Source: Sphaerodactylus townsendi (Eukaryota). Taken from it: a stretch of 64,000 bases of DNA. The DNA lies in contig NC_059437.1 in NCBI RefSeq assembly GCF_021028975.2, positions 32,116,001 through 32,180,000 on the forward strand, written 5' to 3'. How positions within the stretch are numbered: position 1 is the stretch's first letter; each line of letters begins with the position of its first letter. The notes beneath the pieces were generated by a model. It was not told where the DNA came from. It saw only the letters and a program-made list of their open reading frames with translations, and did not search any database. The position numbers and the translations under genes were made by a program. Positions 1 to 64,000 of the stretch are shown here, one piece after another.

Positions 1-882
1 TTGCTTTGCAAATTCCGGAAGCAAAATTCAGATTTCCTGTAAATTCTGGCATTTTGAGGTGCAGAAATAAAATCACAAGGGCTCCTGTCACCTTTCAGCA
101 GGGCAATAGAGTCCCTGTGTTTCTAGCCTAGCAACTGATGCCCACCCTTGGTATCCTGCATCTGGACTGTCATAACACAAGCAATAAAGATGTCTTTACG
201 TAGGACTGCCAGCTTTCCTCAGACTCCCACCAGTCGGATAGGAAAAAGTTCAAGAGGGACCTCCTGCCATGACAGAAAGGAACCCCTCTGGAACGTCTGC
301 CAGTGTGTAGATATAAAAATGGTGGGCAAACCGAAGTCTTGGTTGCTGTTCTAATTTGGCAAGCAAAGGGGTGGGAGGATGCCAAGCTAATGGGGGGAGA
401 GGAGAGGGCAAACTGCTGTTCTCCCCAGTTACACATTTCTGTACCAAAGTCACAGTATTAAAAGCTGATTTTACAGTTCTGCCTTCAGTCATTTGTCTTC
501 AGGGCTCTCATCTGTAACTTAAAATACCAAGAGATACAGACTTGTGGTAAGTGGGACAAGCTTGTATTCCCAGTGGAAGACTGACGTGGAGATGAGAAAC
601 AGGTGTGCACCCGCCCCCGCTCAGGGAAGGGCCCTGGCATCTGGCAGGGACTGTGTGTGCTCAAACTGCCCCCCTCCCCTGGACTGTCATAACACTTATC
701 CCTCCACATGTGTTTGAAGGCTACTCGCCCCAGTCACAATAATGTACATAACGGTGGCTGTTCTTCGATGATGTATCCAGGACTCTGAATTTCAGTGTTA
801 ATCATCTCGTACACTGGTGGGTGGGGCAGGGTTCATAACTGGCAAGATTTTGAGCGTTTGCACAGTGTATACTTCTATAGTT

Positions 883-997
883 GAGGAGAAATTGACGCAG
901 CCAGCCTCGTACCATGGAAGAAGAGTGACACAATCATTGAGGAGGAGAAATTGACACAGCCAGCCTCGTACCATGGAAGAAGAGTGACACAATCATT
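883..997. repeat. Direct tandem duplication, 2 x 56 nt (period 59)
   Basis: gaggagaaattgacRcagccagcctcgtaccatggaagaagagtgacacaatcatt at 883 and 942, one mismatch. Confidence 0.9.
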
Positions 998-2849
998 TTT
1001 CTTTCAAAATGTGTTTGCAGCCCTCTAAAAAAACAAACACATTTTGGTGCTCAAAGCAGCTTTACGAAGTCATCCATACCTGAGCAGGTGAAGCAGTAAC
1101 AGCAACATGCTAGTCCAGCAGACTGTTTTACCATGTCTCTCCTCCAAGAAAGGTAATTGCCCCCTCACCCCAGTTCTAGGGTTGGGTGATTCACACATAT
1201 ATGCTTACCCCTCAACTTCAAGTAGTAATTTGCATGCGTGACTCTTATCACACACCACAGGGTGTTTCAAAAACAGACAGTTCATACATTCAGTTATATG
1301 ACAGACGGCAAAGGTTCCTTCGTGGACTCCTTGATCAATCTTGCTGCATTGCAATGCTGCTGGATGGAAAATGCGCTCTGCTGACTATGGAGACCAAGGC
1401 TTCAGTTCTCAGAACATTCTCCTGAGAGTAAGTCCCATATCATAAAACTATCATAAAACGGTTTTTGATTGCCCCATCAGGTAGGGTTTAGCGAAGTGGG
1501 GCCAATTCAACTGGGCTTGGTTTGCTTGTATTCAACAATTCAAACCTTACTTTTTCTGTCCGAGACAGCATGGAATGAATTTTTTGATATGATTGTGGGA
1601 AAAGTGGCTGTCAGGTCCAGTGCCTGACTGGCTAGTGCCGGTACAACACGCATCAGGAACCTTTTAATTCCACCCCCCAGCAGCTTCTTTTAAATGTTCA
1701 TATTTTTAATATGGAAGAATGTAACATGTATCCATCTAATTATTCCAAAAATAACAGCCATGTAATATCTTTAGATTAGGGCCACCCACAATAGCATAAA
1801 AGAGTTTTCTATATTCTGTTCCACATAAAGATGATAGTACATTGTATATTCCTCCGCCACAGAACAAAGCATGCCAGGCCTTCTTTGTTGTAGAATGCTC
1901 AGCCTGGGTCCTAGTGCCTACCTAGCCTTGCTCCCCCATCCATTTGAAAGTAACAATACATTTTGGCATAAATGCTTTTGTATCAAAGTACCATGTTCAA
2001 TAATGCACAAGATAATGCCTTCGTCAAAGGCAGCATGTAAAGATGAATGATACTTCTCATATTTGTTTTGGGATTATATTCTAATGTGGATGCATACAAC
2101 TTTCTCAACTGTTGCACCTCAACTAACCAAACTATCGTCTTTATGTGAAACAGAGTCTAGCATCCTTCATCAGGTGGGATGAAAGCCCTATCGGCAACTT
2201 GTAAATCACACATAGTATTTATTACTACAGGTACTAAAATGGTATTGCACAACTGGTGTTTTTGGAATTTTGCTGGTCTTTACCGCCTGTGCACATGCCA
2301 CTTTTCAATAAAGGATGGCTAGTCCACCTGAAGCAAGACTGATGAGGCACCAGGGCTCAACTTGTTGCTAGGCAAGCATTTAAGTCAAGCAGCTGGTTTC
2401 ACAGCATGTAGATAAGAACCTGCTGCAGCCACTGCTAAAATGTTTTGACTGTCTTTGCTCCAAGTGGTCTCTGCCTCTCCACACCCAATAGCTATGCAAT
2501 GGCACAGGAAATGCCTGCCTGGGGAACAACAAAAGACCACAGTCTCCACAGTATTTGCACAAGTCACTTGCCTACTTTCCTAGTGATCCCGAGGGAAGAG
2601 GGGGGTCACAAAGGAGAGTGCCCGGCAACACTGTCATTGAACTGCAAGGACGTGCAAAGCTGTGCTAGAGGAAGTGCTTGCCCACAATGTCACTTTGCTC
2701 CAGGTTGGAGGAAGGAGTCAACAGCAAAGGGGAACAGACTGCCACGGCTTCCATGCTGGGCCAGTCAGAGGAAGGGAATGACCCTCTAAGAGCACACATG
2801 CAGCCGGAGGCGGGTCATTCCAAGGTCCTGGTAGCTGCAGAGTACTTAC

Positions 2850-2904
2850 CTAAATATAACCCTTGTACCATGTACACTCACCCTGCAGGAGGGGTTATAA
2901 TTAG
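2850..2904 (+). promoter_or_regulatory. Two MEF2 consensus sites upstream of the connexin
   Basis: CTAAATATAA (2850-2859) and TTATAATTAG (2895-2904) both fit YTAWWWWTAR. A CCAAT (about 2988) and an E-box CAGCTG (about 3078) lie nearby. Confidence 0.4.
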
Positions 2905-3651
2905 CAAAGTGCCCAGGCCAAAAATAAAGGCAGAGGAGATTGCCCCCAACCCCCAGTGGCTACTGTGCCAGTCAGTCAGGGCAAGAGCCAATAAACAGCA
3001 AAGCTTAGATGGCAACAAAGCCCCTGCCTTGGACAACAGAGACTCGAGCTCAGTTCTCCGGTGGTGGCACCAACGAACAGCTGGTTAGGCGCTCCTGGGC
3101 TGTTGCTTTTAGCTCCCTTTGAGGGGGGCCTCCAATGCTGTTTCAGCAAGAGAGGCTCGGTGGGATCGCCGCTGCTTGATGCTGGTGCTTCTGAATCTGA
3201 AAGTGCTGTTTTGCTGCAGGTGGGTGGAACACAACCACAGGGATTTTTCTGTCCTGCCTCAGTGGCCCTGGCCTTTGGCTGCATGCATACCTGTAGTAAC
3301 CATTTTTTGTACGTTCTCCCTTATGGGGTAAAGCTATTCGGTCATACGGAACATGCCAAGTGCTGAGAGCAAGATTTAAATGCAGAAAAGAGATGGAGCT
3401 GCTACTCCCTGCCAGTAACAGGTTAACCAGGCCTTGGGCCTCTGGTCAGGTTAAACTCAGGCTTTGAGAGACACAATGGGTACAACCAGGGAACAAAGGC
3501 GGAATGAGCCTGTTCGGCTGGCTTAGCACAGGTAGATCCTGCCCCTCCTGGCACCCTTGCTCCCTTTGTATTAACGGAAGGCGCTGCAGTGCCAGTTCCT
3601 CTAATCGTGTCTGCCCGTCCCTCTCTTTCAGGGCAAACAAATCTGGTGCCC

Positions 3652-4578
3652 ATGGGGGACTGGTACCTGCTTGGAAGGCTGCTGGAGAGCGTGCAGGAGC
3701 ACTCCACAGTGGTAGGCAAGGTCTGGCTGACGGTCCTCTTCATCTTCCGCATCCTGGTTCTGGGTGCTGCTGCAGAGAAGGTCTGGGGGGATGAGCAGTC
3801 CAACTTCTCCTGTGACACCAAGCAACCAGGCTGCCAGAGTGTCTGCTATGACAAGACTTTCCCCATCTCCCACATCCGGTTCTGGGTGCTGCAGATCATT
3901 TTTGTCTCCACCCCCAGCCTCATCTACCTGGGTCACATCCTGCACCTGGTACGCATGGAACAGAAGGAGCGAGAAAGCCTGGAAGCTCAGGGCAGTTGCC
4001 CTGCAGGACAGCCTAATCCCACCAAGGGCTCCATTCGGGATACTCAGGGCAGGATCCACCTCCAAGGGGTCATCCTACGAACTTACATTTGCAACATCAT
4101 CTTCAAGAGCCTCTTTGAGGTGGGCTTCATCTTGGGCCAGTATATCCTGTACGGTTTTGAGCTGAAGCCTCTCTACACCTGCAGCCGGTGGCCCTGCCCC
4201 AACACAGTCAACTGCTACATCTCCCGCCCCACTGAGAAAACCATCTTCATCCTCTTCATGCTAGCCGTGGCCTGCCTCTCGCTCCTACTCAACATAGTAG
4301 AGATGTTCCACGTGGCCTTCGTCAAACGCAGGGTGAGACAGCCAACCAGACACAGTCCAGGTGCTAAGGAGGCAGCTATGGGTCCTGACCCCCACGGGCC
4401 CAGCAGCTCTCCTTCATCCCACAGGATAACTTTGCAGCCTGGTGACAAGGCCATTAAGGGGGACAGCCCTGGAGAAGGGATGGTGAATGACAGCCCCACT
4501 TGGGTGGCAAGCCAGAAGCGAGACAGCAGGTGCAGCAAGAGTGGCAGCAAATGGAAGCCCAGCGACCTAGCTGTTTAG
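3652..4578 (+). CDS. Alpha-group connexin, GJA3-like (gja2 / Cx39.9 lineage), 308 aa, single coding exon
   Basis: Starts [38 protein letters not shown]; EL1 C-x6-C-x3-C ([12 protein letters not shown]); EL2 C-x4-C-x5-C ([12 protein letters not shown]); [11 protein letters not shown]; C-terminal DLAV resembles a PDZ ligand. Splice acceptor ctctctttcag at 3621-3631, 20 nt before the ATG, is typical of connexin genes. Family is certain; the subtype is from recalled similarity to fish Cx39.9 plus position next to ZMYM3. Confidence 0.93.
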
Positions 4579-5164
4579 CCTGCCATGTGCTGTGCGAGAA
4601 GACAGTGAAACAGTAGAGCTGATATGATCAGCCTAGGACCCAAACCTTGAAGCCTCTCCCATTGTCTGGCTAGAAAAGATGAAACACAGACGCCAGGAGC
4701 CTCGAAGAGTGGAACTGCGGGGAGAGCTTAGAAGACCCCTCTTGTTGCCTGGGCCTGTCCTTCAGCCCTGTCCACGCCTCTTTCAAGACAGACAACAATA
4801 GCTGTGTAGAGAGACAGGAACAGAGGCTGCAGAAGTGGTCTCCCCAACTCAGCAGAAAGCTCTGGGCTGATCTCGTAGCAAAACAGAGCATCTCACAACA
4901 AACTTTCTGGCTGCCACAGTCCATACTCCCATTTTTAAAGAGGATGTGGAAAGAGCTACCCCTTTTGTCTCACAGAGAGAACAGCAGCAAAGACAGCACG
5001 AAAGTGTGCTGGATGTGGGGACCAGGCTTGGACCTGGGAGGAGGTCTGCAGAGCCTCTCGCCACCTAGTGGTCAGGAGCAGACAGGGACACACAAGCAGC
5101 AGGATGACACTCCTCTGTAGGCTCCACAGTGCAAAAAAGGAGGAGACTGAATTTGCCTCTCATC

Positions 5165-5348
5165 GACACATCAGCCTGCCAGATCACTGGCCTGTCAAGG
5201 GACAGTATTCTGATAGGCAGTGGCTCTCTCGGGTCCCGAGTTCAAATCCTTCAGTTTACCTACTGCCTAGCCTTTTCCCTAACTGGAGACACCAGGGGTC
5301 TCTGCATACAAAGCAGATGCTCTAGTACTGAGCCACAGGCCCTCCCCA
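5165..5348 (-). mobile_element. Old tRNA-headed SINE between the converging connexin and ZMYM3 3' ends
   Basis: aactggaga...gcagatgctctagtactgagccacag; related copies at about 10058-10250, 22650-22840 and 33590-33775. Confidence 0.55.
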
Positions 5349-5488
5349 CGGTCTCGGATGCCCACTGGTGCATAGGTTCCAATACTACGGAAAAGGGAAC
5401 CAACCCGCACTCCCTCGTCAGCAGAAGCGGAGGCAGCAAACTGTCCTCCGCCGAAAGAGAAGCAAAGACGGCGTGCAGGTTTTGTGCC

Positions 5489-5494
5489 TTTATT
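5489..5494 (-). terminator. ZMYM3: Probable ZMYM3 polyadenylation signal (AATAAA)
   Basis: tttatt on the + strand about 815 nt past the stop, followed on the minus strand by U-rich sequence. Confidence 0.6.
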
Positions 5495-6308
5495 TGAAAT
5501 GAATGGTTTCCAGAGGGACATGGAGCAGGCCCTAACGCCCCGGCATCACTACAATGAGACCGGCGACTGGCTCACTTGTGACAAAGACACAGACAGGGGC
5601 TGGGCCAGAACAATATATACAGGCTTGACAGACGGCACCACCACCAGCCATAGCTCAGAGTTCAACGCAACACACACACACAAACGGGGAAGGAGCGGGG
5701 ATGCCGGGCAGCCGCTGCCCCGTGGGATGGTGGGCAAGCTATGCTTTGAGGAAGCAGGGCAGGAGACTGTCCAGATGTCATTGGGGGGCCTGCTCCCTCG
5801 ACACACAAAGTATCCAGCTGGGGGAAGGGGTAGGGGAAGGACTGCCACCCAGAGGAGAGAAGAAAGACCTAAGCAAAAGAATGTGCACAGGAGGAGCCCA
5901 GGACCCCTCTCCCCACCCACCCCCATCTGGGAAAGGCTCACGCCCACAGAGCTGGACTTCCCCCCCCAGGGGCCTGACACCAGCCAGGATGTTCTCCATG
6001 TCCTCCCCGCCCCAAAGAATAATTCCTTAAGCTCCCCCCAACCAGCCGAGTGCCACAGAAGACCCTGGCCAGGGGAGAAGGAGCAGGCAAACAGGCACTC
6101 CTAGGCAGCGCAGGAAGAGGGGGGAGTGCAGCAGGCACTGGCCCCTCAGGAGGGTTGTCACTAGCATGAAGTGGGGCATGTTCAAACGTCCTACGTGCCT
6201 GTGAACCCAGGCAGGGAAGGGGTTGCTAGTCACACCTCCCCGCCCCCTACCATCTGGCTGGAGCAGTGCTGGGCCCCACAGTCTCCCTCCGGCCAGGCTG
6301 GTCCTGGC

Positions 6309-6510
6309 TCAGTCCATATCGTCATCCAGACCTCCGCCCCCACGGCTATGCTCCTCATAGATTTCACGCACGGCCAGGATTCGGTTCAACATGCTCTCGA
6401 GCATGCTTCTGTCCATAGGGATGACCGAGTACCATAGCGGCGACTCGGCGATGCACGAGCGCTCCGGCTGCAGGTAGAACACGTCACTGCGGTTTCGAAG
6501 GTTCTCGGGG
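6309..6510 (-). CDS. ZMYM3: ZMYM3 last coding exon
   Basis: PENLRNRSDVFYLQPERSCIAESPLWYS...REIYEEHSRGGGGLDDDMD*. Confidence 0.95.
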
Positions 6511-9500
6511 CTGTGGGCCGGAAAAAGAAAAACGAGAAGGCTCACTCCAGGGGGAAACAAAGAGGAGGACATTGGCAGGGGCTTAGCCAGAGCCCCCACT
6601 TCTGCAACACCTTCATTGTGCGTCTGGAGCCTTTGCAGGAAACAACACCTGGCCAGGAAACGGGATCCGCGCAGCTATGCAGCAACACAGAGGACCAAAC
6701 ATCCAACCTGATCTGAATATATCTCTTGGTGCTGCTCACATGAAGCTGATTTTCAAGCTGGACTTTTCCACACCCACCATGACCTGTAAGTGGCCATGAC
6801 CCCTTTCCATGTCCTTTGCAATCAATGCCTTTGTGGACGTGGACGTTTCATTTTTCTGACAGTTTCTCTCCACACCCACATCAATGGTGACCAGCTGGGA
6901 TGATCCTGACACTGCTCACGCCTCTCTACTACACTTCCACTGACATCCCCCTGCCCAAGGACTCTGCCCACTATCTGGCCACCTTGCTGGAACCCCTCAC
7001 CATTTGGAGAGATAAAACTCGTAGAACTTGACTGGGCATCGTAATGGGTTCATGCGGTTCTCTCGCTGCTCGAAGACCAGTGCTTCCTCCTCCCGCTTCC
7101 GTTTGCCAAGGCCGCTATCTGCAAGAAGAGAGGCAGCTGGGTCAGGGGTTGCCCCCAAGGCTGATGGGCAGGAAAAGCACGCATGCAGAAAGCGCTCCCT
7201 ACCTCGCCCCTTCCGGTGCCGTACAGGAGCATAGTAGCGGATGCTCACCACCTTGGTGGTGCCCCGTGCCGTGGTGCACTTGCGCGACTGTCGCACAACG
7301 TTGGTGAAGGAGAGTTGCATGTGCTCTTCAGCTGTCTGCAGCCCAAAGAACTTGGTGTTGAAGAACATGAGGGTGTTGAGGAGCACAAACGGGGAGTAGA
7401 CGCCCAGCTGCTTGCATTCCCAGAGGTGCTCTTCTTCCACACGCGAGAAGACCGTGTCTGCAAACATACAGGCCAATCCACCTCCGTCAGAGCACCGCCA
7501 GCCACAAAGCAAAAGAGCCCTTATGAATTGAACTGAACCAAACTGCTGCAGAACCGAACTACACTAGGAAGTGTGGGAGTGGGCCAGCCCCGCTGTGGCT
7601 TCTCAGAGTCTACGGTGCCACACCCCTTCAGAGCCGAGCCAGGCCGGGAACATCTTCCCTTTTGGATCTGCTATCAGCAATCCAGCTACTTGGTTGTGGT
7701 GTGTTCGAATATGCTTGGCCAGAAACAGGTAAGGAAAAGCCAGTCAGTCATTTCTCAGTAGTCTGGGGAAAAGACAGCCCAAACAAAATAAACCTAAATG
7801 CTTTATCTTGCTTCTATGGCTCACGTAAAATTGTTATTTTCTATGCTGCACATGAATGTGGAAGTTTAACAGGGCATCAAGTTTGGGCGTAGGTTTAAAG
7901 TGCAACTCATCCTTAGCCCTTAGTGGACAAGCTCTATTCATTTGCAAAAAAACAAAAATACAGACCACAATGACGCTCTTTCTGGAGTTCCTGTGAAAAC
8001 AACCTGCGAGATTAACAGTGCCACTGATTTCAAGGGGCTTAGAAGGGTGTAACTCTGCCAAGGATGGGACTGCAGGATTGTAAATGCAGCAGCAAGCATA
8101 GAGCACAGTGATTAATCTAAACAGAATCAGCTGTTTGTGGCAGGGAAGATGAGGACACTGGGAACAAAGGCTGATTTAGAGGCATCCAGACAAGGGGGGG
8201 GGCGCACCACAACCATCTTTCCTTGTGGACAGCTGACTGCCTGCTAACCCTTTCCCAGCATCAGACCAGCTCTCTGCCCAAAGGCCCTCTGAAAACTCCA
8301 GGGAGCCAGAACAGGAGAACAGAGCTCGTGCTCCTCAAACCACATACTGTTGGGCAGGATCATGGTGGGCTGCCAGCCGCTCAGTATCTTGTTGAGCTCT
8401 TGCACGAAGGTCAGGTAGTAGAGGTCAGTGAAGATATTCACCATGCGATTGTTTTCTAGCAGATACTGGTAAAAGCGGGGGGGGGGGGGGAAGGAGCATA
8501 GAATCAGTCAGGGAATGCAAGCTGAGCTCTCCCCCATCCCACCCCAGCCTGTAGCAAAAGCAACTGCAAACTGAGCAACTTCCAGACTCCCAATACATGG
8601 TATTTCCAGTTGCAGAACAGCTGTTTGCCCATGGGTTGAGGTCAGTGGTGGGATTCTAATTATTCAGCTACCGGTTTGCCCACCCCCCCATACATCCCAC
8701 CGCTGCCGCCCACTTACCTGGCTGCTATCCGCCCCCCACCTTTTTGATGTTGGGCAAGGGGGAGGCGAGGGATGGCGGCAGCTGCGGCTTGGCCTGCGTG
8801 CCACCGGGGCAGGCCAAGCCTCAGAGTGGGCCGTGCGGCCTGGGGGGCCCCCCTTTCTTGGGCCAGGTGGGTGACGGCTGTCCTGCTGGAGCAGCCCAGG
8901 CCTCCTAGATGCTGCCCTAGCCTGGGAAGGCCACCACTGTGCACCCTGCCGGGGTGGCCTTCCTGGGCTAGGGAAGCAGCCAGGAGGCCTGGGTGACTTC
9001 CAGCAGGGCTGCGGCCACTGGAGGCCCTTGTAGGGAGGAGGCTTCTCGAGCCAAGAAGCGGTGGGGGGGGGGGCGGTTTGGAGGCGGCCAGGAAGTGCTG
9101 GGGGGGGGGGGGCGCTGACCGCCTCCAACCCCCCCTCCCGCTTCCTGGCTTGGGAAGCCTCCTCCCCGAGATTCCCTCAGATCAGGCTGCGCACCTGGGC
9201 TTGTGGTACAGCCTGCTGGGGTGGCCCTCCCAGGCACATGGCCTGATCTGCAGCCGGCCAGCCCCCACCCCGCCAGCACTTCCTGGCCGCCTCCAACTCT
9301 CATTCTCCCCCCGACTTCCCAGCTCGGGAAGTCTCCTCCCCGCCACAAGTTCTCCTCCCCATCCTGAGCTCCAAGATACTAAAAGCCCCGTCGCTCCCTC
9401 TCCCAGGGTAGGGGGAGCGAGGGGGCTTTTAACAACCGGTTCAGCCAAACTGGCTGAATCGCATCTCTGGTTGAGCTACAGAGAAAGACCTCCAACCCTT

Positions 9501-12500
9501 TGCTTGCTTGATGCTGACATACATGATGTGGTCCTCTTGCTCCCTAGCAAGTAGGGAGAAAGTGGGTGAGGCCAGGGCCTTCCTACCTGCTGTATGCCAA
9601 GGCAGAGGTAATAGATGCTGTCAGGCTCATAACGCTCGCCATTGGGCCGGGTGACTTCCTTGACAAACTGAGCTAAGCCGTAATTAAGCTCTGCTGCTGT
9701 GCAGGCCAGGATGTCCTCTTTGATTCGCATGGGCTTGGCTGTGGGAACGGCAACATGGAAGAATTAGGGTACAAGGGAGAGTTTCAAATTTCCCAGCATC
9801 CTCCACCTCTGACACTCCCATCTTCTGCAGCCACTGTCACCTTCAACCCACACTTACGGCCAAAGCGCAGCTCATCACCCTTGCTCGATTCACCTCCGGC
9901 GTACTTCGCTTGCACCCAGCTCTTCCAGGCATTCACGCCATAGGAATAGTTGAGTGCCGAACAGCTGGGCTGGCTGCTCATGGAGTCCCGTGAACAGCTC
10001 TCAGACAGCACCAGGCGCTTCTGGCCCTGAAGCAAGGAGAGAGGGCAGTCTTCATCACACATGAAGCTGCCTGATAGTCAAGCAGATTGCTGCTCTATCC
10101 AAGTCAGTATTGTCCACTCTAGCAGTGGCTCTCCAGAATCTCAAGTCAAGGTCACATCACCTACGGCCTGATCTTTTAAGCTGGAGATCCTAGAGATTGA
10201 ACCAGGAACTTGCCTGCATGCAAAGCTGGTGCTCTGCCACTGACCCCCACATGCATTTGTAAAAATCAAGGTTGCAGTCAGAACCATTATCACTGGGAAG
10301 CGATCCCTGCACATCCAGTCATCACAGTCACTTAAACAACAGCATGTCCTCATCATTCCTCCTAGGTTGAGCATCTGCTGACCGCTTCATGATCCAAGAT
10401 TCCATAGGTGGTTGCACAGGACCCCCTTGGATTCTCCCGCCCTTTTCTAGCAAGTTATTCCACAGTATGATCGTAACACAGTCTATGGAGAAGGGCTGCC
10501 TTTGAAAAGTTTTGGAGGCAGCAGTTCGTCTCAGATGCAGGACAGATGGTAGGACAAGCCTCTGGGGACATATTACTCCCATTATTCCTACTGAACTGGT
10601 AATTTATTTTGGGTCCCACTGTAAAGTGCTGGCTAGAGCTTTGACACTGTAATTTTAATAGGACCACAGGAGCTCAAGAACTGCCTATTTCCCCAGAGGT
10701 TTGCCCAGGAAGCAAGGTCATCAATGGAGGTTGTTAATGACACCCCCAGGCCAAAGTGCAGTCCACAGCTACAAGAGAGAAGGAAAATTCTCCAGACTAG
10801 TACCACAGTGGTGGCATTTTTCTACCCTGTTTGTCTTTCTACCATGCACTGAATTGTCCTCTGCAGGAGACCCGTTGTTGGCTACCCAAGAATACATATT
10901 GCCTGGTTTCAGGGACATGCTTTGAGTTTTTATGCAAGCGGTTTTAAATGAAGATTGGCTGAAGATTTTTCTTGCATTGCTTTATTGTAATGTTTAAACC
11001 AAGCTGGAGAGTCCTTTCTGATTGAAAAGGTGGGATGTCCACTTTAGAGCCACAATGAACATTGCTGCTTCTCCAACAGCTAGTCTCCCAGGTGTGTTGG
11101 GCTGGGAGGAGAACTCACCTTGCGGATGGCACGAGGGAGATCTTGGTCAGTGGAAACATCCTCTGGGCCCACCAGGCCACAGTCAAAGAGGAAATCCACA
11201 CTGGGATTAATGTCCAAGGGGTCTGGGAAGAACAAGGAAAGATGGTCTGTGATATAACAGGCTTCTCAGATGCATGTGACCCTCATGATCTTGGCTTACA
11301 AGCTTTGCTATACGTGCATAGTGAAGTGGAGCACAGCCCACACAAACACAATCTCTTCTTTCCCTGGTAAGCATTGACCTAGACCCGTGGTGGCGAACCT
11401 TTGGCACTCCAGATGTTATGGACTACAATTCCCATCAGCCCCTGCCAGCATGGTCAATTGGCCATGCTGGCAGGGGCTGATATGAATTGTAGTCCATAAT
11501 ATCTGGAGTGCCAAAGGTTCGCCACCACTGACCTAGACCATACCAGCCCTGAAGACCTGGAAGAGAGCTACTAGTCAGCCACTGACCTCTCTCTATCCCT
11601 CTTGTGAGCTCTGCAGGTCACACCTACCTGTCCCTTCTGCCTATAGAGGTAGAAGGCAGGGACCTGCAAGACATTTGGGAGAGCTGCTATCTCATTTCCC
11701 CACTTTTGCTTCCTTCCCTTCCCCCTACTTCTTTCAGTCTTTCTCTCTCCTGCCACCCCTTCTCTTTATCTCTCTGTCCTCCATGCTTGTCTCTTTCTGT
11801 CCCCATCACCCTCCTGGCCTCCTATCTCCTTTCTTTCTCCTTCCATAGCAACAGTGGCAGCAGCAGCAGATGTTTATCTGGAGATCAGTTTTAAATCTGG
11901 GTGATCTCCAGGTCTCGTCTGGAGGTTGGCAACATCAGTTCTCATGGAAGAAATGGCTGCTTTGAAGGGTGGAGTCTGAGGTCCCTCCCCTCCTCAAACC
12001 CCACCCTCCCCAGGTAGCTTACATTAATCCCCACTCCTCCTTTTTATCTACAAAACAACCCTGTGAGGTAGGTGAGGTTGAAAGTATGTGGCTGAGCCAA
12101 AATCACCCAGTGAGCTTCCATAGCAAGATGGAGACTGCAACCTGGCTCTCACAGACCCTACTCAAATCTCTAACCCAGGGGTGTCCAACTCTGGCGCTTC
12201 AGATATTCATGGACTGCAATTCCCACCAGCCCTAATTAAATAATTAGAGCAGGGGATGATGGGAATTGTAGTCCATAAACATCTGAAGCGCCAGAGTTGG
12301 ACACCCCTGCTCTAACCGCTACACCACACTGGCTTTCAAAGGGCAGTTGCTGTTGAACAGTAGCAAGAAGCCAGGCCTCGTTGAGTCATGTTAGTCAGGT
12401 GGTTATCAAGTCACCCAGAGGTTGCTGCCAAGCCTAGGTGGGACCTGGAGATGTCCCAGAATTACAAACTAAACTCCAGACAACAGAGATCAGTCCCCCT

Positions 12501-15500
12501 GGAGAAAATGGCCGCATTAGAGGGTAGACTCTATGGCATTATACACTGCTGAAGCCACTCCCCTCCCCAAACCCCACCCTCCTCAGACTTTACCACAAAA
12601 TCTCCAGGAATTTCCCAACCTAGAACTGGCTTTCCTAGTCAGGCCTGGCTCCAGTGAGTTCTCCCTCAAAGCCACAATAGGCCTGGAAAGCCTCCCCCCA
12701 TCTTTACTGGCACAGCCAAGTCTGGAATCTGTGGTTGCCTAGCAACGGCCCCTGAAAGCCTTGTATGCTTAAAGCTACAGGTTGAAACTCCTCAACATAT
12801 TATTTGAAGTTTCAGATTATTCTGCAAATCTGGGACCCTTTTTAGGTCTGTCTTGCCTGTTCACAGCTCTAGTCACAGAGTTTCAGTATCCAAAGATCTG
12901 GCTGACTTCACTAATTGCATAGAAGATGGCAGCTACCCTTCCTGAGGTGGGGGTGGCGTGCAGCTGGTCAAGGTTCATGAACTTCCCTCTCTGTACCTCC
13001 TCCTTGTTCAGGAGAGGCTAGTTTTCTACCCCTCAAGCCCAGGCCACCGTTACCCTTACTTTTTGGGAAGTCAGCCTCCAAATCCTGACCCGGCTCGTCC
13101 AGCACATTTGCCATCTTGACCGCCATGGCCAACACATCATCTCTAGCTGGCCCAAACAGGTCACAATCCTCCAAAAGTCCTTCGGCACTCTGGTTGCTCA
13201 CCAGGTCTGTGAACACATAAGTAGATCAGGCAGCTGTCCCTTAGCAGTGCCTCTGGAAGAGCCCTCAAGGACAAGATAAGAGCTGGAGCAAGGCATCCCA
13301 GATGAATGCTTTCCCGTCCAGCAGGTCACAGAACTACAAAAGGCTGAGACGTTAGCCCTGCAAGCACTGGAGAGACAATTTCTAATTCCTAAGGACTAGC
13401 ATGAATGTATTATGAACAAGGAAGGAACATCCTTTCCAAGCGTGATTCCCCACTCTTGCCAGCTATCTAATCCCCCCTTCATGGCATCTGTTCCTTTTTC
13501 TCCTTGTGCTTCATGAAAAATTATTTGAATCCAGACATCTTGGAAGCAGAGCTCTGCAACAGCATCAAATGCAAAGGGACATATATAGAGAACAAACACA
13601 TGCACAGCTCTCTTTGGTATGGGGCGGGGGGTGTCACTGTCCTGAACTACTGTTTTTTCTCCCTTCTGACTCAGGGTGTGTGGGGGCGGGGAGCACAGCT
13701 CAGGTGGCCGCGGATATTAGCAGGACTGTCTCGAGACCTACCACAAAGGTCTGAAGATGCCTTGTCCAGCTCCTCTGCCTCTGCTATCATCTCAGCCATG
13801 GCCAGGATGTCGGCTTCCAGGGGGTTGGATGGGATTTTCACCTTCAGTTCCTCTATAGTTTCCACAATCTTCTCCGTGCTCTCCAGCGTGGTGGGCAGGA
13901 ACATTGGCACAGGCACCTACGAATGAAGGAAAACACATCAGAGGGGTGGGGAACCAGAAACGAATGGTTGTACAGAGCTGCAGAAGGACAGGCTCACACT
14001 TACCGGGACAGGCATGGAGAAAGGCACAGGTATTTTCTGGCAGTACATGTTCATAGGCACAGGCACAAAGATCGGCACAGGGATGGGTAGCACAACTACC
14101 TGGGGCTTCCAGTCAGCCTCTGCCAAGATCAAACAGCAACTCATCAGCCTTCCATGCAGGTGGGGGAGATTTCTTTCCCCATAAACATTTTTGAGGGACC
14201 TTATCAAGGGCGTAGGTATAGAATCTTTATGGGGTGGATTCAGGGGGCGGGGCTCAGGGGGCAGGGCCCCGCCTCCCCAAGCCCACCTCCAGCCTGCAAG
14301 CCAGCACAGCAGGTCTCGCAAGAGGCGAGACTTTCTTTCCCGGCTCTGGCTGGCTTGCAACTTGCAAGCGTGCAATGCAGGCTGTGCCTGTGTGGGTGCA
14401 CAGGAGTGCCCGCCCCCACCTGACATGCAATGGGGGATTTAAACACGAGAAACCCCCCTTACCTATGTCCCTGGGCCTTATGAACCATAAGGCCCAGTCC
14501 CTAGTCAATGCAGTGAATCCACAGCTAGAACAACCTTGTCCAGCCGTTTCTTGAAAACCAACAGAAAGGAATATCTGCCCCTACTCTTGAGCAATGGCTC
14601 TACAAACCAAGTTGGGAACTAGATTAGCTTGTGCAGTGCAACACACACCTGCTGGGTGACCTTGGGCGAGTCACAGCTCTTCGGAGCTCTCTCAGCAACC
14701 ACCAACCTCACAGGGTGTTTGATGTGGGGGGGGGGGGGAGAGGGAAAGGAAATTGTCTCCTTATAGGAGAGAAAAGGAGGGGGGGTATAAATCCAAACTC
14801 TTCTTCAAACTCTTTTTCAAGCAGGAAGTTCCTAATAATGTCCAGCCAAAATCTACACCCCTGCAGTTTGCACTTAAATTGCCATTCAGAGAAGAACTAT
14901 CAGAAAGAACACATTTTTCTCTTCTACAGACTAAAGAGTCAACCAGTTCAGTCAACCTTTACTCAGAGGACACATTTTCCAGATCCCTGACCACCTCTGT
15001 TGCCCTCTTAACATGCATTCTCCCAAAGTCAACATGGTACTCCAGATGAAGCTTGGCTATATTGCATTTATGGCTCTCCGAAGCAGAAGGAGTCCTTGCT
15101 CTCAAGAGTCTGTGGGAGTGTAGTCAAAAAGACTGAATGCCTAAGACTATCCAATCAACTGAACTGCAAGCAAAGAGCAGAAGCAAAGAAGTGGAGCCAC
15201 TGTGTGTAAAGGTAAGCCTGGAATGTTCAAGAAAGCCTCTGTTGAAGACTCCTCTGCAGAGCAGAGGTCGGAGCCCTTGGGGAAGCCTAGCTGGCCTCCC
15301 CTTGCCCTCCCTCACCTGTCTGACAGCTCTTGGACTTCATTTCTATCTTGCAGGACACCCCCCGGTTCTGCATGAGAGGCTTGCACATGGCAGCTTTGTT
15401 CTTCCGTGGTGTGATTGGTTGAGATGGCGGTGGGGCAGCCGGTGTCGCCGGGGCAGAAGTGTTTTTTGCAGGCACCTTCAAAGGCAGAATAACAATCAGA

Positions 15501-18500
15501 ATCTGGTGTAGAGAGAGAGACCCCAGCATCTTCTTCCCAAACCATATGCTCCCATTTGGCTGGGCCATGGCGCCTGCAAGCTGCTAATGCAGCAGGTTTC
15601 TTTCTAAGGTCCAGTGCCCTCCTCCTCCAACCAACCTCCACGCTGGCCCAAAATGACAGCCGCTTTTACCATGAAGCAGGTTCAGCAGGCAGATGCACCC
15701 TGTAAACCACCACTCACCGTGTTGGTCTCTGGTTTTGGTTGGGTGGAAGAGGGCTGTTTTGGCTCTGGGGTCTGATCTGAAAGGAAATATTGCACAGATA
15801 AGGTGCTTTCTCACTTGTCACAACCTACCCAAGTCTGGAAGGCAGGAAACCCTACAGAACAGCTTTCACTTGATGCTCACGGGACAGTGAAGCTGAGGCC
15901 ACGTCCCTCACTTCTGAAGGGTGGAGCGCTGTGCCTGCACAGGCCATCCCCAGAGTTAATGCCTGACCTGTGAATGGAGAACCCTAGACAAGGAGCTTAA
16001 CATCGCTCATTTTGCAGTGGGGGGAAAATAGGTAAAAGGGTGCCCCGCCTGCCTAATGAATCTCTTCTGATCCATCCCTCAAAGTTTCAAGTAGGGAAAC
16101 ATGGCTGCTCACCTTATCCTGGTTGGAAGTGGGGGCGAGAGAGAGAAGAAAACAGAAAAAGATAATAGGATTGTCTAAGCCAAGACAGACACAAGAGCTG
16201 GAGGCATCTGTGCCTCACCCAGCCACTGCCTTGCCTTGGCCTCTCTCAGGGGGACCCACCTGACCCAATTGAAAGCTCTTCAATCAGGACTGTGTGTACC
16301 TGTGCTTGTTTTGCACAAGCTCAGCAAAAAAGAAGAAGTCTCAATTGCGAATTCAGCACTCCATGAAAAACGACCCTTACCGAAGAGTTTCAAGACTTGT
16401 ACCTAACAAACTTACACAAACCTTGTATAATTTATAGAACAGTCACAGTATTCAGCTTTTCCGCTATGGCAAAGATCTTGATTTCTAAGCACACCCGGTC
16501 ATGATGAGCTGAGAAGGTCTGAGAGTGCCACACACAGATTGCCAATTGGGGCAGAGAAGTTCTGTGAAAGGGGTGGGGGTGGGGGTGGGTTTTTTGGGGC
16601 ATGGACCAGTGCCGAACACAGCAAACACAGCTTCTTCTGAACACAATACGCCCAAGTAATTTTGGCACTTTGCTTCCCTGCCCATTTCCCAGCATGGGAC
16701 ATTGGTACCCAACAGGCTCTCTGGCAGCACCAAAGCCATCGGCAGTTGCCTTGGGTCCTAGACGCCATCTCCGTCACAACAGATCGTGCCTACTGCAGGA
16801 GCATCATCCCTTTCCTAGGTGCCTTTGGGTCTCCCATCCCAGAACTGACCTGGCCCAATACTGCTTATTTTTTTACTCTGGGGAGGGGAACAGAAGGGAG
16901 AGAGCTGGCCCTGGCATTGCAAGCCAAGCCTGGCCCTCCACACAAAACTCTCCACTGGAGAACGGAGCCACCCACAGCAGCCATATCGGAGCCTCCCTGT
17001 TAAGAATGAGAGTTACAGACAGCGCTGATACTGGCTCCTCCTGGCTGGCTGGCCCTGTGTGTCATAGAACCAGAGAGGTTAGCAATGGAGGGAGGGAAAG
17101 GAAGGCGGGGGCAATCCTGCACGGTCCCATCCAACCCACTCACGGGAGCCAGTGCAGAATCAGTCCCTAGCAGCTCTAGCAGCCCCCTTGCAGTCAAGCT
17201 CCCCGCTGCTCTGGCCGAGCCAAAGCACTGGACTACTCACTGTTCAGCAGGCTCTCAGGGCCTTTCTGGGTGTCTAAGTTAGGTTGATTCTGTTGGTTGT
17301 AAAAGCGCAGCAGACACTGTTGGTTGCAGAAGTGTTTGATTTGCCCTCGCCAGTGGATGGTTTCCAACAGCTTCCCCTGGCGCTTGCAAGCGTGGCACCG
17401 AGCTACCTAAAATCCACAACAAGAGGGACAAAGCAGACAGTCAGTCACAAAGTCCGTTGCAGAGCACAAGACACAGCCGGCTGTCAGTGTAGCATGGGAT
17501 CTCCTGGGCTATGATTCTGACTTTCTTTTTAAATAAAGAGAAAACCTACTATTTCTCTGGCAAAGAAGAGGAGTTTGAATTTATAACCCCACTTTCTCTC
17601 CTGTAAGGAGACTCAAAGGGCCTTACAATCTCCTTTCCCTCCCCCGCAAACACCCTGTGAGGTGGGTGGGGCTGAGAGAGCTCTGAAAAACTGTGACTCG
17701 CCCAAGTCTCACCCAGCTGCCATGTGTTGGAGTGTACAGGCTAATCTAGTTCCCCAGATAAGCATCCACAGCTCAAGTGGGAGAGGGGGGAATCAAACCC
17801 AGTTCTCCAGATTAGAGTGCACCTGCTCTTAATCACTATGCCACTGCTTGCGAAAGGTAAAGCAGTTTCTGCTAAAGGCCTCCCAACCTGAGAATGGAAG
17901 AGTGGATTCCAGGGGTCAGATCCTAACCTCCTCCTCCTCTTCTCTACATGCCTCAACTCTACTGCATTAGTCACCCCACTAGCAGATCTAGCACGACCTC
18001 AAGCAAACTGCTGCCACTTCTCAGTGAGATGGAAAGCAGTTGGCAAGTACGACTGTTCAACAGATCAAATGCCACAAACATGACTTGCATAATTTAATCC
18101 AACTTCCCACGACATAGAGTTTTAATTGTCAGGAAACTAAGGTCCCAATGAAGGAGATGAGAATTCCTGCCGGAGGACTGGGATGCAGAGACTCAGCAAG
18201 GCCGAGCGTGACATCACAGCAATGCTAGACAGTACACACCCCCCATCCAACTGACCCAGATGGAGATGGAGCTGCCCACCAACTGACCTTGAAGTACCAA
18301 AGCAGGTATTTGCTTTTGCAGTCTTCACTGCAAAAGTCCCAGGTGCTGCCCTCAAGCTGCTCGGTGACTGCACGCTGGCACGTCTGGGAGCAATAGGTGC
18401 AGGTGATGCAACAGAGGCCCAGGTTTTTGGTGAAATCCTGTTTATAAAGAAGCACACACCCTGCGGAGAAATAACATGGGTGAAACCTTCCCGGGGGGGC

Positions 18501-21500
18501 ACCACGGGCCCCCTCGCCACAGCAGGGAACCCAGAGCCAAACAGCTTTGAGGAACAGCAGAGCACAGCAACGCAAAGGCAGCCTGAAAGCAACAATCCTG
18601 CACTGGCCCCCGAGGTGGGACTGAAACCGGGAGGGACTCGCCATCGCTCACCTCTCTGGTTCTAAGCAGAGTTTACTCCGAACGACCTTCGGCCCAAGCC
18701 CACCACATGCAACGACCTGCAAGGCACAGCAAGGCCAGCTGGTGCTGGGGGCAGGCTGCAGCCGTGCAAGGTGGCCTCCTTGGGCACTCTCCGGGCAGCC
18801 AGGCCCCAGCAAGACAGACCTCCACCCTCTTCTGGCCCCAAGTCTTCCCTCTGCTGCCAGGCCCCTTCCTCCTCCTCTCTGCCACAGGATTCGGTTCAGC
18901 CCAGGCCCGGCTCGTGCTCTCCCCAGGTACCTTCGCTGCAAAAGTTCTTCTCCACCCCCGAGAAGCGGATCTTTTCATGCAGCAGCTTCTCCTGCTTGCA
19001 ATATTCGCACTGGGACACCACCCCACGCAGCCGTTTGAAGTCCTCACAGCAGTCTCTGCAGCAAAACTGGTAGATCTTGTCCTGCCAGGGTGGGAGTGGG
19101 ACGGGAGGAAGGGGCACGCTCAGCCAACTGATCACACCAGTTTGGGTCTCCAGCAGCAGAGAAGCAGGCCCCTGCCGAGCCAACTGGATTCCTACTGTCT
19201 TTCTGAGAACCAGTGGCAGACTTGGCACCCGTTTCCCGGAGCAAAACCTGCCCAACCCTCCTTAACTCAGCAAGAGCAGGCTTGAGGGGAAGCTACCTCC
19301 TGAGTTATCTAAACAGCCCAGAAATTGTTCCCTTCCTCCCTTCCAGACAATTCCTTTGCCTGCTGTCTGCAACCCCCTCACCTGCCAGTCCAGGATCTCA
19401 GGCTTCCCAGTGAAGAGGTTGTGGCAGGAATGGCAGGTCAAGTGGATCCCACCTTCTGGACTGGTGCGCTGCATTTTGAGGGAAGGGGAAGGGGAGAAAG
19501 ATTCAGAAGGGGACACTAGATCACCTGTGCCCACTGTGCCCAGAATGGAGCTGCCTGCCCAGCCTCCTATTTGCTCTTAGAATGCCCAAGTTTCCAGACT
19601 CACCCCCACCAAAGTGTTCTTGCCTGCTTTCCGAAGCACACATCATACACTGTTCCCAGGTTCAGTTCCATCCTGACATGAAGCTTCCCCAGAACCCCCT
19701 TCCTATGCCGACAACCCACTGGCTGTAGACACAAGTCCTCCATCTCCCTTTCCCCACCACTGAGGGTTGACTGAATCCCGTTCCGTAAGGAGGGGAACAG
19801 TAATCGGCAGGCACCCCACACAGGTTCTTCCCAGGGGACGTCCAGCTGCTGCAGCTGCTCCTGGGAGGGAACAGGGTTTGGCCGTGGACTATGGAAGTAA
19901 AAGACCAACAGTCTGCGAGTAGAATAAATTATGCAAATCACACAAATGTTATTTGACTGATTTATTGGATAGCAGACACAAACTCTCTTCGGCATCAGAA
20001 GTAGAAACAGTTTATTTGAGACAATGACCCCCACAATAGATCAGACATATATAAATTTATAATAAGCTAAAAATTAGTTAAGCGCGCCTCCCCCTCCCCA
20101 CCCCTCTCTGGCCATTGGCTGAGCTGCCGTGATGTCAGAGAGTTCACAAACACAGGGAGAAGATTTGGTCATAGAATGCTGTTTGGGGCAGGATGGGGGT
20201 GGGGAAATTTACTCAAGGACAGGAGGGGCAGGTTAAAAAAGGATATGTGGTAACTGGAAGAAAGGGCAGCAAAGGGCTGGGAAGGTGGGAAACCCAACAC
20301 CGAGGAGAGAAGGGGCTCTTAGTTAACAAATGGTGCCAACAGACAAGATGAGCTGGATTCTGTATACAGGGCATGGAGCTCTGTCTTAAGTGCAAGAATG
20401 CAGATCAAGGCGAGAGAGGACTCGTATGACCCTGGGAGAACATGGGCAGCTTTGAAGAGTGATATGGCCCCTCCCTTTCGCCATCTTCTTTAGTCTCAGA
20501 GCAGGCACAGCCTTCACCTTCCAAAGCTTTTCTCAGCAAACCATGAAAGCTAGAAGCCTTTTTTTAAGATTATGAAAGCAGATACTTTCAGGAGTCTGAT
20601 GGATGCACCAGATCGCAGCCATGCAGAGAACCCACGTTCTTGGGTCTGGTCCCATCACTGTGACATTGGCAGAGCCTCCTTATGTACCTGGAATTTGGTC
20701 CAGCAGCTGGGGCTGCAGAACTCGTACACCACCTGCTCATTCTTGTTGTAGTAGCAGGGCTCAGACAGGCTCTTCCGGCAGAGGTTGCAAGGCCGAGGGG
20801 GTCCTGGGGAGACAGGAAAGGCAGGAAGAGAGGCCAGGCTGGTGAGGGAGGACATGAGGGACTCCTCCCCCAGGCTCGACACAAGATCTAACCTAGCAGA
20901 GAAGAGGACCAGACCTGATTCTAAGGCACACTGCTTGAAATTTTGCTTGGAAGTTGTCTCCACCCAAGCCAATACCCAGTCAGCAGCTCCCATCAACTCA
21001 GTCTTCCAGATCTAGGTCCCTACGTGAGCAACCCTGATAAGCCAGAATCACGCACCCAGAAGCCTGACTCATCTGTCAACTAATGGAGCAAGTCACCCAA
21101 GTACAAGAGGCTTTAACCTGAGATACACATGCATAGGTAGTGGTCCAGAGGCCTCCTGCTCTTCTTCACGTGCAGGACACCCTTACCCCACCAGACAATG
21201 ACAAAGTAGGTAGCTAAACTGCAGAAGACAGTTAGCTCTTACCTGTCAGGCCTGCTTGTTTGACTTTGTAGGAAGTGGTGCAACAGATGGAACAGAAGAG
21301 GCCCATCTTGCCATTCCGGTCCTTGTGGGACAACATGTCAAAGTTCTTGCAGAGCGTCTTGCACCACATGCATGGATATACCCGGGTATTTTTCTGCAAA
21401 GGGAAAAGTGTAAAGGGGTTGCCAGAGAAGCACAGCCACACCCCTGGGGCCTCTTTTCATCCATTATTTTGCTCTGAACCTGCAAGAACTTCAGCTCCTC

Positions 21501-24500
21501 CACAGGGCCAAACTGCCAGCCAAGCCAAGGAATTGCTACACTTACCAGGAGAACACTGTGCACTGTTAAGTGGGGAAATGTGCAGCCCTCCAAGTATCAC
21601 AAGGGAGGGAGGCAAGATGGATTTTTCCTGGGCCCTTTACTCTGGATTCCAAATGGAAGGAGCCCCTGTGGTTTTGCAGCTCCCAAAAACTCTTAGCAGC
21701 ACATAAGGTGGTGAGAAGATGACTGGGACTTCATTGTGCACTCCGTTTGGGACCTGGCTCAGAGAGCACTTTGCTTTCACCTTGAATCAGAGGCTAGAAG
21801 TCTGTGGAAGTGCATCCCGACCTTCACCCCACCTCACCTTCTTGTAGCTGTTGAGACAGGTGGTGTTACAGAAGCGCTTCTGCTGTCCCTCATGGAAGAG
21901 GTATTCCAACGGCAGCCCCTTATTGTAAAGGTAGAGGCCGCAGTTGTCGCAGCAGTTAGTCTTCAGGCCTTTGGTGGCACGGAACTTGGTGAAGCAAGCA
22001 TCACTACAGATACGATGCACCACGTTCCCATTGCTGACCTCGTGCTGGATCTGCAGACAAGACACAGCCAGTCAGAAGCAGAAAGTGCATCAGCAAGCAT
22101 CTTTGTTACACAAAGGCTAAGAGCTACCAGGCATGATAGCTGGTAGGTCTGGAGGGATGGCAAGCTTTAGTCCAAGTAGAAGGGCAGAGTAGGAGAAGTT
22201 TAGGTAAGGCCTGAATCCCAGGACAGGAACTTTTGACAGACTATATTAAAATCAAATCCCACATTTGGAACCTAGCAACTATGACAGCTAGTCATTTGAG
22301 CTTACTGTATTTCAGATCTCCATTGCCAGTAAAGCCCAGACAGCATTAGGTACACAATCAGGTCTTTCTTGAACTCAGTCCAATTCTCAGCAGCCCCTAC
22401 TTCCTTCCCACTTGGCATGTAAAACTTCTTTATAACCCACTCTTCTCTCCATTCCTTATATGCTCCTTTTCTCCCACCTGCTTAGAGGGCCTTGACAAAG
22501 TAGTGGTTGCCTACAGGGACTCATGTAATCCTCTCACCAACAGAGTCCTTTAAGTGCCACATGGCTACCATTCTGGAATCTGCCTGATGGAGTGTCCTTT
22601 TCCTCCTTTTTTGGATCTTGCTTTGAGTAGGTGAAAAATCACAAAGCTTGTAGCAGGTCAAGATCATTCATCTATCTAGTCCAGTTTTTAACTTCAGCTG
22701 GCAGTGGCTCCCCAGAGTCCAAGGAAGGAGCTGGGCTTTTCCCAGTTTCCTTAATTTGAGAACCTTTAACTAGAGATTCCAAGATTGAACCTGCAATCTT
22801 TTTCACACAAAGCATAGACTCTGAAACTGAGCAATACTACAGCAAGGTGGTATTGAACTACAGACAGTCCCAGACTCACACAGATTTCTGTTCTGCGACA
22901 GACCAACCCTCTATTCTCTGACAATGTCTCCGAACCGGGCATGCTCACCTCTCCTGCTTTGTAGCATACACTGCAGCGGACAGTGTCCGAGGCTTCTGCT
23001 GTTTGTGGTGCTGGTCTCTGCTGCTGCGCTTCATACAGTGAGAGGCATACTGAAGTGCAGAACTCGTGAAAAGAGCTGCCTGAGCCAACTTGGGCCACAA
23101 CGGACTCCTTGGTGTTCCAAATCTCCCTGCAGACAGGACGGTGTCAGTCAGACAGAGGGTGAGCCACACCCTGGACCATCCCAGCAAACCAAAGGCAGCA
23201 AGGAGACCAAAGGGATCAAGAAAAACAGCAAGCAGAGAAGGCATGATATATGCAGGGCCAGGGGGCTGCTGCTTTAAAAGCAGCAGACAGCAAATAGGGG
23301 GCCCAGATGCAATACATGGTAGCAGGAGGCAGGGGAGACAGCAGGGGCACCCACTTTTTGCAGAAGGTGCAATTCTTCTTGCTGAGTGGTCTCTTGGAGA
23401 AGGTGGTGAGGCAAGTGCTGGAGCAGAAAAGTTGAGGGAGCCCCTTGCGCTGGTAGGCTGTCTGGCCCTTCTGTAGTGGTGTCCGGCAGTTGGCACAAGT
23501 CATCTTGGTCACTGTGGAACGGGCAGCTCGCTGGGCCATTTGGTTGCGCAGGGACATGCGTGTGGTGCGCCGAGTGCGAAAGGGAACAAAGTCCTCATCA
23601 TTGGGATCATCAACCATGGCATCTGAATCCTCATCAGAGACTGGGACTGCAGGAAGCAGGAAGGACGGGGATCAGAAGAGTCCTGGTACATGGACAGAAG
23701 GCACAGGAAGCAGCCTCTTACTGAAGCTAAGCAGGGCTAGTCTGGGCAGTGCCTGGGTAGAAAACCTTTTGGGAGGTCCCCCTGTAGTAACTTCCCTGGG
23801 GTTTCATAGTGGGATATGCCTGGAGTTTCATGATGGGACATGGGATATCCATGAAATAAACAAGAATTGAATGACAACGGAACAGTGAGAAAAGAGGCCT
23901 TAGAGTAGGCCAGAAAACCTGTACAAAACTGTTGTCTTGCAGCGTCGTGAAGCCTGAAAGAGACTTCAAGAATCACTGAGATCAACTCCCACTTAGGGAC
24001 AGGAGTTACTTTAACTGTTTTGGATAGATGCTTTACCAAAATTCTCCACTGGCAGAGATCCCGTCTTTCCACTGTTATACCAATTCTTCTTGTAAATCAA
24101 TATAACCATACTGTACTTTTGTTCTACTTCAGTTTAGAAGTTTGGAACTATATATACAGTTCTCTCCCCATCACTGAACCTCACATCACCCCTATGAAGT
24201 AGGCTGGGCTGGACCAATATCATCCAACTGAACAGGAATTAGAACCCACAGCTCCACAGCAATAGCTCCACTATCTTTCCCCACCACTGAGCGAAACTGA
24301 GCAATCTGGGAGAGCTTCCCCTCCTGGGCACCCCTTACACCCACCCAAGATTGGCAGCTCATTTGAGTGGCAATATTTTTATCTGCACAGCTCCACTATG
24401 GCAACTGTGCAATTGCACACTTGCATGGCTCACAGGAAACGCTGTTCCCCAGTCCAAGTCTGACTCTCTATTGGTTATACCACACTGGCTTTTATGATCT

Positions 24501-26125
24501 TTTGGTAAGCCAATCTTCAGGTTAAGATGCCTGTACCTCTTGAACATAAGACTGCTAGCCAAGGGGCAACTTACTGCTTTCAGAGGAGTTTACTGTTTCA
24601 GGTCGGGATGCCTCTGACCTTCGGGCTCGCTCACTCCTCTTCTGCCCCTGGAAAACACCAATGAATTGTCAGACTAGCAAAAGACACGTGGCCTAGAGAA
24701 ACCCTAAAACTCCCATTATTTACTGAGCACCCAGGGATACTGAGCTCTGTACAAAATGGTACATAAGCCCAGCCCACAAGTTCATGATCTAAACCATGAA
24801 CAGGAAAGGAATAGGAGGACAAGAGGCAGTGCAGATGCGACACAGAGTACAGCGGATGGGAGGATTGGCTTTTCTGAAGGAGTCACACATGGGCAGGGAA
24901 TTGAGGGAAGAGTCTTCGCAGAGAGACTCGCGTTCACTTGTGCCGCCTTCTTCCTTACCTTTTCAACTGGTTGCTCACTTCCTTTTGCACCAGCACCTTC
25001 CCCTGCAAGAGAAGAATGAGAGAGACCCAAAAGCTGGCAATTAAAGATATCTCAGAACTGTGGACAAGGGAGATGCAACAAGTCTTCTCCAAAAGCACAG
25101 CAAATGGTGCAGCTGATGGCATCCTCCCCCATCCCCTTCCCCCACAGTTTGCCACCAGGAACGGAGGGGCCACACTCTAAAAAAAGCTTCTCTTATTCAT
25201 ACCCACCTGGAAGGGATGGTGACTGTGCTGCCTCTTGTGCTTTGGACTTGGCAGGGTCTTTCTGGCAAGTGCTACTTTCCTTCTCTGCTTCAGCGGGACT
25301 CTCTCCCACTGGCTCAGGAGCTGGATCAGGAGTACTATTGGGGACTAGCTCCTTGCCCTCCTCTACGGATGGTTCCTCCTTCCACAACGGGGAACTTTTC
25401 CTTGGGGCTTTTAACCGGGCCTTCTTAGCTAGCCGTTGATTTCCCGGTGAGCCGATAGGTGAGGCTGTTAGTTCTCGTGATGGTGCAGTGTTGTTCACCT
25501 CTACCACCTCAGGTGATTCTGTGGCATGGTTTTCAGGGAGGGAAATTGCACTCTCCAGACGCTCCTCTTTTGGGTCTTCATGTTCAGTTTTGCACAAAAC
25601 TTCCTCTTTCCAAACTTCCGGCACCAGGGCTTCCATTCCTGGTGGTGAAGGATCCCCAGTCTCATCTACCGGGTCTACAGGCCCACCTGCCTTGTACAAG
25701 CTGTCCAGGTCCTCTGACTTGACCACCAACCCCTCTGACTTAACCACCAGCCCCTCTGACTTAACTATCAGCTCCTCTGACTTGACCACCAGCTCCTCTT
25801 CTTTGCTCAAGACATCCAGCATGCCAGGCTTCTCTAAGATATCCAAAGGATCAGATTTATCCAGTCCCAGGCTATTGGATTTACTTAGGTCTGACAAGCC
25901 TTCAGCTTTCACTAAGTCCAGGTGCAAGTCACTGTCTGAAGTTGCTTGCTTGGGAGCTTCCCATTCCATTTCTTGGGGCTGAAGAGCTGCAGCTTGTGGG
26001 ACAGAGGCTGTCTGGGAAGCCAGCAGATCTTCTCCAAATTCCATTTCTGCAGGGAGGTCACCTATTAGGGGCTTATCAGGCAGAGACAGTGGCCCCAAAG
26101 AGCCGGGAAATTCACTGGGATCCAT
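6309..26125 (-). CDS. ZMYM3: Zinc finger MYM-type protein 3, 24 coding exons, 4338 nt, about 1445 aa
   Basis: N-terminus MDPSEFPGSLGPLSLPDKPL..MEFGEDLL; tandem MYM/TRASH fingers (CxxC...FCS/FCN); Pro-Val-rich PIPVPIFVPVP; C-terminal DUF3504 region. Exons 26125-25207, 25002-24959, 24647-24575, 23646-23355, 23126-22949, 22050-21838, 21393-21243, 20803-20688, 19468-19382, 19081-18931, 18460-18288, 17406-17241, 15776-15718, 15475-15316, 14119-14004, 13916-13742, 13206-13060, 11222-11119, 10026-9858, 9738-9587, 8465-8348, 7457-7203, 7118-7001, 6510-6309. All introns are GT-AG and phases are consistent. Confidence 0.97.
7001..7118 (-). CDS. ZMYM3: ZMYM3 coding exon 23
   Basis: DSGLGKRKREEE...ENRMNPLRCPVKFYEFYLSK. 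Confidence 0.95.
7203..7457 (-). CDS. ZMYM3: ZMYM3 coding exon 22
   Basis: [37 protein letters not shown]. Confidence 0.95.
8348..8465 (-). CDS. ZMYM3: ZMYM3 coding exon 21
   Basis: YLLENNRMVNIFTDLYYLTFVQELNKILSGWQP. Confidence 0.95.
8643..9469. mobile_element. Non-autonomous hAT-type DNA transposon, GC-rich, in a ZMYM3 intron
   Basis: TIRs cagtggtgggattc / gaatcgcatctctg; 8-bp TSD gttgaggt / gttgagct; internal inverted repeat at about 9075-9090 and 9272-9297. Confidence 0.8.
9587..9738 (-). CDS. ZMYM3: ZMYM3 coding exon 20
   Basis: PKPMRIKEDILAC...RPNGERYEPDSIYYLCLGIQQ. Confidence 0.95.
9858..10026 (-). CDS. ZMYM3: ZMYM3 coding exon 19
   Basis: GQKRLVLSESCSRDSMSSQPSC...YGVNAWKSWV. Confidence 0.95.
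11119..11222 (-). CDS. ZMYM3: ZMYM3 coding exon 18
   Basis: NPLDINPSVDFLFDCGLVGPEDVSTDQDLPRAIRK. Confidence 0.95.
11385..11530. mobile_element. Palindromic hAT-type MITE
   Basis: Near-perfect 146-nt palindrome with the actacaattcccat core; 8-bp TSD acctagac. Confidence 0.9.
12176..12309. mobile_element. Palindromic hAT-type MITE nested in an older SINE remnant
   Basis: caggggtgtccaactc...gagttggacacccctg; 8-bp TSD ctctaacc. Confidence 0.9.
13060..13206 (-). CDS. ZMYM3: ZMYM3 coding exon 17
   Basis: DLVSNQSAEGLLEDCDLFG...DLEADFPK. Confidence 0.95.
13742..13916 (-). CDS. ZMYM3: ZMYM3 coding exon 16
   Basis: VPVPMFLPTTLESTEKIVETIEELKVKIPSNPLEADILAMAEMIAE. Confidence 0.95.
14004..14119 (-). 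CDS. ZMYM3: ZMYM3 coding exon 15
   Basis: EADWKPQVVVLPIPVPIFVPVPMNMYCQKIPVPFSMPVP. Confidence 0.95.
14590..14805 (+). mobile_element. 5'-truncated Squam3-like SINE
   Basis: gctgggtgaccttgggc...cctcacagggtgttt...ggtataaatccaaactcttcttc. Confidence 0.65.
15316..15475 (-). CDS. ZMYM3: ZMYM3 coding exon 14
   Basis: VPAKNT...TPRKNKAAMCKPLMQNRGVSCKIEMKSKSCQT. Confidence 0.92.
15718..15776 (-). CDS. ZMYM3: ZMYM3 coding exon 13
   Basis: NQTPEPKQPSSTQPKPETNT; tttcag acceptor, gtgagt donor; restores the phase. Confidence 0.85.
17241..17406 (-). CDS. ZMYM3: ZMYM3 coding exon 12
   Basis: VARCHACKRQGKLLETIHWRGQIKHFCNQQCLLRFYNQQNQPNLDTQKGPESLLN. Confidence 0.95.
17564..17846 (-). mobile_element. tRNA-derived squamate SINE (Squam3-like)
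   Basis: Minus strand has A/B-box head (tggcatagtgattaag...ggtttgattccc) and an aaactcctcttc tail; same family as 42189-42461, 60594-61001 and 14590-14805. Confidence 0.75.
18288..18460 (-). CDS. ZMYM3: ZMYM3 coding exon 11
   Basis: GCVLLYKQDFTKNLGLCCITCTYC...FCSEDCKSKYLLWYFK. Confidence 0.95.
18931..19081 (-). CDS. ZMYM3: ZMYM3 coding exon 10
   Basis: DKIYQFCCRDCCEDFKRLRGVVSQCEYC...FCSE. Confidence 0.95.
19382..19468 (-). CDS. ZMYM3: ZMYM3 coding exon 9
   Basis: RTSPEGGIHLTCHSCHNLFTGKPEILDWQ. Confidence 0.95.
20688..20803 (-). CDS. ZMYM3: ZMYM3 coding exon 8
   Basis: GPPRPCNLCRKSLSEPCYY...FCSPSCWTKFQ. Confidence 0.95.
21243..21393 (-). CDS. ZMYM3: ZMYM3 coding exon 7
   Basis: KNTRVYPCMWCKTLCKNFDML...FCSICCTTSYKVKQAGLT. 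Confidence 0.95.
21838..22050 (-). CDS. ZMYM3: ZMYM3 coding exon 6
   Basis: IQHEVSNGNVVHRICSDACF...FCNTTCLNSYKK. Confidence 0.95.
22949..23126 (-). CDS. ZMYM3: ZMYM3 coding exon 5
   Basis: EIWNTKESVVAQVGSGSSFHEFCTSVCL...CSVCYKAGE. Confidence 0.95.
23355..23646 (-). CDS. ZMYM3: ZMYM3 coding exon 4
   Basis: IPVSDEDSDAMVDDPNDEDFVPF...[26 protein letters not shown]...CTFCK. Confidence 0.95.
24575..24647 (-). CDS. ZMYM3: ZMYM3 coding exon 3 (alternative start 24641)
   Basis: (GQ)KRSERARRSEASRPETVNSSES; gtaagt donor. Confidence 0.88.
24959..25002 (-). CDS. ZMYM3: ZMYM3 coding exon 2
   Basis: GEGAGAKGSEQPVEK; ttgcag acceptor, gtaagg donor. Confidence 0.88.
25207..26125 (-). CDS. ZMYM3: ZMYM3 coding exon 1
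   Basis: MDPSEFPG...QSPSLP; acceptor at 26143-44 (exon starts 26142); donor CCAG|gtgggt. Confidence 0.92.
25711..25799 (-). repeat. 21-nt coding tandem repeat, 4 copies, encoding (E-E/G-L-V/I-V-K-S)x4
   Basis: cctctgacttRacYaYcaRcY units at 25711, 25732, 25753 and 25774. Confidence 0.9.
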
Positions 26126-29100
26126 TCAGAAATAGCCAGTAACTAGGAAACAGAAACAGGAAATAACATCAGCATGCTCAGCTAATTAACACCACTCTGC
26201 TGACAGAACACGAACTTGGAGGAAATCACCTGCCAGAATTAGTGAGTCACCCTGAACCCAACCTAAATTCACAGATGGAACTCAAGTGTTAAATCTATTA
26301 CTTTGAACCCAAACTGGAATGAAATCCCTAATTAGAGGCAGAGAAGAAGCTGGATATAATTTCTGCAGTCTAGTTCCAAAGGAAATAGCTTCAGAGCTCA
26401 AGAGATTCTTCTGAGAATACTGGGATCCCTCCCCACTGTACCTGCATCCCAAACTGAACCAGGGTTTTTAAAAAATGTGTTCGGAGCAATTTCAGATGTG
26501 TAAATCTCAAATGTGCAAGGTAGCTGTGGTCTTAGCACATTCCAGATGCAGTCTTTGGTCATTAACAAGGTAGTTCCTGCATCAACATAGTACGTAGAAA
26601 GCCCAAATGGTTCTTGAGAGGTAACAAAAAAGCCTATTCACTAAGCTGCCTTTGTATGAGTTAGGAAAGATTAGTTTTCAGTCTCCTCACCTGCTTCACT
26701 TTGGTCTCGTTTGAATAGTGTTTAAGGGGCGCGTGTGTGTGTGTGGGGGGGGGGGGGCGGGCTAGAAGGACCACAAACTCTGACCTTGCTTCAGATGTAG
26801 GTGATACTTGCCCCATCTCATAAAAAACACAGACAACTATCACGATATTATTGGTCTGACTAAACTTTCATTTGACAGTTAATTGGACAGGCGTTAATTG
26901 GGAACCACAGTTTCACACATGGGAATAATAGTGATCTATTTTGGAGAGACAAATGTAACAAAGGTTCAGTTATATGCTTTGCATTTTCTGGTCAACATTT
27001 GTCTCAGTGAGGCTTCCCAAGTGAAGAGTTCTGTTTGCACCTCCTTGCAGAACAAATACAGTACTGTCCTCTCCTAGGTTTGAGGACTAGGTGGAACTGT
27101 GTAGATCTGGGCAGTATTCTCAACTCCAATTGTAAAATTGCCCATCTGACCCTTATGCTGTGCACCCTGAGTAACAGTCCAGGCCTCTTCACAGAATCCA
27201 GTCCTACGGACCTCTCCCCCAAGGCCACAGCACTATCATTTCCAATGGATCCTGGTATGCCAGGCAGAGTTGAGAACACACAACTACATAACTGCCAGAT
27301 ACACACTAGCAGCAAAAACTTGGGGAACAAAGTTATGCTACCTATACAAAGGATAGCAAGTGGTAACTGTGGGGAAGCGTGCCCCAGCAGAATCTCTCAG
27401 TTTGAGGCCTCTGAATGCACGAAGGGGCCCCTTGTGGAAGCTGCATAGAATGCAGTGCAAAATGATAGAAATCGGGAAAATAAAAGGGATCCAAATATAT
27501 TGCAATTACCTGCTTTTCTTCTATTACCTGATGCTTGCAATATTTTTAAAAAATCTTTTGAGAACAAGATTATATAGTTCTGAGAAACTTGCTCCTAACT
27601 GCACCATGTCAAACTCTTTTGCTTCACTCCACAGAAGCACCTGTCTACCCCCTTAGTCTTTCACTGCAGGAACATGTTATGGGCTGTCCTTTGCACCTTC
27701 AAGAAACTCTCCTTCCCTCGCAGGAATGGACAACAGGCCACTCCTGTCTCAGCCTCCATAATAAAACAAATCTTTTCTTCACATCCCACTCCATTTAGCA
27801 ACACATTCAAGTGAAGTCTTCTTGTTCTCCTCATTTTGTCCTGCACACCTCCAATATAACCTGCAGGCCCACTAGCACCCACTCATTTTCATAGACAGCA
27901 ATCTTATGCAGATTTACTCCAATTGCAAACCATTCACTTTAATGAGCTTAGATGGGAATAAGTTTGCACAGGATGGCATAGTAAGCGTCCAATTTAGTCC
28001 ATCACTAATTCTACATGGGAAGGGAGCATTTTCTCGAGGGTAACAAATGTCAATCTGCTGAACAGGCTAAAGGGTGGCGTTACCAAACTCTACATAAAGA
28101 CCAATGTTGTTGTCACAGTTAGAAAACAGATGACATCTAAGCCACTTGCTTCTTCTCTAGCTAAGGATATCAGAGTACCCATTTGTAGAACAAAGATCAG
28201 ATTCAGACAGTCCTCCATGGGCAGACCTGACAGCAGGTGGAATCGATACCAGCCATTATCCACTGGGTGGTGCCAAGTGAAGGAAGCTAAAAGTTTAAGC
28301 TGTCTCCTACTCAGGATTGCGTCAAAAGATTCCCCAGCACTGTAGAAAGACTGCCCAGAGGTTTGTGAACAACTATAAGTAAACATTTCTCTTGCAAGAT
28401 ATACCCTGACCTGACACAGCAGAGGCCATTTGTCTCCTTCCACTGGCAAGCGCTTGGAGGATCCCTCCTTGGGGAATGCCAAAATTAGCTGTGCCAGCAG
28501 CAGGGTACTCCCTCGAAGGAGTTAATAGTGTGAAGCCAAGACTCTTGGCCTGGCAAAGCTCAGACTCTAATCCTTGTCCTTTCTCTTTAGGATTGCTTCC
28601 TAGTGCAATCCAGATATCACTGCAGGACCTCCATCCTCTCTTCCTGAAGGTAATGCCTGACCTTGTTCAAGTCATTAGCTCTTTCTCTTTCTGAAAGGGT
28701 ATGCATGCACCCTCCTTGAGAGACTCCTCTGGATTTAATATTATCATTGCAGACTACCCTTCCAACCACAGAAAATGACACTTAAATTGGACTGTCTTCT
28801 CCCATTACCTTTTCCGCTTCCTACAGGATCCCCCCACCATTTCCTTGTCCAAATCTACCTCCTTTCAAACCACTTGCCCCCACCACCACCTTGATTAATT
28901 TCAAACAAACAGCTCCTTTATGTTCAGCAAATGCCTCCAACAGAGACTCCCCCTCAATTATTGCAGGCTTTTGTCTCTCGTCTGTTCTCCCTGTGTGAGC
29001 CAAGGTTGGGCTCCCCAAGGAGCTCCTCTGCTGCCTTCGCAGCAAGTACCTGCAGGATTCCCTAACCCTGCTCATGCTCCCTCCCTGCCAAGATATCAGA

Positions 29101-29179
29101 CCAGTTCTAGCCCGGATCTCGGGAGCTCCTCCCCCTTCACAGCAAGTACCTGCAGCATCAGACCCCACAGGCTACAGAG

Positions 29180-30700
29180 CGGACGATGCAACGGCGCCAG
29201 CGAGCCTGGCCCAACCCTGGAGCGCCACCCCATTAGAGACAATCGCCCGTCGACTACCTCTGGATCAATCCGTTCGGAACTAAGACTTGGAACGTGGCCC
29301 AACTCCACCCCCTTCCCTCCAAGTGCCTGCAGGATCCTTGCCTCCAATCCACCAACAGGCCCCGCCCACCAGCCCCCCCGCAAACAGGCCCCGCCCCTCT
29401 CGGTCCGGGGATGCCTCCTGCGCCCCTCCCCCCCGCCAGACCCACGATGGCCGCCCCCCACCAGAGCCCGCAGCCCCGCCCGGCCCTCACCTGCCTCGCC
29501 TCTTCCCCACCCCCTCCGAGTGTAAGGCTCCACCGCTGAACCCCTGGCCCACCTACTCCCCTCATTTCCACTTCCCCAGCCCTCCCCCCACCCAGTACAG
29601 ACCCCCCGCCCACCCGAGGTTTGGTTCGGTCGCGGCTTGACGGCGGCCCCTTTAAATGGAGGCGCCGCTCGGAGCCCTCAGCGCGCCGCAGTCCGAGCAA
29701 GGGGGGAGGTCGGGGAGGGTGTCCATTGGTTGCGGCCGAGCAAGGGCGGCACGGTGATTGGCTACCAGCGGTTGGGACCTACTGTCTCATAGGCTGTGCA
29801 GGGGCCCGGACTCGCGAGACTCGCCGCGGCTCCTCTGCTGGCTGCAAAACCTGGCCAGGAATCCATGGGTGACGGATCGGGAAAGGGAGGCAGAAAACGC
29901 GGAGTGGGGAGTATGGATTCGGAGTTCCACCGGGTGGGGTGAGGGAAGTGGGGCCAGGGGGCATGAGTGGGGGGGGGGGATCTGCACTTCCCTTCCTCCA
30001 CTCCCAGGTTTGCCTTTACATTCCGGGGAGCATTCAAGGGGGAAAGGTGATTCACCCCCCCCCCCCCGAATCCGTGCCCCCTCCCGGGGCCGCCGTCCCT
30101 TCACCTGTCTACTCACCGATGTGGGGCGCGCCCCGAGGGTCTCCCTCAGCAGCTGCAGCGACGGGAGAAAACAAGCGGGCAAGCGCTCGGCCGAACGGGG
30201 CGGACACGGGGCACGGGCACCGCCCCCGGACGGCGCGGGATGGAGGGGCCGCCCCAAGACCCCCGGCAGGCTGGGAGGAAGGAGCAGCCCCCCTCGCAGC
30301 GCCCCCGCCTAGGAAGGCGCCGCCGCCCCTCCCTCTGCAGGGAGGGGGCTGCCCCACGGTGGAGCTCTTCCAAACCCACCCTCTCCCTCCCGCCCCACAT
30401 CTCCCCTCCCCTCTTTAGAAATGCTCCAAAGCGTTCATGCTTACTTCCAATACCCCCTCAGCAAGCCTAATCTGCATCACACAGGAGAATCCACACTCGC
30501 ATTCACACGTACACGCGTCGCAACACCCCTCCCCCGACTGTTTTTTTCTGACCAAGCACACGCGCGGGAATCTTTGCTCTTCCTATGCACAGAGTCCCTC
30601 CTCCTGCCACTGCCTGTCTGGGATCTTACCCTTCGCAACAGCCTCTTCTCCCGAAGATCCTCCGGGAGCCCCCGGTCGCCATCACCCACCACGCCAGGAA
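29180..30700 (-). promoter_or_regulatory. ZMYM3: CpG island / ZMYM3 promoter region with candidate non-coding first exons
   Basis: High CpG density. Minus-strand CCAAT boxes at 29725-29729 and 29757-29761, TTTAAA at 29651-29656. Donor sites CAG|gtgagg (exon end 29491) and TCG|gtgagt (exon end 30117). Confidence 0.75.
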
Positions 30701-31459
30701 TTGCACCCAAGCCTCTTCCTCCCATACACGTGACTCTTGGAGGGCCCCCCCACCCCTTGCAGTGCCTGCTTGTTCACCAGGGTGGGAAGCAGAGAAGAGA
30801 CCTCTGGAGACCGATCTGTTGTGCGTTCCAGCCGGCCCAATGCAGAGATTGCATTGGAGTCAAAGAAGCAGGGGATGCAAATAAGCGGAGGGGGGGGGGG
30901 GGCTTATGAAAATGCCTCTCATGCCTCCTGAGCACCCACACTTCCAGAAGCCCTTGCTTCGCCAAACATTTGCCCTCCTGAAGTTACAGGGCCCCAATCG
31001 CCACTGTTTTCCAGCAACCAGTATGGGCTCTTTCAGCTCCCTCCCCCACATTGCAGCACACACACCGGTGACCAGAAATGGGGCATGCTGTTCCACAGAA
31101 TGGAGGCTTTTTCCCTTTTGCTTCTTACAGTTCCAGACTGGTGATGAAAATGCAGCCCAGATTCAGATTTTCTTGCAGAGGTTCTTGCCACCTTAAAATA
31201 CATTCATTCACAGGGTTATTTGGGCAACCTTTTTGGACAAAGGGATGACAGACAGCATCCACCAGTAAAGATGTTGGGGGGCTGGCAAATGGGGTTGGTG
31301 GGAATTGTAGTTAGATGGATATACTGGGAACAAGCCAAGTCCCAGCAGCTCTACCTGTGCTTCAGGACATTGCCTCAGTTGCTTGGGCAAAGAACAAGCC
31401 CCGTGCGCCAAGCAACACTGCTGTGCCACTGTTGGACATAAAAATGTATGTGGAGTGTT

Positions 31460-31568
31460 CAGAAGATGCCAGCCACAGATACAGGCGAAACGTCAGGAGA
31501 AAATGCTACTGGAACACGGCTATACAGCCCGGAAACCCCACAACACTCCAGTGATTCCGGCCGTGAAA
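31460..31568 (+). mobile_element. Penelope-like retroelement terminal fragment
   Basis: gaagatgccagccacagatacaggcgaaacgtcaggaga...cagcccggaaaccc; the same motif appears as an inverted pair at 62690-62890. The family name is from recall. Confidence 0.5.
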
Positions 31569-34504
31569 TGTATGTGGTTCTTCTTCCTCTTTTAAACTTA
31601 TAAGAGCCCTATGAGGTAGGCTTAGCTGAACGGAAATGATTGGCCCAAGTTTAGCAGGTGAGCTTTGTGACAGGGCTGGAATTTGAACTCAGCTCTCCAT
31701 CACTAGCAAGACCAATTGGACACCTGGTACTTATTTGTCCAGCTTATGTGTTCGAAGTGAGAGATGGCCACCCCTAAAGAGGATTTTTCTACCAGAGGAG
31801 TAAAGCTACAGAGAAGTAAGCTATATGTGACTCCTTTATTTTATTCTAATGATTTCTTTGCTTGACACCTGGATGAAAAGTCTTCCTCCCTCCACGGAAA
31901 CTGCCTCTTCCCTTCTTATTAGCATTTTTCAGGGCAGGTATAATGGTGGGGTGGAGAGCCGCATGGCTTTATTTATAAATAGGATGTGTTCATTTTCCTT
32001 CCTTCCTTCCCTCACTGATGCTTATTGACCGTTCCTCCTGCTAGTGTGTTCTGTGTTAACTGTTTTGTGTACATATTTATGTTTGTTTTTAATCTTGTTT
32101 TAACGTTTTTAGAGATCACTACCTTAGCAATCCGGAGTTGGGTGGAAAAGCAGCTTAGAAGTTTCTAAAATAAAACAAATAGAAACATACAAGAAGCCCA
32201 CAACATCAGTGGCAAGAAAGGGGCTTTCCTAGAATAAAAGGAAGGAAGGAGACCCCCATCCTTGGCTTCCCCATCCCTTTTCAGGTTGTGGCAACCTGAG
32301 CCCTGTGATCCCATCAAAAAAAGCATGCCCTTACTTAGCTGGGGTTTTTTTCATAGTGGTCTGTCCAGTATCTTCCCCGAATGCTTGTATTTGGTAATTT
32401 ATCTGCCATCTACATATTAATTTCAGACAAGTACTGATACCTCAGACAACCTTTTAAAAAAATGTTGAGAGGCCATTCCATTTTAATGACTCTATCTACA
32501 ACCCAGATAATCTTTTCACAACATCCAAAATTACAACTTTGTCCTTTAAAACATCATATGCCCTTGATTATACATTTCAGAGAGGCAATATTATTTTTCT
32601 GGATATAGAGGCAGTAAGGCAAATAAACTGAACTGTTGACTTTTTCATACTTTCCCTGGCAGATCTTAACGTTTTGTCTGCTTTTTAGAGATAAAAAATA
32701 AATAAGAATCTAATTGTTAAACCCAGCTCTCAACTTTCAGAACCCTTCCTGTTTTTCAAAGATCTGGTTTAAAAGTCTTAATCATGCAAGTATGCATTCC
32801 ATGATCCCCAGTCACCTATGTATCTTTCTCAGGTGAACCTGTCTCACAGGATTGTGTTGAGAATAAACTGGACAAGGGAAAACCTATAAAAGCCACTTTG
32901 AGCTCCTTGTTGGAAGGGTGGGATAAAAATACACTTAAGCTTGCGTTTTTTACAATTCTGCGTGGAAAAAATTACTCAAACCCCTTTTGACTGGCCTAGA
33001 TAGCATTGCGGATGCTGCCAAAACCTTGTTCTTGTTAGACAGCAACTCAATTTCAATATTTGAACCTACGGCCATATTTCTGCGTGTCGTTGTCACCACA
33101 CATTCTCAATGTTTTGTTAAACAAAATTCTTACTTTTTAATGGTTTTATTTAATGTTTTTAATTTTTATATTCCTGAACCTATTGTGTACTACTTTTTGA
33201 AATGCCATTAAAGGTTTCAGTTCAGTTCAAATACACTTAAGCAAATTACTCCTGTTGTCTGACCTTGGCCCAGGCCTGTTGTCTTGGCCTAACCTACTCA
33301 ACAGGGGTGTTGTGAAGATTTAAAAGGGCAGAATCATGCCTAAGGGAAGGGCTGGCTAAAAATGTTGATACGAAGATTAATGGACACCCATCAGCGGTTG
33401 CAGCATGATGCACACTTACACAAATCAGTGCCACTGAATATTATTATTATTAATTAATTTAATATACCGCCCACCCGCGAAGGGCGAAGGGCGGTGTACA
33501 ACATTAAAAGAAAACACAACCAAGATCAGAAAGTGTGAGCTACAAGCAGGCTAGTTCAAATCTGTGCTCTCCTGGAAAGACTATATTGTTGAACGTATGA
33601 AACTGCCTTACACTCAGACCCCTGTTCTACTAAGGTCAGTCTTTCCCTCTCTGACTGGGGGTGGCTTTCCAGGGTCTCAGGAAGAGATTTTTCACGTCAC
33701 CTACTTATTGGGCTTCATAACTGGAAATGCCTGGGATTGAGCCTGGGATCTTCCACTGAACCCACAGCCCCTGCCCTCACCTTGTCCTCTCTGTTCCCCA
33801 TCTGTCTAATGCTCTGGAGAATTGAAAGCTAGATGGAGCAAGTGGTTCATCTTGGCATAAGGCAGTGTTAGTCATATGTTCATAGTGCGTGGATAATCCT
33901 GTCTTTCCTACAAGGTTGTTGTACAGTGTCACACTGGGATGGCTCTTGAGTTTAGTCTGAGCTTCTTAACAGCTTTGCTCTAGTGATTCTCTTAGTTTCC
34001 ATACAGTATTTTGTAAGACTGCACATCTTTTCTGAGAATATCAGAAATGGGCAAAGCTTTGGTTTAAGAGAAGCAACTCTACCACCCCAAAAGTCTTCTG
34101 AACCAAGTATGCTCTAGGTGTGATCTGCTTACATGGGTCAATAGTGAGGGCAAAGGAACTAGCCAGACTCCCTCTGCCCTGGTGTATAGCAGGCCTCGGT
34201 ACCCCCTGCAATGTGTAGTGTTTCTGTTGCAAATGTTCAGAGATAGGCATGAAGAATTGAAAAGAGTCAGTCTTTACATGGAATTTGGTGGGTGAATACA
34301 CCGTGTACAACACAGGCACTTTGTGAGAAAGCTCATGTCTGTGTGGAGTTGGGAACTGATTGGGGGTGGGGTAGAAGCTATTTGAAGGAAGTGCTTCTGG
34401 TGATCAAGTGAGATGTTCATTGCTAGTTGGGAAGAAGGCATGAGAGAGGCTATCACTACCATATATCCTCTGCAGGCTCAACCTGTAAAATGGGGTACAA
34501 GTAG

Positions 34505-34722
34505 TGTTGTCAGCTCTGGATTGGGAAACACCTAGAGATATTGAGGCTGGAATCTAGGGAGGGCAGGGTTTGGGGTGGGGTGGGGAGGGACCTAGGCAGA
34601 GTATGATGCTGTAGAGTCTACCCTCCAAAGCAGCCACTTTCTCCGGGGGGAATTATTTTAGTTGTCTGGAGGTCAATCGCAATAGCAGGCGATCTCCAGG
34701 TACAACCTGGAGATTGGCACCT
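34505..34722. mobile_element. Short interspersed repeat, probably a non-autonomous DNA element
   Basis: gttgtcagctctggattgggaa...ctccaaagcagcc...ctggagattggcacc; related copies at about 11875-12012 and 12418-12630. Confidence 0.55.
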
Positions 34723-37700
34723 TTAGGTGCAAGTCCTGTTGTCCGCATTGTTGCTGCCTCAGTTTCCAAGTTCCTGGAGCGCTCAAGCCAGACATAACTT
34801 GAGGTGCTGGTGAAAGGAACTGGCAGCTGTTCCAGAGGAAGTTACGACACCTCTGAAGATAAAAACTGAAAATTGAGCAAGACACACTGGAGGGGTCAGG
34901 TTGCCAGCTGCAGACACGGTCAAACTCGCTTCTCTGATGTGCAAGATTAGAATTGCCAAGGGCCAATTGGGGATGGCACCAGATTGCTGCTTCCAATAGA
35001 AGCCAGGTCAGGAGCACACACACCTACAGAGAGAGACATGTACGCATGCAAGGAAATGAATTCGTCTGTGGGTGCTTGCTCTGCACCCAAAAGGTGCTTC
35101 TTTCCTCCCACTGCTGTTAGCTAATTTAGCGCTGCACAAGCAAGTTTCAGAGTACCCATGTTGGTCTGCACTAGAACAGCTGAATTCGCATCCAGGAGCC
35201 CCTTAGAGACCAACAGGAGTTTCACAGCATAAGCTTTCAAGAGTCAGTGCTCCCTAAAAATCTGGTTGGTTTGTAAAGTACTACTGGACTGTCATCTAAC
35301 TGCACATGCTAGGTATGGCATTCCCTTGGACAGGATGGAAGACTTGCCCCAAACCTGGAGCTTCATATATGTGAGGCGGGCGGGGGTAGGCCCACAATGT
35401 CTTTTATTTCCTATTGAAAAATCTGTCACCATGTCCTTTCCCTCAGCATCGGGTTTTTTCCTTGCCAGGGCCTCTGCTGCCTCCTGTTGCGATGGCCTCC
35501 AGGCATGCATTTCCTGCTGCTTTCTCGAGAGAGGTTTGTTTCCAGTGGCAGCTCTGAAGGGAAGGGGGGGGGGGGGGCTGCTGCATGCGCAGATGCACGG
35601 CAGGAGGAAATGTTGCATCCAGTCCTGGCAAGTGGGAAATGGCACTGGAAAATGCCCTTTTGGAGATACACAGCTGTCACTGGAGCTGCACGAAGGTGGG
35701 TTGGAGCTCTGGCAAAGCAACAGCTAGACAAGGAAGGCTGTTCAGAGGTTCCCAGGGGTGGGGAGAGGGAGTTACCCTCCTGCCAAACACAACATATATG
35801 ATTCTCAGCACTGGAGACTACATTGCTCCCCCATAGGCGGTATTCTCTCTTGGCTGGGGTATCCCAGACAAGACACCTGTCCTCCCGCTGGGTGGGGGCA
35901 GATTAAGGAAAATTAGGTATGGGGATAAACAAGATCCATATAAAACTGTAAAATGAAAAGATGAGATTAGGCAGCTGGGCAGAATGGCATACAGCGAGTT
36001 TAAGGCTATTGCGAGCTAAGAATTTCACAATTAATTAAGTAAATATATAAATAAATCAGTTGAAGGAGAAAGGCAAAATGATGCAGATTTTCATAAAGCG
36101 ATCCCAAACTAGAGAGCAGGAAACTGGTGTTTTGTTTAGAATAGGCATTCCTAAAGTGGCCACTAAAGCCCCCCCCCCCCCCCGGGGGGGGTGGAAGCAT
36201 TAGGGGGGGTGTGGAATTTGGGGGCACTAGGAGACAGGTGCAGGGATTCCTGGGCCAGCTAACGGGTGAAAGGTTTTGGGGGCAGAACGATGGTCCAGAT
36301 CTATGGTCCGCCTTTGTGAAGCAGCCAGCCCTGCCCAAGCATTGCTCCGCACCACCCCCAAGCACTGCTGCTGCATGTGTCACAGGGTCAGGTTGGGGTG
36401 GTGGTGGTCAGGTTGGGGGTGGTGGCAGGAAAGCCCCCCTCATCGTGGTGGGGGGGGGGAGAAGAGGAGGTGGCATTCCCCAGCCCTGCGAAGCCACCTC
36501 TGAGGTGGGCGGGACGACTCTTCCTTGCATGGACCTTTTGGCAGTGGTGGCTGTGGGGAAGTGTGGGGCACAGGGCAGCCGCTGGAGGAGGTGAGATGCT
36601 CAGGTCAAGCTCCAGTGGTGGGATGGGGCTTGGGTGAATGGCAGGCTGTGCAAGAGCAAAGGGAGAGAGGAGGAAGGTGGGCTTGGCGCACACACCCTGC
36701 GCCCTGCAGGGTCAGGCCTACATGGCAGCCCCCTCTCCCTCCCCCTCCCCCCCACCGCAGAAAGGGTACACTCCCTCCAGGCCAAATGTTCCTGACCCAG
36801 GCCAAGGAAGAGCTGCTGGAATTGATGGTCTCCCGGGTCGCCCAGATCCCTAACAGGAGGCTGGGGTGCAAGGTGTCCTTCCTGTTTCCCTTCTAACCCA
36901 GTTTTCTCCGGCTTAGCAATTTTAATTTTTTATTTTGCAAAAAGAGCATGCCAAGTGGGTAGAGAGGCCGGAGCCATGGACTGCAGAGTCTGCCTCCTAG
37001 GACTGGGAACTTCCAGACAGGCTTGATAACTTGTCATGTTTGAATCCTCAAATGTGTAGCTGTGCATGAACAATGGCTAAGTTCTTCTAGCTAACAAGGC
37101 AGGGTTCAAGCTATTAATTGATTTTAGCTTCATTTTAATATTGATTTCTAAATTCATGCAACATCATCACGAGAGCCAGAGATTATGCCTAAGTACTGGA
37201 GTAGGCAACGGTTTTTTTTTTCCTGTTTTGGGGGTGGGGATGAGGCAGTAAAGCATGTGAAGTATTCATGGATATATTTCCACCAATTGGATTGCTGAAA
37301 TCATGAACCAGACTCTGGGAGATAAAATAAAGTAATGAATTCTTCCTCTTCCCTTCTTCCCCTATCAGAGTATCCCATTCTCCCATTTCTCCAGTACAGA
37401 TATCCCAACAACCAGGAACTGCAGTGATATAATTTTCTTTAATTTATTTTAGCCATTTTTGTACCTCCTCCTCTCAACCCCCAACCCTCTCCACCCAGTT
37501 CAGGGTTCCCCATGCAGCAAGACGTTTGGGGAAGGGCAAAGGCAACCCACACAGTAAACATGGTCTGCCAAATAAATGTGACATCCCCCCATGCATCAGT
37601 AATGACCTGGTTCTTGCACAGGGAGTACATTTGCCTTTACCTTTTTAGATGGAACAAGACTGGAGTGATATGGCTCCTGTACCTATGCTAGTTCAGGGTG

Positions 37701-37873
37701 TCAGATGTTTGGCATGCAATTTCAGAGGTTGCCCCAGGCACTGTTTTCTGTAGATACACCCTCCCCCCAAGAAGAAACTGCTTTGCTGCTCTTAGTTGAG
37801 AACATGAATCAGAGCAAAGAGTAAATAAATAATTGTGCAAGGGGGTGCCATTATTGTGCCATGGATACTGAGC

Positions 37874-38067
37874 NNNNNNNNNNNNNNNNNNNNNNNNNNN
37901 NNNNNNNNNNNNNNNNNNNNNNNNNNNNNNNNNNNNNNNNNNNNNNNNNNNNNNNNNNNNNNNNNNNNNNNNNNNNNNNNNNNNNNNNNNNNNNNNNNNN
38001 NNNNNNNNNNNNNNNNNNNNNNNNNNNNNNNNNNNNNNNNNNNNNNNNNNNNNNNNNNNNNNNNNNN
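37874..38067. other. Assembly gap (194 N)
   Basis: Run of N. Confidence 1.
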
Positions 38068-41000
38068 AACAGCTCAATACATTGGGGTTAACTTTTACTG
38101 TTGTGTTTTATTTGTGAGATACATATGTGGGTTAACAGTGTTAGAAGTTGTTTTGAACTTGCAGCAGACCTAATACAAAGAAAGATGTGAGTGTTCGTAT
38201 GTGTGGGTGGCGTGGGGGAGTGCTAGGGATTTGGCCTGGAAGCCAAGGAGGTGACTGCCTGAAAAAAGTTTGGGAATCACTGGTCTAGAATCTGCTCTTC
38301 TGAACAACTGAGTATGACTGAGGCTAGGGTGGGGATAGCCAGCAAGGCCCAGATTGCTTGTGAGGAGGGAACAACAAATCTTCCTTTAATCTGGAATTAT
38401 TTCTGTACAAACCATTGTTTTAACAGTGCAAAGGTTCTACTCTTTCTTTTGCAGACATACCATATTCTTGCATGGCAAGGAAATGTGTGCATGTGCATGT
38501 GTGTGGAGTGTCCTCAGAGGCTGGAGCTGGAGCTACGGACAGTCACTGACCTGGTCTTACCCTCTTTCCTCTTCCTGGGTACCCTCAGTGTCTGGTAGAG
38601 TCTGGCAGAGAGTTGCCTGCTTGCATTCTGGATTTGTGCCAGGCACATGTTTTGGATAAAATCCTAAGTGTAGGCAATGGAGGGAGCTAGGAACCAACTC
38701 TGAAAAGCAAGCTGATGAAACAAGAGCATTAGCAATCATAATACTTTTCTTTTTTTATACAGTGGGTCACAGATGATGCTGGATTGGTTCAGAAAATGTA
38801 AATTAAAAATACTAAATAAATTGACAGAGGCTTTTTAAAAATGGGGATGAAAATTTTGTACCCTCATACTGGAAAATGGCATTTTCCTGTCTGCCAAACA
38901 AGCCATTATCTGGAGCCTTTGCAAACATTTGCTGTACCCAGTCAGTTGTGCAGCCCTATGCCACTTCTTCTCCCACCTAGTTCAACGGGACTAACTCCCA
39001 ATTAAGTGCTGCTGCCGGAGATGAAACATCTACCCTTTGAGCAGAGCTCCAGAGACACCATCACCAGCTACACCTGCAACTCAGTTCTCATTTTCAAATT
39101 CATACTATAATTAATCATACTTCATTGTTTAGATTGTAAACTTTTTGAGGATGAACATTCTTTCGGGGAAACTGCTTTGCTGCTCTTAGCCCTGAACATA
39201 AATCAGAACAAAGAGCAAATAAGTAATTGTGCAAGGATCTACACTGTGTATTATGAAATATGGCTCACTCCTTCCAACCCCCGTTAGGTCTGCTGAAGAC
39301 TTCTGGATCACTCTGAAGCTCATGTACAGTAGAATCCTGGGGGGGGGGGGGGCAGCTGTGCAGCTGCTGGAAATGGCACAGCTGAGCCACCTCCTAAGGG
39401 GTTGGCTGCGCTGTGACCAGCCCTGGAAAAAGCAACACTGGGAAAAAGGAACATTTGGCACCAGAGCACCAGTGTGGAGGAGGAGAGACTGGGGCAGTGA
39501 CTGACAGGTTGGCTGACAGCCAGCAGGAGGGCAGAGGAACAAGAAAGGAGTGAGGTATTCAAGCCAGTCCAGGGCCAGAAAGGGGGTGAGGATTAGGCAG
39601 GCTAAAAAGAGGCTGCCACAAGTGTTACTGGAAGGGGGTAGCCTTGGGCTGGGAAGGGGAAGTCCCTGGTGGGCCCTGCCAGATAACTAGGGGATTGTGG
39701 AGGAATGGGAGAAGTGAGGGGATCAACATTGATCCTGGCAGCCTGGAGGGCAGCCACACTGGTGAAGGTGACCCCTCTGGATAGGTCAAGATGGCACCAC
39801 TGGTGAGGAGGCATGGGAGCAGCTGAAAGTAATTGTAGGACAGCACCTCCAGGGACACTTTGCATGGGTGCAGGGACATCACCACCAGGCAATCCAATGG
39901 GATGGCCCTGCTGGGTGAGTGAGGAGTGGGCCTGGCTGTCAAAGAGAAGTCCACTCTGAGAAGGGACAGTGTCCATGGCCACTCTCCAGTGAGTGGTTGC
40001 TGTCTCCTCAAGAGATTACTACTGTGTTCCAAAAGACAGTGGTTCCCCTAAAGAGGGAAGGTGGCAACAGTGTCTTGGAACACCCATAGCCAAGGAAAGT
40101 TGGGCAAGTTTCCCTGTACAGCAGACTATTGCCAGAAGGGGGCACCTGTTGGCAGAGTGAGAATTATTTTAGAGTCCAGTCATGAGGATTGGACATGGGA
40201 ATGGAACATCTCATCAGATTGCTGGTCCCCTGGATCCCTGTGCCTGGGAATTCCCACTCTGAGGTTAGAAAGAAATGAGCGCTTGTGTGGCCATTCCTGA
40301 ATTGCAGTGGCCGTTGTCCCTGTGAATGCATGCAGCTGGGGATATGGTGGCTGCACCCCCTGACTCCATGGCCCATGGCAGTGCAAACCATACTGGCAGT
40401 CAGCCTCCCGTAGCTCCAGTGGTGCTGGGACAGCTGCCGTGCCCTGGCCTGTCCCACATGCAAAGGACTGTAATGGCTGCGGGGGGGGTACATGGGCCAG
40501 ATGGGGCTAACACCCTTTGGCTAATGAGTGAGAATCCTAAGGAGGAGGTGGGCTGGCTGGGGGTCACCCACTATTACCACTGATTTCCAGGTGATGGGGA
40601 TCAGGTTTCCTGGTGAGGATGGCTGCTGCGGTAGATTGGCTTGAGACCCCACTGAAGTCGCCCCCCTTCCCACACCCTGGTCTCTTCAGGTTTCAGCCCC
40701 ACAGTCCCTAGCTGTCCCCTAACCCACAGCTGGCAACCCAGGGAGGAGGGAGTCTAATCCGGGGGAGCGCCCACCTGTCACAGAGCCTTCCAAGGAACAG
40801 CCTGCAGCACCTTGTGTTGGTTGCGGCCTGTCAAAGTTCTGCCTCCATCCACTCCACCCAGCTGCCTGACCCTCAACCTTCTCAGAGATGCACATAAACA
40901 TTTGTGACAGGTAAGGAAACTTTAGGGAGAGGGGAGGCCATGACAGCATCCACCCGCCCCCACACCTGAAGGGAGTTTCCAAGTGAGTGGGTTTCCAACA

Positions 41001-42188
41001 GGTGGGCTCTATGACAGGACAAGATCCATGCTTTTTTTGGTGGCTCAGCTTATGGGTGGAGGGTATTGTTGCCAGCCGAGTCCATTCCCTCACCTGTTGG
41101 CTGGCTCCCCACATCAGCCTGTTGAGAACATCTGTGCAGGGCTGTTGAGAACATAACAATGTGCATGATGCCTGAGGCCTCCTGGTGGGTATATGGATCA
41201 GTCCAGTTGAGTGCCTTTGGGGTGGGGTCTATCCTGCCTTCTTGTTGGCAAGGACGGGTGCATGTTGGCTGGCTCCACAGCTGGTGCCACCACATGGGGC
41301 TGCTAAGCACTTGGACTGCTAGGGTTCCCAACCCTGGTTGAAGGAGCAAGCAGGCAGGAAAGTGGTTTCAGGGGTTCATTGTTTAGGTTACCTGTAATAG
41401 CACAGCCACCCTGATGGTTCGTGGCTGTGCATCATTGTACATGGAATGGAGCTTGGGTAGGAAAGCTCAGCCACAGAGTATGTGGACTTTGCTCTCCCTG
41501 ATTATTTTTTCTGCAAAGTATGAGCCCGGTTGTCCAAAGTGTTCTTCGTATGCTCTGTCTGCCACCATAAGGGCCACCCCACTCACTCTAAATCCCCATT
41601 GCAGAAAACTGACAGGCTGATGGGGTTCAGCAGCTTCTGGCAGGGGTTCTTAAAGGACAGGGGATTCAGCCATTGGTAGCTGGGGATGGGTCCTGGGCAG
41701 CACTAGAGGATTTTCCAGTGGCCCAGGGGCTAGTTGGCATTCCAAGCACTTCAGCACTTTGTGGGCAGGGCTGCTCCGAATGGAGGAATTTGAAACTGCT
41801 TATTATGGAGCCCTATGGACTATAACATGGTTTTTGCAGGCATAACTTTGTGCAGGATCAAGTGAGTGTTCCTGACTTGAAAGAATTTAGGGAGCTAACA
41901 CTGGATTCACCCCTAAGCCCCACTCTCTTTAGTGCTGGCACAAGCCACTATGCTGGAGGTGTGCCGCCACAACGACTGCACTGGCACCCCTTTGTTGTGC
42001 TCCTATGCTGCTGCCTGTCATCACTGTAAGTGGCATTTACATTGGCGGTGGGGTCACGCCAGCTCCTCAGCACTTTCGCTCCCTCCTTGTGGATTGCACT
42101 AGTAGTCATTCATCCACAACGTATCTTTCTTTCAATTGACTAGTAGTTCATTTTGCCCAAACTTTACACTAGCTGACCGGCAAACCAG

Positions 42189-42461
42189 AGAAGAGTTTGG
42201 ATATATATACCCCCTTTCTCTCCTGTAAGGAAACTCAAAGGGGCTTACAATCTCCCTTCCCTTCCCCCCTCACAACAAACATCCTGTGAGGTGGGTGGGG
42301 CTAAGAGCTGTGGCTAGCCCAAAAAGCTGTGGCTAGCCCAAGGTCACCCAGCTGGCGTGTGAATTCCCCAGAAAAGCCTCCACAACGCAAGTGGCAGAGC
42401 GGGGAATCAAATCCTGTTCCTCCAGATTAGAATACACCTGCTCTTAACCACTACGCCACTG
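42189..42461 (-). mobile_element. tRNA-derived squamate SINE (Squam3-like)
   Basis: Collinear with the 17564-17846 copy. Confidence 0.75.
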
Positions 42462-42719
42462 TTATGGCAACATACTCCAGTCAAAACTTATTCATTTCAA
42501 CTCTGCATAGGATTGCACTGTAAGGATTATGCACATTTACTTTGGACTAAATCCCATTGAACACAATGGCGCTGATTAAGAGGGCACAGCTTTGGCCGGA
42601 AAGAATTGGTTGGGCCTTTCTCCTGTTGCCAAGCGCATCAATATGTATTCCAGCCCCAATGCTATTAATCTGCAAATGTTTACAAAATTAATCAAACAAA
42701 AGCGCAGGTCTCCAGTTTC

Positions 42720-43700
42720 CTTGCCGCCTCCGCCATTCACACCAGCAGCGTACCTAACGTGGCTCGGCAGCCCTGCCTCGGGTCCCTGTCTCTTTAAGAA
42801 CCAGCGCTCAGTTCACTACGCATGCGGGAACACCGATGCGGTCACATCTCAGTCGATTTTTTTTTCAACTCCTCTCTGCCCCTTTGTCCCTTTCTCGCCT
42901 CTCACCCAACCTTCATTGTTAGACAGCAGTCTGCGCAAGCCGCGAGGAGAGAGTTCGACCAATCACGAGCGCTAAGCCCTCTCCAAATCGGCGTCGACGT
43001 TTGATGGGCATATTTTCGGGCTATTGGAGAGAAGGTGAAAGGGAAGTATCTTGGCCAATGAGGCAGTGAGAGAGGCGGGCAGAGGTGCACGCAGCAGGCT
43101 CTAACGAACGGTTTCCGGCCGCGCGCGCCCTTTTCTCTTTCCCCTCCCCCCGGCCTCGTCGCTTTTCTTTCTCAGTTGGGCGATTTTTTCTGAGGTGAGC
43201 CAGCCTTTGTGGCCGCCTGGGCAATTCCATGGCAAGGCGGGTGGGCCGCGGTCGGCCTTGTTCCATTTTTGCCTTGTGAGGGCCCGACCGTGTGTGGGGG
43301 AGCCATTTCCTTTTTCCTCCGCGCTGATCCCCGGCCTCCTCCATCGCCGCTACTCGGTCCTTAGCCCCGCCCTCCGTTCCTTGGCCCGCGCCTTTACTAT
43401 ATCGAAGTAGAGGGTCTCGTCTAGAAGAAAGTGAAGCCGGTTCGGCCTATCCAGGGATCATTAGTTCCGTTCTTACTGTCAGTGGCTCCCGGGTTTGCTC
43501 CGGATCGCTTCCCGAATGTGGATTGGAGATTAATCGCGGGGGGCGGGGGGGGGAGCTCGTGGAATTGCCGCTGCCCTTAGGTTTCTGTATGAATAAATAA
43601 AACAGGTCGACGCAGATTTGTTTTATTCGGCCATAAATAGCTCTTTGGGGCCGTGTGCGGAGATGGGACCACTTGGTTACAACAGTCCTTCCCCGCAATG
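42720..43700 (+). promoter_or_regulatory. NONO: CpG island / NONO promoter and non-coding exon 1 (ends 43194)
   Basis: CpG-rich. CCAAT boxes at 42959-63, 43023-27 (reverse) and 43055-59. Pyrimidine-rich leader near 43130. Donor GAG|gtgagc at 43195. Confidence 0.78.
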
Positions 43701-43959
43701 GTCCATCCGGCTACAAACAATACCGTAGTAATGTACGCTTTTGCTTGGAAGTTTATGAAATGGGTTTGGATTAAATCAGTTTAAACTCTGCCAGGTATAC
43801 TGAGTAGAGCAGTGGCTTTGCAGGCTCTTAAGGCTGACTTCCTTTAATGGGAAATTCTAGAAATTAAACTTGGACCTGTATGATGCTATTCAGGTATATG
43901 TTTTTCTTTAGCAAAGTCACTAATGTACTGTCATGCTTGTTCTCCTTTTAGAGTGAAAG

Positions 43960-44098
43960 ATGCAGGGCAACAAGAGCTTTGCGATGGAGAAACAGAATCA
44001 CACTCCACGAAAGCAACATCAACACCACCAGCAGCAACAACAGCAGCAGCAACAGCAACAGTCTGCCCCAGCTAATGGGCAGCAGACCAACAGCCAAA
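43960..44098 (+). CDS. NONO: NONO coding exon 1
   Basis: MQGNKSF...ANGQQTNSQ; exon starts 43952; donor gtgagt. Confidence 0.95.
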
Positions 44099-47000
44099 GT
44101 GAGTGTGTGCGTGGTAGAAGGAATCCCCATGACTGGGGGATGTCATGTCAGTATAGCTCTTCTTACTTTGAAGTTTTTTCCCTGTGCCTTGTGGAACACA
44201 CAGTTGGAAAAGTAAACGTACTGGTATTCCTTGCTTTACATGTTGCAACATTAACATCGTGTGTACAGGAGATTTTTGCACGTGTGAAACTTTTGTCTTA
44301 TGTATGCATTGAAGAATTGCTGACTGTGCCTATAAGTGCTCATAGTAAATATATATACACATATATACATGGGTGGGTGTGGTTATTGCATGTACAAGCA
44401 GCATTATCAGTAGAATTTTCTAAAGGGGTTCTTAGACATCTGGAACTTAGTACAAGCTTAGTTGTCAATTCCCAGTGGAGTGAAAATCACAGAAGTGATC
44501 TTATTGCTATGGTGGGGTGGTAATTTTAAATGAGTGGTAAAATGAACACATTGGAAGTGGTGTTTTGTGGCCTCAAATATGCACTTTATAAGTGTGGCTC
44601 AGGTTACCAAAGAGGATGGCTTTGTCTGTAAAACTGTGGAATGCTCCACACCAGCAAGAAAGTTAATAATGCTTAATAATGCTGCATTGACAGTTGACTT
44701 CTGTGTGAGGTGAGTTTTACAACTTTTTAAGGTTAATATTGTGACCAGAGTAGCTAAGATATCACAATTTATTGGTTCATTAGTAGTCTAAGAATGTGCA
44801 TCTTTTTGAACTACAAAATGTTTTGCAACACATAAATTAGGAACTCAGTTCTATAGTAGTGGAATGGATTTACAGGGAGCTGCACTAGTGCTTATATGGT
44901 AAATTCTTTGAGCCCGTTGATTTGCTTTCTAAGATTTGTTGCTTCTTTCTAGGCTTGATTAATACTGTGGATTTCCTTCTCAGACAAAGCTTAGTGGTTC
45001 TGTCCTTTGCTATCTCGCATCTGGGCGTTTTGAGGTCTTTTTCAAACCTCATGAATCTTTTCTCCCCGACACAGCAGGATGTACAGTTTTAAGTGTCCAA
45101 GATCATTAATGTATGGCCCTGGGCTGGGTTTTCCTGCAATTGATCTAAGATTCTGAATGGTGCATGCTGTAAATAGGGTTGTGCTTTGATTGTCTTTTGA
45201 GTTTCTCATAATTGTTAAACTTGTAGACTTGAGAGCTCTACGACCTACCTCTTGCTGTGAGTTGTAATGCCTTCTCATTGGCACTCTCCTACAAGTGCTG
45301 CTTATTACTTGCTGCCTTCTTCCTTTCAGCTTTTGCAGTGCTGTGACTGTCCCATAAGTGGCTTTGCAACAGTAATCTGTGGACAAGTCGAACAATTGGG
45401 TGAAGGTGGCTTCAGGATGCAAGTGAATAGTCCAGGGGTCCCCAATGTGGTGCCAAATTATTTTGGGAAGTGGACCGGGCCAAGTGGGGCTTTTGCCCAC
45501 CAAGGCTTCAGATCAGCTGTAGAGATTGTTAGAAACTTTGCTTTGGCAATAGCTACCCCCACAGCATCAAGATCTCCGTATGGCTGAAAGTAATCTAAAG
45601 CAGCCGATTTGTGGCTGCCTATACCTCCTGTGGCAATCATTTTTAGCAGCCATTTAGCCAACAGTACTGTGTCAGAAGTGTCTGCAGGCACAAAAAGGTT
45701 GTGGACCCCATGGTTATGGTTGTCATCAGACACTTTTATCTTGAGATCGATTACTTGTGTTGTGCGTTTTGTGTGCTTTGCATGCCATAGTGCCTTACTG
45801 AATGTCAAGATCTGCTACTGCTGTGAAAAATAGTTGAATATTTAGTGCATTGGAAAACTTGGTGATTAGTCTGACTGGTGTTCTTGAATGTGTTAATGCT
45901 TGCATTTGTTCCCCCAATTTTGTAGAGCGATTCTGTACCTTATTCCCCTCAGATGAAGGCCTAACAATTGATTTGAAGAATTTCCGAAAGCCTGGTGAAA
46001 AAACCTTCACTCAGAGGAGTCGCCTTTTTGTGGGCAACCTGCCTCCTGATATCACAGAGGAAGAGATGAGGAAGCTGTTTGAAAAATATGGGAAGGCAGG
46101 CGAGGTATTCATTCATAAGGACAAAGGCTTTGGCTTTATAAGGCTGGTGAGTGGCTATAGTGTTTGGGGTTAGGGTTGCTTGTTTGAAATTTCTGTGTGT
46201 ATCTAGCCTTGGTAACATGGCATATTCAGAGAAGTGAACATGGCATTCTATATGGCATTCTAATCTGTGAAAACAGTGCTACCCGTTTTTTCTAAGGTCA
46301 AGATCCTACAGAATATGATGACTGCATCAATAGAACAAGACAAACAGGAGTTCTGTTTCTCCTTGGAAACAGCCCCGCATCTTTACCTGTGGGTTTGTTT
46401 AAAGGAATGGATCAAAGAGGAAGAAAAGTGGCAGCTGGATCAAATGCGGGTGTTGCGGGTGTCTCCTTCATGAATGAAGACTTAGTTCAATGTTTATTTC
46501 TGGATAAACCTCTTCAAAATTATGTGTCCCAATAAGTGTCTAACTGAAATTTTTAGAAGCTGTTTATTCAGGATACCTGTTTTTGTGTTTTTCTTAAATT
46601 AGTCCATAAATCTTTCAGCATCTAATATTACTGGGTCTTCATGCACTAGTTTTGGAGTCGTCCTTTTCCATCTCAGCAATACATTACTTGGAAACATTGT
46701 GTTGATTGCTCATCAAATGAGCAGAAAAATGAAAGTTGGGACTTTAACAGGTGGTATCTCTTTTGTCTCCAGGAAACTCGAACTCTGGCTGAAATAGCCA
46801 AGGTTGAGCTGGACAACATGCCTCTGCGTGGGAAGCAACTGCGTGTGCGCTTTGCATGCCATAGTGCCTCACTGACTGTCAAGAACCTGCCTCAGTTTGT
46901 GTCTAATGAGCTCCTGGAAGAGGCCTTTTTGATGTTTGGACAAGTGGAGAGGGCTGTCGTGATTGTGGATGACAGAGGCAGGCCTTCTGGGAAAGGCATT

Positions 47001-50000
47001 GTGGAATTTTCAGGGAAACCAGCTGCCAGAAAAGCCCTAGACAGATGTAGTGAAGGGTCCTTCTTGCTAACTACGTAAGTTTGTTTGAAGTGTGAGGAAT
47101 TTTGAGCTTGAGTAGGGAAGGAGAAATGTTCTTATTCAGTAGGGATGATGATTATGTGATTGTTGTGTTTGTTCACATATAAGAATTACAAGTGTGATAG
47201 TCACTAGCAGTGGATGATGGTTCATGGTGATAGAAAGTGCTATCAAGTTGCAGCTGACCTATGGCAACCCATAGGGCAGGGGTAGGGAACCTGCGGCTCT
47301 CCAGATGTTCAGGAACTACAATTCCCATCAGCCTCTGTCAGCATGGCCAATTGGCCATGCTGGTAGGGGCTGATGGGAATTGTAGTTCCTGAACATCTGG
47401 AGAGCCGCAGGTTCCCTACCCCTGCCATAGGGTTTTCAAGGCATGAGATGTTCAGAGGTGTTTTACTGCTGTCTGTCTCTGTGTGGTTTCCCATCCAAAT
47501 AATAACCAGGGCCAGCCCAGGTTAGTTTCTGAGATCTGATAAGATTAGGCTAGCCTGGCTTATCTAGGTTGGGGTGGATGGCGGTTACCCTCTCCTAAAC
47601 TGAATTTGCAACTAAACTGGTAGTTTTAGTCTTCAGCAATCATTCAAAATTTCTGCTGAATTTTTTGCCAGGTTCCCTCGTCCTGTTACTGTGGAGCCCA
47701 TGGACCAGTATGATGATGAGGAAGGTTTGCCAGAAAAACTGGTAATCAAAAATCAGCAATATCACAAGTAAGTGCTGAAGGCAGGAGAAAAAGTTATCTT
47801 TATTCCCTTAATGAAAGAGGTGGCTCTTAAAACTCAAACCTGTGCTGGCAGACACGCGTTTGTTAGCCTTGCCCTTTACTGTCCTGTCCAGCTTTTTTAT
47901 GAAAGAGTATGTCAGTTAGATGGAGTAAAGCATTGTAAAGACAAAGCTAGGCATCTGGTTTTCTTTAAAGATGCACATACGAGCTAGTGTTCTCAGAATT
48001 TGGCACATGGCTGCAATCACCCCATTCTGTAATTCTTACTCATTGGTTGCCCCCTAGTTGATTAGACTCTTCCATCTTTCAGGGAGCGTGAACAGCCTCC
48101 TCGGTTTGCACAGCCTGGCTCCTTTGAATATGAGTATGCCATGCGTTGGAAGGCCCTGATTGAGATGGAGAAGCAGCAGCAAGATCAAGTGGACCGAAAC
48201 ATCAAAGAAGCACGGGAGAAACTGGAGATGGAGATGGAGGCAGCTCGTCATGAACACCAGGTCATGCTTATGAGACAAGGTGAGCACCACTTGTACTTTC
48301 AGACCATGACTAGCAGGGGAAATCCAGCAAGTGGAATGGTCCAGGTAATGAAAGGATGTGGACTTATTTTCTTATGAATGCTTTTCCAGACTTAATGAGG
48401 CGCCAGGAAGAATTGAGGAGAATGGAGGAGCTGCACAATCAGGAAGTGCAAAAGCGTAAACAGCTGGAACTTAGGTAAGCAGGAAGGGGAGTTAAGCCAG
48501 TCCTGTGATGAAGGCAGGCTGCACAACAGGACTGTTGTGATTAGTCCTAACTCTATGTAGTGTGGGTTTCTTGCTTACAGTTTGTTTCCTGCAGAGCTAA
48601 ATGATCTGCACCTCCTTTATAGCATAGCTTGGAATATGCCACTGGCTCTCATATGTGGCCTTCCTTCGAGATGGGTGACCTTTGAGCTTGCCTGACCAGT
48701 ACCTGTATCATTCTTCTGTTTTTGGGATGTAGGTGATTAGCGGCGACTGGACATGTTATACCAGGCTACCTCCTGTAGGATTCTTCTCTGGTCCTATGTA
48801 GCTTGCTTCTGAAGGAGGAAGCTGTCTCCACTGGTGTGTTTGGAGCTCTGGGCCAGAACAACTGCCTGGTGCATCTCACTGTACAGGTTGCTGAGTGCTA
48901 ACTAGATTATCCAGAGAAAATTGTGCTAAAATGAGTATAAGCAAGCTGACCTTTGATGGCTCTCCAATCAGTGAGACTATTTGGGAGTTTCCCTTGCAGG
49001 CAAGAGGAGGAGCGTAGACGCCGTGAAGAAGACATGAGGCGGCAGCAGGAGGAAATGATGAGGCGACAGCAGGAAGGATTCAAGGGATCCTTCTCTGATG
49101 CGGTAGGCACCACCCTTTCTTGCCCGGGATGGGGATAGGAGAGGCTAATGGGCTGGTTTGGCTTCTGATCTGGGCAAAGGACTGCAATGTAAAGCCCCTT
49201 CTTCAGACCTTCTTTAATGACTCTTCTAGAGGTCTAAGTATGGAGAGGCCTTTGTCAAATGACGTTGTCACTTAGATTTGTGTGTCTTTCAGAGGGAGCC
49301 TCCAGATATGCGCATGGGACAGATGGGCATGGGAGGTAAGTTGCTATTGCATTCAAAAAAGATACCTTGGTAACTGGTAGTTTTTGATGTTTGTTCTTTA
49401 TGCTGATATGTTTTCTCAGTAGACTTCCTATTGGATGTTAGCTTGTGGTAATTCTTTTAAAAATTCTATCCATTCTGTAACTTGCGTAAGTTGGAGTGCT
49501 CCCTGTATCAGCCCACTGCCAGGTGTGTTCTTCTAGTCAGGTCCTGTGTGAGGGTGAAAACTGTGGTCCCTTGCAGTTCTCATCAGAGGCTATGATGACT
49601 TTTCTGTACCCACTCCCCTGGTCCACTATTGTAAAATTCTGTTTTTCTTTAAGTTTCTTTTTGCAAGGACTGCCAGGCTCCCCTTTGTCCTTTGGTTTAT
49701 GAATTGACAGAAGAAATATGAACTGCCACTATACTTGTCTTTTGTTTGCTTTCTGTTATTCATGTTGTTGCTAGATTTAATTTGGAGTCCGTGAACCAGC
49801 CATTGAAAAGTGGCATAATAGTGCCTGAAATAGTTTATTTGACTCCCAATTTGGACTGGGGGGGTTGTTGTCTCACAATCTCTTCATATAATACAAATGG
49901 TAAAAACATTTAAAAGCATACCTATACATTATGATTTTTCTAATACAAGATGGCAATAAACAACATTCCATCTCTTTGAGAAATTAATGGTAGACTTGAT

Positions 50001-51709
50001 GGAACCTACAAAACAACAAAAGCAAAGCAACAAAAGCAGAGAGAGAAAGTAGTGGTGGTTAGAGATGTAGCTTAAAATGTGGACAGTCCAAAAGATAAAC
50101 AGCTCTGGTGGTAACCATCTGCAAGGAGGAAACTGCTGCAGGAATGCCTCCTAGAGGTGGGTTGTTGAAAAGCCTAGGGAACAAGGCTTGCTGTGATGAG
50201 CTCACAGCTAAAATTCCAAGCCTTGGCCACAAACTGGAGTAGCCTGTTTACCTGTTCAGGAAGTGTAACAGCTGAAACGTGCTTTCCAGTTGTTCATTTC
50301 TACCCCTTCCTTGCTGAGTTTTCAGTGTGCAGCCAGCCCCCACCCCCCCAATACATATCAAAAATACTGTTTACTTTTTTCTACAGGTGCTATAGGAATG
50401 AATAACAGGGGTACAATGGGGGGGACCAGTGTTCCAGCAGGACCGCCTCCAGCAACTGGTCCTGGTCCAATGATTCCTGATGGAGCCATGGGAATGGTAA
50501 TGTCAGAATCAGACTTCATAAGAATTGGAATTGGGAGGGATTTAACTTTCTAATCCAAAGATCTGCATTTGTTTACAGACACACACCTCTTTTACAAACT
50601 TATTTGCATTGTCCAGACAAAGATGTTTTTATAGTAGAAGACATGTGAAAACTTTCAGAGCAAATCGGACCATATCCTACAGGGATAATGGGATAATGAC
50701 CCAATTTTGATCTTTCCTCTAATGCCTGCCAACAAAACACAACAAAAAAGCATTGCTTGTCCATATTCTTAGCATACATCCCTGCTAGTCACAACAAAGG
50801 GCACTCCCCTAAACACTTAACCCTGTTATCCTTTCTTCAGAGGATCTTGGCACAGAGGAGTCTGTTCTCCTCCATCCTTCTCCTGTGATGTAAGTGAGGC
50901 TAAAAGATGGTCACCTCATGAGCTACCTGGTAGCTTGGGCTTGAGTTTTGGGTTAGCATTCCAACCACTACACTACCTGGGAGATGTCATGAATAGAGCA
51001 ATGCACTTTTTAGCTGTCGCCGGCTTTGAGAAACTAGTCAAGGATGTCTCAAAGAGATTGAAAATGCAGTCCGTGACAGACTTGCCTGGTGATGTGTCCC
51101 ACTAACTGCAGGTCATGGCCAGAGGGTCACAACCAAATGGGTGTTAGAACATCTACCTGCCATAACTTTTGTCTTCTGCCATGGGCGGTGGGGGTGGTTG
51201 TTTCATCCCCACAACAAAAAGGGATGCTGCAGATTCTCCAGTTTATTGTTAATATATTTTGATGACCATCTGAAATAAGGCACTGGTATCCCCAACATTT
51301 ATTCTAAATGTTCAGGCTCCTTGGGCAGAGCTAGTGTGGAATGTCTTGTCTTAGAGGTAGTGCAGAGTGGCTTCTGTATGTGTTCTACATACATGTGTCC
51401 CTGAGAAATGCAAACATTAAGAACTAATATATACTTTGTGCTTGAGTTTTCCTAATGGGGTATTTGAGGAATAGGGAGGAGCTTACAACCTTGAAGCTGC
51501 TTAGACAGTAGAGTTGCGGTGGTCTGTGAGGGATTTTCTAACGCAAGCTTTCCCCCCTTCTCTTAAACAAGACACCACCACCACCTACGGATCGCTTTGG
51601 TCAAGGCACTGCGATGGAAGGCCTTGGAACCATGGGAGGAAATGCGCCAGGATTCAACAGAGGAGCTTCTGGGGGAGATTTTGGCCCAAACAAGCGTCGT
51701 CGATACTAA
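43960..51709 (+). CDS. NONO: Non-POU domain-containing octamer-binding protein (DBHS family), 10 coding exons, 1407 nt, 468 aa
   Basis: [18 protein letters not shown] with an HQ tract; RRM1 ([15 protein letters not shown]); RRM2; NOPS; coiled coil; C-terminal NLS PNKRRRY*. Exons 43960-44098, 45953-46146, 46773-47074, 47672-47767, 48083-48279, 48390-48474, 49000-49102, 49293-49335, 50387-50496, 51572-51709. Confidence 0.97.
45953..46146 (+). CDS. NONO: NONO coding exon 2 (RRM1)
   Basis: [29 protein letters not shown]...FGFIRL. Confidence 0.96.
46773..47074 (+). CDS. NONO: NONO coding exon 3
   Basis: [32 protein letters not shown]...SFLLT. Confidence 0.96.
47230..47570 (-). mobile_element. 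5S rRNA-derived SINE remnant
   Basis: The reverse complement of about 47487-47556 resembles 5S (gatctcagaaactaacctgggctggccctggttattatttggatggga). Similar degraded heads at about 23722-23770 (+) and 16815-16870 (-). Confidence 0.6.
47277..47424. mobile_element. Palindromic hAT-type MITE nested in a 5S-derived SINE, in a NONO intron
   Basis: caggggtagggaacc...ggttccctacccctg; 8-bp TSD ccataggg. Confidence 0.9.
47672..47767 (+). CDS. NONO: NONO coding exon 4
   Basis: [31 protein letters not shown]. Confidence 0.95.
48083..48279 (+). CDS. NONO: NONO coding exon 5
   Basis: [25 protein letters not shown]...MLMRQ. Confidence 0.95.
48390..48474 (+). CDS. NONO: NONO coding exon 6
   Basis: [28 protein letters not shown]. 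Confidence 0.95.
49000..49102 (+). CDS. NONO: NONO coding exon 7
   Basis: [34 protein letters not shown]. Confidence 0.95.
49293..49335 (+). CDS. NONO: NONO coding exon 8
   Basis: [14 protein letters not shown]. Confidence 0.92.
50387..50496 (+). CDS. NONO: NONO coding exon 9
   Basis: [13 protein letters not shown]...MIPDGAMGM. Confidence 0.92.
51572..51709 (+). CDS. NONO: NONO last coding exon
   Basis: [17 protein letters not shown]...FGPNKRRRY*; AAG acceptor after a pyrimidine tract. Confidence 0.92.
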
Positions 51710-52413
51710 TAGGGGGAGGTGGGTTGCCAGTGTCTCAGCCAACTCCCCAAAGGGGCTGACCTTGGCAAAGGGGTACACAGCCAGACTTTGTAAAGGGTTT
51801 AGCAAACACCACAAGGTGCATTCCTACAAACCACAATGTGAAAATGGATCCCAGGAGGCTTCAGTAGCTACGTAGTGTCAGACCAGGCCTAGGACCTTGC
51901 TGTCTTTCTCATTCCCAAGCACCTCGACACAGGTTCATCCCTCCCAGCTAACTCAGCTGCAGTTGCAGGATTTCCTGTTTAACCTCAGCCTCCTGAAGGC
52001 ATGTCTTCTGGGTGCTGGGTTAGAGCCTGTAGGTATGTACACATGGGTAGCTTCAAATGGTTTATCATGTAGAGGGAGGGGGGATTTTAAGAAAAAAAAG
52101 TGTAGCTTTTTACGTTATTTTCTGGACCATTTTTCTTTACTGTAGCTGGTTGGTGCAGGCAGGAGAGACCGGTAGTGGTGGTGGTTTGCAGATGAATTAT
52201 TCAATGTGTTGTACCATTTATTTTTTACTGGTAGAAAAGAACAATCTGTTGGACAAGAGAATAATACAATTTCCTGTTAAAGATTCAATTGAAACAATTT
52301 GTATAACCCTAACCTTACCTGTTTTGTGTAGAAGTATGAGACTTTGTGTGAACCTGAGCTGTAATTGTCCACTAACAGGTTGAGTTTGTCTGAAGACTGT
52401 TTCAGGAATGCAC

Positions 52414-52419
52414 ATTAAA
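52414..52419 (+). terminator. NONO: Probable NONO polyadenylation signal (ATTAAA)
   Basis: ATTAAA about 700 nt after the stop, followed by GU-rich sequence. Confidence 0.5.
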
Positions 52420-55400
52420 AGGGATTTTAAGCCTTTTTCATCTTGTGTGTGGTGGTCTCTTCTGCTTCATGAGATGGTACATTTCTCCTTTTCTGCCACT
52501 AGAGGGGGGTCAAGCAGTTGGCTTTTCAGACTTTCTTGGAAATGGCAGCCAAATCATCAATCTCTGGGATTTTGTGCTTCAGAATCTTCCTATCTGCTTT
52601 TCTGTTTTGTTTCTGCCTTTGCAAAATCCATGTGCTGTTTCTTGTCTACTGGCTGTGTGGACAGTTCTAGTATTCACCAGATGCCTTTGTTTTCAATTTT
52701 GTTGGCTTCTTAGAAGTCAGTGTGGCATCTAGTAATTAATACCTATATGGGGATGAACAGGTTAAAATCTTCACTCAGACCTGAAGTTCATGAAGTGTCT
52801 TTGGGCCAGTAGTTCTCAATCTGACCTGTTTCACTGAAGATAAAAGTGGAGGAGGGGAAAGGCTGATAGGTTGCCCTTAGCTCTTTAAAGGGTTTTTATG
52901 TCAGATAGAAAAGTTTTTATGTGGGACCTTAGGGTCCAGGTAGGAGTAGAGAAAGATGCCACACTTGTGCCTCTCTCTGGGGCCCTCATGGGAATGCAGG
53001 CTGCCTGTCAGAGTCTGCAGGAGAATGAATAAAAGTCCTCCTGTAAAAGCAGTCATTTTTCAACTGTTTCCTCCAGGGGTAGATAAATTGATTTGGAAGG
53101 AGCAAGAGTTTATCTGCAAAATAATGAGTTAGGTGCACTGGAGCCAAAAGCAAGAGTCCTTTAGCAAAGGTCTGTTTTTGCTATAGCAAGATACTATCTG
53201 CTGGAGAAAAATATTAATGCTCTTGCCTAAATAAATGAAACAGTTTTGGCAGCCATGAAAGCCACACTTTCTATTCGCAATGCAACTCAATACCAAGCAT
53301 TGCCCATGTTGTTGGCTGCTAATAGTCCATAGTTTGCTGCCTACAATCCTCGGCTTGCTGCTTCAGTGGTATCTGGGCACAGCGGGGCTGGGCATAAAGA
53401 ACCTCCTGTTGCAGGTCAGTGTAAAGGCAAGCCAGCTCTCACAAGTAGACTTCTGAAGTAAGTTCACAGCAGCTTGCCTCCTGTCTAGAAATGTTCTGGG
53501 AAGCTGCAGTCAACCAGTCGGAACCTGTTGTAAACAGCATAATCCAAGATAAGAGCTAGCCCAGATAACCTCTTTCCGTAAGAACCTCAGCCCTATATAA
53601 ACAAGGTGTGCTGGATGATAGCAGAGGAAGGGGCTCTGGCAGTGCTCAAAGTTCATCCAGACTCCAAGCATTGTCAGCTGTGGAGTTCTTTGCACAGCAG
53701 GGCTGTTGGCCACTGGAACTGTTGGTATGTAGATATCTTTAATTTTTCTCAAGAATTGGGCTGAGGGTATGAGTAACGTCATCAATTATTCAGCTACAAT
53801 GTTGTGTTTCCAGTACTTGCAATTCCATTTGGGTTTAATTGCATGAGGAGTGGGAGATGAGAGAAAATGGCAGCCAACAAATTGGGAGGGGCCCTTTTTG
53901 CCCACTCCTTTCATACCAGTAATGATATGGCAGCAAGTTTTCAACTGGACTGCAGCTTAATATTCTGGAGTTCTGTAAAGCATCCAGCAGATTATTCCCC
54001 TTCCCCAGCTGGGCAGGAATGTGACCTTGCAAATGCTGAGGCTTCCTGACCGTGGGGAAACGGGCATGTTTAACAAGGTCTACAGTGGATTATGTGGATG
54101 CTTCACCACAGCCACGCATCCTCTTTTGAGTTACAATGTGTAGAAAGCTGTTGACAGCATTCTTTGCAACTGCTTGTGAATGTAACCATATCAAGGGAAT
54201 TTGTTCCTCTTCAAATGGAGGTGCTTTGCCTTCAAACCTTCTGCCCTCAACTGCATAACAGCTATTGTATCTGAATGAGCTTCCTCCCATCTAATGTACA
54301 GAGGTTAGTTGAACAGCTACCACAGAAGCACTATTAGTATTCTTTGAGGCTGGCATGAAAGAGAAAGGCATGGTGAGGAGTAGAAAGGGCAGCTGAGGTT
54401 ACTTGGCATGAGGCTGTCAGGAGTGGTAATCAACTGGAATTTCACCCGTGCATAAACTTGGCAGGCAGAGCTCAGCTGCATGGTAATCACCGACATGTAG
54501 CCTGGATTGTCCTTAGCCTTCCAAGGATCCCTGAACACGATAAGCACATGTTCTGTAGATTAATATATCTGAAGAAGTGTGCATGCGCATGAAAGTTCAT
54601 ACCAAGAATAAAATTTTGTTGGTCTTAAAGGTGCCACTGGCTCAAGCTTTTTTCTACATCTTCTGTAGGTTTCAGTATTTTTAAAATTGTCTGTCATGCT
54701 ACATACTTGTTTTGACCCAAGTTACCAATACACATTGCTGTTAACAAAATTCCATTGGCAGGCTGAATCTAAAATGTAAAAACAGTAGCCAGGCTATTTG
54801 ATTGGTATGCTGATGTGGTAAAAACTGTTCTAAAGACTGTGACCCATGGAGCAACCTGGCCCATGATGGAGCCTCCCTCCCCACTTATTCTCTGTATTGT
54901 CTCACTTTGGAAGTTTTCTGTTGTGGCAAGTACTTTAGCTTTGGCATGGCCATTATCTCTGATGGCTTTTATTATAGGTACTTTATCATTGCCCTGCAAA
55001 GCCAGCTAAGGTAATGATCACTATTACTTCTTTCTACTGATAATTCTTTGTGTCACATGGAGATATCTTAGTCCTTGTCATCCATTCCTGACTTTTGAGA
55101 GTTCATTCTCCAGACATTTCATCTTTCAAATAGCTTATATTTTCTTGCATGGATCTGATCTCATTGCAATCCCAGGCAAAGGTTAAACATCAGCAGTGGA
55201 TGGATTTCTGACGGACATCAGCACCACCTCCTGGATCCCAGCTGCCTGGAGAGAGCAAGGAGACAACCCTGATCAGAAACAGAATGTGAAGGGTTCACAG
55301 TGGAACCTACCCTGCCCTGCTTATGTACACCTCTGATAGTTCAGTCTGATGTACTTGTGGCCACATAGGAGTCTGGACCAACTTCTTCTGAATCATGAAA

Positions 55401-56507
55401 TGCATCTATATACTAGGAATGAATACAAATAAAAATACCTTTTGTTCAAAAAGATAATTGTGTATAATGTTGATATAAAATACTCATACCTGATAAGTCC
55501 ATTTTTAAATGGATAGTTGCCATGAACAAGGTCTGGGAAGATTCCTTCCCCCACACACACCAACAAACAGCTGTAAGAGTAAATATGTCCACACAACTTT
55601 ACCAGCAGCACTTCCTGGAAAGGGGGTGGGCACTTGTGCGGCTTTGATGGCACAGAGAGTGCTCCCCAGCCTGCAGGAATAGACCAAGATCTATCAGAAT
55701 TGCTGCCTGTCACGGAAGCCTTACTAGAAAACGTGGCAACCTTCAATAACTGTGGGGTCACCTCACTTTGAACCTACCCTGTAGATTCCCCTTTAAGAGT
55801 ACCTGCAGCGAGAAGCAGCTGATCATAATTAGCACCAGGTAATGAATAGCTCCACCTGTGAATGTCTGTAGTGCATTCCCTCCCAACCCAGGCTGACTTT
55901 TTCTGTGGTAATTCAAAGGGCATCTCTTGGTCTCTGGTTAGATTGTTGAGGACACAAGTTTGATTGCCTCCATTCCTCTAGCACCCCCTTAAAAGATTTC
56001 TATCCGCTCAATCCTCTGACAGCATTGTTATGTAGTGCTCATCTTCCAAGACTGGACTGGAGGAGCAGACTGCTGTTCATGGACTAATGATTGATTGCTC
56101 CTCCCCACCCTCCTTTCTCCATAAGAGTCTGGGTGTAGCATTTCTCTGTAACATCAGCTGCCTGAAGCACGATGGAAGAGTCATGCCCCACCCCATTTAC
56201 TTCGCCCAGGCTTCTTGTGTTTGCTGCATACACACCCCAGGGAGGATGTATGGCTCATCTCTACATTCTGGGCCCTTTCTCATGTTGCAGACATCATAAT
56301 CCACCCATCATATTCCATAAAGATTCATATAATTGTTGCTGTTCTCCCACACCCAGCACCAATTCCTTCTGTGCAGAAATAAACTATTCAGAGACAGTGG
56401 GAGAAAGCTGGCTGGATCTGCTAACTCCTTCTTGGCTTTAACTATGTTTCTGTCCCCCACCCTAGAAATCTGCTTTGGACCCCTGCACTTTTCTTGCCTT
56501 CACAGAG

Positions 56508-56577
56508 ATGCCTTCTGAACAAACCAGAGTTCACCCACTGGTGCAAATGCTTATTGATTTCACCGCAGGGGCTGCAG
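56508..56577 (+). CDS. SLC25A15-like coding exon 1
   Basis: [23 protein letters not shown]; donor CAG|gtgagt. Confidence 0.85.
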
Positions 56578-59500
56578 GTGAGTCTGAGAGATGGGAGATT
56601 GATAAATGGAGCACATCCCCTCTGAAGGAGATCAGTACAGTAAACCTTTATTAGGAGATCATTAAAGACCAAGGATGGTCCGTTGGGGTGGACTTGGGGC
56701 CCTAACTGCAAAGTATAGGAAAGTGTTTATGATGTGGATAAGAATGATGGAAGACTCAGTTCCAAAGTGAGGAATAGGGAAGGACTCTTGTGGATCTGGG
56801 ATGGGTTGGAAGAGTGGTCTATCCAGTGGTGGGATCCAAAAATTTTAGTAACAGGTTCCCATGGTGGTGGGATTCAAACTGTGGCGTAGCGCCAATGGGG
56901 CTGGGCGGGGCACGATGGGGGCATGGCCGGGCATTCTGGGGGCAGGGCATTCCTGGAGGCAGAGGGCTGCTTGCTTGAGGCCATGACGCAGCTGCTGCAC
57001 TGTAGTCCTTGAAGCCCAGAGAGCTTAGATGCACGCAGGCGCAGGCTGCCATGAACGCCGGTGCATCTCCTGCTAGACTGCTTCAAGTTCTGTGTGCTAC
57101 TGCTGAGAGGAGGGGTGTAACTAAGACAAAAATCACATGGCAAAATCACCAATTAGTAAGCCCCTCTCAGCACACACAAATAATTAGTAACCTACTCTCG
57201 GGAACCTGTGAGAACCTGTGGGATCCCACCTCTGGGTCTATCTATGATCTTTAATCGATGCTCAGTTCCACATAAAGTTGATAATTCAGTCAGTTGAGCT
57301 GCAGCAGTTGAGAAAGTTGTATGCATCCACATTAGAATATAGTCCTGAACGAATATGAGAATTATCATGCATTTTCACGAACTGTCTTTCCCAAACCATT
57401 ATTTTGTGCATTATTGAACATGGTAATTTGATATGTTTTATGGCATAAAATTTTGTTGGCCTTAAAGGTGCCACTGACTCAAGCTTTTTTCTACATCTTC
57501 TGTAGATTTAGAAGTTTATGCCAAAATTTATTTTTACTTTCAAACTTTAGAATGGATGAGGGGAGAGGAAGTAGTGTGAGATAGGCACTAGGACCCTGGT
57601 GGAGCATTCTACAACAAAGAAGGTCCAGCATGCTTTGTTCTGTGGTGGAGAAATATACAATCTACTGTCATCTTTATGTAGAACAGAGTATAGCTTGGAT
57701 AACCTTGTTGTTATTCTTTTTGCCTGAATGGCTGAAAGAACCCTAACTCTGATCTGCACTACTAAACTGTGCTGCCCACAACATGCTAGACAGGCCAGCT
57801 TAGCAGCCTTGGGCTACAGCTTTCCTCCAGTTGTCAGCTTACTAAGTGAAAGAGGCAGGGAAGTAGAAACAGTTTGTGGCAACAGGATTTATTGGCAGGC
57901 CTTATAACAGTACTGCACTACCAGCTTTGCTGATCTTCTCAAACTGGTCTTCTGACCAAGCTGATGGATGACCATAAGTGTTCCTGTAGTCCAGACACAT
58001 TAGTTCAGGAGAGGCTCCATTCTAGTTGCTTAGAAAAATGTCCATCATGTTGGTGAGTGCAGAAGTCAGGGGCTCTCATTTTGGAGTTCTCTATCCAGTT
58101 ACGTTTCACATGGTAGCTTTGGAAAGGTGTGGATTACAGTAGATTTTGGAAACATGAAATGATGGGATTCATTGCAGGAGGAGTAGCCTGTGTGGTGAGC
58201 GGACAGCCCTTTGACACCATCAAGGTGAAGATGCAGACATTTCCAGCCATGTACCGTGGCTTCTTCGACTGCTCAGTCAAGACCTACCAGCAGGAGGGCA
58301 TGTATGGTCTCTACCAGGGCACCACCCCTGCCTTGCTGGCCAACATTGCCGAGAATGCGGTGCTGTTTGCCTGCTATGGGTTTTGCCAGCAATTGGTGAG
58401 GCAGCTCTTTGGATTGGGCAACATTGTGGAGCTCAGGTAGGGAAATTTCTTGTGCATGAGCTTGATAGCGCAGACACGAAATGGTACTCAGCCCCAAGAG
58501 GAAGTGGCCTAGTGGTGGTGCCTCCAAGTAGGGCCTTCACTGTGTTGGCTCCTTTTGGCTGGCAAAACACAACCTGCAATAGGGATTTTAGGAGTCTCGA
58601 GGGTCTAGTTCAGATCTGCTTCTTAGTATGGGTTGGAGATGAGTTTCGTAATTGTTTTTCTCCTGTTGAGGATCTCTCTTCCATTACAGTGACTGGCACA
58701 GTGCGATTGCTGGCTCCTTCTCCTCCGTGTTCTCCTCCATGGTTCTATGTCCCACAGAGTTAGTGAAATGCCGGATGCAAGCTCTCCATGAGATGAAAGT
58801 TACAGGACAGACAACTCTTTCACAACGCAGGTACTCAGAGACAAGTCACAGAAGTTCCGTTTAGGAGCCACGACCCATAGCTGTCAATAGAATGTTCTTT
58901 CTCAAAGCTGTTGAACTCCTTTTAAGGGTCACGTTGTGACTGTTGATGTATCTTGTAGTCGATTAGTTTCTCAAATTAATCCTGTATTGCAAGCAGAAGT
59001 TATATTTACATTTCATTTTGCTTGGATTATTACTGCATTAAGTGTGTACAGTTAGTTTCTTTCTTCCTCCACTCGGTTTATGGGTCACAGGATTTCCCTC
59101 CATCTTGCAGCTCCACGTGGGCCGTGGTGAAAGCCATCTTCCAGTCAGAGGGCCCCCTGGGTTTCTTCCAAGGCCTGACCAGTACGTGGCTGCGGGAGGT
59201 GCCTGGCTATTTCTTCTTCTTTGGGGGTTACGAAGTCAGTCGCAGCTTCTTTCTCCAGGCTGGGCAGTCAAAGGAGGAGTTGGGTAAGCAACATTAATGG
59301 GGACCTCAGGATGAAGGAATTTGAGAAGAGGACAAAGCAGAATGTGGTACATCAAGACTGCCTGATAAGTGCAACTTGATGTTACTGGTTGTCAGAGGTG
59401 TAGCTATAAGGGGACACGGTGTGTGCCATGTACCGGGCGCGCACCGGTGGGGGCAGAAAATCACCCCTGACCCTTCCCCCTTGCCCCGCCCCTGCCCCAC

Positions 59501-61282
59501 CAGCCTTGCCCGTTTTCAGCCGGCAGAAAAAGATAAGTGGGGGTGGGGGGTAGGGTGGAGTGCCATTTTGACCCAGGCGCCATTTTCTCCCCCTATGCCC
59601 CTGCTGGTTGTTGCTCTGTTTGTTCAGGAATTGGAGGGACTTAGTTGGAAAGACAGAGAACAGTCCCAGAGGTTCTGTTGGACGAAATACACTGAACCAC
59701 AGGAATTAGGCTTCTGCTTGGGTAATTAGCAAAGGAAGCTAGGAGACAAAGGTGTTGGGAATGTTCTGCAATTGCAACATGCAAGCAGGGAATTGACAGG
59801 ACACTGACTTCAACATTTGGAGCATCTTAGCTCTAAGACCAATGCCAGGGTTGTATTTGAGTATTTCTTTGGGAAGCTGCTATGGATAATACACTAGATT
59901 CTCTGTTAGTTGGTGATGGACAATCCTCTGAGGCCCATTCTAACTTGACTTTCTTGCTGCCATTGCCTGTGTGGAATGCCTTTGCATTTCAGCAAGTGTA
60001 TAAACTCTGCTGACAGTTTCTGTCTCAGTTCAGTTGTGGGGAATGTGTGGATGAGCCTTGGTGCATTCAGATTCTGGGCCAAATCTGGTAACTCTGAAAA
60101 CCAACATTTGAACCCTGGTACTATAATGAGTTCAGGTGATGGAGCATTCTGTGAGGTTTGGAGGTTTCCAGAAGGTTCTGAGAGTTTATCTGGCCCTTAC
60201 GCATCATCCACTTATCAACTATCAATGACCAATAAGGGCAGCTTTGTTTTTTAGGAGCTCTTCCTGTCACAGTGAGTGGTGGAATTGGTGGTGCTGCCTT
60301 CTGGCTGGCTGTCTATCCCATTGATTCAGTGAAGTCTCGGATTCAGGTGTTATCTATGGCTGGGCGGCAAGATGGCTTTCTACTTTCTTTCCTGCACATC
60401 CTACGGACTGAAGGCAAGTGCTGTATACAAGCCTGGTCAGCAGTTAATCTTGGACGGAGAATCTCAGAGACTTAGGTTTGAATCTTCACTCTGCCATGGA
60501 AGCTAGTGAATTCACCTAGTGAATTCACACCACTGAATCAGTCACTTTCAATATAATCCACCTAACAGGACTGTTGGAGGAAGGGAGAACAATGAGAGCC
60601 AGTGTGGTATAATAGTTAAGAGCAGCGAGCTCTAATCTGGTGAACCACTCTTCCATAGATTTGTTTCTCCACTCCACACGAAGCCTGTGGGGGGCCTTGG
60701 GCTAGTCACAGTTCTCCCACACCTACCTTACAAGGTGCCTGCAGTGGCGTTGCATCCACAGGGCTGGTGGGGGCACAACGCCCTGGATGGAGCCACTGTG
60801 GAGGTGTGGCCAGGCCATGGAGGGGGCGTTCTGGGGCGGAGGCGGGCAGCACCGCAGCAGGGGCACAAGCACCCCGGGCACAGTTTCCCTTGCTCTGCCT
60901 GTGGGTATCTGTTATGGGGAGAGGAAGGGAAGGAGTCTGTAAGCCATTTTGAGACTCCTTACAGTTGAGAAAAGCAGGGTATAAATCCAAACTCTTCTTC
61001 TTAAGCCACTCTGGGTGCTCCTGGGATATTAAAGCAGGGTATAAATATCAAAACAAATATAATGTGTGTGAAGAGAATGGGCTATACTTATGATGATCTT
61101 TTCTCCAAAGATTGCTTTGTGGCCTTACTGATTTGCCTGGTATTTATGTTGCAGGTGTGATGGCTCTTTATTCTGGCCTGATGCCTACAGTGATCCGAGC
61201 ACTGCCCTCCAATGGTGCCCTCTTCCTCGCCTATGAAATGACCCAGAAAAAACTGACCAGCCTGGCTGAAAGGACAACCTGA
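56508..61282 (+). CDS. Mitochondrial ornithine transporter 1-like (SLC25A15 paralog), 6 coding exons, 930 nt, 309 aa
   Basis: Three SLC25 signatures: [16 protein letters not shown] and PIDSVKSR. Also [35 protein letters not shown] and [15 protein letters not shown]. Exons 56508-56577, 58178-58436, 58690-58830, 59111-59283, 60255-60413 (GC donor), 61155-61282. Intron positions match SLC25A15 as recalled. Confidence 0.92.
56824..57234. mobile_element. Non-autonomous hAT-type transposon in the first coding intron of the SLC25A15-like gene
   Basis: TIRs cagtggtgggatcc / ggatcccacctctg; perfect 8-bp TSD ggtctatc. Confidence 0.88.
58178..58436 (+). CDS. SLC25A15-like coding exon 2
   Basis: [23 protein letters not shown]...GNIVEL. 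Confidence 0.92.
58690..58830 (+). CDS. SLC25A15-like coding exon 3
   Basis: [35 protein letters not shown]. Confidence 0.92.
59111..59283 (+). CDS. SLC25A15-like coding exon 4
   Basis: [41 protein letters not shown]. Confidence 0.92.
60255..60413 (+). CDS. SLC25A15-like coding exon 5
   Basis: [31 protein letters not shown]...LRTE; AAG|gcaagt donor. Confidence 0.9.
60594..61001 (+). mobile_element. Squam3-like SINE interrupted by a GC-rich insert (about 60740-60900)
   Basis: gagagccagtgtggtataatagttaag head; ggtataaatccaaactcttcttc tail. Confidence 0.7.
61155..61282 (+). CDS. SLC25A15-like last coding exon
   Basis: [42 protein letters not shown]; AATAAA at 61665-61670. Confidence 0.92.
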
Positions 61283-62288
61283 CATCAGGGGCGGGTCCTA
61301 GAACAAGAGACTCTTGTACAGGGTGGAACAGCACTTGAAATTCTCCGTTTTAATGGGACTGTTTTTAGCCAAGCCCTCTCAAGGAGTTTTTACAGGACAC
61401 ACCAGGCTTGAGAGAGAGCAGGCCTTTTTGGATTTCAGGATGTCTGTTGGTGGGGTGGAAGTAGGAGACAGCCAGAGTCATCCTCCCTTGGCATATGTCC
61501 TAAAGACCTGCAGCAACAAAGACCTTTCCCCCCTAGGAACGGCAGGGTGTATTGTGGGAGATGAGTGATGGGAAATGACCAAAGATAGCCTTCTCCCATT
61601 GCCTCCCTTACCTCCATGTCATGTGGCTAATGTTCTTGAAAGAATCTGTCTTCTTTTTTAGTACAATAAAAGTGTATGTCTCAGCTGCTTCTGGTCCATG
61701 TGCAATCTTTTTATGCCACTGGTGGAATTAGATCCTGTGACATGGAAATTAGCTCAGTGTTCTCACTTTCTTTTCTCACAGTGTTTTTATACTGGCTGAT
61801 GTACAGTTTTGTGTGGGTTCCTGGGAAACCTAGAAATACATTTGGTTTCTGTAATCCTGGTATCTTCTGCAAATCCTTAGAAGGCTGATTCCTTGTGGTT
61901 AATAGACAAATTAAAACATTTCTGCTAATGTCTGGCTTCCCCAGTATCCCTCTCCAAGCACCTGTTGTTTACTTTTAGCACCAGTCCTTCTTGGTAATGA
62001 TTAGGTAGGGATAGGTGGAGCTTTGTAAGTATGACTTCCCCCCTCTCAAAGTTACATGTGTTACTTTTGCTGATTGCTTGATCTTGTGTCATAGATGCCC
62101 CACTCCCACAGTTGAAATGGCAGAAAGACCACTCAAAAGGGTCTCTCTGGGTGGGTGCTAATCTGGCAGTCTGATTTTGAAACATTTTCACACATACCAT
62201 TTAAAATATTCTAAAGTCTCTCTCAAATGCTGCAGAGGTACCTACATGGACATGAACGCAGTCACCAAACTATAGCAGGTGGTACAAC

Positions 62289-62690
62289 CAGAGGCGTAGC
62301 TAGGGAAAATGGAGCCCAAGATAAAATCTGAGTTTTGTGCCCCCCACCCCATATGGGTGGCCACCCTCCCCCACCACGACCAAACAACATTTTTTTGCAT
62401 CAGGTCATCTCAAAGTCATCATCACGTTATAGAACATGCCCCAACGTACAAATCTAAACACACCCATGCTCCCTAGTTTAAACAACATTGAAAGTGATGC
62501 TATTTTTGAAGGGGGGGATCCACCCTGAAAGAGCATCACTATTATGTTGTTTAAACTAGAGAGCCCAGATTCTCCTTTTAAATCCACCTTAAAGGGAGAC
62601 TCTGGGTTCCCTTGTTTAAACAACATTGAAAGTGATGCTATTTCAGGGTAGATACCCCACCCACACCTCAAACAGCAACATTTTCAATGT
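62289..62690. mobile_element. Truncated DNA-transposon-like repeat with internal direct and inverted repeats
   Basis: Starts cagaggcgtagctag; gtttaaacaacattgaaagtgatgctattt occurs twice, with an inverted copy between. Confidence 0.5.
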
Positions 62691-62890
62691 TGGTTGTTGT
62701 GAGTTTTCTGGGCTGCATAGCCGTGGTCTGGCAGATGTTGTTCCTAATGTTTCATCTGCATCTGTGGTTGGCATCTTCAGAGGTGTATCACAGAGAGAAT
62801 TCTGTTATACACTGTGTCCAGACTTCTCTTATAACAGACTTCTCTCTGTGATACACCTCTGAAGATGCCAACCACAGATGCAGGTGAAAT
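62690..62890. mobile_element. Inverted pair of Penelope-like termini forming a long hairpin
   Basis: ctgcatctgtggttggcatcttcagaggtgtatcacagagaga is mirrored by tctctctgtgatacacctctgaagatgccaaccacagatgcag. Confidence 0.65.
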
Positions 62891-62891
62891 G

Positions 62892-63158
62892 TGGTCAGTT
62901 TAAGCTTTCGGGTTTTTGTTACAATTTTGGGAACAATTTCTGACTGAATAAATTAAATAAAATTAATAAATTAGGGTTAGGGTTAAGGTTAAGGTTAAGG
63001 CAAGGGCAGGGGCTCAGGCTTGCCTTAGTGTTACATTGAGTTCTAGGGCGCAGTCCGAGAATAGGGCAATGGTCAGTTTTAGGTTTTGGGTTTTTGTTAC
63101 AATTTTGGTAACCATTTAAGATTGAATAAATTAGATGAAAATAATAAGTTAGGGTTAA
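62892..63158. repeat. Diverged 178-nt-period duplication with TTAGGG/TTAAGG hexamers
   Basis: tggtcagttt...gggtttttgttacaattttgg...tgaataaatta...ttagggtta at 62892 and 63070; five hexamers at 62971-63000. Confidence 0.75.
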
Positions 63159-63713
63159 CAACGTAATTTCTAGCCAAGCTAGCTCTCTATCAATCTGAAG
63201 GGAAGCTACAGGAATGCCCAAGGTGACTCTAGAAAGTGATGAGAACACTAGAACACTAGAAAGTGATGAGAGATAATTTTTTGCCGATATATAAACAGTA
63301 TCATCTTTCTGTGCACATCTGCAGGGGATAAAGGAGATACGGCTTTAACCAGTGTTGGCGCATTTGTGATGTAAGGATGTAGGCAAGGGAAAAAACAGTC
63401 CCTGAGTCATGCATGGAGAAAAGAAGAAAAAAACAAAACACAACCCAGACCTGCTCTCAGTGTGCTTTCCACCCCATGTGACATTCTTTCCCCTTGGGGG
63501 CAGCTAGATGATTCTTGGAGGCTGAGTGGTTGCATGCCCATTTTTGGGCTAGGCTCCAGTTTCAAGCCCACCCCTTTGCTGCTGCTAAAGATAGCCAAAC
63601 TTAATTACTTGCAGTGCAGCAGAGAACCTTTGACTGACAAGGATGCCTGCCTGAAGCAGGGCTTGTCCCAACTTGGGGACAGGAGGTGGCTTTGTGAGCA
63701 TCACGTTCAGGAG

Positions 63714-63777
63714 ATGGCTTTGCTGTGTTACAACAGGGGCTGTGGGCAGAGATTTAACCCAGAGGAGAACACCCATG
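63714..63777 (+). CDS. ITGB1BP2: Melusin (CHORD-domain protein), first coding exon; the gene continues beyond the window
   Basis: MALLCYNRGCGQRFNPEENTH then G|gtaagc, which is the start of CHORD1. The peptide alone also fits the paralog CHORDC1; ITGB1BP2 is chosen because it follows NONO in this syntenic block. Confidence 0.82.
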
Positions 63778-64000
63778 GTAAGCAGGGACTAGGGCTGGGG
63801 AAGAGCTAGTTGGTTGCCCAGGTCTCCGAAATCCCACAATGCCTTGCTTTGAATTTGCCGGGAGTTACAATTTGCTGCTCAAGAGTGCATGTCTAGTTTA
63901 CTGTTACTAACATTTCAAATACAACCATTATGTGTAGTCCATTTTTTGTCTCCTGAAAGCGCTCTTGTCCCTTAGCAGTTGTGTGACTGGCAGATCCAGC

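What the first reader, a model, noticed from the sequence alone, without database searches (positions are those of the whole stretch)
18652..18716. 65-nt poison cassette exon hidden in ZMYM3 between zinc-finger exons 10 and 11
Seen (minus strand): ccttgctgtgccttgcag|GTCGTTGCATGTGG...AGAACCAGAGAG|gtgagc, with near-consensus splice sites at both ends. After the phase-1 end of exon 10 it reads G-R-C-M-W-W-A-W-A-E-G-R-S-E-TAA (stop 18673-75), and 65 nt also shifts the frame. It contains UGCAUG and retains several CpGs. Inference: an NMD switch controlling dosage of a chromatin regulator linked to X-linked neurodevelopmental disease. From memory, unverified: human ZMYM3 (ZNF261) contains an ultraconserved element, and it is worth testing whether it maps here.
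Basis: partly seen in the sequence, partly recalled or inferred. Interest (0 to 1): 0.7.

Follow-up and report, generated by a model that had tools for sequence, protein, structure and literature searches.

The report
Conserved decoy exon in reptile ZMYM3
A lizard gene for the chromatin scaffold ZMYM3 hides an exon-shaped 65-base element, recognisable also in snakes, inside an intron that is often left unspliced; it was not seen spliced in, and likely acts as a decoy at a splice site that also chooses between the full protein and a shorter form predicted to lose most of its co-repressor binding.

Summary
The sequence is as described: strong splice-like ends, TAA at 18675-73, frameshift. It is more than chance. 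It is the best pseudo-exon in 15.5 kb of ZMYM3 introns, the intron is as conserved as the exons in four related species, and both ends reappear in snakes (56 nt, same frameshift, no internal stop).

Inclusion was not seen: 0 of 12 junction reads from the upstream donor, and no protein or contig joins it. What is seen is retention of this intron (related lizards, a duck-like transcript, viper annotation) and an in-frame skip from the same weak donor to exon 13 (6 of 12 reads; 104 of 119 reptile/bird proteins fetched, 0 of 66 mammalian). The skip breaks zinc finger 8 and removes fingers 9-10; fingers 8/9 bind LSD1-CoREST in human.

Best reading: a decoy exon in a retained intron, poison only when leaky. 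A regulated poison exon in unsampled tissue remains open. The human ultraconserved-element idea fails here: the mammalian intron is short, variable and unlike this one.

The parts
18931..19081 (-). ZMYM3 coding exon 10; ends inside MYM finger 8, one codon before its last Cys
   Evidence: (spliced reads)
18925..18933 (-). weak exon-10 donor AAG|gtacct, second weakest of 23; 'gtac' start kept in reptiles and birds, a stronger start inferred in mammals
18461..18930 (-). intron 10 (470 nt, 63% GC), conserved at exon level among related species and read through unspliced in RNA contigs
18896..18898 (-). first in-frame stop (TGA) if intron 10 is retained; 752-aa product
18717..18736 (-). acceptor-like tract of the cassette; no clear branch point
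18652..18716 (-). 65-nt cryptic cassette (candidate decoy/poison exon); 56-nt counterpart inferred in viper
   Evidence: inclusion not observed
18706..18711 (-). TGCATG (RBFOX-type motif, name recalled); matching Cys-Met codon pair in snake read-throughs
18673..18675 (-). TAA, in frame on inclusion; no stop at this place in the snake read-throughs
18646..18654 (-). cassette donor GAG|gtgagc, same 9-mer as the exon-5 donor; E-V-S-D-G signature kept in snakes
18288..18460 (-). coding exon 11 (last Cys of finger 8, finger 9); skipped with exon 12 in the short isoform
17241..17406 (-). coding exon 12 (finger 10)
15777..17240 (-). intron 12; also read through in RNA contigs of two species, less conserved
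15718..15776 (-). coding exon 13; alternative acceptor for the exon-10 donor (in-frame loss of 113 aa)

Best explanation
The 65-nt segment is a conserved, exon-shaped element in ZMYM3 intron 10, an intron that is often left unspliced behind a weak donor, and it likely works mainly as a decoy exon that holds the intron back and would be poison only when occasionally spliced in. Shown: the splice-like ends, their conservation to snakes, retention of the intron, and two spliced fates of the weak donor (exon 11, full-length 1445 aa; exon 13, 1332 aa). Inferred: U1 and U2AF engage the cassette's donor, which is stronger than the real exon-10 donor, and its acceptor, competing with cross-intron pairing. 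This stalls the exon 10-11 join, so the transcript is either detained or resolved by skipping exons 11-12. Predicted result: less ZMYM3 carrying intact fingers 8-10, of which 8 and 9 bind LSD1-CoREST-HDAC2 in human.
For: Intron 10 differs from the window at 17/366, 32/524, 8/201 and 29/419 bases in four other organisms. That is no different from exons (p 0.11-0.61) and below intron 12 (11-13%; p 2e-5, 3e-5, 0.012). Unbroken contigs cross both cassette borders in 3 of 4 runs and end 28-29 nt inside the exons, beside spliced contigs. Raw intron reads occur in 2 of 3 runs, none on the cassette; the exon-10 donor goes to exon 11 in 6 reads and to exon 13 in 6. A duck-like ORF has upstream exons spliced and reads into intron 10 (P0193), and two viper models retain it. 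The viper read-through aligns at score 83 against 39.5+/-6.3 for shuffles (max 66 of 300), while the intron-9 control gives 33 against 30.2+/-5.1. Cassette donor 8.2 bits against 3.8 for the exon-10 donor. In viper the intron part upstream of the cassette is only 69 nt, tight for real inclusion. Finger mapping. Decoy model: PMC6097662 passages.
Against: No functional test was made, and neither decoy activity nor inclusion was observed. The decoy class is reported mostly for introns over 1 kb; this one is 470 nt (294 in viper), and short GC-rich introns with weak donors are retained without decoys (general knowledge). Intron 12 is also read through, so retention may simply flank the skippable block. 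Conservation covers most of the intron, not only the cassette, and base-level differences inside the cassette were not visible (40 of 212 rows shown). The junction sample is small (upper 95% bound on inclusion 22%) and NMD would hide inclusion. 54 of 69 joint rows were not shown.
Confidence: 0.45

Rival explanations
1. It is a regulated poison cassette: included in some tissues or stages, degraded by NMD, and so invisible in ordinary poly(A) RNA.
For: Sites score like true ones. Both ends and the 3n+2 length are kept in snakes despite a 9-nt length change (one chance in three for the same remainder). Inclusion satisfies the NMD rule. Mouse Zmym3 is listed as up after Upf1 knock-down, at gene level only (PMC8168582 Table S8C). 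Two duck-like ORFs join exon 10 to another stop-carrying segment (P0106, P0198).
Against: 0 of 12 junction reads and zero depth on the cassette in 3 raw runs. No exon 10-cassette join among 240 proteins fetched, none in the search with the cassette frame or the shifted exon-11 frame (0 of 7 hits). No clear branch point; 69-nt upstream intron in viper.
Confidence: 0.3
2. The intron is conserved as a block of enhancer/silencer sites that control skipping of exons 11-12; the AG and GT are incidental, and retention follows from the weak donor and high GC.
For: Conservation spans about 340-470 nt of the intron. The skip is common in reads and in annotations. Both introns flanking the block are read through. 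The weak donor and the skip are both confined to reptiles and birds among the proteins fetched.
Against: The best-kept residues in the snake alignment sit at the two splice signatures, and a pair this strong is rare by chance.
Confidence: 0.2
3. A chance pseudo-exon with no function.
For: No inclusion seen; weaker pairs are common (24 at 6/6 bits); the stop is not conserved.
Against: Exon-level conservation in four organisms and alignment to snakes with a negative control.
Confidence: 0.05

Closest known systems
Decoy exons in retained introns: SF3B1 intron 4 (E4a-f), OGT intron 4, ARGLU1 intron 2 (PMC6097662, passages seen)
   Same: Short, conserved, non-coding cassette with a premature stop inside a retained intron; junctions rare or absent without NMD inhibition; three possible fates.
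   Different: Short intron (470 nt, against mostly over 1 kb); a single cassette; not recognisable in mammals; tied to an in-frame two-exon skip from the same donor; decoy activity untested.
Conserved poison exons of SR proteins and chromatin regulators (Lareau 2007 and Ni 2007 seen only as reference-list titles; Yan 2015 recalled, not held)
   Same: Frame-breaking, stop-carrying cassette with good splice sites in a dosage-relevant regulator.
   Different: No inclusion evidence; conservation shown only within squamates; no ultraconserved element; the stop itself is not conserved.
ZMYM3 fingers 8/9 as the LSD1-RCOR1-HDAC2 binding module (PMC6424451, passages); mouse long and short ZMYM3 isoforms, only the long binding LSD1 (PMC5520888, passages)
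   Same: RNA processing yields a ZMYM3 form predicted to lack LSD1 binding.
   Different: The short rodent proteins fetched are about 496-541 aa; the reptile/bird form is an internal in-frame deletion that keeps the C-terminal QRICH1 and DUF3504 domains.

Membership tests
Poison (AS-NMD) cassette exon | Functional-grade 3' and 5' splice sites | tested here: met
   branch point unclear
Poison (AS-NMD) cassette exon | Inclusion creates a stop more than 50-55 nt upstream of a junction | tested here: met
   755 aa, 14 junctions downstream
Poison (AS-NMD) cassette exon | Inclusion junctions in RNA | tested here: inconclusive
   0 of 12 reads, upper bound 22%; no NMD block; none among the 15 of 69 joints shown
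Poison (AS-NMD) cassette exon | Included form rises when NMD is blocked | not testable with these tools
   no such run among the 22 listed
Poison (AS-NMD) cassette exon | Conserved sites and frame disruption | tested here: met
   snakes, through peptide read-through only; not recognisable in mammals
Decoy exon in a retained intron | Host intron is retained | tested here: met
   nuclear detention and level not measured
Decoy exon in a retained intron | Conserved cryptic non-coding cassette inside it | tested here: met
Decoy exon in a retained intron | Leaky junctions to the flanking exons after NMD inhibition | not testable with these tools
   no NMD-inhibited data
Decoy exon in a retained intron | Deleting or mutating its sites lowers retention | not testable with these tools
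   needs a minigene
Decoy exon in a retained intron | Typical (not defining) intron size over 1 kb | tested here: not met
   470 nt here, 294 nt in viper (PMC6097662)
Ultraconserved element (200 bp or more identical in human, mouse and rat; definition recalled) | Near-identity of this intron among mammals and to reptiles | tested here: not met
   mammal-type introns of 186 and 230 nt, divergent among themselves; 0 of 7 match the window intron beyond shuffles (best 22 of 300); indirect, through peptides of unnamed ORFs

The most novel reading that the evidence does not exclude
One weak donor placed inside finger 8 of ZMYM3 is a three-way switch in reptiles and birds: full scaffold, an in-frame form without the LSD1-CoREST-binding fingers, or a silent retained/poisoned transcript. 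The 65-nt decoy sets the balance, and mammals lost the switch by strengthening the donor and losing the cassette.
Probability: 0.3. Interest if true: 0.65.

Novelty: new member of a known kind. Interest (0 to 1): 0.42.

Why it matters
It would add a chromatin co-repressor scaffold to the decoy/poison-exon class, in an unusually small intron that is easy to dissect. It also exposes a reptile- and bird-wide ZMYM3 isoform, present in predicted annotations but not found described in my 10 literature searches, that is predicted to lose most LSD1-CoREST binding while keeping the C-terminus. That is directly testable in chicken or lizard cells. Relevance to the human disorder is low, since the element was not recognisable in mammals.

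Tried and rejected
No RNA holder of this organism's own sequence was listed; RNA evidence comes from a close relative (organism G, 6 differences in 900 nt, none of the 4 listed in the cassette) and four more distant organisms whose runs are guessed to be RNA. Lack of cover on intron 9 and most of intron 11 is not used as evidence, nor are contig depths used as levels. X6 showed no spliced joint among the rows shown and crosses only one border by 27 nt, so it counts for conservation only.

RNA structure: 18441-18950 folds less well than all 100 shuffles (z +2.6); Rfam gave one sub-threshold match elsewhere. Repeat origin: one match in the genome. Paralogues: ZMYM2- and ZMYM4-like genes have an intron at the same codon; the ZMYM4-like intron shows no similarity (score 23, shuffles up to 25), and the ZMYM2-like intron was located but not compared. 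The metagenome scan for host DNA gave 1 irrelevant locus. A homologue search with the cassette frame found none. A 6-nt 'microexon' first put into my gene model turned out to carry a stop and was removed.

Literature: no paper on this exon, this intron or 'uc.474' (name recalled) in searches. Three wanted papers were not held. Supplements of PMC6097662 and PMC4737145 had no ZMYM3 row; one file of each could not be searched, nor file 1 of PMC8168582.

Full report
1. The observation. The segment 18716-18652 on the minus strand has the ends, stop and frameshift described. The gene is ZMYM3 of a lizard, likely a gecko: exon 10 is 96-98% identical to named gecko proteins. My model has 24 coding exons and 1445 aa. 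Inclusion would give 755 aa and retention 752 aa, each with 14 junctions well downstream of the stop. On a matrix from the gene's own sites the cassette donor (8.2 bits) beats 10 of 23 true donors and the acceptor (10.9) beats 17 of 24. It is the only such pair in 15.5 kb of introns; 2 of 1000 intron shuffles match it (thresholds chosen after the fact). The real exon-10 donor is second weakest of 23 (3.8 bits).

2. RNA. Three raw RNA runs of a close relative (organism G) laid 71 reads on 18262-19161. The exon-10 donor joined exon 11 in 6 reads. In 6 more it joined a sequence that maps to 15776, the start of exon 13. No read covered the cassette, so inclusion is 0 of 12 (upper bound 22%). Two of the three runs had reads inside the intron (18461-18630 and about 18720-18817). 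In contigs of four other organisms, three runs show the spliced exon 10-11 joint and also unbroken contigs across both cassette borders; one spans the whole intron and ends 28-29 nt into each exon. Contigs drop rare forms, and only 15 of 69 joint rows were shown, so rare inclusion is not excluded. Intron 12 is also read through in two runs.

3. Conservation. Intron-10 pieces differ from the window at 4.0-6.9% of bases, like exons (3.8-4.1%) and unlike intron 12 (11.4-13.5%). Two viper models and one unnamed ORF of the same type read through intron 10 in frame. The viper peptide aligns with the window's cassette frame at both ends, A-G|R-C-M and E|V-S-D-G, far above shuffles, while the intron-9 control does not. 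The implied viper geometry is 69 + 56 + 169 nt: same 3n+2 frameshift, no internal stop, and a very short upstream intron. This is DNA inferred from peptides, not aligned DNA. An unnamed ORF starting just behind the cassette donor also matches weakly (P0225, 2 of 500 shuffles). Duck-like ORFs show retention (P0193) and a different stop-carrying segment after exon 10 (P0106, P0198) that does not match the window.

4. Mammals. Two mammal-type read-throughs give introns of 186 and 230 nt; seven such peptides differ among themselves and none matches the window intron beyond shuffles. An ultraconserved element cannot plausibly lie here. All 6 mammal-type read-throughs in the homologue lists begin G-K or G-R, implying a more consensus-like donor; all 6 reptile/bird ones begin G-T, implying 'gtac'.

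5. The skip isoform. Of 185 distinct proteins listed by two searches (120 of 391 hits and 120 of 352), 119 are reptile/bird-type: 104 join exon 10 to exon 13, 8 to exon 11, 6 read through, 1 other. Of 66 mammal-type, 60 join exon 11, 6 read through, none skips. None of 240 fetched joins exon 10 to the cassette. These are mostly predicted models and the ranking favours the short forms, so the counts show spread, not abundance. The skip removes 113 aa: viper models go from 10 to 7 intact fingers (9 to 7 Pfam zf-FCS matches). In a eutherian protein finger 8 is 635-662 and finger 9 is 678-708, inside the human fragments 620-678 and 661-719 that each bind RCOR1 and KDM1A; deleting both diminished but did not abolish binding (PMC6424451, passages). 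Intron 10 therefore cuts the co-repressor module at the last Cys of finger 8.

6. How it likely works. Shown: weak donor, conserved intron with a stronger internal donor and a good acceptor, retention, and two spliced fates. Inferred: the cassette's sites compete with cross-intron pairing, as in the decoy model (PMC6097662, passages), delaying the exon 10-11 join so that the RNA stays unspliced or skips to exon 13; rare inclusion would go to NMD. I give this 0.45, a regulated poison exon 0.30, a regulatory block with incidental sites 0.20 and chance 0.05. The first two lie on one continuum in that paper. Against the decoy reading: such exons were mostly found in introns over 1 kb, and nothing functional was tested.

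7. What is known. Ten searches found no paper on this exon, intron or skip (listings only unless named here). Mouse Zmym3 is among 871 genes with PTBP1-dependent retained introns and marked as up after Upf1 knock-down, intron not named (PMC8168582, passages and one supplement row). A human granulocyte table lists five retained ZMYM3 introns (PMC5688624, supplement rows); I could not map them with tools, and by recalled exon coordinates none is this intron. PMC5520888 (passages) reports long and short mouse proteins, only the long binding LSD1. PMC2556390, PMC3212892 and bioRxiv 2024.10.30.620815 (passages) added nothing on this point. Three wanted papers were not held, and three supplement files could not be searched; they may list this event. 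The scan's earlier notes held nothing on this DNA, only like cases in other genes, seen after I had formed the decoy reading.

8. Verdict. A real, conserved element and a likely new member of the decoy/poison class, restricted so far to squamates. Its use as an exon is unproven and the human link is unsupported. The most interesting part is its position at a reptile/bird isoform switch. Interest 0.42.

Noticed in passing
window 18931 to 15776 (minus): In-frame skip of coding exons 11-12 (113 aa), seen in 6 reads and in 104 of 119 reptile/bird proteins fetched, 0 of 66 mammal-type; breaks finger 8 and removes fingers 9-10.
   Followed up: yes
window 16113-16118 (minus): Candidate 6-nt microexon GATAAG with a long pyrimidine tract and donor AAG|gtgagc in intron 12. 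It would put TAA in frame (855 aa). The region 16100-16231 aligns in another species with 11 mismatches and 5 gaps. No inclusion seen.
   Followed up: partly
window 15777-17240: Intron 12 is read through in RNA contigs of two organisms while, in one, the next intron appears spliced out; a weaker pseudo-exon pair lies at 16877-16850.
   Followed up: partly
proteins P0106 and P0198 (cluster with a member named Anas zonorhyncha): Exon 10 is joined to an unknown segment giving 21 residues and a stop: a possible bird poison exon or alternative acceptor, with no match in the window.
   Followed up: partly
proteins P0096, P0200 (Vipera latastei), P0006 and P0123: Intron 10 is open and in frame in these snake-type sequences (294 nt in viper) and in one mammal-type cluster (186 nt), so retention there would insert residues into finger 8 rather than stop translation.
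   Followed up: partly
window about 17600-17830: High-copy repeat (SINE-like) in intron 11 that draws very deep contig cover.
   Followed up: no
L005 (ZMYM4-like gene), intron after the equivalent exon: 806-nt intron at the same codon holds an 85-nt pseudo-exon pair (8.1/10.1 bits) with no sequence similarity to the ZMYM3 cassette.
   Followed up: no
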